Shown one piece after another: positions 1 to 64,000 of a stretch of 64,000 bases of DNA. Numbering within the stretch: the first letter of the stretch is position 1; each line of letters begins with the position of its first letter. The notes beneath the pieces are model-generated. The model was not told the origin of the DNA, searched no databases, and saw nothing but the letters and a program-made list of their open reading frames with translations. Source of the stretch: Nostoc sp. DedSLP01. Its GTDB lineage: Bacteria; Cyanobacteriota; Cyanobacteriia; Cyanobacteriales; Nostocaceae. The stretch is taken from NCBI GenBank assembly GCA_034530875.2, contig JAVRCJ020000003.1, positions 128,001-192,000 on the forward strand, read 5' to 3'. The translations under genes and the position numbers were made by a program.

Positions 1-3000
1 CAATTTGCCAAAATAATTTGACTGCAAGTAAAGAGTGTCCTCCTAATTCAAAGAAGTTATCTTTAATGCCAATGGGTTGGACACCTAAAAGTTGTTCCCA
101 AATCTGTGTTAGCTGGCGTTCCACTTCATTGCGGGGAGCAACAAAAGTCGCTTCTGGTTGTTGTCTTGATGAGTCGGGCGCGGGTAGGGCGCGGCGGTTG
201 ACTTTGCCGTTGGGAGTTAGGGGCATGGCGTCCAGCACAACGAAAGCTGAAGGTAGCATGTATTGTGGCAGCTTTGTTGAGAGGAAGTGCCGGACTTCGC
301 TAATTGTGATGGCTTTCTGATTTGGGATAATGTAAGCTACTAAACGCAGGTCTCCTGGAACATCTTCTCGGGCAATAACTACAGTCTGAAGTATATCTGG
401 ATGTTGGGCTAACACCGTCTCGATTTCCCCTGGTTCGATGCGGATGCCACGAATTTTAACTTGATGATCTCGGCGACCGAGAATTTCTAGAGAACCATCT
501 GGACGATAGCAACCGCGATCGCCTGTATAATAAACCCAATCTCGTTGGTCATTCCCAAAGGGATTTTTGACAAACCGAGAACGGTTTTCTAGTTGAGCGT
601 TGATATAGCCCAAACTCCTAAATGGTGTGCGGATGACAATTTCGCCAGGTTCGCCAATACCGCAAAGTTGATTATTTGCTCTTAAAACTAGTGCTTGGGT
701 TTCTGGCAATGGCATTCCTACTGGCTGTACTCCTGGGGTACATTCAACAGGTACTCGATAATAACACTTGGCCAAAGTTGTTTCTGTCGGGCCGTAGAGA
801 TTGACAATTTCTCCTGATTCCGGGAAAGCATCCCGCCACCGAACTACCAGTGTTTCCTTGAGAGGTTCGCCGGCAAAAAATAACCAGCGTAAGTTATGTA
901 GAAAAACTCCTTCAGGTACGTTACCTAACCAAGATTGTGCCAAGGAAGGAACTGTGTGCAGTACAGAAATTTGCTCGTTTTCCAAGTAACGCAGAATTCT
1001 AGTTGGTTCTAAGTTATCGCCTTCCTCTGGCAAACACAGGGTTGCACCGCTAGTCAAAGGTAAGAAAATATCTCTGAGGACGACATCAAAACTCAGACCT
1101 GTCAATTGGGCAACGCGGTCTTGCTGACCAATTTTAAATGTCTGCCGTTGCCAGTTGAGAAAATGTGCCATTCCTTTGTGACAACCCAGCACGCCCTTAG
1201 GTACGCCAGTGGTACCGGAAGTAAAGAAAATATAAGCTGCATCGTCACCAGTGATTTTAGGCAAATTTATGGTTTGAGTGTTGCCTTTAGGTGAATTGAT
1301 GATTTCTCCCGTGTGTGGGTTGACACAGATAGTTATTAAAGATTCGGTTATGGCTTTGTTTTCAGGGGTCTGGCTATCTATATATAATATGTATTTAGCT
1401 TTAGCTTCCCTGAGCATGAGCTGATGGCGATCGCTAGGCAGCTTCGGATCGAGTGTCATTAGCACACCACCACTCAACAGTACGCTGAGCATACTTGCAA
1501 TCAGCCCAAAGCTGCGCGTCCCAAACACAGCTACCACATCTCCCCGTTGGACTCCACGAGCTAATAAAGCCTCTGCTAAACTTTGAGCTGTTTTGCCCAA
1601 TTCCCCATAATTCCAACTACGAGTTCCTTGACGAATTGCTGAATGTTCTGGGATGGAGTTGACCCAAGACGCGAACATTGTTGTTACCAATTCGTACTCT
1701 GGTTCTGGCAAAACCGCCCTTGGTTCTGGCAGCAAAAATTGCGCTTGTGGTGTGACCAGGGAATACAAACCAATTTGTTTATCTGGAGTCGCGACAATTT
1801 GATTCAACAAATGATGGAATTGATGAAGCATTTCCATCATCCGCTGTGGAGTAAACAAATCGGTGTTGTAGACTAAATCGAGTTTGATTCCCTGGTTTTG
1901 TTCTGTGACATACAAAGTTAAGTCAAACTTAGAAGCCGTTTCTAGCATCGGCACTGGTTCTACAGCCACTCCAGGTATTTCCAGTTGGATGTCTCTTAAA
2001 TTAAGCATATTAAACCACACTTGAAATAGTGGGTTGCGGCTGGTATCCCGTTCTGGTTGCAGTTCTTCTACCAGTTTCTCAAAGGGCATATCTTGATGGG
2101 CATAAGCGCCCAATGCCATTTGCCGGACTCGACTTAGCACCGAACGAAAACTGGGGTTGTCGGAAAAATCAGTCCGTAAAACCACAGTGTTAATGAAAAA
2201 TCCAATCAAACCTTCAATTTCCGAACGGTTACGTCCAGCAATGGGGGAACCAATAAGAATATCTTCTTGCCCGGTGTAGCGGTGCAATATTGTTCCAAAA
2301 GCCGCCAACAAGGTCATAAATAAGGTGACACCTTCCTGACGGGACAATTCTGTAAGCGATGCACTCAAGCTTTGGGGTAGCATTAAAGACTCAGCCGCCC
2401 CTTGATAAGTTTGCACTGGCGGCCGCGGTCGGTCTGTAGGCAATTCCAGTACAGTGTTAGCATCTGCTAATTGGGTTTTCCAGTAATTTGCTTGGCTGGA
2501 AAGGACTTCACCCGATAGCCATTGGTGCTGCCACACAGCAAAATCAGCATATTGAATCGGTAATTTTGCTAGAGGGGAAGGTTTGCCGTTTAACAAGGCT
2601 TCATAAACGGCTGCTAACTGCTGCCAGAGAATACCCATTGACCAGCCATCTGAGGCGATGTGGTGCATGACCAACAAAAGTATCTGCTCTTTTTCGGTGA
2701 TTTGCAGCAAGTTAGCCCGCAGCATCAAGTCAGATTCTAAGTTAAAGGGCTGTTGCGCTTCTTGAGTCAGGAGAAATTGCGCTTGCTCTTGCGTAACTTG
2801 AATTACTTGGAGTTCAACCGAGCGAGGCGTACCAATTACTTGTATGGGGCTACCGTCGGGTGATTTAATAAAGTTTGTTCGCAGTGCTTCGTGATGAACA
2901 ACGATCGCATCTAGTGCCTGTTGCAGTACACCCAAATTTAATTCGCCCGTTAAGCGCTGTGCATCGGCAATGATATATGCCCTGCTGTTGGGTTCCAACT

Positions 3001-4981
3001 GCTGCAAAAACCACACTCGCTGCTGGGCAAAAGATAAGGGAACTGATTCGCGGTTGGCTATTTGGGGAATGCTTTGATTTTGGGAATTATTTTCTAGAAT
3101 TTGGTTTTGAGTAATCGTTTGAGCTAAATTAGCGATCGTGGGATTCTCAAACAAAACTTGCAACGCTATTTCTATCCCTAAGGCTTGGCGGACTCTGGAC
3201 ATAACTTGAGTCGCCAGCAGTGAATGTCCCCCCAATTCAAAAAAGTTGTCGTGGATGCCTACTTGTTGCAAACGCAGAACTTTCGCCCAGATGTTAGCCA
3301 AGACTTCTTGTGTAGGATTCTGGGGTGGGACAAAGTTAGTTGATATCGGGTGGGATATATCTGGCGCAGGTAAAGCGCGACGGTCTATTTTCCCATTGGG
3401 ATTTAATGGGAAAGCGTCCAAAAATACAAAGCTGCTAGGCACCATGTATTCTGGCAGCCGACCTTGCAAAAACTGTCGTAATTCAACCTGACTAGGAATT
3501 TGCCCGGGACTAGCAACGAGATATGCCACAAGTCGCTTATCTCCAGGAACATCTTCTCTGGCTACGACTAAAGTCTGCATCAGTGCTGGATATTGGCTGA
3601 GTACAGTTTCAATTTCTCCTAATTCAATCCGAAAACCACGTATTTTTACTTGGTGGTCAATACGACCGAGGAACTCGATATTACCATCGCTGTTGTAACG
3701 TACCAAGTCACCGGTTTTGTAAAGACGTGTCCCTTTTTCAGAGCTAAAAGGATCGGTAATAAACTTTTCTTGAGTCAATTCTGGACGGTTAAGATAGCCC
3801 CGCGCTAGACCAATACCGCCAATATACAGTTCCCCTGATTCGCCAACAGCTACAGGTTGCAAATTTTCATCAAGGATGTAAATCTGTGCGTTGGTAATGG
3901 GATGACCAATGGGAGCAATGGTATAGTTACTGCCTCGCTGACAAGTCCAGAAAGTGGTATCTATGGAAGCTTCTGTCGGCCCGTAACAATTATGTAAAAC
4001 ATTGTCCAAATTCAATTGGGCAAAGAACCGTTCTATAAGTTCGACGGGTAAAGCTTCACCACCGCAGGTAACGTGTCTGAGAAGTCGGCAATTCTCAATT
4101 CCCTTTTCTTCCAGTAAAACCCGCAGTATTGAAGGTACTAAAGCTAGGACAGTAATTTGCTGTTCGCTAATTACTTTTACAAGATAGCCAGCGTCTTGAT
4201 GTCCGCCAGGACGAGGCATAACTAATTGCCCCCCAAAGCACAACGGCCAGAATATCTGCCATACTGAGGGATCGAAGCTAAAAGAAATGGTCAGTAAAAC
4301 TTTGTCTGCTTCGGTTAATCCAAAGGTTCTTTGCCGCCAGTACAATTGATTGCAGATTCCACGGTGAGGAATCATTACACCTTTGGGCTGTCCTGTAGAA
4401 CCAGATGTATAAATTACGTAAATTAAATTATCGGCCGTAGTTGCATTTACAGGGTTCTCTTGGCTGTTCTCGGCGTTTTCTTGCAAAAACAAGTCAAGAC
4501 AAATCACTTTTGCTTGATGCAGTGGTAGGTTGTTGACCAATTTTTCTTGGGTTAACAAGACTGGTGTTTGCGTGTCTTCCAAAATGAAAGCTAAACGCTC
4601 TTGTGGATATGATGGGTCTAAAGGCACATAAGCACCTCCAGCTTTGAGAATTGCCAACAATCCTACAATCATCTCTAAAGAGCGTTCTAGACAAATACCC
4701 ACAAGTACTTCCGGCCCGACACCCAAAGTACGCAGATAGTGCGCTAGCTGATTCGCTTGTTGATTTAACTGCTGATATGTAAGTTGCCTATTTTCAAATA
4801 CTACAGCAATTGCTTGGGGCGATCGCTCTACTTGCATCTCAAACATTTGATGGATGCAGAGATTCTCAGCGAATGCTTGAGTATCACTCCATTCACATAC
4901 AACTTCAGTGCCAAAGATGTGAGTTAAGGGATCTAACGGAGTATTTTTTTTAGATTCAGAAGTCTGATTATTTATCTGCAT
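1..4981 (-). CDS. Non-ribosomal peptide synthetase, A-T-C-A-T (partial; 3' end beyond window start)
   Basis: Manual translation from ATG at 4981 (MQINNQTSE...). A1 motifs LKAGGAYVPLDP, YTSGSTGQPKG, YGPTE, YKTGD; T1 FFELGGHSLL near 3215-3245; C domain HHIASDG at 2645-2665; A2 FTSGTTGVPKG, YGPTE, YYTGD; T2 FFELGGHSLL near 26-55 in the same frame as the ATG. Absent from the ORF track, presumably because there is no stop in the window. Confidence 0.95.
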   Translation of the reverse strand, partial: MQINNQTSESKKNTPLDPLTHIFGTEVVCEWSDTQAFAENLCIHQMFEMQVERSPQAIAVVFENRQLTYQQLNQQANQLAHYLRTLGVGPEVLVGICLERSLEMIVGLLAILKAGGAYVPLDPSYPQERLAFILEDTQTPVLLTQEKLVNNLPLHQAKVICLDLFLQENAENSQENPVNATTADNLIYVIYTSGSTGQPKGVMIPHRGICNQLYWRQRTFGLTEADKVLLTISFSFDPSVWQIFWPLCFGGQLVMPRPGGHQDAGYLVKVISEQQITVLALVPSILRVLLEEKGIENCRLLRHVTCGGEALPVELIERFFAQLNLDNVLHNCYGPTEASIDTTFWTCQRGSNYTIAPIGHPITNAQIYILDENLQPVAVGESGELYIGGIGLARGYLNRPELTQEKFITDPFSSEKGTRLYKTGDLVRYNSDGNIEFLGRIDHQVKIRGFRIELGEIETVLSQYPALMQTLVVAREDVPGDKRLVAYLVASPGQIPSQVELRQFLQGRLPEYMVPSSFVFLDAFPLNPNGKIDRRALPAPDISHPISTNFVPPQNPTQEVLANIWAKVLRLQQVGIHDNFFELGGHSLLATQVMSRVRQALGIEIALQVLFENPTIANLAQTITQNQILENNSQNQSIPQIANRESVPLSFAQQRVWFLQQLEPNSRAYIIADAQRLTGELNLGVLQQALDAIVVHHEALRTNFIKSPDGSPIQVIGTPRSVELQVIQVTQEQAQFLLTQEAQQPFNLESDLMLRANLLQITEKEQILLLVMHHIASDGWSMGILWQQLAAVYEALLNGKPSPLAKLPIQYADFAVWQHQWLSGEVLSSQANYWKTQLADANTVLELPTDRPRPPVQTYQGAAESLMLPQSLSASLTELSRQEGVTLFMTLLAAFGTILHRYTGQEDILIGSPIAGRNRSEIEGLIGFFINTVVLRTDFSDNPSFRSVLSRVRQMALGAYAHQDMPFEKLVEELQPERDTSRNPLFQVWFNMLNLRDIQLEIPGVAVEPVPMLETASKFDLTLYVTEQNQGIKLDLVYNTDLFTPQRMMEMLHQFHHLLNQIVATPDKQIGLYSLVTPQAQFLLPEPRAVLPEPEYELVTTMFASWVNSIPEHSAIRQGTRSWNYGELGKTAQSLAEALLARGVQRGDVVAVFGTRSFGLIASMLSVLLSGGVLMTLDPKLPSDRHQLMLREAKAKYILYIDSQTPENKAITESLITICVNPHTGEIINSPKGNTQTINLPKITGDDAAYIFFTSGTTGVPKGVLGCHKGMAHFLNWQRQTFKIGQQDRVAQLTGLSFDVVLRDIFLPLTSGATLCLPEEGDNLEPTRILRYLENEQISVLHTVPSLAQSWLGNVPEGVFLHNLRWLFFAGEPLKETLVVRWRDAFPESGEIVNLYGPTETTLAKCYYRVPVECTPGVQPVGMPLPETQALVLRANNQLCGIGEPGEIVIRTPFRSLGYINAQLENRSRFVKNPFGNDQRDWVYYTGDRGCYRPDGSLEILGRRDHQVKIRGIRIEPGEIETVLAQHPDILQTVVIAREDVPGDLRLVAYIIPNQKAITISEVRHFLSTKLPQYMLPSAFVVLDAMPLTPNGKVNRRALPAPDSSRQQPEATFVAPRNEVERQLTQIWEQLLGVQPIGIKDNFFELGGHSLLAVKLFWQI

Positions 4982-6669
4982 TTTATATATATCAACAACT
5001 CGCTAAAGTCTTTGGTTTCACTTGCGTTTCTGCTCAAGCCAATGCTTATAGAGGATTTTTAAACTTTATTTTATTTCCCAAATTATCATCAATAGATTTT
5101 AAACAAGTTTATGCATATCTTATCCAGACTCTTATAAAAGAGGACGATAACTTCAGCTTTTTGGTGAATAAGTAACAAGTGTAAAGTAGTAAAAATTTTA
5201 GTTTATGCGGTTCGCGGTTTTTTATATATACACCTCCTATTATTTCCGGTGAAAAACTGGTTATTAACTCGAAAAGCTTCATTTATGAATCTTTCCTAGC
5301 TGAATGCTACTACATCAAAGTTGCTTGTGAAAGAAGCACCCTTTGCTAGGGTTTTGTAAACAAGACGGCAGTTGCTCGTCAGTCTCTATACGCAGTACTC
5401 CAAAGATAAAAATAGCTTTTATACTTCAAAAGATACATATTTTAAATTTATTAATTGCTTTGTGTTTAATTTGCTAATTACGGGGATTTAGCTTTTTTAA
5501 TCAAAACTTTAAATCCGGAGATAACTAAATAATTTACATAGTACAAATATAAGTAATTAGTTATATATTAATTTACAAGTTTATAAAATTACACAAGATA
5601 CACCTATCTCTATTATTTTATATAGACTCCTTTAACTCAAAGATAATTATTACTGAATCTTCATTGTGATTCTTGGTATGTAAAATTACTGTAAAGCCTG
5701 AAAATAATCGCTGGAATAATTACGGAAATTCAGTAGAATTTTTACAAGTGGGTTTAATTGCCTAAACCCGTACTTTCTCATAGACAACATAAAATCGCCT
5801 TCAAGCGCGATTGAAATGCGAAAAATGTCAAAAAAATGACTTTCAATAAAGGAGTGAAAATGTCTAGAATGCAAATATAACAATGCTTATAGGTTTGAGG
5901 CATTGTTTACACTATTTGGATTGATTAAAACTGATTCTTGGCATCGCATGTTTGCGGAATAATTTATGGGTTTTGTCAAATAGGCATCGTATTTTATAAA
6001 TTTTTCGTCAGAATTTCGGAATACAACAGTCTGGATTTTCAATGACTCTGCGATCGATTGCCTATTAAGATGCCCAAACCTGACGTAAATCTAATCGCAA
6101 TTTCAAAGTTATGTAAAGTTTTGTTACAAAAATCAAAAATTTTGATGCATTTCGTTATATGTTATGTCTGTAAGTTTTTGTCAACAGTAATCATGCGTAA
6201 TAAGCAGAGAAGCTTCTAAGCAAGACTATTTTAGTCTTGTTAAAAATGCTACGTTAAACTCGAAAGGAGACTATGTTTTCCTGGAAGCGCAGCTCTGCAA
6301 TAGAACTGTAAGGTTTCATTACTTTGTGATTACGCACATTAAAGAGTTTCAATATTTTTAATCTAGTCTTTGTAAAATTATTAACAACAAGAACTCTAGT
6401 ATTAGGTCAAGGAACAATCCCCTGCTTCACATCAAAGCCTAAAATCTCCCGACTCAACTAGATCCTATCTTGTAACTAATATTAAATCTTTGGCTACTAA
6501 TTACACTTAATTACACCTAGATACTCAAAGATTTTTTGCTCAAGAGGTTCAAAGTTACTCGAAAAAGTCAGTAACAGTCAAATATAAAGGTCAGGTTTCT
6601 TGAAAAAATATGAGATACTCTACTTGCATAGTTTCCATCCAATTTTAACTACACCAAGTGTTACTAACT

Positions 6670-8112
6670 ATGAGTAATCAAAGTATTGCAACAAATAAAT
6701 TGAGTGAAGTACCTTTGGATCTACGTGCATCTGCATTTGTAAGGGTACGCAAAGGTTCCTGGTGGTTGAGAGTCACAACCCTATTTTTAGTAGATTGCAC
6801 TCTTTTATCCTTAGCTTGGATTTTAGCTGGGTATCAATCTTCTTACAAATATTTCCCTTGGGATACACCAAGTAATTATTTACCGATTCTAGTCGCTATT
6901 GCAATTCAAATAGGATCGTTGGCTCTCGAAGGTATTTATCGAGAAGGTCAAAAACGCTATGACTATTTAAATATTATTAAATCGCTTACCTTTGCTCATG
7001 GATTAATACTACTGGTTTGCTTTTTATACCAGCCAATCATAGATATTACAAGTCCGAGGTTGATATTATTATCTTGGTTATTCAGTACATTCTTTGTTTG
7101 TACTGGTAGATATACTGTCAATATTGTTCTTGAGTATCTCCGCAAACAAAAGAAAATAGTCCGTTCTTCTGTATTCATTATTTCCGATCCTCAAGACCAC
7201 GAGCAGATTGCTAGCTTTGTCAAAAAAGAGAAACACTATATTGTATCTGGAACGGCTAATGCTAATGCATTAGACAGGTATCAACGTCAACAGACATTGA
7301 ACCAACTTAACCAGTTAGGTGTCACAGAAGTTTTTATCTCTTGGGATGCTCTCAAAAATAGAATGTTCTTATGCTGGCTATTTCAAGCATCGGGTATACA
7401 AGTGCACATTATCCCGATGGAATTAAAACCAATTTATAGAAACGTAGAATTTAATAAAGTAGGAGGAATGCCTTGCCTGAGTTTAGATTGTCCGATAATT
7501 ACAGGTAAAGATTTTTGGATAAAGCGCATTTGTGATTTTTGTTTCGCCGCTTTATTCGTAATGTTAACGTTTCCTATCTATATAGCTATATCTATAGCTA
7601 TAAAACTGGATTCTCCTGGCACAGTATTCTACAAGCAAACTCGTATCGGTCTACATGGAAAACAGTTCAAAGTATGGAAATTTAGAACCATGAGATCTGA
7701 TGCAGACAAATTGCAAAAGGAATTAGAAGCTTTAAATGAGACAAAAGATGGGATTATTTTTAAAATCAAGGACGATCCTCGTGTTACTCGTGTTGGAAAA
7801 TTCCTCCGTCGTTACAGTTTAGACGAGTTACCGCAACTGTTTAATGTCATCTTTGGAGAAATGAGTATAGTCGGTCCTCGGCCTTTACCACTTAGAGATG
7901 TAGATAAATTTTCTGAGCATCATTTTATCCGACATGAAGTTTTACCTGGTGTTACTGGTCTTTGGCAAGTTTCAGGACGCTCGGATATTTTAGATTTTGA
8001 ACAAGTCATAGCTCTAGACATGAGCTACATCGAAAACTGGTCGCTGAGTTTAGACTTTGAAATTCTACTCAAAACAGTGATGGTGGTTTTGAAAAAAGAA
8101 GGTGCATACTAA
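6670..8112 (+). CDS. Initiating undecaprenyl-phosphate glycosyl-1-phosphate transferase (WcaJ/WbaP-type sugar transferase)
   Basis: N-terminal TM helices; C-terminal KFRTM...DPRVTRVGKFLRRYSLDELPQLFNV...MSIVGPRP...PGVTGLWQVSGRS. ATG 6670 preferred to GTG 6658. Confidence 0.93.
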   Translation: MSNQSIATNKLSEVPLDLRASAFVRVRKGSWWLRVTTLFLVDCTLLSLAWILAGYQSSYKYFPWDTPSNYLPILVAIAIQIGSLALEGIYREGQKRYDYLNIIKSLTFAHGLILLVCFLYQPIIDITSPRLILLSWLFSTFFVCTGRYTVNIVLEYLRKQKKIVRSSVFIISDPQDHEQIASFVKKEKHYIVSGTANANALDRYQRQQTLNQLNQLGVTEVFISWDALKNRMFLCWLFQASGIQVHIIPMELKPIYRNVEFNKVGGMPCLSLDCPIITGKDFWIKRICDFCFAALFVMLTFPIYIAISIAIKLDSPGTVFYKQTRIGLHGKQFKVWKFRTMRSDADKLQKELEALNETKDGIIFKIKDDPRVTRVGKFLRRYSLDELPQLFNVIFGEMSIVGPRPLPLRDVDKFSEHHFIRHEVLPGVTGLWQVSGRSDILDFEQVIALDMSYIENWSLSLDFEILLKTVMVVLKKEGAY

Positions 8113-8483
8113 AATCTCCAAAGAAAAATAGTTTGCTGTCGTTGAGTTTGGTGGTTTGATTGTCTAAAAATATTAAAAGTAACTCAACGAAGCATACTTT
8201 TTTTCTATCTAAAATCATATTATTTTAACTATTTCTGTCTGAGTTACTTTTTCAAAGCAAGCAAACTATACATTTCAGATTTTAGTACCAAGCAAAGAAA
8301 TATTTTATTCAAAAATAAACCAATACTTGGTATTTTTATTAATCTGGGTAAATATCTCTTCAGCCTGTATAGGCAAGATTTTGCGGTTTTGACAGTTCTA
8401 GTTCTGTGTTTGAAGGAAATGAGGTAACTATAGCATAAGGAAATCAGTGGAACAAAAATTATCAAAATTAAGCTGATTACTAT

Positions 8484-9917
8484 ATGGGAAAAAACCGTAA
8501 ATTAATAAGTAATTCCTTTTCAATGATAGTTAATCGTTTAGCACAAAGCATTACAACCTTTGTGTTAACAACCTCTATTGCTCGCATATTAGGGGCTGAA
8601 GCCTTAGGTCAATATCTATTAGCATTTACCTACTACTTTATATTTGTAAGTATTGCATCACAAGGATTAAAAAATTTATTTACAAGAGAAATAGCCCGCG
8701 AACCCGAAAAAACACCACTTTATTTAGTCAGTGGAAGCTGGTTGCAGTTAATTTTCAGTTTCTTCAGTTATGTGGTTTTGGTAATTACAGTATTTTTACT
8801 ACCCTATACTTCGGAGACTTCAGCTGCTTGCTACATCATGGGTTTAACAATAATTCCCTTTTCGCTTTCCAATATTACTGAGGCAATTTTTCAAGCTAAA
8901 GAAAAAATGCATTTAATTGCCATTGCTACAGTTCCAGTGTATGTAATACGTTTATTCGTAATGCTCTGGGCAATGCAAAAAAATTATGGAATTGATTATC
9001 TTGCCGCAATTCTAGTTGTTTCAGAATCAATAATTCTCGGTATTGAATGGATTTTAGTTACAAAACTAGTAAAAACAAAATTACGGATTGATGGAAATTT
9101 TGTCTGGAGCACAATAAAAAATGCGCGTACATTTTTTGCTATTGAAGCGTTAGCTGTTGTCAATGGCAGAATTCAAATCTTGATTCTTTCATTACTAGGA
9201 AGCGAGTTTATAGTTGGTGTCTATGGTGGAATAACCCAATTGTTACAACCATTTTTTATTATTGCTAATAGTATTTGTATAGCAATGTTCCCGGGGTTAT
9301 CAAAGGCAGTCAGTGAAGGGCGAGAAACGCAACGAAAGATTATCTCAAATTGTATTGAAACATTATTAATTATAGCTTTACCTTTATCTGTAGGGTTAGT
9401 TTTTGTTGGTAAAAACTTACTAACTTTTATATATAATCCTAGCTTTGCTCAAGGAAGTTTAGCTTTGAGTATCATTGCTGTATCATTAATTTTTATGCCT
9501 TTCAATCAATCGTTATCTTACTTACTTGTAGCGAATGGTTTTGAAATCGTCAACTTGCGTCAAGTGGCTATTAACACTACTTTAGGAAGTTTGGCGGGTG
9601 TGATATTAGTTTCACAATATAATTTACTAGGCGCAGCAATAATGGCTTTTTTGATGAGCTTTATTGCCTTTATTCAGTATGTTTACTTCAGCTTTACTCT
9701 CGTATTTCCATTAAATTTATGGCGAATTATACGCTCTCCACTGCTACTTAGTATTTTGATGGCAGGTGTATTTATTATTTTAGAAAAAAGTCATTTAAAT
9801 TTTTTATTAACTATAGCGATCGCTACTTGTTGTTATATCCTATTTATTAACTTTTTGAGTATTCGTAATTTAGGCGGAATACATACTCTTAGAGAAAAAA
9901 TTTTAAAAAGATCATGA
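8484..9917 (+). CDS. Wzx-type polysaccharide flippase
   Basis: Many TM segments, N-terminal 'IARILGAEALGQY' motif, polysaccharide cluster context. Confidence 0.88.
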   Translation: MGKNRKLISNSFSMIVNRLAQSITTFVLTTSIARILGAEALGQYLLAFTYYFIFVSIASQGLKNLFTREIAREPEKTPLYLVSGSWLQLIFSFFSYVVLVITVFLLPYTSETSAACYIMGLTIIPFSLSNITEAIFQAKEKMHLIAIATVPVYVIRLFVMLWAMQKNYGIDYLAAILVVSESIILGIEWILVTKLVKTKLRIDGNFVWSTIKNARTFFAIEALAVVNGRIQILILSLLGSEFIVGVYGGITQLLQPFFIIANSICIAMFPGLSKAVSEGRETQRKIISNCIETLLIIALPLSVGLVFVGKNLLTFIYNPSFAQGSLALSIIAVSLIFMPFNQSLSYLLVANGFEIVNLRQVAINTTLGSLAGVILVSQYNLLGAAIMAFLMSFIAFIQYVYFSFTLVFPLNLWRIIRSPLLLSILMAGVFIILEKSHLNFLLTIAIATCCYILFINFLSIRNLGGIHTLREKILKRS

Positions 9918-9983
9918 AGATCAATCTGGCGATTGATATTGAAAATAGTGAATCTACAAAATTAAATTAGCTAAAGCAAAAAT

Positions 9984-11012
9984 ATGGAAGTTCTTCAAAC
10001 AGAAAAAACAACAACTCAAAATTTGGCAATAGCAGACCAAAGCAACCAGCCACTAGTCAGCGTCGTTATTCCTACACGCAACAGACCACAGATTGTCGTC
10101 AGAGGTGCTAAAAGCGCATTAAATCAAACCCTGCGATCGATTGAAGTGATTGTGATAGTAGATGGACCAGATGAGGAAACAGTTAATGCCCTATCTCAGA
10201 TAGGAGATCCTAGACTCAAAGTTATAGAATTACCAAAAAATATTGGTCCGTCAGGAGCTAGAAATACTGGGGTTAGAGAAGCGAAAGGCACTTGGATAGC
10301 CTTTTTAGATGATGACGATGAATGGCTCCCAGAAAAATTGCAACGTCAACTAGAACTAGCAAATAATTCCAAATGTGATTTTCCAGTTATCGCCAGTCGT
10401 TTCATTTCTCAGACTCCAAAAGGCGATTTTATTTGTCCAAGAAGGCTGCCTAACTTATCTGAACCTTTAAGTGAATATCTTTTTGTTCGTAACTCCTATT
10501 TTAAAGGAGAAGGGTGCATACAAACTTCGACTCTTTTCGTGAAAAAAGAGTTGATGGAAAAAATGCCTTTAGAAGAAAAATTTTACAGACACGAAGATTG
10601 GGAATGGTTGCTTCGAGTCAGCGCGATGGAAGGTGTACAAATAGAATTTGTACCTGAGGCTATGGCAATCTGGCATTCAGAAATGGGAATCAAGCGCTTA
10701 AGCAACGTTAACGACTGGAAATATTCCTTAGATTGGATTAGTTCAATTCGTAACTTAGTAACACCTAAGGCTTATTCAAGCTTCATTGCAACAATTGTCA
10801 GTCCTTCGGCGTCATTAGCACGTGATTGGAAAGCTTTCTTTCCTTTATTGTGGGAAATTATACGCTCAGGCAAACCTCGACCAATAGATATATGCTTATA
10901 TTTAACAATGTGGTTAATTCCTCAGAGTATCAGACAGCAAATTCGCTATCTTTTGAATAAGAAGCCGAAAACATCAAAAGCTGTTACCAAAGAAATGGAA
11001 ACTCTCAAGTAA
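9984..11012 (+). CDS. Glycosyltransferase family 2
   Basis: VSVVIPTRNR...VIVIVDG...GARNTG...IAFLDDDDEW; HEDWEW. Confidence 0.93.
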   Translation: MEVLQTEKTTTQNLAIADQSNQPLVSVVIPTRNRPQIVVRGAKSALNQTLRSIEVIVIVDGPDEETVNALSQIGDPRLKVIELPKNIGPSGARNTGVREAKGTWIAFLDDDDEWLPEKLQRQLELANNSKCDFPVIASRFISQTPKGDFICPRRLPNLSEPLSEYLFVRNSYFKGEGCIQTSTLFVKKELMEKMPLEEKFYRHEDWEWLLRVSAMEGVQIEFVPEAMAIWHSEMGIKRLSNVNDWKYSLDWISSIRNLVTPKAYSSFIATIVSPSASLARDWKAFFPLLWEIIRSGKPRPIDICLYLTMWLIPQSIRQQIRYLLNKKPKTSKAVTKEMETLK

Positions 11013-11412
11013 ATGCATTGGCTAAAATACTGCGGTATATCATAGGTTGGGTTGTAACTTGCTGCCATGAAGTAGTAGAAAATACAACCTAACAGACGAC
11101 ACAAGATGTTGAGTTGGTTTCTCAGATCGACCTCAGGAAGTTTAATTTTTAGTCTTAACTTCATCGTATTAAGCGATAATAGTGATAAAATTTATCATTT
11201 TATCTGTTAGACTACTGGTATCAAGCGAATCCAAAATTTACACAGTCAGAAATTATGCTTGGATAATTTGCACAATTATCACCAATAGCAAAAGTTTTAT
11301 GCTTCAACTTCAATCTATTTGAGCTAAGACTACAGTTACCAAAATCAACTTTCTGCATTTCTGCATTATTTAATTTATTTCTTGATTTACAGGATGAAGC
11401 ATATTATAAAAA

Positions 11413-12681
11413 ATGAGAAAAATTTTAATTTCTGCTGAAGAATTCCTCACAGTTATTTGCTTACTGATTTATGCAGGAACTCCATTAGACCCATTTTTGA
11501 CTGATGGTTATAGCGTACAAGAAGGTGATAGAACCATATTTCGAGTGTTTTTCACTTGTACATATTTATTGAGTACTTTATTAATTACTCTGCGCTGGAA
11601 GAAGGTTATTTCTGTTATTAGCAGAGAGAAACTTATTTGGCTATTACTTGGAGTTTGTGCGCTTTCTGCTATCTGGTCTTTAGATCCAGACACTACCATA
11701 CGTCGAGTTTTTGGCCTTATAGGAACAACGTTGTTTGGGGTTTATCTCGCTTCACGCTACACCTTAAAGGAACAACTGAAGTTATGTGCCTATATGTTTG
11801 CTATCTCAGGAATAGCGTGTTTACTAGTTGGTGTTTTAGTACCAAAATATGGCATTGGAGGAGAGGAATCTGCAACAGCTTGGCGAGGAATATATCCGCA
11901 AAAAAATGTTCTTGGTAAGAGGTTTGTACTTGGTGGAGCAACATTTTTGTTCCTGGCTATGACTACTCAAAAAAACCGTTGGCATTATTGGATTGGCTAT
12001 ATTCTTTCTGGGATACTTATAGTCTTATCAAGCTCAACAACATCTTTAGCGAATTTATTCGTCATTACAGCAAGTTTTCCTATATATCAACGAATTTTAC
12101 GCTTTAGGTATACAACAATGATACCTATATTGACGTTTATAGGAACTTTAAGCTTAGTTTTTTATGCCTGGTTTGTAACTTATGCCGATCAAATTTTGGG
12201 AAGCGTAGGTAAAGATACAACGCTTACTGGACGGGCAGAGCTATGGCCTGTTGTATTTGAGATGATTGAGAAAAAACCGTGGTTAGGATATGGCTATGGA
12301 GCATTTTGGCAAGGTTCTGATACTTCGGCTGCTAATTACGTACAAATGTCGATAGGATGGCCGGCTCCTACTGCTCACAATGGATTTCTAGATCTGTGGC
12401 TAGGTGTGGGTCTATTAGGACTCTTGGTTTTTTTCGCAGGTTTTGTAATTAATTTATCTAGAGCAATATATTTCATTCGCTTGAATAAAGCACATGAAAA
12501 TCAAGTGTGGTTATTAATTTATTTAACTTTTATAATTTTGGCTAATTTAACTGAAACTACATTAATAGAGCAAAATAGTATTGAATGGATACTTTATGTA
12601 TCAGCAATATTAACAAGTAAACTACCTACACATCCTAAGTTTGAGAAATACAATAAAAGGCTTAATGTACAGTTGGATTAA
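11413..12681 (+). CDS. Wzy polymerase / O-antigen ligase family (ExoQ-like)
   Basis: Multi-TM; WRGIYPQKNVLG, TLTGRAELW, PWLGYGYGAFW, AHNGFLDL. Confidence 0.88.
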   Translation: MRKILISAEEFLTVICLLIYAGTPLDPFLTDGYSVQEGDRTIFRVFFTCTYLLSTLLITLRWKKVISVISREKLIWLLLGVCALSAIWSLDPDTTIRRVFGLIGTTLFGVYLASRYTLKEQLKLCAYMFAISGIACLLVGVLVPKYGIGGEESATAWRGIYPQKNVLGKRFVLGGATFLFLAMTTQKNRWHYWIGYILSGILIVLSSSTTSLANLFVITASFPIYQRILRFRYTTMIPILTFIGTLSLVFYAWFVTYADQILGSVGKDTTLTGRAELWPVVFEMIEKKPWLGYGYGAFWQGSDTSAANYVQMSIGWPAPTAHNGFLDLWLGVGLLGLLVFFAGFVINLSRAIYFIRLNKAHENQVWLLIYLTFIILANLTETTLIEQNSIEWILYVSAILTSKLPTHPKFEKYNKRLNVQLD

Positions 12682-12888
12682 GTTGCTATTGGTTCGCGAA
12701 AATTCCAAGATTCAAACACTTTGGTTTAGACAGACCCAATTGCAGTAAAAATGTCTCAATTAAAATATATACATCTATTGTTTTGTTCAAATTTTTAGCT
12801 ACAAATTTTGATAAAAAATAATTTATGAGTGTTGAGTTAATCGATTAACAGAAAATGATGACTTTTTGCACAATTCAAGATAAAGCTG

Positions 12889-13989
12889 ATGTCTGAAACC
12901 AATACTATCAAAATTATAATGTTAGGCCCTAGCTTACTTCAGCAGGGTGGAATTTCTGGTTACGAGAAGCTTTTTTTGGAATATGCTCCTTCTGAAGTCA
13001 AAATATCTCATATTCTTACTCACGAAGAAGGATCCGTAGCAATCAAAATCATGGTATTTTTGAAAGCTATATGGAAGTTTGTGTGGATATTGGTAACCGA
13101 GGAAGTTGATATTGTTCAACTTCAGATTTCGCAGCGTGGTAGTGTTTTACGACAAGCTATTATGACATTTCTAGCTTGGCTATTCCATAAGCGAATCATA
13201 ATACACGCTCATGGAAGTCAATTTCATCTGTTCTACGCTGGTCTAAGAAAATCAATACAGCAGTTGCTAAGTTGGATATTTGGCAAGTGCCAAAAGTTAA
13301 TTGTCTTGTCAGAAAGTTGGAAAAGCTTTTATATAGAAAACCTGGGACTCAAACCAGAACAAGTTGTAGTTTTTTACAATCCAGTAAAAGTTCCTGTCGA
13401 AGTTCCACATCGTTCTGTATCTGAGAAAGTTAACTTACTTTTTTTAGGACGAATTGGACAACGTAAAGGAGCATTTGATTTGATTGAAGCCTTTTCTCTT
13501 CTGCCTATTGAATATAAAAATAGAGCGAGTTTGATTATGGCAGGAGACGGGGATTTAGAACAAGCACGGAATTTAGTTAAAACTCTAAATCTTGATAATT
13601 ATATCAAGCTACCTGGTTGGATAGGAACTAACGAACGTGATATTCTTCTATCTCAAGCAGATGTATTTGTTTTGCCTTCTTACAATGAAGGTCTTCCATT
13701 AGCAATCTTAGAAGCAATGGCTTGGGAGCTACCAGTGATAGTTACACCAGTGGGAGGTATACCTGAGATAGTTACTCAATCTGAAAACGGATTAATCGTT
13801 AACCCAGGTAATATTGAAGAATTATCAAATGCTCTTAAGTCATTGATTGAAAATGACACTTTGAGGCTTTCTCTAGGAGAAAAGGCAAGAATAACTGTTT
13901 TTCCTTTAGATATTAAAAAACATTGGGTTGGTTTTATGGATCTATATCACTCAGTGTTGAATTACGATCCTAGAGAAGAAAACTCTTAG
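12889..13989 (+). CDS. Glycosyltransferase family 4
   Basis: FLGRIGQRKG, ADVFVLPSYNEGLPLAILEAMA (EX7E). Confidence 0.93.
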   Translation: MSETNTIKIIMLGPSLLQQGGISGYEKLFLEYAPSEVKISHILTHEEGSVAIKIMVFLKAIWKFVWILVTEEVDIVQLQISQRGSVLRQAIMTFLAWLFHKRIIIHAHGSQFHLFYAGLRKSIQQLLSWIFGKCQKLIVLSESWKSFYIENLGLKPEQVVVFYNPVKVPVEVPHRSVSEKVNLLFLGRIGQRKGAFDLIEAFSLLPIEYKNRASLIMAGDGDLEQARNLVKTLNLDNYIKLPGWIGTNERDILLSQADVFVLPSYNEGLPLAILEAMAWELPVIVTPVGGIPEIVTQSENGLIVNPGNIEELSNALKSLIENDTLRLSLGEKARITVFPLDIKKHWVGFMDLYHSVLNYDPREENS

Positions 13990-14031
13990 GCTTAGATGTT
14001 TTGTACTGTATGAAACAATAACAACATAGAT

Positions 14032-15333
14032 ATGAAAATTAGCATTTTTGGTTTGGGATATGTCGGTGCAGTAACAGCAGCTTGCTTGGCACGAGATGGA
14101 CATGAAGTAATTGGGGTAGATGTCAATCCCGACAAAGTAGATTTAATCGCTAAGGGAGAGTCGCCTATTGTAGAGCCAGGGCTGAGTCAGTTGCTATTAG
14201 ACGGAGTGGCAGCTAACTTAATTACAGCTACTACAAATACTGAAGCGGCAGTACTAGCATCAGATGTTTCACTGATTAGCGTTGGTACGCCCTCAATAGA
14301 AAGGGGAGAACCCGATCTAACTTATGTGTGGAATGTGTGCAAGCAAATTGGTAAAGCCGCTAGCCAAAAGAATGGAAGCCATGTAGTTGTCTTGCGTAGC
14401 ACCGTTCCCCCAGGAACATTAGAAAAATGCCAAAATCTGCTAGAAAGTATTACAGGTGATAGTTCTATTCATCTGGCATTTAATCCAGAGTTTTTACGCG
14501 AAGGTACGGCGATCAAAGATTACGATCTACCACCTTATACGATTATCGGTACTGAATCTCCTGTGGCAGAAGCAGCAGTGCGGCAGATGTACTCCAGTGT
14601 CGATGCACCGTTCATTGTAGTCCAGCCAGCTGTGGCAGAAATGGTGAAATATGTGGCTAACTGCTGGCACGCTGCTAAGGTGGGCTTTGCTAATGAAATC
14701 GGACGGGTTGCCAAAGCTTTTGGCGTCGATGGGCGAGAAGTAATGAACATAATTGTCCAGGACACGAAATTAAATATTTCCCCTGTTTACATGCGTCCTG
14801 GATTTGCTTACGGTGGTTCCTGTCTGCCCAAAGATTTGGGTTCTTTGCTTTACCACGCACGGAATATGGATGTACCAGTTCCTCTACTAAATGCCCTTCC
14901 AACTACTAACACTCTGCAAGTTGATTTAGCTGCCCAACAGGTGTTACGTCTTGGAGTTAGAGATATTGCCCTCTTGGGATTGGCATTCAAACCAGGTACA
15001 GATGATTTAAGAGAAAGTCCAGCAGTGCTACTGGTCAAGCGGTTGATTGGGGAAGGCTGCCAGGTGAAAATTTATGACCCGGCTGTGTATCAGGCTCGAC
15101 TGATGGGAACTAACCTTGCCTATATCCAGAGTAACCTCCCCCACTTTGAAGCCTTGCTAGTACCTAATTCTCAAGAAGCTTTGGAAGGAGCAGAACTGGC
15201 AGTGGTTACTCACGCTACACCAGAGTTTCGCCAAGTGCTACTAGAAGCGCCCAAAGAAATGCAAATTTTGGATTTAGCTGGAGTCTTTAATCAAACATCT
15301 AAGGAGTCAAGTTATCATGGCATCGCGTGGTAG
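14032..15333 (+). CDS. algD: GDP-mannose 6-dehydrogenase (AlgD-like nucleotide-sugar dehydrogenase)
   Basis: ISIFGLGYVG, NPEFLRE.TAIKDYD.PP, WHAAKV.FANEIG, GVDGREVM, YMRPGFAYGGSCLPKD, FKPGTDDLRESP; these match Pseudomonas AlgD as I remember it better than typical Ugd. Confidence 0.82.
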   Translation: MKISIFGLGYVGAVTAACLARDGHEVIGVDVNPDKVDLIAKGESPIVEPGLSQLLLDGVAANLITATTNTEAAVLASDVSLISVGTPSIERGEPDLTYVWNVCKQIGKAASQKNGSHVVVLRSTVPPGTLEKCQNLLESITGDSSIHLAFNPEFLREGTAIKDYDLPPYTIIGTESPVAEAAVRQMYSSVDAPFIVVQPAVAEMVKYVANCWHAAKVGFANEIGRVAKAFGVDGREVMNIIVQDTKLNISPVYMRPGFAYGGSCLPKDLGSLLYHARNMDVPVPLLNALPTTNTLQVDLAAQQVLRLGVRDIALLGLAFKPGTDDLRESPAVLLVKRLIGEGCQVKIYDPAVYQARLMGTNLAYIQSNLPHFEALLVPNSQEALEGAELAVVTHATPEFRQVLLEAPKEMQILDLAGVFNQTSKESSYHGIAW

Positions 15334-16552
15334 GGTACTGATTATTGTTGAGAATCTCCCGCTTCCTTTCGATCGCCGTGTATGGATGGAATCCAATACT
15401 CTGATCAAAGCTGGGTATGAAGTTTCGGTAATTTGCCCCAAGGGTAAAGGGTTTGAAGAAGAATACGAAGTAATTGATGGCGTTCACATTTATCGCCATC
15501 CAATGCCGCCAGATATTAGTTCGGTTTCAGGTTATCTCAAGGAGTACGCTACAGCACTATATTGGGAGTTTCGCCTTGCTCATCGGGTGTGGAAAGAAAG
15601 GGGTTTTGATATAGTCCACATTTGCAATCCTCCAGATTTACTATTTTTAGTGGCCGGATGGTTCAAATTATTCAAAGGTGTAAAAGTCATATTTGACCAT
15701 CATGATATCAATCTGGAGATGTACGAGGCTAAATATGGACGAAGAGATATCTTCTACTATGGACTGGCCTTAGTCGAACGATTGACCTTTGCAACAGCAG
15801 ACGTAGTTATTTCTACTAATGAGTCTTATCTATCGGTAGCCCTCACCCGCGGACGCAAGAATCCAGAGGATGTCTTTGTTGTTCGTAGCGGCCCCGATCT
15901 TTCTCGCTTCCAACCCGTACCGCCTAACCCGGTTTATCGTCGGGGTCGCAAGTATTTGGTCGGGTATGTTGGTGTTATGGGAGAACCAGAGGGAATCGAT
16001 TATCTCCTGCAATCAGTGCGGTACATTGTTTATGAAAAGAAGCGCACCGACATTCAATTTATGCTTATCGGTAGCGGGCCAATGTTTGAGAAGCTGCAAG
16101 CATTATCTCAAGAATTAGAAGTTAATGAATTTGTAGAATTTACGGGGCGTATTCCTGATGGCGAACTTCTAGAAAGACTTTCCAGTTGCGATGTCTGTGC
16201 CAACCCCGATAAAAAAATGCCCTACAACGACCGTTCGACCATGAACAAGATCATGGAGTACATGGCAATGGGAAAACCCATTGTTCAGTTTGACCTTTTG
16301 GAAGGAAGGCGATCGGCAGAAGGAGCATCTGTTTATGCTAAAGGCAACGACGTGGTGGATTTTGCCGAAAAGATGATTGAACTTCTAGAGGATAGCGAAC
16401 GGCGACAGCAAATGGGAGAGTTAGGTAGGCAAAGAATGGTGGACAAACTAGAATGGCGACATCAAGTTCCTAAGTTGTTAGAAGCTTATAACAAAGTTTG
16501 GCAGCGTAAGAAAGAGCCTAAACTTGAATCTAGTAAGCAACTTCAACAGTAA
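15317..16552 (+). CDS. Glycosyltransferase family 4 (overlaps the algD-like gene by 17 bp)
   Basis: VENLPLPFDRRVW, FDHHD, YVGVMG, NKIMEYMAMGKPIV. Confidence 0.9.
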   Translation: MASRGRVLIIVENLPLPFDRRVWMESNTLIKAGYEVSVICPKGKGFEEEYEVIDGVHIYRHPMPPDISSVSGYLKEYATALYWEFRLAHRVWKERGFDIVHICNPPDLLFLVAGWFKLFKGVKVIFDHHDINLEMYEAKYGRRDIFYYGLALVERLTFATADVVISTNESYLSVALTRGRKNPEDVFVVRSGPDLSRFQPVPPNPVYRRGRKYLVGYVGVMGEPEGIDYLLQSVRYIVYEKKRTDIQFMLIGSGPMFEKLQALSQELEVNEFVEFTGRIPDGELLERLSSCDVCANPDKKMPYNDRSTMNKIMEYMAMGKPIVQFDLLEGRRSAEGASVYAKGNDVVDFAEKMIELLEDSERRQQMGELGRQRMVDKLEWRHQVPKLLEAYNKVWQRKKEPKLESSKQLQQ

Positions 16553-17026
16553 CAATGAAAAATCTTTAAAAAAATGTGCTGCTGCTAAAAAAATAATTTA
16601 TTGTGCGGCAGCTCAACATGAATTATTTTCTACTTTTTGCTTATAAATAAAGCCCTGATAGCTGTTGCGACCATAACAATTAAGCGATCGCTCTACTCCC
16701 TTGCTTAATGTTACAACCATAGTGATAATGCTACACTAAGGGCTTATACCACTCAATGTGTAACAGCAAGCCAAACAAGCATCAAATAGTATCATCTCTG
16801 CTTTCAATAACTCTACTAAATACGAATAAATATTTGCTTGAGATGGATCAAACCAAAGCCTGTAGACGATTTCAGCGCTTTGTAACTTAGATAGTATATA
16901 CTATATGTCATATTGTAAAATACCAGTAGTTTTATTTATAGTCGTGCTTTCTACCTACTCAATTATCTAGTTACTACATAGATCGATATTGAATTTCTCG
17001 CTGAAAACCTGCACCTTTGAATATTT

Positions 17027-19258
17027 ATGTCAGAAAAATCTATGGAATCTAGAGAATCTATTGATTTAGACCTCAGTCGTTACTTATCGATGTTGAAAAG
17101 GTGGTGGCTACCTGCCACCACTATATTTGTAGCTACAGTTATGCTCAGTGTAGTGGCTACAAGGTTTATGAAGCCATCCTATGAAGCAGAAGGAAAACTA
17201 TTATTCAAGATTCCCTCTTTTAAGGTAGTAGGATCTAATCTTTTGCCAACAAGCACAGAAGGAGGAGGTACAGGAGATCTCAAATCCCTGATAGCATCTC
17301 AAAACCCTATAAATACACAGATAGAAGTTATTTCTTCTCCTGCTTTATTGCAGAAGACCATAGATAAATTACAACTCAAAGATTCAGAAGGGCAACCTCT
17401 GACAGTCAAAACTTTACAAAAATCGCTGGTATTAAAAATTGTTGGTGGCACGGACGTATTAAGAATTACTTACTCCAGCCTTGACCCTGAAGAAGCTGCC
17501 GCAGTAGTCAACACTGTGATGAATGCTTATCTAGAAAACGATATTCTCACAAATCGTTCAGAAGCAGCGGCAACTCGTCAATTTATTGCAAGACAAATTC
17601 CGAAAACTCAAGAGGCTGTTGATAAAGCAGAGCGAGAGTTACGTATTTTCAAACAAAAGAACCGAATTGCAGATCTATCAGAAGAAACAAAGTCAGCCGT
17701 TGGAATTATTGGCAATTTAAATAACGAAATTAACACAGTTCAAGCTCAATTAGATGAAGTCAACGCTCAAACCAACGAACTGCGGCAGAAAGTAAATTTA
17801 AGTTCTCAAAACGCTCTGGCTGTCAGTGCCTTAAGTCAGTCACCTGCTGTACAGGGAATCCTGGCACAACTTCAAGATATTGACCGACAGTTAGCCAGCG
17901 AGCGTAGCCGTTTCCAAGATAATAACCCAACAATTATTAGTCTAGAGGAAAAAAAAGCTAACTTAAGAGCTTTGCTACAGCAGCAAATTTCCCAGACTGT
18001 TGGGAACAACGCACAAGTTCCTCAGAATTTATTGCAGATTGGAGAACTCAGACAAAACCTGATCCAAAATTTTCTGCAATCAGAAGTGCAACGCTTTGGC
18101 TTAAGTCAAAGACTCGCTTCTTTGTATAATTCTCGCACTAACTACGAACAGCGCGTCAAAGTCATACCGCAATTAGTACAAAATCAGCGCGAATTAGAAC
18201 GGAAAGTTGAAGTTGCAGAATCAACATATCAAGGTTTATTGAGAAAAGTTCAAGAATTACAGTTAGTTGAGAATACAAATACAGCCAGTTCCCGAATTAT
18301 TGCTCAGGCTTTAGTACCCAGCGATCCGGTAACAGGCAAAAAAATTATTGTCTTGCTCTTAGGAGTAATGGCCGGTTTATTTTTGGCTACTACAACTGTT
18401 CTCATCTTAGGTATGAGAGATAGATCTATCAAAACACTCAAAGAAGTTAGAGAAATCTTTAAACATACCTTGCTGGGAATTATTCCTTTATCTGTTAAAA
18501 AGGTTCGTTCTCGTTATTCAAGTACAGAATCAATAGCTCAAACAGTTGCTGTCCGAGATATGCCTCACTCGCTAACAAGTGAGATGTATCGGATGATTCA
18601 AGCAAATCTCAAATTCTTGAGTTCTGATAAAGTACTAAAAACAATTGTAGTAACAAGCTCGGTTCCTAAAGAAGGTAAGTCTACAGTTTCGGCTAATTTG
18701 GCAGCAGCGATCGCTCAGCTAGGACGTAAAGTTTTACTAATTGATGCAGATATGCGAGTTCCTTCTCAGCATCATCTGTGGCAGCTTACTAATGCAGTTG
18801 GTTTAAGTGAGGTTCTTGTAGGCCAAGCAGAATTTACCACAGCTGTATCTAAAGCTATGGATAACCTTGATGTCTTAACTGCTGGAGTTAGACCTCCTAA
18901 CCCACTTGCTTTGCTTGACTCTAAACGCATGGCATCATTAATTGATAGTTTCTCATCTAAATATGACTACGATTTTGTAATTATCGATGCTCCACCCTTG
19001 CTTCTAGCGGCTGATGCTCTAACTTTAAGCCAAATGACCGATGGGATTTTATTAGTAGCAAGACCAGGGGTAATAGATTCTAACAGTGCTAATGCTACTC
19101 AAGAAATGTTAGAAAGATCCAACTATAATGTCTTAGGTTTAGTTGTCAATGGAATCATTGATAAAAACGAATCAAGCACATATCTATATCATGGTCACGA
19201 ATATTTTCAGCCAAAAGAGTTGAAAAAAGAGTTAAAGGGACTTGTGAGAAAAAAATAA
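17027..19258 (+). CDS. wzc: Wzc-type polysaccharide co-polymerase / tyrosine autokinase (GumC family)
   Basis: Two TMs around a coiled coil; Walker A PKEGKST, LLIDADMR, VIIDAPP; C-terminal tyrosines (YLYHGHEY). Confidence 0.92.
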   Translation: MSEKSMESRESIDLDLSRYLSMLKRWWLPATTIFVATVMLSVVATRFMKPSYEAEGKLLFKIPSFKVVGSNLLPTSTEGGGTGDLKSLIASQNPINTQIEVISSPALLQKTIDKLQLKDSEGQPLTVKTLQKSLVLKIVGGTDVLRITYSSLDPEEAAAVVNTVMNAYLENDILTNRSEAAATRQFIARQIPKTQEAVDKAERELRIFKQKNRIADLSEETKSAVGIIGNLNNEINTVQAQLDEVNAQTNELRQKVNLSSQNALAVSALSQSPAVQGILAQLQDIDRQLASERSRFQDNNPTIISLEEKKANLRALLQQQISQTVGNNAQVPQNLLQIGELRQNLIQNFLQSEVQRFGLSQRLASLYNSRTNYEQRVKVIPQLVQNQRELERKVEVAESTYQGLLRKVQELQLVENTNTASSRIIAQALVPSDPVTGKKIIVLLLGVMAGLFLATTTVLILGMRDRSIKTLKEVREIFKHTLLGIIPLSVKKVRSRYSSTESIAQTVAVRDMPHSLTSEMYRMIQANLKFLSSDKVLKTIVVTSSVPKEGKSTVSANLAAAIAQLGRKVLLIDADMRVPSQHHLWQLTNAVGLSEVLVGQAEFTTAVSKAMDNLDVLTAGVRPPNPLALLDSKRMASLIDSFSSKYDYDFVIIDAPPLLLAADALTLSQMTDGILLVARPGVIDSNSANATQEMLERSNYNVLGLVVNGIIDKNESSTYLYHGHEYFQPKELKKELKGLVRKK

Positions 19259-19347
19259 AACTTTCATAGTTATGTTGGTTCTACCAACCCCTCGATCGCA
19301 ATTCAAGTCTCATTAAGCTCAAAGCCTTCTACAGCAAAATTAATTTT

Positions 19348-19373
19348 AGCGGAGCATAGAAAGCTCCGCTTTT
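19348..19373 (+). terminator. Probable intrinsic terminator after wzc
   Basis: AGCGGAGC-7 nt loop-GCTCCGCT followed by TTT. Confidence 0.55.
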
Positions 19374-19541
19374 ATATAAGGTTTAATAAGTTCAATAAAT
19401 TAAGGCGATCGCACTGCAAAGATAGTGCTTTTGAGGTTGGTTTAGGAATTTTCAATTAAAAAAAGCGTTGCTTCTAAGGGCGCAACACTTTCTTTATGCC
19501 TCTACTATAAAAATACAGCTTCAGGTAAATGAAGTACACAA

Positions 19542-19569
19542 GTAAGGGCGCATAGCTATGCACCCCTAC
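19542..19569. repeat. GTAG-type REP-like palindrome
   Basis: GTAAGGGCGCATAGCTATGCACCCCTAC imperfect dyad; similar elements at 46604-46627 and 48234-48264. Confidence 0.5.
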
Positions 19570-20104
19570 GATTATCTGTACCTAACCAAGCTGCAATGTG
19601 CTGCAATTTTAGATAATTGATTTTCTGGTATTTTTTTCATTGCTACAGAAAACTGGCTGAAAAATTAAAAATTTTTTTTATATGAATTCAAGCATAGTTG
19701 AGAAAATAAACTTATTGTCAAAAACAGGTAACAACAAACTTTTAAGCCTGTTGCTCATTTGCTGTTTTCTGCTATACCAGTAATACAAATTCAAAATTCA
19801 CGCATTAAAAATTCAGACAGGATAAGAGTTTAGGACTGTGTATCTGTCCTATTCTTTTTTCAAATTGGTATAACTTTTCAGCGTCAAAAAAATAAGCCAA
19901 TGATGAATTAGAAAAATAGGTTGCAGACAAAAACTCTGTAAAAATTAGAATTCTGCCGTACAACGCTATTGAGAGCAAAGTAGAGGTCTGGAGAAAAAAG
20001 ATTTTCAGTAGAAGCCGTGCCCCTTATGGGCACAATCTTCTGGAGTAGAGCTGGTTGATGCTCCTGTGCTAGTGTCCTAGACCTCTGACTTTTTCTGACT
20101 ACTA

Positions 20105-21526
20105 TTAAATTTCGTATGCTCCTCTATCGGGTTTTGAACCCTTGGCACGAGAGCTGCCTGCAAAATCGCTTGTCACAGGATCAAACCTCATACCACTATT
20201 GATTGCTGGACTCGACGATCTGAGCCTAAAATTACTTCCGGCATTAACAAACTGTGGATCTGCCACAATATCATTTGGCCCTTTACCACTTGCACCTAAC
20301 AGGGTGTTGTACAGGTTGTAGTTAAAAACAGTGTTGGAATTTTTTCGGCTATTCATGTATATCTGTTGGCCACTTTGAGAAACCAGAATGTTATTGAGAA
20401 CTCTGACATTACTGGTATTATTCATCGAGATTTGACCGTATTCAATTTCTGGAGTTTGGCTATTGTAATAGGAAGTGTTGTGGATAATGTCGATGTTATT
20501 ACTTTTGAATGCATGAATCCCGCCACCACCATTTCGATATACAAGGTTGTTAGCAATCAAAGTACGGCCTCGATATCCAGTTTCAGCTAAGCGATCGAGA
20601 ATTATTCCATTACCGTCTTGCTTCTTCCCAGTATTAATCCAAGGAACGAGCATCTTATTGTTGTATACTCTGTTTCTCGTGATAAACATTCTATAGCCCT
20701 GGTTACCGTCATAGCTCCAGTTCTTGAGGAACGAAATGCCACTACCACCGAAGGGTGAATACCAGGCATTATTGTATACATCATTGCCATCTACTGTTAC
20801 ATAATCTGTCTGAATTCCGATAATGCCTCCTCCTCCACAGTCACGTATCTCGTTGTTAAGAATACGTATATGATGAGGATGGCGTTTCGATCGCCCATCT
20901 ATAGTGAGGCAGTTTCCACTGGTTCGTGCGTTTGAGACGTTATACCTTTGGCTCATGGCATAGCCAAGACTGATTCTCTCATTGTTACCTTCAATTTCTA
21001 TGCCCTTGACCTCGATATACGAAGCTCCATCTTTAATCCAAACTCCATGCCATCCATCGAACTCAATTTTCGGGGAATGTCCAGGATAGGCTTTATATGC
21101 GATCCATCCATTTGATGAACCAGAGCGTGTAATCGTTAATACTGCTCCTGAGTTTGAATTCTTGTATACTCCGTTCATCAGGAGTACTGTATCCCCAGGT
21201 TTGGTAAGGTTTGCCGCCCTTTGAGGCGTTCTAAACGCAGATGAGGGACTAAGCCCGCTATTTCTGTCGTTTCCACTGCCACTCACATAAAATGTTGTCC
21301 CTCCAATAGCACTGATTAAGGTGCGTTTGGGTAATTTCTTTTCTTGAACGGTAGATAATTGACGGTCGTCTGTAAATGATGATTGACGAACGTTTGTAAC
21401 TGATGATTGACGAATACCTGTAACTAAAGACTCTGTTATTTTCTGACCTTGAACCACACCAACTAGTGCCCAGGGGAGTACAACAGATGCACTCAAACTG
21501 AGAAAACCCAAACCATGAATCATCAT
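20105..21526 (-). CDS. Secreted right-handed parallel beta-helix protein (pectin-lyase-like fold)
   Basis: Signal-peptide-like N-terminus; FYVSGSGND...AFRT...PGDTVLL; Asn/Gly-rich beta-helix repeats; C-terminal F.L...SPAI..G...D.GAYE. Confidence 0.85.
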   Translation of the reverse strand: MMIHGLGFLSLSASVVLPWALVGVVQGQKITESLVTGIRQSSVTNVRQSSFTDDRQLSTVQEKKLPKRTLISAIGGTTFYVSGSGNDRNSGLSPSSAFRTPQRAANLTKPGDTVLLMNGVYKNSNSGAVLTITRSGSSNGWIAYKAYPGHSPKIEFDGWHGVWIKDGASYIEVKGIEIEGNNERISLGYAMSQRYNVSNARTSGNCLTIDGRSKRHPHHIRILNNEIRDCGGGGIIGIQTDYVTVDGNDVYNNAWYSPFGGSGISFLKNWSYDGNQGYRMFITRNRVYNNKMLVPWINTGKKQDGNGIILDRLAETGYRGRTLIANNLVYRNGGGGIHAFKSNNIDIIHNTSYYNSQTPEIEYGQISMNNTSNVRVLNNILVSQSGQQIYMNSRKNSNTVFNYNLYNTLLGASGKGPNDIVADPQFVNAGSNFRLRSSSPAINSGMRFDPVTSDFAGSSRAKGSKPDRGAYEI

Positions 21527-21726
21527 AGGAAAAAAAGGTTATGTTGCAAAAACTGAACTGTTAACGGTTACTAACTCTAGCCTTAGTAAGTAACTCAGCG
21601 AGCGATACGGTAGTGTAACTGCCGTTTGTAAGTTTATACACGGTTTTTTAGGTTTGCACCTGCGAATTTCCGCGTAAATATTTTGGAAATGCTTTTTGAG
21701 AGTGTGTTCCAAAAATTGGGAAAATT

Positions 21727-21769
21727 ATAGTAAAAATACTGAGAAAAAATCAGAAGTAACCATAATTAC
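21727..21769 (-). promoter_or_regulatory. Candidate NtcA-activated promoter of the beta-helix gene
   Basis: GTA-ACCATAAT-TAC at 21756-21769; minus-strand TACTAT (-10) 23 nt away and TATAAT 26 nt away. Confidence 0.35.
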
Positions 21770-21928
21770 CCTCTTAATGAACACTAAGCATCCGTACAAA
21801 TGGCGTCTTTCTTAATTCGACATCATTCTACTGTGTATATGCGGGATCTGTAGTTGAGATAGTGTATCTCTCATCAATGAGTTAATTTACTTAAATAATA
21901 CTTATAATAATGAGAATCACCAGATGTC

Positions 21929-21967
21929 TAAAAACAAGGCGGAGACGAGTTTATCTCGCCTCCGCTT
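21929..21967 (-). terminator. Probable terminator downstream of wza
   Basis: GCGGAG.CGAG/CTCG.CTCCGC stem; the plus-strand A/C mismatch is a G-U pair on the minus strand; followed by CTTGTTTTT on minus. Confidence 0.55.
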
Positions 21968-22147
21968 CCAAAATATTCTCATTATCATCAGAATTCAGAG
22001 TAACTACAATAGGCTTTCAAACAGCCTATCGATGCAGATTGAGAATTTTTCAGTAAAAGTTCTAGATTTTACAGTATTTGTCAATTATCTAAATTTTGGG
22101 GATCGGTAAGATTGACCAACGTCCCCAATTTAAATCTGAATCTTCAA

Positions 22148-23629
22148 CTAAAGTCCGAACACCCTTAAAATACTGAAGATAACACCTAGAGGCCCAGCGA
22201 CAAGACCTGCGCTATCACCGATTTTTGCTCCGCCGGAGCGGCCGACTACTACAACATCATTATTCCGGAGTATGGGATTAGTTTGCTCGTTAATTCCAGC
22301 AGAGAAATCCACTTTTACTACACGTTTAGTAACGGAACCATTAGGATTGAGACGAATCAAATCAACAGCATCGTCACTAGCTCTGGCATCGTTAAATCCG
22401 CCAGCAGCAAGTATAGCTTGATTTAAAGAGCTATTCGGCTGAATTTGTGTTAATCCTGGCTTTTTAACTTCCCCAACTACACCAACTTGGATGCTTGCGG
22501 GAGACAAAGTAGTTGTAGCTAGTTGAGTAGCTTCTGCCGGGTTGATTTCAGTTGCCGTTGGGATAACAATTGTATCCCCATCTTGGACGATGATATCTTG
22601 ATTGGCATCACCACTCTGCAACAATTGCCAAAGATTGATATCTATAGCTTGTTCGGAACCAGTTCTTGTAAGTCGGCGTAACTTGAGATTACGAATATCT
22701 GCTTGTGCTGTAATTCCCCCAGCTAGTTGAATTACGCGAGTCACATTTGGTAGACCAGTAGGAGTGGCAGTACCACTGTTAGCGTTTGCACCTGCCTGTT
22801 CGTTGACGCTACCTGGGGTGACTAGATACGAACCGGGACGGTTAACTTCACCAATAATTGTGACTGTACGGGGTGTGGTTTGACTGGCGGCAAAGTTAGC
22901 TGCAAATAAATTGCGAGATTCTGCTATGTCAAACTGATTTGCAGTTGGTACAACTATAGTGTCTCCATCCCGCAAAGTAATATCTTGTGATAATGTGCCT
23001 TTTTGGATGAGGTCTTTCAAGTTGAGCGTGACAACTTGCTCTGAAGAACGTATTTTACGCCGTAATTGAACTTGAGTCACATCCGCAGCCAGTGTGACTC
23101 CTTGAGCTGTTGTCAATGCGGCTAATACAGTGGGATATTGTACCCCTGGATTATCTCCAGCTCCTCCGCTTAAGCTCAGAGTATAAGCTCCGGGACGTGT
23201 TACCTCTCCCGCAACGAAAATATTGATGGGACGAGGGGATAATAAATTAACTGAAATTAGGGGACGCTTGAGATAGGTAGAGTATTTACAGGCAATTAAA
23301 TCAGCAGCTTGTTCGGTTGTTAGACCTTGAACGCGTACACTGCCAATTAAAGGTAAGTTGATTGCTCCACCCGGGGGAATTTGATATTCACCTGTGTACT
23401 CTGGAACTTCAAATACATTTACACGAATGCGATCGCCGCCTCCTAAGGTGTAATTTGAAGTATCGTTTGCCTGTTGTTGTGTAGTGTTGCGTAAGGCTTG
23501 TGATACGCATCTTTCATCGCTTGATGACTGAGCCTTAACCGCAGGTAGATAAGCTGAGAATGCTGCTATAACTAGCATCAGACCCACAACTGGTTGAGCA
23601 AGAAATTTAAACAAACTTGTGTTAGGCAT
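22148..23629 (-). CDS. wza: Polysaccharide export protein Wza/OPX with SLBB domains
   Basis: YTLGGGDRIRVNVF...INLPLIG...GLT; three GEV.RPG/KPG SLBB repeats; alternative GTG start at 23638. Confidence 0.9.
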   Translation of the reverse strand: MPNTSLFKFLAQPVVGLMLVIAAFSAYLPAVKAQSSSDERCVSQALRNTTQQQANDTSNYTLGGGDRIRVNVFEVPEYTGEYQIPPGGAINLPLIGSVRVQGLTTEQAADLIACKYSTYLKRPLISVNLLSPRPINIFVAGEVTRPGAYTLSLSGGAGDNPGVQYPTVLAALTTAQGVTLAADVTQVQLRRKIRSSEQVVTLNLKDLIQKGTLSQDITLRDGDTIVVPTANQFDIAESRNLFAANFAASQTTPRTVTIIGEVNRPGSYLVTPGSVNEQAGANANSGTATPTGLPNVTRVIQLAGGITAQADIRNLKLRRLTRTGSEQAIDINLWQLLQSGDANQDIIVQDGDTIVIPTATEINPAEATQLATTTLSPASIQVGVVGEVKKPGLTQIQPNSSLNQAILAAGGFNDARASDDAVDLIRLNPNGSVTKRVVKVDFSAGINEQTNPILRNNDVVVVGRSGGAKIGDSAGLVAGPLGVIFSILRVFGL

Positions 23630-24034
23630 ATTTCGCACAGATTCTGAAATTATGATTAATAAAATAGTGTCTAAACATTTTTATTTTGACTATACCTAAG
23701 TATTCAAGTTCCCCAACAATATTATTTTCCTAGAAAAGTGTCATTTACCGGAGAAAATTTATTTGGGGAATTTGAATTTTTAGTAAAGTTAATTTAAAGT
23801 TAGCAGAATTTCCGTATCACAATTATCAAAAATTTCAGACGGAGGTTAATTAAAGTTTTTTATACAATAAGTTGTCTTTTATCTAATGAGGCGATCGCTA
23901 GCAGAGTTTTTGAATAAAGTTAATTTAATGACACTTAATTTTTAATTGAAAATTTGCAACCAGTTACAACTTGTTGCCAAAATTAAAATCGGCAATATTG
24001 ACTTTTACGGCAGAGAATTATTTGGCGATCGCAA

Positions 24035-25018
24035 TTAATTAAGCGAATTATTTTTTGTCTGAATTTGCTCGATAAAAAACTCTTCTAGGGACTGACGAGA
24101 TAAATTCATGGCAATAATTTTACCCTCCATCAGACGAAGGCTAGCGAGAAAATCATAATAACCATCTTGTAGTGTACCTTGCCAGGAACCATCAGACTCA
24201 AATCTCAAATTAGGTAGCCATTTTTTAAGAATTTCCTCATCACCACCTTGACCTTTGACATGATATGTGTTGTTTATACCTAAAAGTTCGTTGAGGGAAC
24301 CAGAGCAAATTAATTCACCTTGAGCGAGGATGGCAATGCGATCGCAAATTTGTTCTACTTCACTGAGGATGTGGCTGTTGAAAAAAATCGTCTTGCCAGC
24401 GGCTTTTAAGGATAAAATTATTTCCCGCATTTGATAGCGTCCCACCGGATCGAGTCCAGACATCGGTTCATCGAGAAAAACCAATTCTGGTTCGTTAATT
24501 AGTGCCTGTGCCATACCGACACGCTGTAACATTCCTTTGGAGTAGCGACGCAGCAGCTTTTTGCGGGCATCGCCTTGGGATAAACCGACTAATTCCAGCA
24601 GTTGGGGAATGCGTCGACGTTGTACGCTCTGAGGAATTTGGAATAGTCCGGCTGCTAACTGTAAAAACTCCCAGCCAGTCAGATAGTCATACAAATAAGG
24701 ATTTTCCGGTAAGTAGCCGATGTCTTGCTTGACATTGCGATCGCCAATTGGCTTACCTAACAATAATCCTCGTCCGCTAGTCGGACGAATAATCCCCAAC
24801 AACAGTTTTAAAAGGGTGGTTTTACCGGCACCATTTGGCCCCAGCAAACCAAAGGTTTCGCCTTTATAAACTTTTAAAGAACAGCTTTTAAGAGATACGA
24901 CTTTTTGATTTAGCCAAAAACCAGTACGATAAACTTTTCGCAACTCAGAAGTTACGACTACTGGCAAAGTGTTTGTCGTATTCACTTGAGAATCAGGGTC
25001 ATCTACAACAGACTTCAT
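24035..25018 (-). CDS. ABC transporter ATP-binding protein
   Basis: GPNGAGKTT, YSKGMLQR, VFLDEP. Confidence 0.95.
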   Translation of the reverse strand: MKSVVDDPDSQVNTTNTLPVVVTSELRKVYRTGFWLNQKVVSLKSCSLKVYKGETFGLLGPNGAGKTTLLKLLLGIIRPTSGRGLLLGKPIGDRNVKQDIGYLPENPYLYDYLTGWEFLQLAAGLFQIPQSVQRRRIPQLLELVGLSQGDARKKLLRRYSKGMLQRVGMAQALINEPELVFLDEPMSGLDPVGRYQMREIILSLKAAGKTIFFNSHILSEVEQICDRIAILAQGELICSGSLNELLGINNTYHVKGQGGDEEILKKWLPNLRFESDGSWQGTLQDGYYDFLASLRLMEGKIIAMNLSRQSLEEFFIEQIQTKNNSLN

Positions 25019-25196
25019 CTTGGTTAGATCGCTAATTAGCAACTTGTTATTTACTACAAGTTACCCACTAGGCTGATAAGAATCACCATCAAGTCTGAGA
25101 ATTATCGCAAACAGTGCTGAGTAATGATTGAGGAGTTAGGAGTTAGGAGTTAGTATTCTCTTTTCTGCTCCTGTGCCCCTCTGCCCTTAAAACTTC

Positions 25197-25838
25197 TTAC
25201 AAGACGCCCTTAGAACTAGGAATCACACCAGCACGGCGGGGGTCGATTTCCACTGCTAGGCGTGTTGCTCTGGCAAAGGCCTTAAATGTCGCCTCAATAA
25301 TGTGATGGGAATTAATGCCATCCAGTTGCCGAATGTGGAGTGTCATTTGGCTATGGTTGACTAATGCCACAAAGAATTCGCGCACTAGCTGGGTGTCATA
25401 GGTTCCTACACGCTGGGTAGGAATTTGTAACCCATAGCTGAGGTGAGGACGTCCAGAAAAGTCGAGCGCCACTTGAACTAAAGCTTCATCCAATGGAGCA
25501 AGGAAATTACCAAAGCGGACAATGCCTTTCCTATCGCCTAGTGCTTGGTTGAAAGCTTGCCCTAAGGTAATGCCTACATCTTCATTGGTGTGGTGGTCGT
25601 CAATTTCCCAGTCTCCCTTAGCTTGAATATCTAGGTCAATCAAACCGTGAGAGGCTATTTGATGCAACATGTGATCCAAAAACGGAACGCCTGTTGCTGC
25701 CGTGCATTTTCCTGTGCCATCAAGGTTGATGCTAACTTGGACATCAGTTTCCCCTGTGGTGCGATGAACGCTAGCAGTGCGAGGGGTTTTAGTCAACTGC
25801 TCGTAGTTGGAATTGACTTGGCGATTGGTGGTTTGCAT
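25197..25838 (-). CDS. hisB: Imidazoleglycerol-phosphate dehydratase
   Basis: [33 protein letters not shown]. Confidence 0.98.
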
Positions 25839-25921
25839 AGGGAAGAGATTAGAAGTGAGGAGTGAGGAGTTAGGAGTAATGAATTCTTAACTCCTAACTC
25901 ATAACTCATAACTTTATCGCG

Positions 25922-26698
25922 TCACATTCCCATAATTTCATATCCGGCATCTACATACAGAACTTGTCCGGTGATGCCGCTGGATAAATCACTGCATAAA
26001 AAAGCCGCAGTGTTGCCCACTTCCATCTGAGTGACAGTCCGTCGTAGGGGAGCGACTTGCTCCACATGATGAATCATATCTAATATTCCACCCACCGCTG
26101 AAGATGCCAAAGTCCGGATGGGGCCTGCGGAGATGGCATTGACGCGGATATTTTGCGGCCCTAGTTCAGCAGCTAGGTAACGCACGCTCATTTCTAAACC
26201 CGCTTTGGCAACTCCCATGACGTTATAGTTAGGAACTGCCCTGACGCCGCCTAAATATGTCAGGGTGACAATACTACCTCCCTCTGTCATTAAGGGTTTA
26301 GCTGCACCGCTTAGTTGCACTAGCGAATAAGTACTAATCTCTAGGGCAGTTTTAAAGCCAGAACGAGAAGTTTGGCTAAAATCTCCTGTCAAATCTTCTT
26401 TGTTGGCAAAGGCAAGACAATGAATGAGGATGTCTAGCTTTCCCCACTTATCGCGTACTGTCTCAAAGGTAGATTGAATTTGTTCGTCGTTTTGGACATT
26501 ACAGGGAAGAAATAAGCTGGGGTTGAGGGGTTGTACTAATTCGGCAACTTTTGTCTCCATTTTGCCGCGTTCATCCGGTAAGTAAGTAATTCCCAGATTA
26601 GCTCCTGCTTTGTGCAGTTGTTGAGCGATACCCCAAGCTATGGAACGGTTATTGGCAATACCTGTAACCAGAGCATTTTTTCCAGTCAAATTCAGCAT
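25922..26698 (-). CDS. fabI: Enoyl-ACP reductase FabI
   Basis: GIANNRSIAWGIA, YNVMGVAKAGLE, ISAGPIRTLAS. Confidence 0.98.
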   Translation of the reverse strand: MLNLTGKNALVTGIANNRSIAWGIAQQLHKAGANLGITYLPDERGKMETKVAELVQPLNPSLFLPCNVQNDEQIQSTFETVRDKWGKLDILIHCLAFANKEDLTGDFSQTSRSGFKTALEISTYSLVQLSGAAKPLMTEGGSIVTLTYLGGVRAVPNYNVMGVAKAGLEMSVRYLAAELGPQNIRVNAISAGPIRTLASSAVGGILDMIHHVEQVAPLRRTVTQMEVGNTAAFLCSDLSSGITGQVLYVDAGYEIMGM

Positions 26699-26936
26699 AG
26701 AAATTGTTAATGCGATCGATGATTAGGAGCATACTAGAATCTGAGGCACGTTTTGTCTTTGTTTTACACAGTATTTGCAAAAATGAATATTGGTAGGGGC
26801 GTTTCGTGTCGAAAAATTCTTGATTCTTTCTAAAGATATTCTCAATTTATCTTTATTTGTTCTTCAAAAACGCTTTTTAATACAGCGACTTGGAACTGTT
26901 TATCAACAATTTCTAGCTCAAGAGATCGACAATTAT

Positions 26937-26990
26937 GTATCATTATAAACAATGAGTTAAGAAGCAATTAGTTGGAGTATAGGAAAGTAC
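26937..26990 (+). promoter_or_regulatory. Two NtcA-binding sites in the ntcA promoter
   Basis: GTATCATTATAAAC (26937-26950, GTA-N8-AAC) and GTATAGGAAAGTAC (26977-26990, GTA-N8-TAC); ntcA autoregulation is established in Anabaena/Nostoc. Confidence 0.8.
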
Positions 26991-27078
26991 AGAAAGATTG
27001 ACGGTGCTTTATTGAATTTTCAGGTGTATTCTTAGGTAATTAGTTTTTGTTTTTCCGGCATTGGGTAGGGGAAGGGAG

Positions 27079-27750
27079 ATGATCGTGACACAAGATAAAG
27101 CCCTAGCAAATGTTTTTCGTCAGATGGCGACCGGGGCGTTTCCGCCAGTTGTGGAAACGTTTGAACGCAATAAAACGATCTTTTTTCCTGGCGATCCTGC
27201 CGAACGAGTTTATTTTCTTTTAAAAGGTGCTGTGAAACTTTCCAGGGTGTACGAGGCAGGAGAGGAAATAACGGTAGCACTGCTGCGAGAAAATAGTGTT
27301 TTTGGTGTATTGTCATTGCTGACAGGAAATAAATCCGATAGGTTTTACCATGCGGTTGCATTTACGCCTGCGGAATTACTGTCAGCGCCAATCGAACAAG
27401 TTGAGCAAGCACTCAAGGAAAATCCAGAATTATCAATGTTAATGCTGCGGGGTCTGTCTTCGCGAATCTTACAGACAGAGATGATGATTGAAACTCTTGC
27501 TCACCGAGATATGGGTTCCAGGTTGGTGAGTTTTTTATTAATTCTTTGTCGTGATTTTGGAGTTCCCTGTGCAGATGGGATCACAATTGATTTGAAGTTG
27601 TCTCATCAAGCGATCGCTGAGGCAATCGGTTCGACTCGTGTTACAGTTACTAGGCTACTAGGCGACTTGCGTGAAAAAAAGATGATTTCTATTCACAAGA
27701 AGAAGATTACTGTGCATAAACCCGTGACTTTAAGTCGCCAGTTCACATAA
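27079..27750 (+). CDS. ntcA: Global nitrogen regulator NtcA
   Basis: [23 protein letters not shown]...[27 protein letters not shown] at 27079 after GGGAG. Confidence 0.99.
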
Positions 27751-27917
27751 AAAGAATTGGAGAAAGGGAGTCGGCGCGTGCTGTGTTTTCAAAGATCGCA
27801 CTAATAGCTAAAGGAAAATCTAAAATTGAGTAATGGAAGCTATTGCCAAACTCCACTTCTCCACAGACAATGGCTAAAAGTAGTAGGCTGTATCTGGAAG
27901 GATTTCGGTAGCTAAAC

Positions 27918-29408
27918 ATGACCACCGGATACATCCTCATCGCAGCAATTTTAATTCTGGGAGGCGTAATTGCAACCGTGGGCGATCGCATCGGCACGCG
28001 AGTTGGCAAAGCCCGCCTCTCACTCTTTAACCTCCGCCCGAAAAATACTGCCGTACTGGTAACTATATTTACTGGTGGTTTGATTTCAGCATCAACTTTA
28101 GGGATTTTATTCGCTGCTGACGATAAATTGCGGCAGGGAGTTTTTGAATTAGAAGATATTCAAACAGACCTCAGGCAAAAGCGGGAACAGCTAAAAACGG
28201 CAGAAACCCAGAAAAGTCAGGTAGAGAGCGAGTTAAATCAAGCCAGGGTTGCCCAAGCAAAGGCACAGCAAGACTTGCAAGCAATTAATCAATCATTGCA
28301 GGCGGTAAATGCCAAGCAAAGGCAAACCCAAGCCCAGCTCAACCGCACCATTCAGCAGCAAGCTCAAACGCAAAGTCAACTCCAACGCACTCAAGGACAA
28401 CTAGATCGAGTTGTCAGCCAGTACCAAAAAGCCATAGCCGAACTGCAAAGCGTTTACAATCAGCGAAAGGAACTACAGGCGGCAGTTGAAATACTCAAAA
28501 CCGAACGTCAACGGCTGTATGCTGAGGCCAAAAGAGCGATTGACGAAGCCAAAGCAGCCATCGTAAAACGCGATCGCGAACTTGCCAACCGCCAAGAAGC
28601 CATAGAAGCACGCGATCGCAAAATTGCCCAACTCGACAAACTGATTCAAAAGCGTAATTTAGAAATTACAGCTAGAGAGCAAGTGATTGCCAAACGAGAA
28701 TCTCGCCTCAAAGAATTGGAAGCACAACAGGAGGAATTAGAACAGGAAGTTGCCAGGCTGGAAAAATATTATCAGTCCTACCAAGACTTACGTTTGGGTA
28801 AACTGGCGTTAGTTCGCGGTCAAGTCCTGGCCGCTGCTGTAGTTCGCGTTACCCAAGCGGCTGCGGCTCGTCAGGCGGTAGTACAACTTTTACAACAAGC
28901 CAACCGCAACGCTAACTTGGAATTAAGCGAACCTGGTGCGACTTCTCCCAATGTAGAGCTTGTGCGCGTGACTCAAGAAAGAGTCGAGCAATTGAGCAAG
29001 CAAATTGAGGATGGCCGAGAATACGTCATCCGAATTTTCTCAGCGGGTAATTATGTCAGGGGAGAAAAGCAAATAGAATTTTTTACTGATATAGCCCGCA
29101 ATGAATTGGTTTTTTCTCAAGGAACGCAGTTAGCTACAACTACTGCCGATCCTACAAACATGACATCCTATCAGTTACAACAGCGATTAGAAATATTGAT
29201 TTCTGCTTCCCAATTTCGCGCTCGTAACGCCGGAATTGTGGAAAATGTGCAAGTAGACGGCACTTTTCTGCGTTTTGTCGCCCAATTAAGACAGTACAAT
29301 CAACCATTGGAAATCAAAGCGATCGCCGCGGAGGACACTTATACAGCCGGGCCATTAAGAGTCAAGTTAGTAGCAATAGTCAACGGACAAATTATTTTTA
29401 GTACGTGA
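27918..29408 (+). CDS. DUF3084 coiled-coil membrane protein
   Basis: GGVIATVGDRIGTRVGKARLSLFNLRPKNTA; long coiled coil; usual ntcA neighbour. Confidence 0.85.
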   Translation: MTTGYILIAAILILGGVIATVGDRIGTRVGKARLSLFNLRPKNTAVLVTIFTGGLISASTLGILFAADDKLRQGVFELEDIQTDLRQKREQLKTAETQKSQVESELNQARVAQAKAQQDLQAINQSLQAVNAKQRQTQAQLNRTIQQQAQTQSQLQRTQGQLDRVVSQYQKAIAELQSVYNQRKELQAAVEILKTERQRLYAEAKRAIDEAKAAIVKRDRELANRQEAIEARDRKIAQLDKLIQKRNLEITAREQVIAKRESRLKELEAQQEELEQEVARLEKYYQSYQDLRLGKLALVRGQVLAAAVVRVTQAAAARQAVVQLLQQANRNANLELSEPGATSPNVELVRVTQERVEQLSKQIEDGREYVIRIFSAGNYVRGEKQIEFFTDIARNELVFSQGTQLATTTADPTNMTSYQLQQRLEILISASQFRARNAGIVENVQVDGTFLRFVAQLRQYNQPLEIKAIAAEDTYTAGPLRVKLVAIVNGQIIFST

Positions 29409-29586
29409 AGTCAGAATTCTCCAATTCAGAATTCAGAATACAATTAGTGGGAGCTTCACCAGAAAGCCACCAGTGGCGGCTGACACCGTAGACGCTAGGA
29501 GGGCAGCTTGCTATAAGCAGCATAACTTTCCAACACAGTATTTATGGGGTCATTAATTTTGAATTTTGAATTCGGAGCGAAGCGAC

Positions 29587-30039
29587 GTGACTTTTCGTGA
29601 ATTTTTACCTACACAGCCAGTAATTTTGGGCTTCGATCCAGGTCGAGATAAGTGTGGTTTAGCGGTGATGGGACTAGATCGGCAATTATATTATCATCAA
29701 GTCGTGGTGGCAAAAGAGGCGATCGCTTCCATTGAGACACTGCGTCAGAAATTCCCCATCTCCTTGATGGTAATGGGTAACCAAACTACAGCCAAGAAGT
29801 GGAAACAGCAACTGTATCAAGAATTAGCAGAACCCCTGAATATCATTTTGGTAGATGAGCGTTATACGACCTTAGAAGCACGCGATCGCTATTGGCAAAT
29901 GTATCCACCCAAAGGGCTAATAAAACTCTTGCCAGAGGGTATGCGACAGCCCCCAAGACCGATAGATGACATTGTTGCCATTCTATTAATTGAAAGATAC
30001 TTAAATCGCCTCAGTGACTCAGCCAATTTTGGATTTTGA
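29587..30039 (+). CDS. yqgF: YqgF/RuvX-family nuclease
   Basis: ILGFDPGRDKCGLA, VDERYTT, DDIVAILL. Confidence 0.85.
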   Translation: MTFREFLPTQPVILGFDPGRDKCGLAVMGLDRQLYYHQVVVAKEAIASIETLRQKFPISLMVMGNQTTAKKWKQQLYQELAEPLNIILVDERYTTLEARDRYWQMYPPKGLIKLLPEGMRQPPRPIDDIVAILLIERYLNRLSDSANFGF

Positions 30040-30090
30040 ATTTTGGATTTTGGATTCAATCTAAAATCTAAAATCTAAAATTCAAAATTG
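30030..30090. repeat. Inverted heptamer (STRR-type) arrays between convergent genes
   Basis: (T/G)GATTTT-like units followed by AATCTAA/AAATCTA units. Confidence 0.7.
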
Positions 30091-30098
30091 AATAACTC

Positions 30099-30362
30099 CT
30101 AAAATTCCGCCCGAATAGTAAAAGCATAGTCTCCTCCAGGCTCTAGCTGATAATCTTGTTTCTCTAAAAATCGACCGAGGGGTTCTTTGATTAAGGCGCG
30201 GCCTTGGGATGGCTTGACGGCAAGTTCTCCCCTGCGAAAATGCCACTGGAAATGCCATTCAAATTCACCTGCACTTACTTCACCTTCAAGGAAGCCGTGT
30301 TGCCAAGATTGGCGGGTAATTTTGACATGGGCAATGGTTTCTGGCAGACGTTTGGCACTCAC
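30099..30362 (-). CDS. DUF3146 family protein
   Basis: LPETIAHVKITRQSW...GRALIKEPLGRFLE..DYQLEPGGDY. Confidence 0.8.
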   Translation of the reverse strand: MSAKRLPETIAHVKITRQSWQHGFLEGEVSAGEFEWHFQWHFRRGELAVKPSQGRALIKEPLGRFLEKQDYQLEPGGDYAFTIRAEF

Positions 30363-30712
30363 AATGCTTTATGTCAAGTGTGGAATAACAGCCATTGATA
30401 TAGGCTATTTATTTTATTTACCAAACATAGCTTAAATAGACAAACTGGCAAAATGAGTATTTCTAGTTGAGGAAGTTGTGTTAATCAGCCAAAAGTCTCG
30501 AATATAGGTAAGTTACGGCTATAACCTGGGCATATCTAAAAACCCAAGTTGCGGTTTATCAAATTTCAGATGGAGACTCAAGCGATCGCTTGCTTGCAAA
30601 CAAGTATATCTTGGGTAGTATTGCTGATGTAATTTTTGCTAAAAATATTACTAGTATTTCTTAAATTACTGAAATAAAAGTCATTATTTGTGATTCTGCC
30701 AAAGGGTAACTT

Positions 30713-31474
30713 CTAATATCTGAGGAAGGACTTTATTCTAGAAACAATATATCGAACACTATTTTCATTAGTATATTCTGGATTAATAGGAACTTCCTTG
30801 TAAGATTTCAGCACAATAACAGCACGATAAAGCTTAGAGTATTTATATTGCCGTTCTTGGATATCAAAATACAGAATACTTTCTAGGGGAAATTCAATAA
30901 TTTGGTTACCGCGCAGACCTTTACGTTCGATCGAGACTTTATTGAGGCTTTTGTAAAAGATGCAGGTAGTTACGGGCGATGTTCCAAAAAAAGCAGCGAT
31001 CGCCATTGCGATCGAGATAAATAAACTTAAAAAAAATAGATAATCTCGTTGATTTTGCTGCACTAATAGGGAAGTTTCATTAGACTCGATAAAATTATTT
31101 ATTTTCAATGCAACTTGCTGATTTTCTTGATAGCTCAGGTGGGATAAAAGTGTAAAGTCTCCAAATGGGCTTATAATGACAACTTCAGAAGTATTATTTT
31201 TGGAAGCCCTCTTGATAATTATGCGTGCTTCTTGGGGGTCAAAAATTTTCATTTTTTCCATACCTCCCAACAAATTAAACTGCCTCAATTCACAGTTGAT
31301 TTGGTTGAGTGAAAAATGGCGATCGCAAGTTAGTTGAATTGCAGCAGAATCAAAAACTAAGCAGTAAATTAAAAAGCTTAAACAAACAGCAAAAATACAC
31401 CACCCGACAAACCAATATCTCAGGGGTCGATGCTTTAGCTGCAATCTAGTACGAGTTTCCTCTACAATTTTCAT
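30713..31474 (-). CDS. Hypothetical membrane protein (two TM segments, two small beta-rich domains)
   Basis: 253-aa ORF with two hydrophobic segments; no family recognised. Confidence 0.7.
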   Translation of the reverse strand: MKIVEETRTRLQLKHRPLRYWFVGWCIFAVCLSFLIYCLVFDSAAIQLTCDRHFSLNQINCELRQFNLLGGMEKMKIFDPQEARIIIKRASKNNTSEVVIISPFGDFTLLSHLSYQENQQVALKINNFIESNETSLLVQQNQRDYLFFLSLFISIAMAIAAFFGTSPVTTCIFYKSLNKVSIERKGLRGNQIIEFPLESILYFDIQERQYKYSKLYRAVIVLKSYKEVPINPEYTNENSVRYIVSRIKSFLRY

Positions 31475-31634
31475 CAGTACTTGTCTAGAATATCAACTCT
31501 TAAGTAGAGTATTCCCTCGAAATTATCTATTTACTTATCGCCAAGTATAAGTATTAGGGAAGATTTCTCATGAATCGCTAAAAAACTTTTGATTAAGTGC
31601 TTCATAATTGGGTCAGAAAGCTATGACTAGAAGC

Positions 31635-32501
31635 ATGGAAACCAAACAGCTAGGAAAAACTGGTATCTTTGTAAGTGCGATCGGTTTGGGTGGTATGCCG
31701 ATGTCAATCTATAATCGCCCCCCTGAATCGGAATCAATCGAAGTTATTCATCGTGCCTTGGGCTTGGGTATTACATTTATTGACACTGCCGACTCTTACT
31801 GTAAAGATGAGTCAGATAAGCATCACAACGAACGGCTAATTCACAAAGCACTTGCCAGTTATAAAGGCGATATTAACCAAGTGATTGTCGCAACTAAGGG
31901 TGGTTTGATGCGTCCCGATGGTAACTGGACGCGCAACGGGAACCCAGAACACTTGCGCCAAACTATTAAAGTCAGCTTTGAGGCTTTAGGTGGTGCTAAA
32001 CCCATCGATGTTTGGCAATACCATTCACCCGATAGTAACTACACCATTGAAGAATCCCTGACACCAGTCAAAGAAGCAGTAGAAGCAGGTTTGATTCGGT
32101 TTGTGGGAGTATCTAATTTCTCCGTCGAACAAATTAAGCGGGCGCAGGATGTGGTAGATATTGTCTCGGTGCAAAATCAATACAGTCCTTGGGTACGACA
32201 GCCAGAATTTGACGGTGTGCTGGAGTATTGCGAAGAACAAGGATTGACTTTTTTACCCTGGAGTCCTTTTGGTGGTAGGCGTCGTCATCAGGACTTACAA
32301 GATATCCCAGCGATCGCTAACTTGGCTCAAAAAAAAGGCGTATCAGCGTATAATATTGTTCTGGCGTGGTTGCGTTCCAAGTCTCCTGCTATTTTGCCAA
32401 TTCCTGGAGCTAGCAAAATCTCTAGTATTGAAGATTCAGCACGAGCTATCAATGTGAAACTATCTGAAGAAGAAGTGCAAAAAATTGATGCGGCAACTTA
32501 A
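31635..32501 (+). CDS. Aldo/keto reductase
   Basis: VSAIGLGGM, FIDTADSY, ATKGG, VGVSNF, PIPGAS. Confidence 0.95.
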   Translation: METKQLGKTGIFVSAIGLGGMPMSIYNRPPESESIEVIHRALGLGITFIDTADSYCKDESDKHHNERLIHKALASYKGDINQVIVATKGGLMRPDGNWTRNGNPEHLRQTIKVSFEALGGAKPIDVWQYHSPDSNYTIEESLTPVKEAVEAGLIRFVGVSNFSVEQIKRAQDVVDIVSVQNQYSPWVRQPEFDGVLEYCEEQGLTFLPWSPFGGRRRHQDLQDIPAIANLAQKKGVSAYNIVLAWLRSKSPAILPIPGASKISSIEDSARAINVKLSEEEVQKIDAAT

Positions 32502-32667
32502 TTATTATCTGGGAATTCAGAATTCAGGAGCCAGAAGTCAGAATCGATGTGGGTTTGGCTTGATTACGAAGGAAAGAAGATAAATGCAAAATTAATTTTT
32601 TTGACTTTCTGATTGCTGAATTATTACATCGTTATTCCACAGTAATAGACTTGCTAAATACTATAGC

Positions 32668-32698
32668 AACCCGGTTTCTTAAAAAAACCGGGTTTTTT
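32668..32698 (+). terminator. Hairpin plus U-tract (terminator or dispersed palindrome)
   Basis: AACCCGGTTT-CTTAAAA-AAACCGGGTT-TTTT. Confidence 0.55.
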
Positions 32699-32766
32699 AT
32701 CAAGTAGGCTATCCATCAAATTAAACTGGATATGGCACTATTATCCAAGTAATTAAACTAAAATTT

Positions 32767-33603
32767 ATGCAGTCAAATTTTGCAAACAATAGACTAAAGC
32801 AGATAGTGAAAGCTTTTGCTATTTTGCTACTGCTTTCTCCCTTGTATTTACAAAATCCAGTAGAAGCACAACCACAGCAAAATACCAAACTTCTACCATT
32901 TTTTGATAATGTAGATAATCCGGTTCCTGTTCGTTTTCCTTCAGAACAACAGTTAGATATCACACCGCCACAACCGCAGTTAAATTCTTTTGACCAAGCT
33001 GTATTAAAAATTTGTGGCTCTATTGGTACGAAAGTTAATGCTAATAGTTTTAAACAGTTATTATCTTCTTATCCAGATGTCTTACAGAAAGTTCAGCAAG
33101 CTAGTGGTGGCGAACTACTTCCTGGACGTAAGAAGAAAGCACAATTTTTGGATGATTTAACTAATATTTGGTTTAAACGTCGCGGGTTTGAACATATCTT
33201 TTGTGGCGAAATTTATAATCCTAATGATATTGGCGGTTTACATTTTTATGGTAGATATTTACAGTTACAAAATGAAGGCATAGGCGGACGGCTACCGAAT
33301 AATCAAGGGCGGGAGGAAGTTGTTCCTGGGGTAATTTATACAATGGGTGTGATAATTAAACAGAAAAATCGTACAGTCACAGATGTCATCAAAGGCTATG
33401 GCTATCTCAGCAATGCAGAAGAAATGCTTTTAGATGCTACTAAAATATTTAAACTTCAAGGAAATAAAGAGGGAGCGTGTATTTATAATGTAAGCGATCG
33501 CGAAACTGGTAAATCCTTTCCTACAGTTTTTGTCAGAGAACAAAAAGCAATTATTACTTATTATCCTGATGCTACTCCTCAGGGTGCAAAATGTAAAAAT
33601 TGA
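32767..33603 (+). CDS. Exported EndoU-family ribonuclease
   Basis: Signal peptide ending VEA; GFEHIFCGE and IGGLH motifs with the two EndoU histidines; C-terminal ITYYP. Confidence 0.8.
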   Translation: MQSNFANNRLKQIVKAFAILLLLSPLYLQNPVEAQPQQNTKLLPFFDNVDNPVPVRFPSEQQLDITPPQPQLNSFDQAVLKICGSIGTKVNANSFKQLLSSYPDVLQKVQQASGGELLPGRKKKAQFLDDLTNIWFKRRGFEHIFCGEIYNPNDIGGLHFYGRYLQLQNEGIGGRLPNNQGREEVVPGVIYTMGVIIKQKNRTVTDVIKGYGYLSNAEEMLLDATKIFKLQGNKEGACIYNVSDRETGKSFPTVFVREQKAIITYYPDATPQGAKCKN

Positions 33604-33673
33604 ATTAGAGATGGGACGAAATCAATCCTAAGCCATTAGCCCTCTATATTAAAATCTATCTGGGATAAGTACG

Positions 33674-34222
33674 ATGATATTAGAAACAAATCGCTTGCTA
33701 ATGCGTGAGTTTATAGATACAGATTGGCAGGCAGTTTTTGCTTATCAATCTGACCCTTTATACTTACTTTATACTGACTGGACGCATCGTACAGAAAATG
33801 ATGTTTGCGAGTTTGTCCAAATGTTTATTAATCAGCAAAAAGAGGAACCAAGGACAAAATTTCAGTTAGCTGTCGTTCTCAAAGAAGAAAATCGGCTAAT
33901 TGGCAATTGTGGTATTCGCGTCAACGACCTAGAACTAAAAGAAGCAAATATCGGTTATGAAATAAACTCTCAGTATTGGGGACAAGGTTATGCAACAGAA
34001 ACAGCACAGGCAATTTTAAAGTTCGGCTTTGACAAGTTGGGAATGCATCGTATTTGGGCATGGTGTGTTACCGAAAATATCGGCTCTGTAAGAGTATTAG
34101 AAAAAATTGGGATGCATCGTGAAGGTCATCTAGGAGAAAAAGAGTTAATTAAAGGTAGATGGTATGACAATTTTATTTACGCTATCCTTGAATCGGAATG
34201 GAAAATCTCACTCAATAATTAA
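33674..34222 (+). CDS. GNAT N-acetyltransferase (RimJ/RimL type)
   Basis: LETNRLLMR, IGY...YWGQGYATE, N.GSVRVLEKIGM. Confidence 0.93.
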   Translation: MILETNRLLMREFIDTDWQAVFAYQSDPLYLLYTDWTHRTENDVCEFVQMFINQQKEEPRTKFQLAVVLKEENRLIGNCGIRVNDLELKEANIGYEINSQYWGQGYATETAQAILKFGFDKLGMHRIWAWCVTENIGSVRVLEKIGMHREGHLGEKELIKGRWYDNFIYAILESEWKISLNN

Positions 34223-34231
34223 ACGCAATTA

Positions 34232-34927
34232 CTAGATTGCACCAGAAGCAATCGCATCTAATTTTTTCGCATCAAGTATTGTAATCTTTCCACCCCGACT
34301 ATAATTAATTACTGACTTAAGACTTTTAATTAACCGCACGCATTCTTCGTAAGTAATGCCGCTACTCCGAGCTATACGGTAATAAGATAATCTGACTTTT
34401 AGACACTCTCCCTGTGGAGTTAAATCAGTTCCTGATTCAGTAGCAAAATATTGAATTAATCTCGCAATACGAACAATAGCTCTTTCAGAAACTAATCCGT
34501 GGACTGTTTCATGTAATTGCTGAATCCGATTATTAAAAACCATCAACATTCGTAATGCGATTTCGGGATTTTTCTGAATAGCTTTTAATAAAGCATCTCG
34601 CTCTACTGTCAAAATCTCACAATCAGATTCAGCCGTCACAGTTGCCGGAGAAATGCCATTTCCTAACAAAGCAGGAGCAGCAAAAATTTCTCCAGCAGCT
34701 AGAACGCGGAAAATCGTTTCTTTCCCAGTTGTTGCTGTTTTGCTAACTTGAATCGATCCACTGACAACAGCATACAGTTTGGCTGGTAAGCGATCGCCTT
34801 CATGCAGAATAATTTCTCCTTTGTAATAGCGATGCACCTGAGTGTAAGGTTGCAAAGTTACTGTGTCTGCTATTTCCAAACCTGCAAACACAGTAATTTG
34901 TAAAAGTTGTTCCACCGATGCCTGCAT
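34232..34927 (-). CDS. Crp/Fnr-family transcriptional regulator
   Basis: cNMP-binding domain (KGEIILHEGD, GKETIFRVLAAGEIF, PATVTA) and C-terminal HTH; ATG 34927 lies 2 nt after the amidase stop. Confidence 0.88.
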   Translation of the reverse strand: MQASVEQLLQITVFAGLEIADTVTLQPYTQVHRYYKGEIILHEGDRLPAKLYAVVSGSIQVSKTATTGKETIFRVLAAGEIFAAPALLGNGISPATVTAESDCEILTVERDALLKAIQKNPEIALRMLMVFNNRIQQLHETVHGLVSERAIVRIARLIQYFATESGTDLTPQGECLKVRLSYYRIARSSGITYEECVRLIKSLKSVINYSRGGKITILDAKKLDAIASGAI

Positions 34928-34929
34928 AA

Positions 34930-36333
34930 TTAGCCTGATATTGCAAAGGCTGGACGATGCCCAATCCAAGGTTTAGCTGCTTCTATTTGTGCTGCAAGGC
35001 TGATAAGTGTTGCTTCAGCCGCAGGTTTGCCAATTAGCTGCACGCTGATGGGTAAACCATTATTATCAAATCCTACAGGAATTGCGATCGCTGGTTGTCC
35101 AGTTGCATTGGCAGGAGGACAAGGGGCAACCCATTGCACGATATTTTGAAATGTCTCTTCTGGACTCAAATCAGCCCATTCTCCAACACGGATGGGCGAA
35201 TGTAAATAAACTGGTAATACCAGCACATCCACGGTATCGAAAAACGCCACAATTTGCCGTGCCACTATCTGCATTTTGGCAACTGCTTGCAAATACTCAG
35301 CGACGGAACCCGTGCGGGCAAATAGCCAGCGATTCAACGACTGTAAAGCTTCAACGGGAAGTCCTGAGGCAGCTACCCCAGCTTGCCAGACGATTTGAAA
35401 TGGTTCAACTAAACCACTGAAATCTGGAGATTTCTGTTCGACTTGATGGCCTAGTTCTTCTAATAACTTGACTGTTTCGCAGACACCTTGCTGACAGTTG
35501 GCGTCAGCTTCTCCCAAAGGGCTGATGCTAGTGTCAAAGGCAATTCGCAAAGTGTCAGGTTTCGTTTTGCTGGCGGCCAGAAATGGTATTTCGGGATCTG
35601 GTAACCAGTAAGGATCGCCTGTGACATAGCCAGATATGACATCTAAAAGGGCAGCAGCATCACCTACAGTCCTAGCTATCGGGCCGTTGACGGCAATTCC
35701 GGCGAGGCGTTCGCCTACGGGTGCTTTACTCACCCTACCTCGTGAGGGTTTCAGCCCCACCAAACCACAACAAGCCGCAGGGCCTCGAATCGAACCGCCA
35801 CCATCAGAACCTTGGGCAATGGCACATAATCCTGCTGCTACCGCCGCCGCCGCACCACCACTAGAACCACCAGGAGTATATTCTAAATTCCACGGATTTC
35901 TCGCTGGCGGAAAGCCCGTAGGTTCGCTGTAAGGGAATGAGCCTAATTCGGAAGTAGCAGTTTTACCGAGAATCGTAAACCCAGCTTGCTTAATCCGGGT
36001 GACAACGCCATCATCATAGTCAGGGACATTATTTATTAATGCTGGATTTCCATAAGTACACGTAACACCTGATAAAGCATTTAAGTCTTTAATGGAAATC
36101 GGCACGCCAAAAAATGGCGGTAGTTGTGAGGTAGTTGTCAATAATTCTGTTTTGGCTTTGGCATCTGCGATCGCCATTTCTGCCGTAACTGTAAAATAAC
36201 TCCCTAATTGCGGATTTAACTGGCTAATCCGTTCTAAATATATTTCTACTAATTCTAGCGGTGATACTTCCCGCCGACGGATTAATTCGGCTAACTCTAG
36301 TACTGGAGTAAATGCTAAATCAACTTTATTCAT
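34930..36333 (-). CDS. Amidase signature family enzyme
   Basis: GVPISIKD, PGGSSGG, GSDGGGSIRGPA. Confidence 0.95.
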   Translation of the reverse strand: MNKVDLAFTPVLELAELIRRREVSPLELVEIYLERISQLNPQLGSYFTVTAEMAIADAKAKTELLTTTSQLPPFFGVPISIKDLNALSGVTCTYGNPALINNVPDYDDGVVTRIKQAGFTILGKTATSELGSFPYSEPTGFPPARNPWNLEYTPGGSSGGAAAAVAAGLCAIAQGSDGGGSIRGPAACCGLVGLKPSRGRVSKAPVGERLAGIAVNGPIARTVGDAAALLDVISGYVTGDPYWLPDPEIPFLAASKTKPDTLRIAFDTSISPLGEADANCQQGVCETVKLLEELGHQVEQKSPDFSGLVEPFQIVWQAGVAASGLPVEALQSLNRWLFARTGSVAEYLQAVAKMQIVARQIVAFFDTVDVLVLPVYLHSPIRVGEWADLSPEETFQNIVQWVAPCPPANATGQPAIAIPVGFDNNGLPISVQLIGKPAAEATLISLAAQIEAAKPWIGHRPAFAISG

Positions 36334-36541
36334 AGGTTAGTGAAAGGGTCATTTTCTCTTTCTCTAGGATTTTTAAACTGAAATTGTTACTTTAGCAGGA
36401 TTTAAGGGAAATATAAATTCTATAGTTACTAAAATTTGTCATTCATTTAGGATAGTCAGATGCAATAAGCGTGGTTATGTTCATACTCCTGTCATTTTCA
36501 TTGTTTCGCATATACTTTCGACAAATCCCTAAGGGGTATTT

Positions 36542-38005
36542 ATGACTAACCTAGAATTGCTTGTTAGCGATCTACCAAAATTGATTGGGAATCTCAAGCT
36601 TACTATTGGGGATTCTCATGAAATCATGCAACAAATTATTCCCATTGATAATACTCAAGAAAAGCTGCGCGAAATTCAAAAGTTAATCCTTCAGGAATTA
36701 CAAGTTAACAACATTAAAAATTCTGCGATCGCTACACTTCCTCGAACTGCTACAGTAGCTAGTTTATTTATTCCTAATATTGGATTAATAGAGCCACCCC
36801 TAGCTGCAAAATTTGGTAACTGGGAAACTCATATTTCTTTGAATGATTTACAAAAAAAAATTGATACTTGGATTGAGTGGGGTTATTTTTTGCAAGCTTT
36901 AGCGGCTGATATTCTCAGTGATATTCCCTTAGTCAATCAACTTAACTCTGATATTAACCATGTCAGTCTACCCCACAAATTTCAAGCGCTCAGAGAAGAT
37001 TTAAAAATTAATTTAGCTGTTAACAATCCTAAAAAATTACAATATCAATTTCAAAAAATCAGTATTTATCAGAAAGATTTATTACAAATACAGCAAAAAA
37101 TTGATTGTATTTTTACTACTATTAAAAATAGTCATAGTTTGTTAAATATTTTATTAGGTGTTTCTGCTTTTTGTGGTAAATCTGGGTTTACCTTGGAATG
37201 GTTAGATGATGACCACGAATTAATTATATCAAGCGATGGTAGATTTCAAGAGTTAACAGATATTTTGAATGAATGCGATTTTTTTCAAGAAGAAATTGCT
37301 GCTTTAATCGTTAAATGTGAAACTTTAATCGAGCAAGCAGAACAAATTTTAATAAAACTCGAGCAGCAAAAAACTAAAAAAATAGTTATTAATAATGAAC
37401 AATTAGAATTTTTACCAAAATTTGCCATCAAAAAAAAAGTAAAAACAGCTTTTATCTTAGCTTCAAGTTTAATAGTTTTAGGTTTCGGTAGTTGGAAAGT
37501 TCAACAGCATAGTCAAAAATTACATAATCTTAACCAAGAAACAAGGGCGATCGCCAATTTAAAATCTGCACAAAAACTTGCTACAGAAGCTGCTTCTTTA
37601 GCTCAAAAACCGCCACATTCTCTGCAAGTCTGGCAGCAAGCAGAAACTAAATGGTATCAAGCAATAAACTTATTAAATAGCATTCCTGCTCAAACCTCAG
37701 TTTACGACCAAGCAAAGAATAAATTAACTTACTACCGAATTAACTATGAAGCTATTAGCCAAAGAGTTTTAATTGAAAAAAAAGCAGTCGCCAACCTAGA
37801 ATTAGCCCATAAGCTAGCAATAGAAGCTACTCTGCTTGTACAAAATTCGCCTTATTCAACCAGAACTCGCCAGCAAGCAAAAGAGAAATGGAAAGAAGCA
37901 ATCAATTTATTAGAAGTTATTCCAGAAAATAGCTATGTTTCTATACAAGCTCAAGAAACGCTTTCTATTTATAAAAATATTTATGCAGCTATTAGAGTCA
38001 GATAA
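36542..38005 (+). CDS. Hypothetical single-pass membrane protein with a duplicated C-terminal helical module
   Basis: TM 'TAFILASSLIVLGFGSW'; two repeats of A.KLA.EA..L.Q.PP...Q.A..KW..AINLL..IP. Confidence 0.75.
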   Translation: MTNLELLVSDLPKLIGNLKLTIGDSHEIMQQIIPIDNTQEKLREIQKLILQELQVNNIKNSAIATLPRTATVASLFIPNIGLIEPPLAAKFGNWETHISLNDLQKKIDTWIEWGYFLQALAADILSDIPLVNQLNSDINHVSLPHKFQALREDLKINLAVNNPKKLQYQFQKISIYQKDLLQIQQKIDCIFTTIKNSHSLLNILLGVSAFCGKSGFTLEWLDDDHELIISSDGRFQELTDILNECDFFQEEIAALIVKCETLIEQAEQILIKLEQQKTKKIVINNEQLEFLPKFAIKKKVKTAFILASSLIVLGFGSWKVQQHSQKLHNLNQETRAIANLKSAQKLATEAASLAQKPPHSLQVWQQAETKWYQAINLLNSIPAQTSVYDQAKNKLTYYRINYEAISQRVLIEKKAVANLELAHKLAIEATLLVQNSPYSTRTRQQAKEKWKEAINLLEVIPENSYVSIQAQETLSIYKNIYAAIRVR

Positions 38006-38275
38006 TCCAAAATTAAAAAAGCATTGGTTCTCAATCTAACCACGAACATGAAATTTCGATACTCATCGAATGACTGATAATTAAGGATTCAGTACAGTGA
38101 TTCTACTAAATTTAATATTTTATTTATATTCTCAGGGGTTTTCCGTAGCGATGCCCAAAATCCTTGCAAATCAAGCTTTTACGATAAATAGTTTGTGTTT
38201 AGCGTATAGCGCTATACATGAAAAATGATCTTTAGAATACTTTTCTGTTCAAGTAAAAACTATATATTTTGCACA

Positions 38276-38476
38276 TCTAGCACAGTAGGAAACGCCGAGG
38301 GGGAGACTAGGTAAAAGGTACAAGGTAAAAAGTACAAAGTAATTAAGGTAAGTTTCCTTCTTCATTTTTGCCAGCTTTCTATCCTTGTGGCGCAAGCATT
38401 TTCCCTGCTCCGTCTCGGCGTTTTGATTTTTCCTTCATCCGTTGCAGCAAGCTCACAACAGCTGCGACGGATTTTT
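38276..38476 (+). ncRNA. Small RNA, probably a PsrR1 (SyR1) homolog
   Basis: Stem 38290-38305/38408-38423, linker TGATTTTTCCTTC, terminator stem 38437-38448/38461-38472 plus Ts; G-U pairs favour the + strand; TATATT at 38263-38268. CTCGGCGTTTTGATTTTTCCTTC resembles the PsrR1 core as I remember it (not verified). Confidence 0.6.
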
Positions 38477-38695
38477 GCTTTCTCTAGTTTCTTAGTTCTC
38501 AACTATTAGTTTTTGCAAACCTTAGTTGGTAACCTAAGTAAATAACTTTATTCTAGTGATTTGTCAATATTTTTGTAAAAATATTTTATGAGATTTATTA
38601 GATTGCAGATGGACAATTGGGCATTGGTCATTAGTCATTAGTTTTCCCCTGCTCCCCCTGCCCCCCCTGCTCCTCTGCCCCTTGTCCCACTATCC

Positions 38696-39979
38696 CTATT
38701 CCTGCGCCCCAGCGTTTTGCAAACACCGCACCACGCTTTGATAACCATTAAATTCTGCGATCGCCAAAGCAGTATAACCGCCGCGGTTTTTTAAATTTAC
38801 GTCTGCTCCGGCTTGGAGTAATAACTCCACAATCTCTGCGTAACCGGCTGAAGCTGCCCACATTAATGCTGTTGCTACTGCTGAGTCTTGAAAATTCACA
38901 TCTGCCCCCTTTGTTAAGAGCATTTGTATCACCTCTGTATGCTGGCGTTCGGTTGCTTTAATCAAAGCACTTTTGCCATCATCTGCTGGAAGATTGGCAT
39001 CAGCGCCATAATCCAGCAATGCTTTCACAGTTGGGACATGCCCTTGTGATGCAGCCAGCGTTAAAGGTGTTTCACCGAGGTTTTTTCCATTAATATCTGC
39101 CCCCGAACGCAACAGCGCTTCAACAATTGGGCTGTGCCCCTGCAATGCTGCTACTAGCAATGGTGTATCACCGAGGTGGTTTCTAATTTGGACATCCGCA
39201 CCTTTGTTGAGCAAGACTTCCACCACATCAACGTGGCCTTCAACAACGGCAAGATGTAAAGCAGTTTCACCATCTTGGTCTTGAAGATTAATCTGGGCAC
39301 CTCGATCTAGTAAAGCAGATGCGATCGCACTGTATCCCGCCGCCACCGCCGCCGATAACGCAGTCGCACCATCGGCATTTTTCGCTTTGACATTAGCCCC
39401 CGCCGCCAGCAACGCTTGCACAACTTCTAGATATCCCGAGTCAGCCGCTAACATTAGCGGTGTTTCGCCCTCTTCATCTGCAATATTGACATCAACACCA
39501 GTTTGGAGAATTGCTTTGATAACTTCTACGTGTCCGTGCTTCATTGCCAGTTTCAAAGCCGTATCATCATCTTTGTCGGCAATATCCACCAACGCACCAG
39601 CAGCTAATAAAGCTCGTACTACATCCAGATGACCTTTAACAACTGCTGCCATTAAAGCTGTGCTGCCATCTTCATTAGTGGCGTTGACATCAGCACCTTT
39701 TGAAACTAAAAGTTGCACAATGTCAAGCTGTTTGGCACTCGCTGCTAACATCAAAGCTGTCAAACCATAGAGTTTTCTTTTTAAATTGATATTAGCCCCA
39801 GCATCCAACAGCGATCGCGCAATTTCGGTGTAGCCTAAATTCGCAGCAAACATCAATGCCGTAGTGCCTTGGCGATCGCACGCATCCACAAAGGCTCCAT
39901 CAGCCAGTAACGCACACAGCCCCTTGATATCCCCATTTTTAGCAGCTTTCAGCAGCAAACTATGCTTGTTTTCAATCAT
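38696..39979 (-). CDS. Ankyrin repeat protein
   Basis: About 13 G.TAL/TPL..A...G...V..LL..GA.VN repeats. Confidence 0.96.
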   Translation of the reverse strand: MIENKHSLLLKAAKNGDIKGLCALLADGAFVDACDRQGTTALMFAANLGYTEIARSLLDAGANINLKRKLYGLTALMLAASAKQLDIVQLLVSKGADVNATNEDGSTALMAAVVKGHLDVVRALLAAGALVDIADKDDDTALKLAMKHGHVEVIKAILQTGVDVNIADEEGETPLMLAADSGYLEVVQALLAAGANVKAKNADGATALSAAVAAGYSAIASALLDRGAQINLQDQDGETALHLAVVEGHVDVVEVLLNKGADVQIRNHLGDTPLLVAALQGHSPIVEALLRSGADINGKNLGETPLTLAASQGHVPTVKALLDYGADANLPADDGKSALIKATERQHTEVIQMLLTKGADVNFQDSAVATALMWAASAGYAEIVELLLQAGADVNLKNRGGYTALAIAEFNGYQSVVRCLQNAGAQE

Positions 39980-40183
39980 CGATGAAGTCCCACCCAGGGA
40001 AGTTTTATTCGTCTACCCTCAAAATTCAGCTTAAGCCAAAACAAGCCCCAACGATTGACTCAACTTTCTACGAAACGCCCAATAAATTGCATTGTGAATT
40101 CTTTTTTAATTTGTGCAACTTTAGGCACAGAAAATAGAATTATGCTAACTTTTATGAAGATTTAATAATTGGGCGAGGACACG

Positions 40184-40654
40184 ATGAGTCTGGAACTTTC
40201 TCCGTCGGTGAAATATTGGCTGAACTTCTTTCATCCAGTGATGATGTGGGCGCTGTTAGTAGTCTCAATATATGCTGCCTATTTGGGGTTGCAAGTACAG
40301 CGCACTAGAAATGCTCAGGGCGAAGAAAAGAAAGAACTAATTAAAGGTAGATATAACGTTAGACATTACCAAATCGGGTCTATACTCCTAGCTTTGATGG
40401 TGGCAGGCGCAATTGGAGGGATGGCTGTCACTTACATCAATAATGGCAAGTTATTTGTAGGGCCTCACCTACTAGCAGGCTTGGGGATGACAGGTCTAAT
40501 TGCATTTTCTGCGGCTTTGTCTCCCTATATGCAAAAAGGAGCAAATTGGGCGCGTGCAACTCACATTTTGTTGAATTTCACGCTTTTAGGGCTTTTTGCT
40601 TGGCAAGCTGTCAGCGGGGTGCAAATTGTCCAAAAAATTCTTACTCAAGCTTAA
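40184..40654 (+). CDS. DUF4079 membrane protein
   Basis: HPVMMW, RHYQIG, GKLFVGPHLLAG, ARATHILLN. Confidence 0.82.
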   Translation: MSLELSPSVKYWLNFFHPVMMWALLVVSIYAAYLGLQVQRTRNAQGEEKKELIKGRYNVRHYQIGSILLALMVAGAIGGMAVTYINNGKLFVGPHLLAGLGMTGLIAFSAALSPYMQKGANWARATHILLNFTLLGLFAWQAVSGVQIVQKILTQA

Positions 40655-40680
40655 TTAAGTAGTCATTTTTCATCTATAAT

Positions 40681-40718
40681 ATTTGTCCTTTGTCATCAAT
40701 CAATGACAAAGGACAAAT
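40681..40718. terminator. Perfect 16-bp hairpin between convergent genes
   Basis: ATTTGTCCTTTGTCAT-CAATCA-ATGACAAAGGACAAAT. Confidence 0.65.
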
Positions 40719-40777
40719 TTTGTTTATGCTTGACCTGTAGTGTGTGAGAAAAACATAAAATCTACAAATCGCTGGAC

Positions 40778-41461
40778 TCACCGTTTTTTCTTGGAATTGG
40801 GAGGAAAGGGTATTTCCAAAGTTTTATGAAAATCTTCTTGGACTTTGCGAGTTAAGCGGCGGGAGACTTGACGGACAATTTGGTTAAGTAAGCGATCGCC
40901 TGTAGATTGAATTAAAGACTTTGGTAATCGCTGAATAAATCTAGGAAAGTGTATGTAAACTACTAAATCTAACTCCCATTCAACTTTTGTCACCTGCTCG
41001 ATACCCGTAGAAACATCACTTGCGGCGTTTTCTGTTAACCTCAGTGATGCTCGGTAATCTACGTCATAACCAGGCGGATGGTAATCGGGAATGGGAATTG
41101 TGCGGATGCGGTAAATACCCTCATCTGGAGGTAATAATTCCAAACCAATTTTCGGTTCTACCTCATAACCAAAAGAACCAAAACGACCAATTACTAGAGC
41201 ATAGCCATTTTCCCCCAACGGTTGCACCGTCATCGGTTCGGCGCAGCGTGAAAACCATAAACTGTGAGAATTTAGATACTCAGCAACTTTGGCTGCTGGA
41301 GCAAACATTTCCATACAGTCTTGATAACGACCGTTAAATTTTGTGAGCGTCGCTACATTCTCTTGTGTTAATGTCTCGTTTGCTTCTTCTGGGCTAGATG
41401 CTACTGGTAAGACTGTTTCTGTGATTTCCAAGGATTGGTATTCGCCGTTTCTTAAAAGCAT
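40778..41461 (-). CDS. DUF1997 family protein
   Basis: WFSRCAEPM, GRFGSFGYEVEPKIGL, LIQSTGDRLLNQIVRQVSRRLT. Confidence 0.8.
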   Translation of the reverse strand: MLLRNGEYQSLEITETVLPVASSPEEANETLTQENVATLTKFNGRYQDCMEMFAPAAKVAEYLNSHSLWFSRCAEPMTVQPLGENGYALVIGRFGSFGYEVEPKIGLELLPPDEGIYRIRTIPIPDYHPPGYDVDYRASLRLTENAASDVSTGIEQVTKVEWELDLVVYIHFPRFIQRLPKSLIQSTGDRLLNQIVRQVSRRLTRKVQEDFHKTLEIPFPPNSKKKR

Positions 41462-41639
41462 AAATACATGACTGTATACTTTGGCGTTTGTCTATATTAA
41501 TGATTCCCTGCTAACTTAGCTCGTTTCGCACAAGTATCCTATTTTGACAGAAACCTCAATAATCTTCCATCAACTCCATAGAATTACTAAAATAAAGAAC
41601 TGAACAAGCACACAATAGTTTCCCAGGATAGCATTTCTC

Positions 41640-42296
41640 ATGAAAGCATTTGTAGCAGGGGCAACAGGTGAAACAGGTCGCCGCATCGTGCAAGAATTGG
41701 TAGCGCGGAATATTCCCGTCCGCGCTCTAGTGCGGGATATAGAAAAAGCTAAGGGTATTGTGTCTCCGGAAGCTGAATTGGTAGTAGGTGACGTGTTACA
41801 ACCAGAAACTCTGACTGCTGCGTTGGGAGATAGCACAGTTGTGTTGGTTGCAACTGGGGCAAAACCTAGCTTTGACCCCACTGGCCCCTATAAAGTCGAT
41901 TTTGAAGGTACGAAAAATTTAGTCGATGCTGCTAAGGCAAAGGGAATTGAGCATTTTGTCTTGGTTTCTTCTTTGTGTACGTCTCAGTTTTTCCATCCAC
42001 TGAATTTGTTTTGGTTGATTTTGGTGTGGAAAAAGCAAGCTGAAGAATACATCCAAAAAAGTGGTCTTACCTATACGATTGTCCGGCCTGGTGGCTTAAA
42101 GAATGAAGATAATACTGACTCCATTGTGATGCAGGGTGCTGATACTCTGTTTGACGGTAGCATTCCTCGGCAAAAAGTCGCCCAGGTTAGCGTCGAAGCG
42201 CTGTTGGAACCAGCCGCGCGTAATAAAATTGTTGAGATTGTTGCTAAACCTGAAGCAGCGTCGAAAAGTTTTGCAGAGCTATTTCAACAGTGTTAG
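41640..42296 (+). CDS. Atypical SDR / NAD(P)H-binding protein (Tic62/Ycf39-like)
   Basis: VAGATGETGRRIV, YTIVRPGGL. Confidence 0.9.
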   Translation: MKAFVAGATGETGRRIVQELVARNIPVRALVRDIEKAKGIVSPEAELVVGDVLQPETLTAALGDSTVVLVATGAKPSFDPTGPYKVDFEGTKNLVDAAKAKGIEHFVLVSSLCTSQFFHPLNLFWLILVWKKQAEEYIQKSGLTYTIVRPGGLKNEDNTDSIVMQGADTLFDGSIPRQKVAQVSVEALLEPAARNKIVEIVAKPEAASKSFAELFQQC

Positions 42297-42486
42297 GTGG
42301 AAAAAGGGAGTAGGGAATGGGGAATAGGGAGTAGGGAAGGAATTTAGAAATTAGAGTTATGGCGATCGCTTTTTGGTCTGAAGGCGATCGCTCTTTATCT
42401 TATTCTGATTAAAAAAAGAATTGCATTATATTTATTTTCTACTCTTTTTTTGAAGAATAATTAAATAAGCAGTAGTTGAGGTAGCT

Positions 42487-43050
42487 ATGTCTGTGCAATT
42501 ACTAAGACGGAAATTCACAGTTGAGCAATATCACAAAATGGTTGATTCGGGGATTCTGAAAGAAGATGACCGAGTGGAATTAATTCGGGGAGACATTATT
42601 GAAATGTCGCCTATTAGTACAAAACATGCTGCTTGTGTCAGGCGATTTAATAATATGTTAGGGCAGCGTTTGGGAAACCGCGTTATACTTTCTGTTCAAA
42701 ATCCCGTAGTTCTGGATAATAACTCAGAACCTCAGCCAGATGTGGCATTACTCAAACCCCGTGATGATTTCTACGCTAATGCACACCCCCAACCCCAGGA
42801 TATTTTTTTATTAATTGAAGTAGCTGATTCAACTATCGAGTATGACCGGGAAGAGAAAATCCCTTTATATGCACAAGCAAACATAATTGAAGTTTGGTTA
42901 GTAGATATTAACGAGAAAATTGTGGAAGTTTATCAACAACCAACAGCCGCAGGATATCAGCTTATGCAAAAGTTCGGTAGCAGTCAAACTTTATCAATTA
43001 AAGCCTTAAGCGATGTGAGTATTACCGTCAATGAAATCCTTGGCAGATAA
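42487..43050 (+). CDS. Uma2-family PD-(D/E)XK endonuclease
   Basis: RVELIRG, EPQPD, LLIEVADST.EYDR..K..LYA, VWLVD. Confidence 0.92.
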   Translation: MSVQLLRRKFTVEQYHKMVDSGILKEDDRVELIRGDIIEMSPISTKHAACVRRFNNMLGQRLGNRVILSVQNPVVLDNNSEPQPDVALLKPRDDFYANAHPQPQDIFLLIEVADSTIEYDREEKIPLYAQANIIEVWLVDINEKIVEVYQQPTAAGYQLMQKFGSSQTLSIKALSDVSITVNEILGR

Positions 43051-43052
43051 AA

Positions 43053-44273
43053 TTACTTCTCCTTTGATTCCTCTCTCATCCCTTCAAAACGCAAAAAATG
43101 CACCCTACCTGATTCTTCTCCTGCCACAATTGTCATGCGATCGGGTGCAACTGCACAGCAATTAATGGAACTTTCGCCTGTGAAGGTGGCAATGACCTCC
43201 ACTGTTGCCAGATTCCAGACTTTGAGGGTGTTGTCATCAGAGGCAGAAATCACCTGTTGCCCATTGGGGGTGACGGCGACGGCATTTACCGAGTAACTAT
43301 GACCATTGAGGGTGAATAGTTCCTCCCCTCTTGCCAGATTCCAGACTTTGAGGGTGTTGTCATCAGAGGCAGAAATCACCTGTTGCCCATTGGGGGTGAC
43401 GGCGATGGCATTTACCCAGTCACTATGACCCTTAAGGGTGAATAGTTCCTCCCCTGTTGCCAGATTCCAGACTTTGAGGGTGTTGTCAGAGGAAGCAGAA
43501 ATCACTTGTTGCCCATTTGGGGTGACGGCGACAGCATTTACCGAGTAACTATGACCCTTAAGGGTGAATAGTTCCTCCCCAGTTGCCAAATTCCAGACTT
43601 TGAGGGTGTGGTCATCGGATGCAGAAATCACCTGTTGCCCATTGGGGGTGATGGCGATGCCTTTTACCCAGTCACTATGACCAGTGAGGGTGAATAGTTC
43701 CTCCCCAGTTGCCAAATTCCAGACTTTGAGGGTGTTGTCAGAGGATGCAGAAATCACCTGTTGACCATTGGGGGTGACAGCGACGGCATTTACCGAGTCA
43801 CTATGACCAGTCAGGGTGCGGAGTAAGCGTCCCCCTGGTGGCGTTAAGCTTGGGGTCAAGGGACGCAGCCAAGCAGTAGCTGTCTTTTGCTTTATCTGTG
43901 TTAATAATGCCTGAATCTCCTCTGATGCTTTCTGATGTAGTAACCTTCCGTATAATTGAGTTGCTAACTGTTGCTTATCTGTTACTAAAATATGCCCTGA
44001 TAGTCTTAATGCTCCTTGAATCAATTTAAGGCTTTTGACTTTTTTAGGGTTATTTAATGCTTCTGCATCATCAATCAAATCATAATCTTCAATTAGCGCC
44101 TGTACCCCAAACTCAGGATGATTAATCTTTGCCGTTAAAAATGCAAAATCAGTCAGCGTTTGATAATATTTTTCTAAATTTCCCGAAATTACCAAATTAT
44201 AAGGAAACCTGCCCAGAAAAGCTTTGCGGGAGTAGGATTTTTTTCCTCTTGATTTCTTCTCAGTCTTCGTCAT
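43053..44273 (-). CDS. Helical (APAF1-C-like) domain plus WD40 repeat protein
   Basis: N-terminal LTDF.FL.AKI...GVQALIEDY...WLRPLTPSLTPPGG; five GH..WN repeats and one divergent terminal blade; ATG 44273 overlaps the upstream gene's 3' end by 14 bp. Confidence 0.92.
   Translation of the reverse strand: MTKTEKKSRGKKSYSRKAFLGRFPYNLVISGNLEKYYQTLTDFAFLTAKINHPEFGVQALIEDYDLIDDAEALNNPKKVKSLKLIQGALRLSGHILVTDKQQLATQLYGRLLHQKASEEIQALLTQIKQKTATAWLRPLTPSLTPPGGRLLRTLTGHSDSVNAVAVTPNGQQVISASSDNTLKVWNLATGEELFTLTGHSDWVKGIAITPNGQQVISASDDHTLKVWNLATGEELFTLKGHSYSVNAVAVTPNGQQVISASSDNTLKVWNLATGEELFTLKGHSDWVNAIAVTPNGQQVISASDDNTLKVWNLARGEELFTLNGHSYSVNAVAVTPNGQQVISASDDNTLKVWNLATVEVIATFTGESSINCCAVAPDRMTIVAGEESGRVHFLRFEGMREESKEK
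43203..43817 (-). repeat. Five near-identical 126-bp intragenic WD40 repeats
   Basis: Recurring TTCCAGACTTTGAGGGTG...GCAGAAATCAC.TGTTG.CCATT at a 126-nt period. Confidence 0.95.
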
Positions 44274-45711
44274 CTTCGTCGTTCTCCCGTTCCCAGTAAT
44301 CAACAATCCGTTGATTCACCTCTTTAATTAGCTGACGCTTTGTATCCAAAATTGGTTTTGATTTGAGAAAATCTAGAAAACTAGCATGGTAGATGCTGTA
44401 ACAAGTGTCTTCATCTATTGTTTGTTGCTTTAAATATTCAAACCACTTATTTAAAATTTGTTGCACCTCATATTCATCTTCCTGGGCAATATCAGCAATC
44501 ATCTCACAAGGAATCGGCGTACCAATTTCTACTAAAATATACAGGATAATCACCATAATTTTATTAGGTGCAGAATCCATCTTCATCCGCACCCAATGAG
44601 TTTGATAATATTGCTGAAGACCATCTGGTAATTGCTTTAAATTAAAATCATTATATTCACCTTTAGCAATTCCCGGTAAGACATACCGCAAGTACATGAA
44701 ATTACTTTCACTTTTTGCCGCTACCTGCTCAACAAAAGCCTCACGGTTGATATTGCGGTCTTGAATCCACTTGAGCAATCCGGCTTTATAATCTACATCA
44801 TCATTGAGAAAAAAGCTAATATATTCTTGAATATCATCACGATTGTCTTTATTATATCGGCTTGCGTTTAAATCTAACTCTACCTGCTCGACACCTTCAG
44901 TATATAATCGCTTTTTACCCGGTTCATAGCGTCGCCTCGTCAGCAAAAAATAAACTTTATCTGGCAGAGTCTTAGGCAAATATAAGATATTTTCTCCCCC
45001 TGGTGCTTGCTCTACTTCATCCAACGCATCAATTACAATTACCAAGGGTTCATTCTTAGGAATTTTGCTACTAGCTTTAATTAACAAAGCTGATAAATCA
45101 TCATTATCGGCATTTTCTAAGTGATAGCGGTTAATTAGCTGCTGACGAATACTTTTGAGAAACAATTCTGGGCGATTGTTTCTTTCTTGCAAAACATTAA
45201 AGTAACAAATGGCTTTATTTTCATCAATATACTTTGCAGCTATAGCACTTTTCCCCATCCCCGCATCCCCGATTACCGTAAAATAACCTTTGGAATATTT
45301 ATTCAAGAAATCTTTAAAAGCATCAAACACAAATTTACGTCCGCAAAACGAGCGAATCTTTTCTTGAATGAGTACTTCAAACTCTGTGGAAATTTTTGAG
45401 GATGTAACAGGGTTAACAACTGGTATATTTTTATTTAATTGATAATAAGTTTCCTTCATATAAGTTCGCAAAATTTCAAATTTTCCTGCTCCTTGCTGCT
45501 TTGTCAGGTCAGGACAGCTAACTTGAAATTTTTTGTAGATACCTGCAAATCTACTTTTGACGGTAGCTTCAGTTATGTTGAGGTCTGAAGCAATCTTTAC
45601 TTGATTAATTTGTGCGTCTTCTTTCGGTAGTGCAGCTAATAAAGTTTCTTTCTGCTCAGGTGACAAACCGTGTCTACCTGCCTCTTGACTCAGAAAATCT
45701 CCCCAATCCAT
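44260..45711 (-). CDS. N-terminal HTH plus NACHT/STAND-type P-loop NTPase
   Basis: HTH-like QVKIASDLNITEATVKSRFAGIYKKF; FCGR; Walker A GDAGMGKS; Walker B VIVIDALDE; LLTRR; C-terminal YSIYHASFLDFL. Confidence 0.87.
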   Translation of the reverse strand: MDWGDFLSQEAGRHGLSPEQKETLLAALPKEDAQINQVKIASDLNITEATVKSRFAGIYKKFQVSCPDLTKQQGAGKFEILRTYMKETYYQLNKNIPVVNPVTSSKISTEFEVLIQEKIRSFCGRKFVFDAFKDFLNKYSKGYFTVIGDAGMGKSAIAAKYIDENKAICYFNVLQERNNRPELFLKSIRQQLINRYHLENADNDDLSALLIKASSKIPKNEPLVIVIDALDEVEQAPGGENILYLPKTLPDKVYFLLTRRRYEPGKKRLYTEGVEQVELDLNASRYNKDNRDDIQEYISFFLNDDVDYKAGLLKWIQDRNINREAFVEQVAAKSESNFMYLRYVLPGIAKGEYNDFNLKQLPDGLQQYYQTHWVRMKMDSAPNKIMVIILYILVEIGTPIPCEMIADIAQEDEYEVQQILNKWFEYLKQQTIDEDTCYSIYHASFLDFLKSKPILDTKRQLIKEVNQRIVDYWERENDEDDED

Positions 45712-45784
45712 TAAAATGCTTCCAAAGTCAATTTAGCAAAAATTATAACCGATTTGTTGCTTTTATTTCATGATTTTACTTATC

Positions 45785-45852
45785 TCTACCTTGAATAGAC
45801 CTTAGTTCTACGTCTCTTATATCTACTTTAATTAGGCCTATATTTATACCTT
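45785..45852. promoter_or_regulatory. Phased direct-repeat array (candidate operator) in the divergent spacer
   Basis: TCTACCTT 45785, TAGACCTT 45796, TCTACGTC 45807, TCTACTTT 45822, TAGGCCTA 45833, TATACCTT 45845. Confidence 0.5.
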
Positions 45853-45942
45853 CATTAAACTTAAGCCTTAAAAAAGAATGACACGATAAAAGTGTGGATA
45901 AAAACTACAAAAAATATTGAATAAAAATCAAGGCAGGTAATT

Positions 45943-46236
45943 ATGGCTGTTAATTCTAGAAATACAACACAAAGAAATCACAACAGTAATAATATGAAAC
46001 AGGAATTGATGCAAGAATTATTACGCCAAGCTAAATTAACGTTTAACCTTGCTTTGAGTGTCACCGCTGCTTCTGCCATGATGACGTTAGGCGGTGTAGG
46101 ATTGCTCTATTTCAACAAAGTTTCTGAAGCCAGTCTCACAGCTGGAGGCGGCGCACTGGCTACTATCACCAGCGTTCAACTCGCCAAGCAAACCAAAGAA
46201 GAATTATTGGAGATTATAGAAAAATCAAATGGTTAA
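45943..46236 (+). CDS. Small 2-TM protein resembling the cyanobacterial TRADD-N-associated membrane domain
   Basis: ELLRQAKLTFNLAL, then two hydrophobic/Gly-Ala segments (GVGLLYFNKVSEASLTAGGG) and a charged tail; family recalled, not searched. Confidence 0.65.
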   Translation: MAVNSRNTTQRNHNSNNMKQELMQELLRQAKLTFNLALSVTAASAMMTLGGVGLLYFNKVSEASLTAGGGALATITSVQLAKQTKEELLEIIEKSNG

Positions 46237-46320
46237 ATTTAGAAAAGATGTAGCGATTATCCCTAAAATAATCTCAAACATGGAACAATTGCCTACCCGT
46301 TTCAACTTCTAAACTCAACT

Positions 46321-46551
46321 TTGACCTTCTGAGGCTCGACGTTGACCTTTTGAGGCTCGACGTTGACCTTCTGAGGCTCGACGTTGACCTTCTGAGGCTC
46401 GACGTTGACCTTCTGAGGCTCAACATTGACCTTCTGAGGCTCGACGTTGACCTTCTGAGGCTCGACGTTGACCTTTTGAGGCTCAACTTTGACCTTCTGA
46501 GGCTCGACGTTGACCTTCTGAGGCTCGACGTTGACCTTCTGAGGTTCAACT
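46321..46551. repeat. 11 tandem copies of a 21-bp unit
   Basis: TTGACCTTCTGAGGCTCGACG x11 with a few recurring variants; no spacers. Confidence 0.97.
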
Positions 46552-46603
46552 GCGGCAATATTAACACCAATTTAATTAATGATGGCAACACATCTTTGGG
46601 TCA

Positions 46604-46627
46604 AGATGCGATTCATCGCGTCTCTAC
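46604..46627. repeat. REP-like palindrome
   Basis: AGATGCGATTCATCGCGTCTCTAC. Confidence 0.55.
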
Positions 46628-46870
46628 AAATGGTCTATTTGTCGGTGTTGCATTATTGTGGGATGATTTTGGAATTTGCATCAACCATAATCCCTGGGTT
46701 CACGTGTCTACGTGTCCCCGTGTCAGGCTCAATCATCCCCTGATTCAGCAACGCCCTTTTTTCTAATGGGTATAACCTTGCAACCACATACATGCTTGGA
46801 TTTTTCAAGATGGCCGTGTATGGTATAGAAATGTATAGAATCTTGAAAAGATATAAAATATAGTTTTTAA

Positions 46871-47587
46871 ATGCAAACCTTTTCAGCATCTTCCTCAATG
46901 CAGCTGTCTGTACCACCAAAACACTTGCAGCCAAGAAAGATTGTCGCACTGGGAGACAGCTTAATATATGGATTTGGCGACCCGGAAAAAGGCGGTTGGA
47001 TTGAGCAACTACGGCGCTGGTGGATGTTGCCGGATAGTGCGGGTCACGTTCTTTATAATTTAGGGGTCAGGGGCGATTGCACGCAACAAGTAGCCCAAAG
47101 GTTAGAAGTTGAATTTCGCCATCGCGGTGAACTGCGAAATCGGGTTCCCGACTTGATTATTTTATCAGTAGGCGTCAACGATTCAGCGCGTTTGGCGCGT
47201 CCTGATGGGCGAAGTTACACAGATTTCAACGTCTTTGAAAAGGAAATCGCTTCTCTGTTGGATTTGGCACAACAACTCTGTCCTGTGTTATTTGTCGGCA
47301 TGGTGCCAGTAGATGAAGCTAAAATGCCATTTTTAGATTGTTTTTACTATAATCATGCAGATCAGTACCGCTACAAAGAAGCAACGCGCATCGCTTGCGA
47401 TAAACGGCAAATTCCTTATTTAGATATTTTTGATATATGGATGGAACGCAGTGAAGCTTGGCGACGCAAACGTTTGAGCGATGACGGACTTCATCCCAAT
47501 ACACTAGGTTATCAAGCCTTGTTAGAAGATGCCATAAATTGGGATGCCATTGCAAATTACCATTCTCTAGATTTGATTGCTACCTGA
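46871..47587 (+). CDS. SGNH/GDSL hydrolase
   Basis: GDSL, NLGVRG, GVND, DGLHPN. Confidence 0.95.
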   Translation: MQTFSASSSMQLSVPPKHLQPRKIVALGDSLIYGFGDPEKGGWIEQLRRWWMLPDSAGHVLYNLGVRGDCTQQVAQRLEVEFRHRGELRNRVPDLIILSVGVNDSARLARPDGRSYTDFNVFEKEIASLLDLAQQLCPVLFVGMVPVDEAKMPFLDCFYYNHADQYRYKEATRIACDKRQIPYLDIFDIWMERSEAWRRKRLSDDGLHPNTLGYQALLEDAINWDAIANYHSLDLIAT

Positions 47588-47694
47588 AACGATACCAATG
47601 TTAGATTTTAGATTGCAACTCTACTGTGCTGACAGCGCAACTTGGATTTTGAATTCAAGCAAAAATCCAAAATCTAAAATCTAACACTACTTCT

Positions 47695-48129
47695 ATGACA
47701 CCAACTTTACTTGGTCGCTGGCAAACTCGATTATTATTACTTGCAACCGTAGGCGTACTCGTATCTTTACCCTTTGCAATGGGTTTGATTGGTTCTGGCG
47801 CTAACTCGGTTTATTTTTGGATACTTGGTTATGTCGCCATTTTTGGTTTAGGTTGGGATGTACTTTATAATTATCTGCAAAAATTTCGCTGGGACAGAGA
47901 TTGGCCAGCAGCTTATCAACTTTTAGCTGGTATTTGGGAATTATTCTTTGTGTTCTGTGGAATTAAAGTATTTGGCTTTTTACCAATACCTTTACCGAAA
48001 GAAGAACTGTCACCAACAGATTTTTTGCTGCACTATAGCGTTGTGTGGTTAGCAGTTTTTATTAGTTCGCAAAGCCTGATGCGAATTATATTTATGCGTT
48101 GGCGTTTTCGGGGTGGAGAGTGGTTGTAA
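47695..48129 (+). CDS. Hypothetical membrane protein
   Basis: MTPTLLGRWQTR...RWDRDWP...RWRFRGGEWL with about 4 TM segments. Confidence 0.75.
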   Translation: MTPTLLGRWQTRLLLLATVGVLVSLPFAMGLIGSGANSVYFWILGYVAIFGLGWDVLYNYLQKFRWDRDWPAAYQLLAGIWELFFVFCGIKVFGFLPIPLPKEELSPTDFLLHYSVVWLAVFISSQSLMRIIFMRWRFRGGEWL

Positions 48130-48233
48130 TTCATAATTCGTAATTGATAATTAGTCATTTTTGAAAGTCAGATTGGATGTACGTTTGTAAATACTTGTAT
48201 TTTTAGTCTTGTCTTAAAGCAATTTTCACCAGA

Positions 48234-48264
48234 GTAGGGCTGTACAGCTAGCTGTACGCCCCTA
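48234..48264. repeat. GTAG-type REP-like palindrome
   Basis: GTAGGGCTGTACAGCTAGCTGTACGCCCTAC. Confidence 0.55.
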
Positions 48265-48475
48265 CCTTTATATATTCACTTTAATACCAGTCAGAAGTCA
48301 GCAATAGAGCCAGGAAGATTCTATCTGACTTCTTCTCTATAGAAGCCGAATGAAGACTATTTTCGGGTTCTACCTGGAAATTAGATTTTTTGCTGGGCGA
48401 AACAGATGAAGTACTTTATACTTTTTACACATCCTCTGAAAATTTCCAATTTTAATTTCTACTGAAGAAACTAGA

Positions 48476-49765
48476 ATGTCAAATTTTGATTTAGTTATTA
48501 AGCTTTTTCTGCAACTCACAGTAATTTTAGCTACTTGTCGCATCGTTACGATTTTAGGACGCCGCTATCTTGGTCAAACGGATGTTGTTTGCGAAATGAT
48601 AGCAGGTGTGATGTTAGGGCCATCACTTCTAGGTTTGATTGCACCAGATTTTCAGCAATGGCTATTTCCTAAGCTACCGATTATCACTGCTTTAGGAGAC
48701 AAGATACCCAATCCATCGATGTCGATTTTATATGCTATCAGTCAAATTGGATTAGCAATTTATATGTTTTTGGTTGGTCTAGAGTTCAACACAAAACTCT
48801 TGAAACACCATATTAAAAGTGCAGGTTTATTATCTGCGGCAGGAATTATTACTCCTTTTGTCTTAGGAGCGATCGCTTCTTTTTTCTTATATCACAATGA
48901 CAATTTCTTTCAACCAAAAGTACTGCCTTGGTCAGCCGCTTTATATCTAGGCGCGTCGATGACAATCACCGCTTTTCCAATGTTAGCTCGCATTATTTAC
49001 GAACGCGGACTTGCACAAACTCGCTTCGGTACTTTGGCTTTAGGCGCAGCATCGGTAGATGATGGAGTTGCTTGGTGTTTGCTGGCGATCGTTCTTGCTA
49101 GCGTAAAAAATTCTATAAATATCGCCATCTTAGCAATTGGTGGTGGCATTTGCTACGTTCTATTTGCTATTTTTATCGGGCAACGTCTACTTAAAGTCTT
49201 TACCCATATAACAAAACGCGATGCAGGTGTGAATAGACAAACCCTGACTTTATTGTTGATAGTTTTGATGTTTTGTACGTGGTTTACTGATATCACAGGT
49301 ATCTATGCAATATTCGGTGCATTTGTGTTGGGAGCAATAACACCACGCGGGGAATTTGCTCAACAAATTCGCCAATATACAGAGTTTTTCACAACTTCTT
49401 TTTTACTGCCGATATTTTTTGTCTTTTCTGGATTGAATACCCAAATCGGATTAGTCAACACACCTTTGTTATGGGGAATCACTCTGTTAATTTTAGCGAT
49501 CGCAATTCTCGGTAAAGGTATTGCTTGTATGTTAGCAGCTAAATTAGCAGGAGAAAATTGGCGCGAATCAGCAACTATCGGCGCTCTAATGAATGCTCGG
49601 GGTTTAATGGAGTTAATCATCCTTAATATTGGCCTCGAACAAGGTATAATCACCCCCACTTTATTCACTATTATGGTTATTATGGCTGTGGTTACTACAC
49701 TTATGGCATCACCGTTAATTGCCTTCTTCTTGAAAGGTACAAGTTACGATAAATTTCACGTTTAA
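48476..49765 (+). CDS. Cation:proton antiporter (CPA2)
   Basis: EMIAGVMLGPSLLG, TAFPMLARI, SVDDGVAW, LMNARGLMELI. Confidence 0.93.
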   Translation: MSNFDLVIKLFLQLTVILATCRIVTILGRRYLGQTDVVCEMIAGVMLGPSLLGLIAPDFQQWLFPKLPIITALGDKIPNPSMSILYAISQIGLAIYMFLVGLEFNTKLLKHHIKSAGLLSAAGIITPFVLGAIASFFLYHNDNFFQPKVLPWSAALYLGASMTITAFPMLARIIYERGLAQTRFGTLALGAASVDDGVAWCLLAIVLASVKNSINIAILAIGGGICYVLFAIFIGQRLLKVFTHITKRDAGVNRQTLTLLLIVLMFCTWFTDITGIYAIFGAFVLGAITPRGEFAQQIRQYTEFFTTSFLLPIFFVFSGLNTQIGLVNTPLLWGITLLILAIAILGKGIACMLAAKLAGENWRESATIGALMNARGLMELIILNIGLEQGIITPTLFTIMVIMAVVTTLMASPLIAFFLKGTSYDKFHV

Positions 49766-50172
49766 GCACGTCTATTCTAGATAGAAGATTAAAAATTAAT
49801 TACTGGCATCTAACTATAGTAAAGCGTTATTAACCGTAGCAAAGCGTTTAGTAGGTTAAGAGTTATTTACCCTAATCTCTTACTCTGCGGTAAGCTAAAA
49901 CTATATCTCGTGAATCTCTGCGATCTGCCATTAACAGCACTTAAGATGACAAATAAGTGCAAACTAACTTTGAGTATATCTAGCAAACTTGACTTAATAA
50001 TTTCCAATTAAAAAATCAATCTTTCAAGCTGATAAATTGATTTATTTAGCTAGCAATCGCTGAATATTGAATTTCTAGTTTTTGTAGTCGAGCGCCAAGA
50101 GCAGGGGTTGACATTTTTCAGTCTCTGAAACAATTATCTTAGGAAAACCAGATAGTTACTTTTGAGGAAACC

Positions 50173-52410
50173 ATGCACACAGTTGTTTTCGTTCTGGTTG
50201 AAGTTCTTATTGTTATTGGACTTTCACGGCTAGTAGGGCTAGGATTTCGTTCTATTAAGCAACCGCTAGTAATTGGTGAAATTGTTGCTGGGATTATGCT
50301 TGGGCCATCTTTATTTGGCTTAGTTGCTCCCCATCTAGCAGTTACTCTATTTCCACCAGAAACTATTCCTTTTTTGAATGTTTTGTCTCAGGTGGGACTA
50401 ATATTTTTCATGTTTCTGATTGGACTAGAACTAAATCCAAAATACCTCAGCGGTCAACTAGAAGTGGCAGTTTTAACTTCTCATGTCAGTATTTTGGTGC
50501 CTTTCTCCTTAGGAACATTACTAGCGGTAGTGCTTTATCCCTTGGTTTCCAATGCTAGTGTCTCGTTTACCGCCTTCGCTTTATTTTTAGGGGCGGCGAT
50601 GTCGATTACTGCCTTTCCAGTGTTGGCACGAATCATTACTGAGAGTAACTTACAAGGAACGCGCTTAGGAACATTGGCGTTAACTTGTGCGGCGGTAGAT
50701 GATGTGACAGCTTGGTGTGTATTAGCAGTAGCTATTGCTGTTGCTCGAACTGGTGATTTTGCTGGTGCAGTACCGACAGTTATTGAGAGCATAGCCTACA
50801 TCGGCTTCATGCTGACGGTAGGACGTTGGATACTTCAAGGTCTTGCCAAACATTATCAGCGTGCGGGACGCCTCAGCCAATTGGTGCTAGCTGGGATTTA
50901 TATGGGAGTGGTTGCATCTGCATTAATTACCGAACTGATTGGCATTCACTTAATTTTTGGGGCATTTTTACTGGGAGCAGCAATGCCCAAAAATGAAGAT
51001 TTAGTGCGGGAATTGGCAGTAAAAACCGAAGATTTTGTCTTGATATTCTTGCTGCCGATATTTTTTGCCTACAGTGGTTTGCGGACGCAGATTGGCTTGC
51101 TCAATCGTCCAGAATTATGGCTGTTGTGTGCATTGGTTTTAGCAGTAGCGATCGCAGGTAAATATTTTGGCACTTATATAGCGGCTCGTGTTAGTGGTAT
51201 CAATAAACGCGAAGCCTCGGCACTCGGTTGGTTAATGAATACGCGCGGCTTAACCGAGTTGATAGTACTAAATATCGGTCTCGAGTTAGGAGTAATTTCT
51301 CCCTTAGTATTTACCATGCTGGTGATTATGGCACTGGTAACTACATTTATGACTTCGCCACTGTTGGAATGGACATATCCGAAAAAGCTAATCAGGTTAG
51401 ATGTTGTAGAACCTGAGTTAAAACCAGAAACCAATATCCGTTTAGATACACAAGATAGTACTGTTGAAGATGAAACTTATACTCGTTCCTACCGGATTTT
51501 GGTACCAGTAGCTAATCCGAATACCCAAAAAGGTTTGGTACAGTTGGCAGTAGCCTTGGCGCAGCCAGCCGTAGATATCGCTTTCAACCATCGCCAGTCG
51601 GCTGTTGTGCATCCCCTCAGCTTGATTGAATTTCAAGAAGACTATGCCTTTGAAAGCACTCCTGTGGAAGCAGACCGCTTAATTACCCAACGCCGCCAGC
51701 AGCTAGAAGAATTAATTAATACTCTCGAACCTCCAGAAATACGCTCTTGCGTCCATCCCATCGTTCGCACATCTAGTAATGTTGCACGAGAAACAGCTCA
51801 GATTGCTTTACTAGACCAAGTTGATTTAATTCTCGTAGGATGGCATCGCCCGGCCTTTAGTAGCAACCGCTTAGGAGGGCGAGTTGGTCAAATTCTTACT
51901 ACTGCGCCTGTGGATGTAGCCGTGTTTGTAGACCGGGGAAGCGATCGATTAGAAAGCTTGTTAGTACCTTATTCTGCAAATATCCACGATGACTTAGCAT
52001 TAATACTTGCTTTGAGATTGCTAATTAACCATGAAACTTGTATGTTGCAGGTTTTACACGTTTTACCAGAAAATCACCTCAAGGATGAATTGAGTTACGA
52101 ACTGGGCATGATGATGGAGCAATTACCGAGTAGTGTACGCGATCGCATAGAAATCAAAGTTGTCCAAGCTCTAGATCCCATCCAAGCCGTAGTTGAAGCC
52201 TCAAAAAATGTAGACCTGACAATTGTCGGCACTAGCCGCACTTGGGGTATTGAGCGTCAAACATTAGGAAGATATACAGATCAATTAGCCATACAATGCA
52301 GTTCCTCTCTACTGATTACCCGCCGTTACAGCCAAGTTACTGCTCATCTGGCTTCCGTGCTGCCAAAGATTAGCAATCAACAGTCAACAACTCAAGAGTT
52401 GAGATTATGA
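50173..52410 (+). CDS. Cation:proton antiporter (CPA2) with C-terminal USP-like domains
   Basis: TAFPVLARI, AVDDVTAW, LMNTRGLTELI; RILVPVANP...APVDVAVFVDRG. Confidence 0.93.
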   Translation: MHTVVFVLVEVLIVIGLSRLVGLGFRSIKQPLVIGEIVAGIMLGPSLFGLVAPHLAVTLFPPETIPFLNVLSQVGLIFFMFLIGLELNPKYLSGQLEVAVLTSHVSILVPFSLGTLLAVVLYPLVSNASVSFTAFALFLGAAMSITAFPVLARIITESNLQGTRLGTLALTCAAVDDVTAWCVLAVAIAVARTGDFAGAVPTVIESIAYIGFMLTVGRWILQGLAKHYQRAGRLSQLVLAGIYMGVVASALITELIGIHLIFGAFLLGAAMPKNEDLVRELAVKTEDFVLIFLLPIFFAYSGLRTQIGLLNRPELWLLCALVLAVAIAGKYFGTYIAARVSGINKREASALGWLMNTRGLTELIVLNIGLELGVISPLVFTMLVIMALVTTFMTSPLLEWTYPKKLIRLDVVEPELKPETNIRLDTQDSTVEDETYTRSYRILVPVANPNTQKGLVQLAVALAQPAVDIAFNHRQSAVVHPLSLIEFQEDYAFESTPVEADRLITQRRQQLEELINTLEPPEIRSCVHPIVRTSSNVARETAQIALLDQVDLILVGWHRPAFSSNRLGGRVGQILTTAPVDVAVFVDRGSDRLESLLVPYSANIHDDLALILALRLLINHETCMLQVLHVLPENHLKDELSYELGMMMEQLPSSVRDRIEIKVVQALDPIQAVVEASKNVDLTIVGTSRTWGIERQTLGRYTDQLAIQCSSSLLITRRYSQVTAHLASVLPKISNQQSTTQELRL

Positions 52411-52910
52411 GTCATTTCAACTTCAAATCCTTAGCTTTTTACGGAATAGCTATCGCTTCAGTGCTAGTACTGTTTAGAACGGTAACAGTGTATGGAGAAA
52501 ACAATCTCAAAGCTCCTGCTGTAGTTAGCGATCGCTATCGCCTAACCCTAGATGAAAATTTGCCTAACTGCGAAAAACCAGACACCCTGGCATTAAACAT
52601 TGAGCAATCAGGTATCTACTTAAATGCCTCTTTATCACCAGCAAACTCTAACGCTGATTTTAATGAAAAGCATTCTCTCATAGGCATTTTGAAAAATCAA
52701 CAGTTAAATTTATCTGGCAACATTAACAGGTCGATACTTTGCAATATCCCTCAGTCTCAGGAGAACTCTCTTAACTCAGTCACAATTCAAATGCAATTGG
52801 CCGAGAGAGGTAGCGTACCAGGGCAATTAACTGTAAATGGCATTCCACAAACTCTAAAATTCACTGCTGTGCCAGAAAAAGTTTCGGAAAAATCTCAAAA
52901 CAGCCATTAA
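52407..52910 (+). CDS. Hypothetical protein with N-terminal TM, coupled to the antiporter
   Basis: ATGA overlap with the upstream stop; KSLAFYGIAIASVLVLF..VT.YGE..LKAP. Confidence 0.78.
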   Translation: MSHFNFKSLAFYGIAIASVLVLFRTVTVYGENNLKAPAVVSDRYRLTLDENLPNCEKPDTLALNIEQSGIYLNASLSPANSNADFNEKHSLIGILKNQQLNLSGNINRSILCNIPQSQENSLNSVTIQMQLAERGSVPGQLTVNGIPQTLKFTAVPEKVSEKSQNSH

Positions 52911-52952
52911 GAAAATCGAAAGAGGACAAGGGGACAAGAAAGCAGGAGGTGT

Positions 52953-53048
52953 GGGAGGTGTGGGAGGATGGGGAAGAAATCTTTCCCCCCTCTCTCCCCA
53001 TACTCCCCACACTTCCCTATCTCCTCTTCTCCTCTGCTCCCCATCTCC
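52953..53048 (+). repeat. Dispersed ~90-bp element, copy A
   Basis: GGGAGGTGTGGGAGGATG.GGAAGAAATCTTTCCCCCC...CTCCTCTGCTCCCCATCTCC; inverted copy at 54136-54222. Confidence 0.85.
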
Positions 53049-53235
53049 TCATCTCGCCACTTTTTAGTAACTTTTTGATACGTTTTAGTCTACGCAACTC
53101 GTTATGCCTACTTAAAACACAAGTAAGTGTATATATTTATAGTGACAACTGAGGAATTAAAACTTAAAAGTATAATTTAATTCTTAGCTTATACTAGAAA
53201 TTCCTCAGAACTTAATATTGAAGGCATAATTCACA

Positions 53236-54135
53236 ATGTCTCAGAGATTAAAGACCGGGCATTGCCACTGGAGCAAAAAGCTACTTAGCTTCAGTGTATT
53301 CAGTTTTTATGCAGCGATCGCGCTTGAAACTTCCACCACTGCTGCTACAGCACTCGCAAAGCTAGATAAATGGAGTTTTTCCCCCAAAACCCAACGACTT
53401 GAAATAACTCTCTCAACAGCTACAACCCCTCGTTATTTTTACCTTGCTCAACCACCTCGTTTAGTTGTAGATTTACCGAATACTAAGTTAGGCCATATTA
53501 CAACTCAGCAAAATTACTCTGGCGCCATCAAAAGTATTCGTATTTCTCAACTCAATGAAAACGCCACACGCATTGTTCTAGATTTAGCACCAGGAACTGT
53601 TTTAAATCCCAAGCAGATACAGCTGCAACCTGTTTCCCGAAAAAACCCCACTCGCTGGGTGCTACGTCCGATTATTTCTGGGAAAAATACTGCCGTCAAG
53701 CCAGCAAATTCAACATCTTCACCCAAAAAACCATCTCAAAAACCGCTTACTAAGCCGCCCCAAAATACTAAATCTCAAGCGACTAGTAATTTACCCGTAC
53801 TTACTCCTATTTCACAACCGTCTAATAATTTACCCGTACTTACTCCTAATTCACAAGCACCCTTACTCACAATTCCACCTATATCGAGTCAGCTACCTTC
53901 AACAACTATTACTAACTCAAGTCAACCTTTTGTAAGTGTACCTCCCCTAACTCCGAATACACCCTCTCAACAACAACCTAGCTTCATTCTTCCCCCTCCT
54001 TCTTTTCCAAATCAACCAAGCACGTCAAATAGCACTCCTACTTTTGGTATATCTGAATTTCCAGTCCCAACAGTTCCCAATGTTCCCGATGCCCAAATCA
54101 TTGAGTTTGGTCAACCCCTTCCTAAAAGTAAGTAG
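53236..54135 (+). CDS. AMIN domain protein with Pro/Ser/Thr-rich tail
   Basis: Signal-like N-terminus; PPRLVVDLP, IRISQ...TRIVLDL; tail IIEFGQPLP. Confidence 0.88.
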   Translation: MSQRLKTGHCHWSKKLLSFSVFSFYAAIALETSTTAATALAKLDKWSFSPKTQRLEITLSTATTPRYFYLAQPPRLVVDLPNTKLGHITTQQNYSGAIKSIRISQLNENATRIVLDLAPGTVLNPKQIQLQPVSRKNPTRWVLRPIISGKNTAVKPANSTSSPKKPSQKPLTKPPQNTKSQATSNLPVLTPISQPSNNLPVLTPNSQAPLLTIPPISSQLPSTTITNSSQPFVSVPPLTPNTPSQQQPSFILPPPSFPNQPSTSNSTPTFGISEFPVPTVPNVPDAQIIEFGQPLPKSK

Positions 54136-54222
54136 GGAGATGGGGAGCAGAGGAGACAAGGAAGTGTGGGGAGTGTGGGGACTAGGGGGGAAAGATTTCT
54201 TCCTCATCCTCCCACACCTCCC
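54136..54222 (-). repeat. Dispersed ~90-bp element, copy B (inverted)
   Basis: Reverse complement aligns to 52953-53048. Confidence 0.85.
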
Positions 54223-54263
54223 GCTTTGCCCCATGTCCAATGCCCCATGCCCTATTCCCAAAT

Positions 54264-54803
54264 CTAAAATCTATCAGTTTCTTGCGGTGTTCCAACTGCC
54301 CCTGGCGAAGCTGTAAACAAGTTTTGAGCAGCTTCATTCTGATATATACATCTGATATCAGGGTTATCACTGTCCAAATTACCCGTAAAGCCAAAGGTGT
54401 TTAAGCGGTTCTTGCAATCTCTTACCTGATCGGATGTCACCAGCTTACGCTGCTCTAAAATTGCCCAGTTATTTTGTCGGATAACGCATCCAGGACGCAT
54501 ACTTGGCTGAGAAACATAAACATTAAAGGGGTTGAGAGTGACGAACAGCCTAGCGTCCATCACCATAGCACTGGCTCCATACTGCACGCAGATTTCCGGG
54601 TTCGGCGCTTTGGTGTCAATAAATTCACGGGAAGCCACATTTGCTGGAGCCAATGTAGTTGTAGAACTAAAAGCAATGCCAATCCCAATACCCAAAATCA
54701 AGACTCCTCCCATAATTGCTATGGTGAAAAGGTTAAACATGGGGGATTGAAAACCAGAGGGTTTAGAAGTGGTAGCTGACCTACCAGTAGATTTACGTCT
54801 CAT
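54264..54803 (-). CDS. DUF3172 family protein
   Basis: APNPEICVQYGASAMVMDARLFVTLNPFNVYVSQP. Confidence 0.82.
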   Translation of the reverse strand: MRRKSTGRSATTSKPSGFQSPMFNLFTIAIMGGVLILGIGIGIAFSSTTTLAPANVASREFIDTKAPNPEICVQYGASAMVMDARLFVTLNPFNVYVSQPSMRPGCVIRQNNWAILEQRKLVTSDQVRDCKNRLNTFGFTGNLDSDNPDIRCIYQNEAAQNLFTASPGAVGTPQETDRF

Positions 54804-55408
54804 TGTTGCTTAATCACCTTCACGCAAATTGGGTTGGGAGTAGTCTAAAGTTTTCTCCCTCTTTTTAGTATGCCTAGTCTTGACTGTGATTGTCTGGAAT
54901 TTTTTGTGCAAGATTCTTGTTAAATGACTAAAATAGCAAATTATTTACATGTTTGAATATAATTTTAACCCTAGTTACTGATAGTTTCCATCATCAAAAA
55001 TATCCAACTAATATTTTCTCTTCTTTAATTAATAAATTTCTATTATTTATTAAGCTAATACCCTTAAATTGGTTAATTACAGATTAAAATCATTGAAATT
55101 GCGTTCAAAACCATTGATAATATATAGCTATTATTTACAGATAGTCTCTTTTAAATTGAGAAATAGAACAAAATTAGAAAAATCTTAGATTGTTTAGTAA
55201 AAAATCTCTAATACTAATTGATAGTTCGCAAATTATAATTTGTTAATACTGTTAAATTAATGCACCGTAATCCATGACTTAAAAAATTGCCGAGTTCTGA
55301 ATTTTCAATTCTATTTATAAAGGTAGAAATTTTTGCTAACCCTAGTAATTAATGTATAAAACAATGTAAATTAAACTTGAATACAATTTCAAAACTAACT
55401 AGAAGCAA

Positions 55409-56236
55409 GTGAAATTTCAAACAGGGCTGCTATCAAGCAAGAGGTTCAAAACCTCCCAACTTCAAGTTTTCCTAGCTGATAGTTTAACTATTTTTTGGGG
55501 AGACTGGCTAAAATTACGTGCAAGGCTTGTGCAAGTTGCTGCATCAGGCTTAATATCTCCATTGATATATATTTTAGCTTTTGGCTTAGGTTTGGGTAGT
55601 TCTATCAAACCAGGCTCAGCAATTAGCGGTAACTACGACAACTATTTAGAATTTATATTACCAGGGATGGCGGCGCTGTCATCAATGACGATTAGCTTTG
55701 GTGGAACGACATTTTCCATTTGTGGAGACAGATTATTTAGTAAAACTTTCGAGGAATTGTTGTTAACTCCGATACATCCATTAGCATTGCATATCGGCAG
55801 AATGCTGGCGGGAATAGTGCGGGGTTTGATGACATCTGGTTCGGTGATTTTAGTAGCGATACTCTTGACTGGAAACTGGAATTTTCTCAACCCGCTATTT
55901 CTACTTTTACTTGTCCTGAATTGTGCTGTATTCGCTGGTTTAGGGGTAATTGTGGGATTGAGCGTGCGATCGCTCGAATCAGTCGGACTCTACAACAACT
56001 TTATAATTATCCCCATGTCTTTTTTAGGGGCGACCTTTTTTGACCCTGCTACATTACCAGCAGCCCTAAAAGTTGTAGTTTACCTGTTACCGCTAACTTA
56101 TGCCAGTATGGGACTGCGTGCAGCTGCTAATTTACCCTTGTCAGAGTTTCCTTGGTACAGCATACCGATTTTGTTATTAGTGGCGATCGCTCTTTCTCTG
56201 TGGGGTGGTTATAAATTTGCTCGCCAACAGGATTAG
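55409..56236 (+). CDS. ABC-2 type transporter permease
   Basis: YLEFILPG, FEELLLTP, PMSFLGATFF, LPLTYA; about 6 TM. Confidence 0.9.
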   Translation: MKFQTGLLSSKRFKTSQLQVFLADSLTIFWGDWLKLRARLVQVAASGLISPLIYILAFGLGLGSSIKPGSAISGNYDNYLEFILPGMAALSSMTISFGGTTFSICGDRLFSKTFEELLLTPIHPLALHIGRMLAGIVRGLMTSGSVILVAILLTGNWNFLNPLFLLLLVLNCAVFAGLGVIVGLSVRSLESVGLYNNFIIIPMSFLGATFFDPATLPAALKVVVYLLPLTYASMGLRAAANLPLSEFPWYSIPILLLVAIALSLWGGYKFARQQD

Positions 56237-56404
56237 AAACTTGATATATAACAATGCTGTTAGGAGTTACAAATAAATCTACTCCCCACTCCCCATTCCC
56301 TACTCCCTCCCTGCACGAGTAGTTTGGAAATCAAATAGGATTCCTATAGATTCACAAAATCGTAGATATGCCAGCAGGATTCCCAATCTCAAATCGAAAA
56401 TACT

Positions 56405-56899
56405 ATGATGCAGATTCGCCAAGCTACCACAACTGACGTGCCCGCAGTTTTACCAATGGTTGCTAAAATCTGTGCTTTGCACGAGTCTTGGGATTCTGCC
56501 AAATATGGTTTTCTAGCCAATCCAGAACAGCGCTATGAAAATTGGTTAACCCGGTTGGCAAATAGTGATGGCTTCGCCAACGCTTCCAGCGTACAAAGTG
56601 TATTTTTGGTAGCCGAAAACCAAGGCCAACTTGTTGGTTTTTTAGTGGCAACAATTGAAAAAGAAATCCCAATTTATCGTTTAAAAGAATTTGCTTTTAT
56701 CCACGACCTTTGGGTTGAACCAGAGTATCGACGAAACGGAATTGCCCGACAAATGGTAATACAAGCTGTAGAACGCTTTGAACAAATGGGCATCAAGCAA
56801 ATTCGGCTAGATACAGCAAATGCAAACGAACCTGCGCGGCGGTTGTTTGCATCTTGCGGTTTTCGGATTAGTACTATTGAAATGTTGAGAGAGTTATAA
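56405..56899 (+). CDS. GNAT N-acetyltransferase
   Basis: LWVEPEYRRNGIA, N..ARRLF..CGF. Confidence 0.92.
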   Translation: MMQIRQATTTDVPAVLPMVAKICALHESWDSAKYGFLANPEQRYENWLTRLANSDGFANASSVQSVFLVAENQGQLVGFLVATIEKEIPIYRLKEFAFIHDLWVEPEYRRNGIARQMVIQAVERFEQMGIKQIRLDTANANEPARRLFASCGFRISTIEMLREL

Positions 56900-56982
56900 A
56901 TTAGGAGTTAGGAATTAAGAGTTAGAAGTGAGGAATTAAAAACTTTTAACTCATAACTCATAACTCCTAACTTTTTTAACTC

Positions 56983-57459
56983 CTAACTAGCTAACAGAGT
57001 CTTTTCTAGAGAAGTCCAACGGAAACTGCGATCGCCACCCCTCTCGATGACTACCCTCACCCGTGGTTCTAGCTTAGGCAAGTTAGCTAAATATTCAATT
57101 TCCTGATCGGAAAGAATATTTCCTTCAATAATCCACAACACCAGCCCTTTTGACTTTGGTGGTAGCTGTTCTAAATGACTGCCCAGAAGTGGTGGCGCGT
57201 AGTATACATAACCTACCGCTGCACCGCTACCAGTACTTTTTTTGCCCAGATGAGGAGGTCTAACTCCGTGAACTCTTGTGAGATACGCAGCTACGTCCCC
57301 CAGTCCTTTAGCAGTAATGTGCAGCATAGTATAGCCAGCTGCACGAAGTCGCCGCTGATACCGACCTTCATAACCTCCTTCCAGAGGTACATATACTCCA
57401 AGAGCGCCAAATTTTTCCAGATCCCGGATTAAAGCGTTGCCAGTGGTAATTAGTGCCAT
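56983..57459 (-). CDS. ndhN: NAD(P)H-quinone oxidoreductase subunit N
   Basis: PLEGGYEGRYQRRLRAAGY, HGVRPPHLGK, ERGGDR. Confidence 0.96.
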   Translation of the reverse strand: MALITTGNALIRDLEKFGALGVYVPLEGGYEGRYQRRLRAAGYTMLHITAKGLGDVAAYLTRVHGVRPPHLGKKSTGSGAAVGYVYYAPPLLGSHLEQLPPKSKGLVLWIIEGNILSDQEIEYLANLPKLEPRVRVVIERGGDRSFRWTSLEKTLLAS

Positions 57460-57674
57460 AGATTTTCGTCTTATCCCACCTTAGTTATTTCTATTATTTA
57501 CCGTGAACCGTATAGATAGAGCATTTTTTTCAGAATTCGGCATTGGGTATAGGAATGGGGAAAGGGAAAGATTAAATTTATTCCTTTTCCCTTTTCCCTT
57601 TAACCTTTTCCCCTGCTCCCTGCTCCTCCTGCCTCCCCTGCCCAATACCCCATCCCCACTTCAAAAAAAATTAC

Positions 57675-57703
57675 TAGACAATCATAAATAAATGATTTAT
57701 ATT
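57675..57703 (+). promoter_or_regulatory. Sigma70-type promoter upstream of the rplC operon
   Basis: TAGACA-N17-TATATT. Confidence 0.6.
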
Positions 57704-57709
57704 ATTAGA

Positions 57710-58448
57710 TTGTGACCAAACGCGCAAATTAGCTTGCCTTAGTAATGTCATTCTGAAAAGAGTGTTAGCATCAAAGGCTGATTAGTCAATTTAAAGATGA
57801 TAATCTAACGAAAGATTGTTCATAGACTGGTAAACTAAGAAAGCTTTTAGGTTAACATTGGAGCTTGTGAAGGAAGAAGCAAAGCCAATCCTCAGCTTCA
57901 GACTAAATTGACTCCTGCGCCTCTCATAAAAAGGCAAAACCTTAAACAGTTAGTTTAAGTTGTTTAGGAAAGTAAAAACTGAGCGGCAATGCTGGTTTAT
58001 TAGCATTACCTCAGTCTCAGTTAACGGATACTGGGTGGTAAAAGCCGCTTAAGTCCAACTGCAACAAGGCAGTCGCCAACCTCAGGGAAGCCGTCCTTTG
58101 GGCAGATACAAATCGAAAACCCAGCGGCAACGCTGCCTGCAAAAAGTGCCACAGCAATTGCTTGGACAAAAGCATTGCTGCACACAGCTTAAAGCTGTAG
58201 CGCCTTGCATTGATTCCAGAAGTTACTCCTTCCCAAGGGGAAGAGACTTGTGGCTGTTCTGGCGGTCTAGTCAGTGAAACTAAACAGATTCGCTAAGCAG
58301 TACGGACACGGTTTGTTGTGTCCCAAAGTATTTGGAAGGGTTGAAACCGTTCCAAATTTCCCAGGCTGTAGCCTAAACTGACGCGTACAAAGCGTGTCCT
58401 CTAGAGTCGGATTCCAAGGTCAGCAAGTAGAAAGGAGAACCAGTAACT
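57710..58448 (+). ncRNA. Long structured 5' leader / candidate ncRNA preceding rplC
   Basis: No long ORF; ten or more stem-loops with + strand G-U pairs and a GCAA tetraloop; ends at SD AGAAAGGAG. Confidence 0.6.
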
Positions 58449-59084
58449 GTGTCTGTAGGTATTCTCGGCACCAAGCTGGGCATGACCCAAATATTTGACG
58501 AGGCAGGAGTAGCCATTCCTGTCACCGTTATCCAAGCAGGGCCATGCACTGTTACACAAGTTAAAACAAAACAAACCGATGGTTACGCCGCCATTCAAGT
58601 TGGTTATGGCGAAGTTAAACCAAAGGCACTAAACAAACCATTGTTGGGCCACTTGGCTAAATCATCTGCTCCAGCAGTGCGTCATTTAAATGAGTATCAC
58701 ACTGATGGCTCTAACGATTATGCTTTAGGTCAACAGATTAAAGCAGATATTTTTAGTGCAGGTCAAATAGTAGATGTAATCGGTACAAGTATCGGTCGCG
58801 GCTTTGCAGGTAACCAAAAGCGTAACAACTTTGGTCGGGGGCCGATGTCACACGGTTCTAAAAACCATAGAGCGCCTGGTTCCATTGGTGCTGGTACTAC
58901 GCCCGGTCGTGTCTATCCAGGTAAGCGAATGGCAGGACGCTTAGGCGGTAGCCGCGTCACAATTCGCAAGCTGACTGTAGTGCAAGTAGACGCAGAACGC
59001 AACTTATTGCTAATTAAAGGAGCCATTCCTGGTAAACCAGGCGCTTTAGTAAATGTTGTACCTGCCAAGCGAGTTGGTAAGTAG
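58449..59084 (+). CDS. rplC: 50S ribosomal protein L3
   Basis: [27 protein letters not shown]. Confidence 0.99.
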
Positions 59085-59115
59085 TCACTAGCCAATAGTC
59101 AAAGGTCAACACTTG

Positions 59116-59171
59116 GACTAATGACTAATGACTAACGACTAATGACTAATGACTAATGACTAAGGACTAAA
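59116..59171. repeat. STRR heptamer array (GACTAAT x8)
   Basis: Direct reading of the rplC-rplD spacer. Confidence 0.92.
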
Positions 59172-59172
59172 A

Positions 59173-59805
59173 ATGGTTGAAAGTGTAGTTAAAAATTGGC
59201 AAGGAGAACAAGTCGGCCAGACGAGCTTTGAGTTGCGAGTTGCCAAAGAGGAAACAGCGTCTCATATTGTACACCGTGCTTTAGTACGGCAAACGACCAA
59301 CGCTCGTCAAGGAACTGCCAGTACCAAGACTCGTTCGGAAGTCCGAGGTGGCGGACGCAAACCTTGGCGGCAAAAAGGTACTGGTCGCGCTCGTGCTGGG
59401 TCGATTCGTTCCCCCCTATGGCGTGGTGGTGGTGTGATCTTTGGGCCTAAGCCCAGAGACTTCAACCTGAAAATGAACCGCAAAGAGCGCCGTTTAGCAC
59501 TGCGGACGGCATTCATCGGTCGCATTGACGATTTAATCGTGGTTGAAGAATTTAGCGAACAGCTATCGCGTCCCAAAACCAAAGATTTGGTAGCAGCATT
59601 AGCTCGTTGGGGAGCAGCACCAGAAACTAAGACATTATTAATATTGTCTGAGTTTCCGGAAAACGTTTATTTGTCAGCCCGCAATATCGAGAATTTAAAG
59701 CTAATTGCAGCTGACCAGTTAAATGTTTACGATTTACTGCACGCTGACAAGATTGTGCTGACAACATCAGCCCTAGAAAAAATTCAGGAGGTCTACGGTG
59801 CCTAG
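59173..59805 (+). CDS. rplD: 50S ribosomal protein L4
   Basis: [15 protein letters not shown]. Confidence 0.99.
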
Positions 59806-60112
59806 CTTTGACCCCCGTTACCTTGCCGATTTAGTGCGTCGCCCAATTGTCACCGAGAAAGCGACTATTCTAATGGAGCAGAATAAATACACCTTTGAAG
59901 TAACTCCAAAAGCGTCTAAGCCAGAAATTAAGGCTGCGATCGAAGACTTATTTCAAGTAAAGGTTGTAAAAGTTAATACCGCAGTACCACCACGTAAAAA
60001 ACGTCGTGTTGGTAAATTTGTTGGTTTTAAGCCCCTATATAAGCGAGCCATTGTTACCGTCGCACCCGGGGATGTAGAGAAGATTAGACAAGTTCTATTC
60101 CCAGATGTCTAA
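59798..60112 (+). CDS. rplW: 50S ribosomal protein L23
   Basis: [26 protein letters not shown]. Confidence 0.98.
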
Positions 60113-60229
60113 AAAAGTTACGAGTTAAGAGTTGCGAGTTACTAGACTCAAAACTCAGCACTCAAAACCAAAAAATCAGCACGCGGCTCAATGCCCTGCT
60201 TCTGCTAACAAGACTCAGCACTTAAAAAT

Positions 60230-61093
60230 ATGGGTACTCGTTCTTATCGCCCTTATACCCCCAGCACTCGCCAGGTTACGATTTCTGACTTTTCAGAAAT
60301 CACCAAAACCGAGCCAGAAAAATCTTTAACCACATACGTACATCGCGCCAAAGGTCGCAATAATCAAGGGCGGATAACCAGTCGTCGCCGTGGTGGGGGA
60401 CACAAACGGCTTTACCGGATTATTGATTTTAAAAGAGATAAACGGAATATTTCCGCGCAAGTCACAGCAATTGAATACGATCCTAACCGTAATGCCCGGA
60501 TTGCACTGTTGCAATACGAAGACGGCGAAAAGCGCTATATTCTTCAGCCGAACGGCTTGAAAGTCGGGACAACAATTATTGCTGGCCCTGAGGCTCCTTT
60601 TGAAAATGGAAATGCCCTACCGCTATCCAATATTCCTTTAGGTACTAGCGTTCACAACGTAGAACTGACTCCCGGTAAAGGCGGTCAAATTGTACGTGCG
60701 GCTGGTGCTAGCGCCCAAGTAGTAGCAAAAGAAGGTAATTACGTAACTCTCAAGTTACCTTCAGGAGAAGTCCGGTTAATTCGGCGTGAATGCTACGCCA
60801 CCATCGGACAAGTAGGCAACACCGACGCGAGAAACTTGAGTGCGGGTAAAGCAGGACGAAATCGCTGGAAAGGCCGTCGTCCTAAGGTCAGAGGTAGCGT
60901 CATGAACCCAGTGGATCACCCACATGGAGGTGGTGAAGGTAGAGCGCCTATCGGTAGATCCGGCCCTGTCACACCTTGGGGTAAACCGACTTTGGGTGCT
61001 AAGACACGCAATCCTAAGAAACTCAGCAGTAAATACATTGTGCGTCGTCGCCGTAAGTCTTCTAAACGCGGTCGCGGTGGTCGTGAATCTTAA
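60230..61093 (+). CDS. rplB: 50S ribosomal protein L2
   Basis: [25 protein letters not shown]. Confidence 0.99.
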
Positions 61094-61185
61094 AAAGTTA
61101 GGAGTTATGAGTTATGAGTAAAACCTCATTCCTAACTACTAACTCCTCACTCCTCACTCCTTACTACTAAATCCAAAATTGAACT

Positions 61186-61464
61186 ATGGGTCGTTCTCTT
61201 AAAAAAGGTCCATTTGTTGCGGATCATCTCCTTAAGAAAGTTGAAAAGCTCAACGAGACTAACAGAAAAGAAGTTATTAAAACTTGGTCAAGAGCTTCGA
61301 CAATTTTGCCTCTAATGGTTGGTCATACCATAGCTGTTCATAACGGACGCCAACACGTTCCAGTTTTTGTAAATGAACAAATGGTAGGACACAAGTTGGG
61401 TGAATTCGCCCCAACACGTACTTACAGGGGTCATGGCAAAAGTGATAAAAAATCGGGTAGGTAG
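61186..61464 (+). CDS. rpsS: 30S ribosomal protein S19
   Basis: [19 protein letters not shown]. Confidence 0.99.
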
Positions 61465-61553
61465 TCATTAGTCATTAGTCATTGCTCATTGGTCATTAGT
61501 CCTCGAGATCGGGACAAAGGACAAATGGCAAATGACAAAAGGCAAATGACAAA
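61463..61553. repeat. Inverted STRR arrays (GTCATTA / ATGACAA)
   Basis: rpsS-rplV spacer. Confidence 0.8.
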
Positions 61554-61566
61554 AATGGAGAAAATT

Positions 61567-61923
61567 ATGGCTACTGATACTACTGAAGTCAAAGCGATCG
61601 CCCGTTATATACGCATCTCTCCCTTGAAAGTGCGTCGCGTACTCGACCAAATCCGGGGGCGATCTTATCGAGAAGCGCTAATCATCCTCGAATTCATGCC
61701 CTATCGCGCTACCGAACCCATATTGAAGGTTCTCAGAAGCGCTGCTGCTAACGCCGAACACAACGCTGGATTAGATCGGGCTGAACTAGTGATTACTCAG
61801 GCTTATGCCGATCAAGGGCCAGTCCTAAAACGCTTCCAGCCAAGGGCACAAGGTAGAGCTTACCAAATTCGCAAGCCGACGTGTCATATTACTGTGGCCG
61901 TTGGAGCCGCCCCAGGAAAATAA
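61567..61923 (+). CDS. rplV: 50S ribosomal protein L22
   Basis: [25 protein letters not shown] 61567 after GGAG. Confidence 0.99.
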
Positions 61924-61956
61924 CGATTTAGTCAGAAATTTTTAGAGGAACCATTC

Positions 61957-62748
61957 GTGGGACAGAAAATTCATCCAGTTGGTTTTCGCCTGGGTATCAC
62001 ACAAGAACATCAATCCCGTTGGTTTGCCGTTCCAGAACGCTATCCAGAACTTTTACAAGAAGACCACAAACTCCGTACATACATAGAACAAAAGCTCGGT
62101 AGACTCGCTCAAAACAACGCCGGAATTTCCGAAGTCCGGATTGAGCGCAAAGCCGACCAAATCGATTTAGAAGTACGCACAGCTAGACCAGGGGTAGTAG
62201 TGGGTCGTGGCGGACAAGGTATAGAATCCTTGCGTACTGGACTCCAAACACTATTGGGTAGCAATCGTCAAATTCGCATTAACGTAGTTGAAGTCCAACG
62301 AGTTGATGCTGATGCCTACCTGATTGCCGAATACATAGCTCAACAATTGGAACGCCGGGTTTCGTTTCGTCGCGTAGTGCGACAAGCGATTCAACGCGCC
62401 CAACGCGCTGGCATCCAAGGTATTAAAATCCAGGTCAGCGGTCGGCTCAACGGTGCAGAAATTGCCCGGACAGAGTGGACTCGTGAAGGTAGAGTACCCC
62501 TACATACCTTACGGGCTGACATTGACTACTCTTATTGCACGGCAAAAACTGTTTATGGGATTTTGGGCATCAAAGTATGGGTGTTCAAAGGAGAAATTAT
62601 TCCCGGACAGGAAGAAACTGCACCACCACCCGCAGCCCGCAACGAACGTGGGGATCGTGGGGATCGGGGCGATCGCGATCGCGAACCCCGTCGCCGTCAA
62701 CAACAACGCCGTCGCCAACAATTTGAAGACCGTTCAAATGAAGGATAA
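61957..62748 (+). CDS. rpsC: 30S ribosomal protein S3
   Basis: [26 protein letters not shown]. Confidence 0.99.
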
Positions 62749-62751
62749 ATC

Positions 62752-62832
62752 GTCATTAGTCATTAGTCATTAGTCATTAGTAAATGACAGATGACAAATG
62801 ACCAATGGCAAATGACAAATGACAAGTGACAA
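62752..62832. repeat. Inverted STRR arrays (GTCATTA x4 / ATGACAA-like x7)
   Basis: rpsC-rplP spacer. Confidence 0.85.
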
Positions 62833-62835
62833 ACC

Positions 62836-63261
62836 ATGTTAAGTCCTAGAAGAACTAAATTCCGCAAACAACAACGCGGACGGATGGAGGGACTAGCCAG
62901 CCGTGGTAGTACCCTGAACTTCGGTGATTTTGCACTCCAAGCTCAAGAACCTGCTTGGATTACCTCCCGGCAAATAGAAGCTTCTCGTCGGGCAATGACT
63001 CGTTATATTCGCCGGGGCGGACAAATCTGGATTCGGATTTTCCCTGATAAACCCGTAACCATGCGTCCTGCGGAAACCCGTATGGGTTCCGGTAAAGGTT
63101 CGCCAGAGTTTTGGGTAGCTGTAGTGAAGCCAGGGCGGATTATGTTTGAAATTGCTGGCGTTTCTGAAGAAATCGCCCGCGAAGCCATGCGCTTGGCTGC
63201 ATATAAACTGCCAATAAAAACCAAATTTATTGTGCGCTCTCAACCACAGGAGCAGGAGTAG
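62836..63261 (+). CDS. rplP: 50S ribosomal protein L16
   Basis: [20 protein letters not shown]. Confidence 0.99.
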
Positions 63262-63264
63262 GTC

Positions 63265-63492
63265 ATGCCTCTTCCCAAAATTTCAGAAGCAAGAGAATTA
63301 AGCGACGATAAACTTTCTGAGGAAATTCTCGCTGTCAAAAGACAACTATTTCAGTTGCGCTTGCAAAAAGCTACAAGACAGCTAGACAAGCCCCACCAGT
63401 TCCGACATGCTAAGCACCGCCTAGCCCAATTGCTGACGGTCGAGGGAGAACGCAAACGGGCAGCAAATCAAACGCCGCAAGCACAAGAGTAG
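63265..63492 (+). CDS. rpmC: 50S ribosomal protein L29
   Basis: LFQLRLQKAT..L.KPH, operon position. Confidence 0.98.
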   Translation: MPLPKISEARELSDDKLSEEILAVKRQLFQLRLQKATRQLDKPHQFRHAKHRLAQLLTVEGERKRAANQTPQAQE

Positions 63493-63498
63493 GAGATT

Positions 63499-63747
63499 AT
63501 GGCAGTCAAAGAACGAGTTGGTTTGGTAGTGAGCGACAAAATGCAAAAAACGGTGGTAGTCGCCGTAGAGAACCGCGCTCCTCATCCCAAATACGGCAAG
63601 ATTGTAGTCAACACCCAGCGCTATAAAGTTCACGACGAAGAAAATCAGTGTAAAGTGGGCGATCGCGTCCGCATTCAGGAAACTAGACCCCTGAGTAAAA
63701 CCAAACGCTGGAAAATCACAGAAATCCTGAACGTCAAACCCACTTAA
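63499..63747 (+). CDS. rpsQ: 30S ribosomal protein S17
   Basis: [23 protein letters not shown]. Confidence 0.99.
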
Positions 63748-63794
63748 ACCTCATAGTTGTTAGTTTTCTAACAACATTACAAGGGAGTAAAATC

Positions 63795-64000
63795 GTGATT
63801 CAACCCCAGACTTATTTAAATGTTGCAGATAATAGCGGTGCTAGAAAACTAATGTGCATCCGCGTATTGGGCGGAGGCAACCGCCGTTATGGTTTTATTG
63901 GCGATAAGATTATTGCTGTTGTTAAAGATGCTACACCCAATATGGCTGTCAAGAAGTCTGATGTGGTGGAAGCAGTAATTGTCCGGACTCGCAAAGCCGT
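63795..64000 (+). CDS. rplN: 50S ribosomal protein L14 (partial)
   Basis: GTG start: [27 protein letters not shown]; not in the ORF track. Confidence 0.98.

What the first reader, a model, noticed from the sequence alone, without database searches (positions are those of the whole stretch)
43053..46236. Split NLR-like module: HTH-NACHT plus WD40 sensor facing a small 2-TM gene
Seen: a STAND-type NTPase with an HTH-like N-terminus overlaps by 14 bp a gene encoding a helical domain plus WD40 repeats, and a 97-aa 2-TM gene is transcribed divergently. Known: STAND NTPases oligomerise on ligand binding to their repeats; some are immune receptors and some (MalT) are transcription activators. Inference: a two-chain receptor whose output is transcriptional, switching on a membrane effector that could kill or isolate one cell of a filament. 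I know of no experimental characterisation of this arrangement.
Basis: partly seen in the sequence, partly recalled or inferred. Interest (0 to 1): 0.8.

Follow-up and report, generated by a model that had tools for sequence, protein, structure and literature searches.

The report
Two-part sensor switching on membrane gene
In this cyanobacterium an immune-receptor-like switch is built from two separate proteins and most likely works as a gene activator, binding a row of seven evenly spaced DNA boxes to turn on one small membrane protein; what it senses and what that protein does are unknown.

Summary
Observation confirmed and extended. The window encodes a 483-aa STAND NTPase (NACHT-type Walker B) with a LuxR/NarL-like HTH, overlapping by 14 bp a helical+WD40 gene, head-to-head with a PF20712 membrane gene. 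The split is the family's normal state (90 of 95 loci split, 1 fused, 4 not seen) and the two chains pass a complex prediction (0.68 vs 0.00). New: the spacer holds seven phased heptamers (45785-45862), by far the best such array in the genome. They go with this HTH type (16 of 17 loci); relatives with an Xre HTH carry inverted repeats instead (25 of 33). The membrane gene lies beside 23 of 49 HTH-led loci and 0 of 44 others, and HTH+boxes+membrane gene are exchanged as one cassette at a syntenic site. So transcriptional output is well supported; activation is likelier than repression. An immune trigger is plausible (HEPN/EAD variants, swapped WD40 sensors) but not shown. Killing by the membrane protein is weakly supported: its second helix is barely hydrophobic and other small genes fill the same slot. 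Ten literature searches found no description of this arrangement.

The parts
44260..45711 (-). STAND NTPase, 483 aa: N-terminal HTH, NBD, helical domain, winged helix, one last helix; no sensor of its own
45427..45711 (-). LuxR/NarL-like helical HTH domain (residues 1-95)
   Evidence: model pLDDT 93.7; best folds NarL-DNA Z 8.0, rmsd 2.2 over 64, Spo0A, DegU, GerE; GerE E 0.0016
45247..45270 (-). Walker A GDAGMGKS (residues 148-155)
   Evidence: G151, G153, K154 invariant in 44 of 44 aligned
45016..45030 (-). Walker B DALDE (228-232), fits the NACHT D[GAS]hDE signature
43053..44273 (-). Sensor chain, 406 aa: APAF1_C-like helical domain (about 1-145) plus about 6 WD40 units; residues 12-35 dock on the NTPase in the model
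43196..43818 (-). 126-bp near-identical WD40 repeats (4.9 copies, 90% matches), amino-acid changes concentrated at a few positions
45785..45862 (+). Putative operator: seven heptamers near T[AC][TG]AC[CT]T at 45785, 45796, 45807, 45822, 45833, 45845, 45856 (spacings 11, 11, 15, 11, 12, 11)
45879..45887 (+). Putative extended -10 (TG-n-CACGAT) of the membrane gene, 19 bases after the last heptamer, which thus covers the -35 position; inferred by eye from four aligned loci
   Evidence: same 16-base gap before TG in L007, L010, L011, L058; not found by the consensus scan
45742..45771 (-). Possible sigma-70 promoter of the NTPase operon (consensus match only; the scan found no more sites than chance)
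45943..46236 (+). 97-aa PF20712 (CyanoTRADDas_TM) helical-hairpin membrane protein, the inferred target gene
46314..46544 (.). 21-bp tandem repeat (11 copies) flanking the locus; also at the C10 paralogue, at L027 and at five other places in the genome; probably not part of the mechanism

Best explanation
A ligand-gated, local transcription activator made of two chains. (1) The helical+WD40 chain, translated just after the NTPase, docks by its first helices on the NTPase's winged helix and last helix, rebuilding an Apaf-1/HET-E-like receptor (modelled, not shown). (2) At rest the sensor chain holds the NTPase off; a ligand on the variable face of the propeller releases it and ATP-bound subunits oligomerise (inferred from STAND biology). 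(3) The oligomer lays its LuxR-type HTHs on the seven phased heptamers, the last of which sits at the -35 position of a weak promoter, and recruits RNA polymerase to the single divergent gene (DNA binding strongly inferred from co-variation, about 0.85; activation rather than repression about 0.65). (4) The small membrane protein is the output. The trigger is most likely a foreign or infection-related protein (about 0.5); the output may depolarise or arrest the cell (about 0.3) or act as a non-lethal membrane regulator. Splitting lets sensors be swapped or stacked without touching the switch; HTH+operator+target form a second exchangeable cassette in the slot where relatives carry direct effectors.
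For: Split in 90 of 95 loci, fused in 1, downstream gene not seen in 4; three tandem sensor genes behind one NTPase in L077 and L096. Complex score 0.68, best of 3 controls 0.00 (mark reached by 116 of 157 solved and 2 of 215 mismatched pairs; runs share at least 61% of contacts; partner pLDDT at least 78; halves of a split gene can pass by likeness to solved Apaf-1-type structures). HTH fold. Heptamer chain of 3 or more in 16 of 17 LuxR-type loci, 0 of 33 Xre-type; motif-free autocorrelation peaks at lag 11 only in the LuxR class. With a matrix trained on other genomes the window site scores 55.9, the next best in 8.6 Mb 24.1, and the only two hits of a 3x11-bp scan are the genome's two genes with this HTH. 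Later-fetched loci: 7 of 8 split-family loci carry a six-box chain; the eighth lacks array and target gene and has a shorter NTPase frame. Xre-type relatives carry inverted repeats (25 of 33; 0 of 17 LuxR, 0 of 14 NNH5), and three with a changed recognition helix have a changed repeat. PF20712 gene beside 23 of 49 HTH-led and 0 of 44 other loci; 54 of 74 standalone PF20712 ORFs face an HTH-led gene with TRADD-N/pentapeptide, NACHT, AAA_16 or iSTAND bodies. L027 (same genus, same GDSL neighbour) matches the window on both sides but has NNH5 in place of 45388-46300. Immune-like signs: N-terminal slot holds HEPN_Swt1 in 7 loci, EAD10 in 4, EAD4 in 1; L002 has a 94% identical NTPase core but 52% identical WD40 repeats.
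Against: No experiment, no ligand, no usable expression data. 26 of 49 HTH-led loci lack the PF20712 gene; several instead drive a one-helix membrane protein or an HATPase_c_2 (anti-sigma-like) protein that kept the membrane gene's first codons. 20 of 74 PF20712 ORFs have no HTH partner by my models, about 14 with no candidate at all. PADLOC/NCBIfam give only partial, far-below-cut-off Avs1b likeness; neighbours in 36-53 kb look like housekeeping genes, not a defence island. The HTH fold match is middling (Z 8.0; Foldseek no E<=0.001). The motif was first read from the same loci it was scored on, and the 7 positive later loci are all from one genus already in the training set. Loci are kin, so the Fisher p (1.6e-8) overstates; a few non-HTH loci had under 700 bases of upstream flank. 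The window's sensor has about 6 WD40 units against about 14-16 in its two closest relatives, one of which (L002) has an in-frame stop in the NTPase, so this copy may be contracted, mis-assembled or decaying.
Confidence: 0.62

Rival explanations
1. Same regulator and operator, but a repressor: the NTPase sits on the boxes and silences a toxic membrane gene (toxin-antitoxin-like) until ligand or loss of the protein releases it.
For: The last box covers the -35 position; in L175 and L181 the first box lies 8 bases from the NTPase start, so binding could block both genes; many Xre proteins are repressors (recalled).
Against: No good -35 under the boxes and a weak -10, as in activator-dependent promoters such as afsS (PMC10936776, passages); orphan PF20712 genes persist without a regulator, which a de-repressed toxin should not.
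Confidence: 0.15
2. Activator as described, but not immune: it senses a host or environmental cue and induces a small membrane protein that modulates development, motility, stress or a membrane complex without killing.
For: Outputs include anti-sigma-like and one-helix proteins; no defence neighbours seen; the characterised STAND activators MalT, GutR and AfsR are non-immune; weak second helix.
Against: HEPN RNase and EAD domains in the same slot of the same family; fast sensor exchange and repeat-number change; patchy presence and frequent breakage across the order.
Confidence: 0.3
3. The HTH only autoregulates the NTPase operon; the membrane protein is a constitutive partner activated by direct contact with the oligomer.
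For: Head-to-head genes share the spacer, so boxes could serve either gene.
Against: Boxes keep a fixed 19-base distance to the membrane gene's putative -10 while their distance to the NTPase start varies from 8 to over 300 bases; unrelated outputs occupy the slot; non-HTH forms never have the gene.
Confidence: 0.07
4. A broken single NACHT-WD40 gene beside a chance neighbour.
For: One fused relative (L036) and several broken ones.
Against: Split at the same domain boundary in 90 of 95 loci down to about 32% identity, with a conserved start and ribosome-site-like GGAG before ATG 44273.
Confidence: 0.02

Closest known systems
STAND transcription activators MalT, GutR, AfsR/large SARPs
   Same: NTPase switch plus HTH; AfsR binds 11-bp direct repeats overlapping a poor -35, and MalT/GutR need inducer then ATP (PMC10936776, passages). 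MalT's LuxR-type domain is recalled; weak MalT hits.
   Different: Those are single chains with TPR-type sensors and control metabolism or antibiotic synthesis. Here the HTH is N-terminal and LuxR-like, the NTPase has the NACHT Walker B, the sensor is a separate WD40 chain, there are seven boxes rather than two, the last ends 19 bases (not 8) before the -10, and the target is one small membrane gene.
Bacterial NACHT proteins / Avs anti-phage receptors
   Same: NACHT D[GAS]hDE motif, repeat sensor, swappable N-terminal effector; Kibby et al. list 'transcription regulatory/DNA-binding domains' among predicted effectors (10.1101/2022.07.19.500537, passages); WD40 Apaf-1-like sensors noted in cyanobacteria (PMC13581612, passages).
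   Different: The tested examples in the passages I read are three-part single chains that kill through their own effector domain; no operator or target gene was given there. No full-length PADLOC/NCBIfam match.
Apaf-1/CED-4 and fungal HET-E/D (NACHT-WD40 with near-identical repeats)
   Same: Top fold hits CED-4 and Apaf-1, E 2e-8 to 1e-7; APAF1_C-like domain then WD40; near-identical repeats with a few variable positions (HET-E pattern recalled, papers seen as listings only).
   Different: Single chains signalling by protein contact, not transcription; here cut between winged helix and second helical domain.
Cyanobacterial HTH+TRADD-N+pentapeptide proteins and Pfam PF20712 (Kaur et al. 2021)
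   Same: The membrane gene is PF20712; many of its other copies face HTH+TRADD-N+pentapeptide genes; the paper says the HTH 'points to a transcriptional response' (PMC8195603, section 9).
   Different: No TRADD-N here. In section 9, the searched passages, 12 of 13 supplements searched and part 1 of 6 of Figure 3 source data I saw no mention of the 2-TM gene, of operators, or of a split NACHT.

Membership tests
STAND NTPases | P-loop AAA+ core with Walker A/B | tested here: met
   GDAGMGKS 148, DALDE 228; invariant columns
STAND NTPases | Helical domain plus C-terminal winged helix after the core | tested here: met
   model; CED-4/Apaf-1/NLR fold hits
STAND NTPases | Nucleotide- and ligand-dependent oligomerisation | not testable with these tools
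   inferred only
NACHT clade | D[GAS]hDE Walker B signature | tested here: met
   DALDE
NACHT clade | Pfam NACHT above cut-off / placement on a STAND tree | tested here: inconclusive
   PF05729 23.6 bits, cut-off 26.7; several relatives pass; NPHP3_N passes; no tree built
Bacterial NLR (three-part receptor) | Effector, NTPase and repeat sensor in one chain | tested here: not met
   split in 90 of 95 loci; rebuilt as a two-chain model
Bacterial NLR (three-part receptor) | Anti-phage activity | not testable with these tools
   no assay; indirect signs only
Avs1b | Full-length match with protease domain above curated cut-off | tested here: not met
   33.8 bits, cut-off 1500; about 350 of 1931 profile positions
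STAND transcription activators (MalT/AfsR-like) | HTH DNA-binding domain on the NTPase | tested here: met
   (middling Z, but nearly all top rows are HTH proteins)
STAND transcription activators (MalT/AfsR-like) | Phased direct repeats reaching the -35 of the target promoter | tested here: met
   position of the -10 inferred, start site unknown
STAND transcription activators (MalT/AfsR-like) | Activation of transcription shown | not testable with these tools
   RNA runs uninformative
SARP / MalT families proper | SARP (OmpR+BTAD) domain or MalT full-length architecture | tested here: not met
   no such Pfam hit; MalT model 19.9 bits, cut-off 537
PF20712 CyanoTRADDas_TM | Profile match above cut-off | tested here: met
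   62.4 bits, cut-off 24.3
Holin / pore-forming 2-TM effectors | Homology to a holin or SLATT family | tested here: inconclusive
   Phage_holin_3_3 in 2 of 33 members (best E 0.001), r1t holin in 2 of 33, no SLATT row; one PHROG holin row E 0.012
Holin / pore-forming 2-TM effectors | Membrane depolarisation or toxicity | not testable with these tools
   needs expression test

The most novel reading that the evidence does not exclude
Filamentous cyanobacteria have a widespread class of inducible immune circuits in which an NLR assembled from two chains (fixed switch, swappable or stacked WD40 sensors) detects an invader protein, oligomerises, reads a phased operator whose box number may match its ring size (6-8 boxes here, 2-4 for the paralogue with an NB-ARC-TPR body), and activates a single membrane effector that arrests or isolates the infected cell; HTH, operator and effector are exchanged as one cassette for direct effectors such as HEPN RNases.
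Probability: 0.3. Interest if true: 0.9.

Novelty: new variant of a known kind. Interest (0 to 1): 0.78.

Why it matters
Transcriptional output from bacterial NLR-like proteins with immune-type sensors has been predicted from domain lists, but in the papers I could read no target gene or operator was named. This locus supplies the regulator, a base-level operator, a putative promoter and one target, plus natural swaps that pair two HTH types with two operator types. That makes ligand discovery a simple reporter screen in a filamentous cyanobacterium, tests whether an NLR ring reads a phased DNA array, and shows a natural cut site that separates switch from sensor. It also gives the unstudied PF20712 family a context: the usual target of HTH-led sensors.

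Tried and rejected
Frameshift or pseudogene reading of the split: rejected. RNA evidence: four runs of one study shared about 0.15 of the words; two were laid and gave one flat contig of a 94%-like relative across genes and spacer, probably DNA, so nothing on expression. Sigma-70 consensus scan found no promoter for the membrane gene and no terminator; 3 sites against 2.8 by chance. Longer fusions of PF20712: none scored in one search (weak evidence; one search does list a few matches in long frames). Atlas search returned only PF20712 clusters and no structure. PADLOC and NCBIfam: nothing for the membrane protein. The chains of 9 and 4 'heptamers' upstream of NNH5 loci L005 and L027 come from the 21-bp tandem repeat and were discounted. 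A wider regulon in the own genome: none found above background. Positive selection on WD40 top-face codons: pN 0.24 vs pS 0.125 there, 0.056 vs 0.20 elsewhere, from only 5 repeats and positions chosen after seeing them; in the pooled set with L001 and L002 pN stayed below pS; suggestive only. The bodies of the 11 later-fetched paralogue-type HTH genes were not checked against Pfam. Literature searches found no paper on this arrangement; one search gave no hit for PF20712 or CyanoTRADDas. The library lacks most subscription papers, and Table S1 of the bNACHT preprint, which I could not see, may list the architecture. Look-ups of earlier scan notes by sequence and by one word set returned nothing.
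Full report
Observation. The NTPase runs 45711-44260 on the minus strand; the next gene's ATG at 44273 gives the 14-bp overlap and has a GGAG about 11 bases upstream. Pfam supports a STAND core, six WD40 stretches and PF20712 for the 97-aa gene; the HTH and APAF1_C labels are weak by sequence (E 0.0016 and 0.003). The closest named relatives are Nostoc records at 92% and 95%.

The switch. An alignment-based model (pLDDT 90.6) matches CED-4, Apaf-1 and plant NLRs. Walker A and the NACHT-type Walker B are intact. Residues 1-95 fold with pLDDT 93.7; the best structural matches are NarL on DNA (Z 8.0, rmsd 2.2, 64 aligned), Spo0A, DegU and GerE, and Foldseek's weak rows are nearly all HTH or sigma region 4 proteins. 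It is a LuxR/NarL-like HTH, with a middling score.

The split is real. Relatives occur in 142 of 301 genomes of the order. I examined 95 distinct loci: 30's fetched set (one duplicated a locus), 4, the own paralogue on C10, and 61 more of the better-scoring listed matches; 208 weaker matches were never listed. The NTPase ends after its winged helix and a separate helical+WD40 gene follows in 90; one is fused; in 4 the downstream gene was not seen. L077 and L096 stack three sensor genes behind one NTPase. The complex prediction scored 0.68 against 0.00 for the best of 3 controls (116 of 157 solved and 2 of 215 mismatched pairs reach the mark; contacts agree at least 61%; partner pLDDT at least 78); the interface joins NTPase 395-476 to sensor 12-35, the two sides of the cut. 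As halves of a split gene they may pass by likeness to solved structures.

The sensor changes fast. Window repeats are 126-bp units, 90% alike. L002 keeps a 94% identical NTPase core but has repeats of another type (52%). Repeat regions span about 2 to 21 units, most often about 14; the window has about 6, so it is a short version or a collapsed assembly.

The N-terminal slot is modular: LuxR-type HTH in 16 loci, Xre-type HTH in 33, NNH5 in 15, HEPN_Swt1 in 7, EAD10 in 4, EAD4 in 1, unassigned in 16, none in 1, truncated in 2 (classes set by hand; tally). The PF20712 gene stands head-to-head in 23 of 49 HTH-led loci and 0 of 44 others (kin are not independent, and a few non-HTH loci had short flanks). 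From the other side, 54 of 74 distinct standalone PF20712 ORFs face an HTH-led gene; the set is enriched for NTPase loci by how I fetched it; 20 do not, about 14 of them with no candidate. The partners' bodies include TRADD-N+pentapeptide, NACHT, AAA_16, AAA_35 and iSTAND. So the conserved unit is 'HTH-led sensor facing PF20712', not this NTPase as such.

The operator. The 231-bp spacer holds seven heptamers at 45785-45862 with spacings 11, 11, 15, 11, 12, 11. Similar phased arrays recur in other families and in front of different target genes. Chains of 3 or more occur in 16 of 17 LuxR-type loci (the exception is the fused L036) and 0 of 33 Xre-type; two of 14 NNH5 loci score only through a 21-bp repeat. 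A motif-free autocorrelation peaks at lag 11 in the LuxR class alone. A matrix trained without the own genome and its two closest relatives ranks the window site first in 8.6 Mb (55.9, next 24.1); a three-box scan returns just two hits, the window and the only other gene with this HTH, on C47. Among 19 loci fetched afterwards, 7 of 8 split-family loci have six boxes (all seven from one genus already in training); L173 lacks boxes and target. Of 11 paralogue-type loci, 5 have 3-4 boxes, 4 have 2, and two (L195, L196) lack both an array in place and the small gene. Xre-type loci carry a different element, inverted 12-bp repeats 13-15 bases apart (25 of 33; 0 of 17 LuxR; 0 of 14 NNH5), and L084, L088 and L090 change both recognition helix and repeat. 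In four aligned loci the last box is followed after 16 bases by TG-n and a weak -10, putting it on the -35. The core resembles the NarL heptamer (recalled, not from a call).

Cassette swaps. L027, from the same genus and beside the same GDSL gene and 21-bp repeat, matches the window at 43169-45387 and from 46300 on but has NNH5 in place of HTH, boxes and membrane gene. L009 keeps an 86% identical membrane gene but with an Xre HTH and inverted repeats, and lies by gcvP like the own NNH5 paralogue. In one genus the same membrane gene is driven by either regulator type (L018 vs L175, L181).

The output. PF20712 proteins are a hairpin between two charged helices, with no invariant residue; helix 1 is borderline for a membrane span, helix 2 weak. 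Holin hits are marginal. The same promoter slot also holds two unrelated one-helix proteins and an HATPase_c_2 protein that starts with the membrane gene's first codons. Killing is therefore one possibility, not a finding.

Mechanism and odds. Most likely a two-chain, ligand-gated activator of one adjacent gene (0.62 overall; DNA binding about 0.85, activator about 0.65, immune trigger about 0.5, lethal output about 0.3). The main rival is the same circuit with a non-immune, non-lethal role.

What is known. AfsR binds 11-bp repeats over a poor -35, and MalT and GutR need inducer plus ATP (PMC10936776, passages). Bacterial NACHTs with HTH 'effectors' were predicted (10.1101/2022.07.19.500537, passages); Apaf-1-like WD40 STANDs are noted in cyanobacteria (10.64898/2026.01.04.697583 and PMC13581612, passages); Kaur et al. 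inferred a transcriptional response for HTH+TRADD-N proteins (PMC8195603, section 9 whole, passages, 12 of 13 supplements searched, one part read; PMC7159879, passages). Others were seen as listings only. Ten searches found no account of the split receptor, the operators or the target link. It works like MalT/AfsR with an Apaf-1/HET-E-type sensor but is a member of neither family: a new variant of a known kind.

Noticed in passing
L005:10959-12137 (own genome C10) and L067, L069, L072, L075, L076, L078, L080, L081, L084, L086, L088, L089: A second, related NTPase of about 340-410 aa with no N-terminal domain often follows the WD40 gene (fused to it in L071); absent at the window locus but present in the same genome, so it could act in trans.
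   Followed up: partly
L006:5101-7868 (own genome C47): Paralogous LuxR-type HTH on an NB-ARC-TPR body, with three heptamers facing a small one-helix membrane gene that is conserved in related genomes (L185-L194).
   Followed up: partly
L010-L014, L170-L172, L179, L182: An HATPase_c_2 (anti-sigma-like) gene has captured the promoter and first codons of the PF20712 gene; a response regulator follows in L011 and L013.
   Followed up: partly
L019, L022, L025, L026, L032, L071: An unnamed family of 50-90-aa one-helix membrane proteins sits in the target slot under both HTH types.
   Followed up: no
window 46314-46544: 21-bp tandem repeat, found at 7 places in the genome, two of them beside these NTPase loci; may aid recombination between paralogues.
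   Followed up: partly
window 42487-43050 and L005:10350-10925: The same Uma2 gene lies convergent to the WD40 gene at both own paralogues (84% over 1 kb including the WD40 end), suggesting exchange between the two loci.
   Followed up: partly
L002:6001-7452: A 95% identical orthologue has an in-frame stop after codon 78; several other relatives are also broken (L024, L035, L079, L124, L166).
   Followed up: no
L039, L042, L044, L049, L050 and L038, L041, L143 spacers: Other Xre-type partner classes of PF20712 have their own conserved spacer sequences, likely further operator types.
   Followed up: no
G250:C1:3336321-3339425: One 1912-aa frame holds nine tandem copies of a domain like the window's N-terminal HTH.
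   Followed up: no
window 36542-38005: 487-aa ORF in a low-GC stretch with one hydrophobic segment and helical repeats; no Pfam family above cut-off.
   Followed up: no

Follow-up and report, generated by a model that had tools for sequence, protein, structure and literature searches.

Feedback repression has been described for primary rRNA-binding proteins, which act on their own operons by way of rRNA-like sites (PMC10931766, PMC3616713). For uS8, the site in helix 21 of the 16S rRNA is defined by the base triples A595-(A596-U644) and (G597-C643)-U641 together with the invariant A642, on which the S-T-S stretch of S8 stacks (PMC4176348). As far as the available text of a 2024 review goes, the regulation of spc genes outside the gamma-proteobacteria is given there as unknown (PMC10931766).

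In cyanobacteria, an 'rplCD operon leader' has been predicted computationally for marine strains (cluster 5 of Axmann 2005, PMC1242208), and another computational screen has reported a structure upstream of K02906 with high covariance, present in most cyanobacteria (Geissler 2026, PMC12873609). Judged by position, covariance and presence, the latter is probably the same element as the core hairpin described below; according to the available text, that screen took at most 500 nt, which is shorter than the present leader. The accessible parts of both studies name no ligand or mechanism for the rplC leader, 'cyano' is absent from the available text of Eckert and Weinberg 2020, and the leader is not treated in the accessible parts of PMC2662882, PMC4734099, PMC8136920, PMC5829567 and bioRxiv 2023.01.13.523895. 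In the literature covered, which consists mostly of non-subscription sources seen in part, we have not seen S8 assigned to any cyanobacterial leader.

Here we have analysed the region before rplC in a 64,000-nt stretch of DNA from Nostoc sp. DedSLP01 (the window), where an earlier, sequence-only reading had proposed a densely structured leader RNA of ~740 nt. It is the leader of a fused S10-spc operon, and on balance we think it probable that free uS8 binds its core and lowers expression after transcription has begun, because primary rRNA-binding proteins follow the rule given above.

Locus and transcription of the rplC leader

The spacer of 989 nt separates the divergent neighbour ndhN (56983..57459, - strand; an ORF matching Pfam NdhN with E 2e-75) from rplC, the first gene of the operon, which encodes uL3 and has a GTG start (58449..59084, + strand; TIGR03625, E 5e-84). 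Based on folding, conservation, alignment and the start site in Nostoc PCC 7120, the 5' untranslated leader of the operon extends on the + strand over 57710..58448, counted from promoter P1, and contains the conserved Shine-Dalgarno sequence AAGGAG of rplC at 58432..58437 (+). On the 3' side of rplC, the ribosomal-protein cluster extends beyond the end of the window to rpsH (G000:C3:193196; Pfam Ribosomal_S8, E 1e-51). With the PCC 7120 unit described below as a guide, we infer that rpsH, being downstream on the same strand, is cotranscribed with rplC in the host strain.

The leader is kept in 36/36 genomes of the genus and in 142/150 genomes of the host family, and its core stem covaries strongly. 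Host-family leaders align colinearly from promoter to start codon with many indels, and the promoter stretch is common to named records mostly of Nostoc and other heterocyst-forming genera. Outside the host family, similarity of the leader at the DNA level is lost and a profile recovers two blocks, namely the promoter and one hairpin. Across the class, leader length ranges from 66 to about 800 nt.

As the leader is single-copy in the host genome and the multi-copy matches belong to a short-repeat block at ~57535-57660, we have rejected its interpretation as a mobile or repeated element. This block, which is multi-copy in Nostoc genomes, is one of two short tandem-repeat blocks, the other being at 56890-56990. 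Because of these blocks, spurious matches to Rfam miRNA models arose, which fall on repeats outside the leader only. Within 57710-58448, the Rfam 15 covariance models gave no match at E up to 10. A conserved peptide in the leader has also been rejected: the longest ATG frame has 4-58 aa over 63 leaders and the alignment is indel-rich, a judgement reached with no dedicated coding test. Overall, the leader is real, transcribed and structured. Its proposed novelty holds as to Rfam, but a structured cyanobacterial rplC leader was already predicted (Axmann 2005, Geissler 2026), so its existence was partly known before.

The promoter TAGACA-N17-TATATT of the sequence-only reading is indeed present at 57675..57703 on the + strand (P1; -35 TAGACA, 17 nt, -10 TATATT) with 10/12 consensus matches and is conserved across the family alignment, although matches of this type are not above chance by themselves (2 found vs 2.5 expected). 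A P1-like promoter occurs in 83/111 genomes of other families. Around the presumed start (+1 near 57710) there is a conserved block at 57706..57720 (+), with a mean top-residue frequency of 0.93 in 63 leaders. In PCC 7120, the 11,871-nt unit TU02826 has its start 688 nt 5' of rplC, carries a gene list from rplC through rpsH to adk1, and goes down by log2 2.2 after 9 h without nitrogen; its start site is tagged nTSS (non-coding start) in the published table (PMC10287535). This start is distal to rplC, in line with the long leader of the sequence-only reading. Since the table places this start 200 nt from the ndhN start codon and the median for P1 is 207 nt over 77 loci, the PCC 7120 start site should correspond to P1. 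No entry for the rplC leader was found in the start-site tables of Nodularia and Fischerella/Chlorogloeopsis. Contigs from four RNA-library runs overlap parts of the leader and one of them spans leader and rplC; these contigs carry no strand, start or level, the joining one begins upstream of P1, and they are not counted as evidence.

A second promoter, P2, is likely. Its extended -10 element TGnTAnnnT at 57828..57836 (+) is conserved in diverse leaders: the full element is found in 59/63 and TAnnnT in 62/63, with the n of TGn being variable. Judging from these letters, P2 would likely start near 57843, that is, 130 nt inside the P1 leader, and would give a leader of ~605 nt.

The core hairpin and its distribution

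At 58026..58056 on the + strand, 16S identity, covariation and distribution together point to a mimic of the uS8 site capped by a covarying stem-loop. Actually, all 13/13 letters of the two strands agree with E. coli 16S rRNA, 58027-58033 being equal to 639-645 (GAUACUG) and 58050-58055 to 594-599 (UAAGUC), and the strand order is swapped relative to the 16S rRNA, as in the E. coli spc operator. The letters of the triple A595-(A596-U644) are present at 58051/58052/58032, and those of G597-C643 with 641 and A642 at 58053/58031/58029/58030. Position 595 is A in 213 of the 220 sites surveyed below, while 596 and 644 belong to the search pattern itself; position 641 is U in 193/220 and A in 27/220. 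The same position is U in E. coli 16S rRNA and A in the spc operator and in cyanobacterial 16S rRNA, including the host's own. In the 16S genes of five phylum members, AAGUC and GAAACU stand at the helix-21 place, and the host S8 retains the S-T-S stretch.

We have aligned 70 of 79 candidate cores, leaving out nine with longer stems (12 loci had been dropped earlier as duplicates or not matching). In this alignment 95.1% of the cells pair, and there are 110 two-sided changes vs 31 in shuffles and 13-38 in slid controls. Two-sided change is seen in 6/11 core pairs and the helix is kept on both sides of the loop, e.g., the pair 638:600 is GC in 52 and AU in 14 cores; the distal-side helix has only 3 pairs in the host family. 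Between the two strands there may be as few as about 8 or more than 70 nt, a variation that suits an RNA stem rather than a DNA operator. With the covariance model of the core (R1), the 8.6-Mb genome has a single strong match (E 1.2e-8), the next one having E 0.019. The model does not pick up forms with long stems, the E. coli operator among them, and finds 11/16 held-out photosynthetic leaders at E<0.001. Other conserved 6-mer pairs, too, co-occur in rRNA by chance, and when 46 conserved 6-mers were inspected by eye, no further pair was seen that mirrors a paired site of rRNA. No S8-type site was found in the 7 kb around rplE in the host. Overall, it is very probable that uS8 binds the core hairpin, a site predicted from its letters and pairing.

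In several families (L135, L161, L169, L176, L177 and others), the hairpin extends by eye into a helix of 4-5 pairs, then an internal loop rich in A, in many cases GAAA, and finally a GCCU/AGGC helix, and these flanks look like the next section of 16S helix 21. Elsewhere in the genome, 56 nt of intergenic DNA copy the GTPase-associated centre of 23S rRNA (L319:1501-1556, i.e., G000:C12:12303-12358, +; also G013:C1:5422203-5422258). This copy lies outside rRNA operons, matches LSU model positions 1093-1148 with E 1e-12 and keeps its pairs through changes. It has a divergent gene for an Na+/H+ exchanger on one side and, on the other, a 277-aa gene that belongs to no Pfam family, after which comes a ThiF gene. 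We take this 23S segment to be the L11/L10 site, and the copy is possibly a second rRNA-mimic RNA.

For the distribution, the DNA before rplC was taken from 252 genomes, a subset of larger searches chosen for genus and family spread, and two strands plus the closing pair were used as the signature. Before rplC, the signature is present in 220/232 photosynthetic genomes: 91/91 in the host family, 106/108 in other photosynthetic families, 23/30 in family f41 and 0/3 in family f64, against 1/20 in other classes, kin being not independent in these counts. The reverse strand of the first three groups gave 4/229 and shuffles gave 69/4,980. Because the pattern was derived from the counted sequences, the invariance inside it is partly circular. 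Under a stricter 3-of-3 stem rule, the site is found in 89/91 host-family, 91/111 other photosynthetic and 7/30 f41 genomes, and another strict stem rule gave 83/91 and 52/73.

The f41 genomes are small and presumably those of picocyanobacteria; by eye, four of the seven misses in this family show both strands when one position is relaxed. In a 16S tree of six sequences, the f64 family, which we take to be a Gloeobacter-type lineage, falls outside three other photosynthetic families (97/96), and its leaders are 66-72 nt long; an L3 tree (80 residues) gave no resolution. In the other classes sampled, which we take as non-photosynthetic, rpsJ is directly 5' of rplC, and no S8-type site was seen in the rpsJ-rplC gaps, of which 19 of 20 were delimited.

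Several further features were seen in these leaders. Some other-class genomes (L180-L198) have structured rpsJ-rplC gaps of 120-270 nt with within-family motifs, which are candidate separate leaders. Leaders of f41 (L321-L350) carry a long conserved GC-rich block in the first 40 nt, with which a GCUGGCG block ~20 nt before the ATG can pair in several genomes. In other families (L096-L113, L147-L179), a UGU(A/U/C)GU-type motif is enriched about 20-30 nt before the start codon, just 5' of the Shine-Dalgarno sequence, and no consistent pairing partner was found for it. Leaders of 870-1,290 nt with inserts of up to ~600 nt occur at L057, L077, L069 and L238; the promoter block is present in 4/4 of them and the core in the 3/3 checked (L057, L069, L077).

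Folding and family-level helices

Folding of the whole region on the + strand gives z -3.46, with 0/20 shuffles as good. Since the - strand gives z -3.83, whole-region energy picks no strand, and the + strand preference of the sequence-only reading fails at this level; it is seen in 5/9 windows of 140 nt, in which the + strand has the lower z, most clearly in 58270-58409 (-5.2 vs -2.5). The part 57710-57900 is weakly structured (z -1.6 to -0.3).

We have counted compensatory events per helix on a tree of 99 leaders, with control columns matched for rate and consensus base and a threshold of 0.05/23; these covariation tests are home-made, and the data used in them had also served to pick the helices. 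Six of the 23 helices pass this threshold, i.e., 57869/57886, 57977/58022, 58033/58050, 58153/58179, 58228/58244 and 58303/58400. Seven further helices, including the long-range 57784-93/57904-13, have p values of 0.008-0.025. In the proposed-structure test, 3/128 consensus pairs reach E<0.05. All-against-all covariation (home-made, with a tree-based null) on a sequence-only alignment of low power gave no pair at E<1, the best E being 1.9 with 63 sequences and 12 with 99.

Along the + strand, the family-level structure begins with the hairpins 57869-72/57883-86 and 57939-47/57953-61 (57869..57961; p 0.0015 and 0.012). The helix 57977-83/58016-22 follows around the hairpin 57986-58009 (57977..58022; p 0.0002), with 8.7 compensatory events vs 1.4 expected and two pairs passing the proposed-structure test. 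The strand 58016-21 has two possible partners, 57978-57983 upstream and 58030-58035 in the S8 site (5' strand), which makes it a candidate local switch breaking the site. On the 3' side of the core there is an optional insert (58065..58138) with a GCAA-loop hairpin at 58122-58135, whose long form is present in 21/63 diverse leaders. The most conserved family-level domain, 58146..58208, consists of the bulged hairpin 58146-58183 and the helix 58189-92/58205-08 and has a mean top-residue frequency of 0.87; its helix 58153-58/58174-79 shows compensatory events at p 0.0002. The 3' domain, 58216..58400, contains the hairpin 58228-44 (p 0.0002), the helices 58254-65/58290-300 (p 0.014 to 0.08) and 58303-09/58394-400 (p 0.0007), and, enclosed by the latter helix, the hairpin 58331-56 (p 0.013 to 0.025).

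The stems listed in the sequence-only reading do fold in the host: its three two-arm helices pair perfectly (10/10, 7/7, 6/6), and so do all eight hairpins fold. On the other hand, their conservation differs. The long-range helix 57784-93/57904-13 pairs in only 54% of family cells, and the stems 58304-58323 and 58380-58398 are mutually exclusive with the helix 58303-09/58394-400, whose conservation is better. For 58184-98 and 58304-23, the 99-leader tree lends no compensatory-event support to the idea of conserved stems, and the GCAA hairpin is confined to the optional insert. That is, the hairpins around the core are lineage-specific and the leader is modular. The earlier picture of a large cis-regulatory RNA is retained in so far as the leader is long, conserved and structured, has a distal start and belongs to no Rfam family, but it is not a single 740-nt RNA: besides the promoter, only the ~30-nt hairpin is common to cyanobacterial families, and the likely P2 lies 130 nt inside.

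Possible feedback by uS8 and comparison with known systems

Negative feedback by uS8 is likely. Surplus uS8 would occupy the helix-21-like hairpin in the leader, and the bound protein would block translation initiation at rplC, a block that would be passed on via translational coupling and faster mRNA decay. The surrounding hairpins may form a lineage-specific scaffold drawing the site near the start region, and the two tandem promoters would set the transcription input. Since the usual parts of attenuation are missing and no intrinsic terminator follows the site, our first choice is translational repression with coupled decay. Terminator-like hairpins between site and start are seen in only 3/220 leaders, and in 0/91 of the host family, and intrinsic attenuation was rejected on this ground.

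The output step is the least certain part of this model. Site and start codon are 389 nt apart in the host and 42-692 nt apart elsewhere, with medians of 362 nt in the host family, 227 nt in other photosynthetic families and 153 nt in f41. Complementarity between the leader and the ribosome-binding region is not above that of shuffles. Occlusion of the Shine-Dalgarno sequence by 57912-16 or 57826-31, as predicted by the consensus fold, was rejected with zero compensatory events and no excess over shuffles; pairing of 57826-31 with the ribosome-binding site is also less likely because this stretch is better read as promoter. When the site was forced or broken in 26 of 26 host-family and 18 of 36 other leaders, the mean predicted accessibility change was 0.01-0.02, and the bound state was lower in 3 and higher in 8, so an equilibrium switch from the site to the ribosome-binding site was rejected, no coupling being predicted in the 44 leaders. 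Translational output at rplC would require a relay of a tertiary or kinetic kind.

This distance from the start codon, and the lack of predicted coupling to the ribosome-binding site, would also suit a reading in which uS8 binds and the output is only at the RNA level, by pausing or premature termination with the help of a factor and no U-run, or by nuclease cleavage of the leader. In some lineages, moreover, the site begins ~20 nt after the -10 box and forms first during transcription. We consider such an output unlikely, given the rarity of terminator-like hairpins after the site, the absence of Rho from cyanobacteria (PMC10287535), and the PCC 7120 rows TU02824-TU02829, among which there is no separate unit ending in the leader. 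Another possibility concerns the ligand, which might be a different protein (L4, L3 or non-ribosomal), unless uS8 binds without feedback, e.g., to hold new S8 for assembly. L4 does regulate the rplC-containing operon in E. coli (PMC3616713), and the domain 58146-58208 is highly conserved and unexplained; however, the helix-21 copy is the only phylum-wide RNA element found, the 46 conserved 6-mers gave by eye no second paired rRNA site, and no Rfam leader matches. This possibility therefore seems improbable, and L4 and L3, the ligands named in the sequence-only reading, are probably wrong because the conserved core copies the uS8 site.

A stable, processed large ncRNA or RNA-protein particle acting in trans would agree with the 600-800 nt colinear multi-helix structure kept across the host family and with the nTSS label in PCC 7120. 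Nevertheless, the element is always directly 5' of rplC without its own terminator, lacks a defined length (66-800 nt in the class) and accommodates large insertions and deletions. Nothing in Rfam matches it, and no entry was found in the sRNA tables of PMC4734099 as far as available; we hold this reading to be very unlikely. With the same position, the same lack of a terminator after it and lengths of 66 to about 800 nt, the cotranscribed independent ncRNA suggested earlier is likewise not supported.

Returning to uS8 feedback with translational output, a bolder form of it can be drawn, which we regard as speculative and rather doubtful: cyanobacteria may have invented once, after the split of the earliest-branching family, a uS8 sensor governing the whole 20-gene S10-spc operon over a distance of hundreds of bases, and the 600-nt fold of the heterocyst-formers may relay binding to the rplC start by tertiary packing, with no part played by a base-pair switch or a terminator. 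The E. coli operator does not work in this mode. If the feedback is true, this would be an S8 operator placed independently, spanning most of the phylum and acting far from the start codon. With uS8 and a 31-nt site named, the ligand question for a leader predicted since 2005 becomes a simple binding or reporter test, and users of the strong rplC promoter region can see which bases could carry feedback. What is new here is that the core found across the phylum has the identity of the uS8 site, that the promoters are likely a tandem pair and that the leader is modular.

Compared with the E. coli spc operator (PDB 1S03; PMC4176348, PMC3616713, PMC10931766), the core has the same internal-loop letters, the swapped strand order and an S8-encoding transcript, and the spc triple A+80-(A+81-U+11) is consistent with this swapped order (PMC4176348). 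However, the spc operator overlaps the rplE start and has a long coding stem, whereas the cyanobacterial site has a short cap, heads a fused 20-gene S10-spc unit and is in the 5' leader before rplC, usually 100-400 nt from the start. In recognition the core resembles the spc operator, but its position sets it apart. With 16S helix 21 it shares the 13/13 letters and a flanking helix kept by covariation, while its loop is closed on the opposite side and its distal helix is short in the host family. The E. coli S10-operon leader, the target of L4, is likewise a structured leader of an operon with rplC and rplD; it precedes rpsJ and has a terminator, whereas the cyanobacterial leader has ndhN upstream, no terminator, and a copy of the 16S site.
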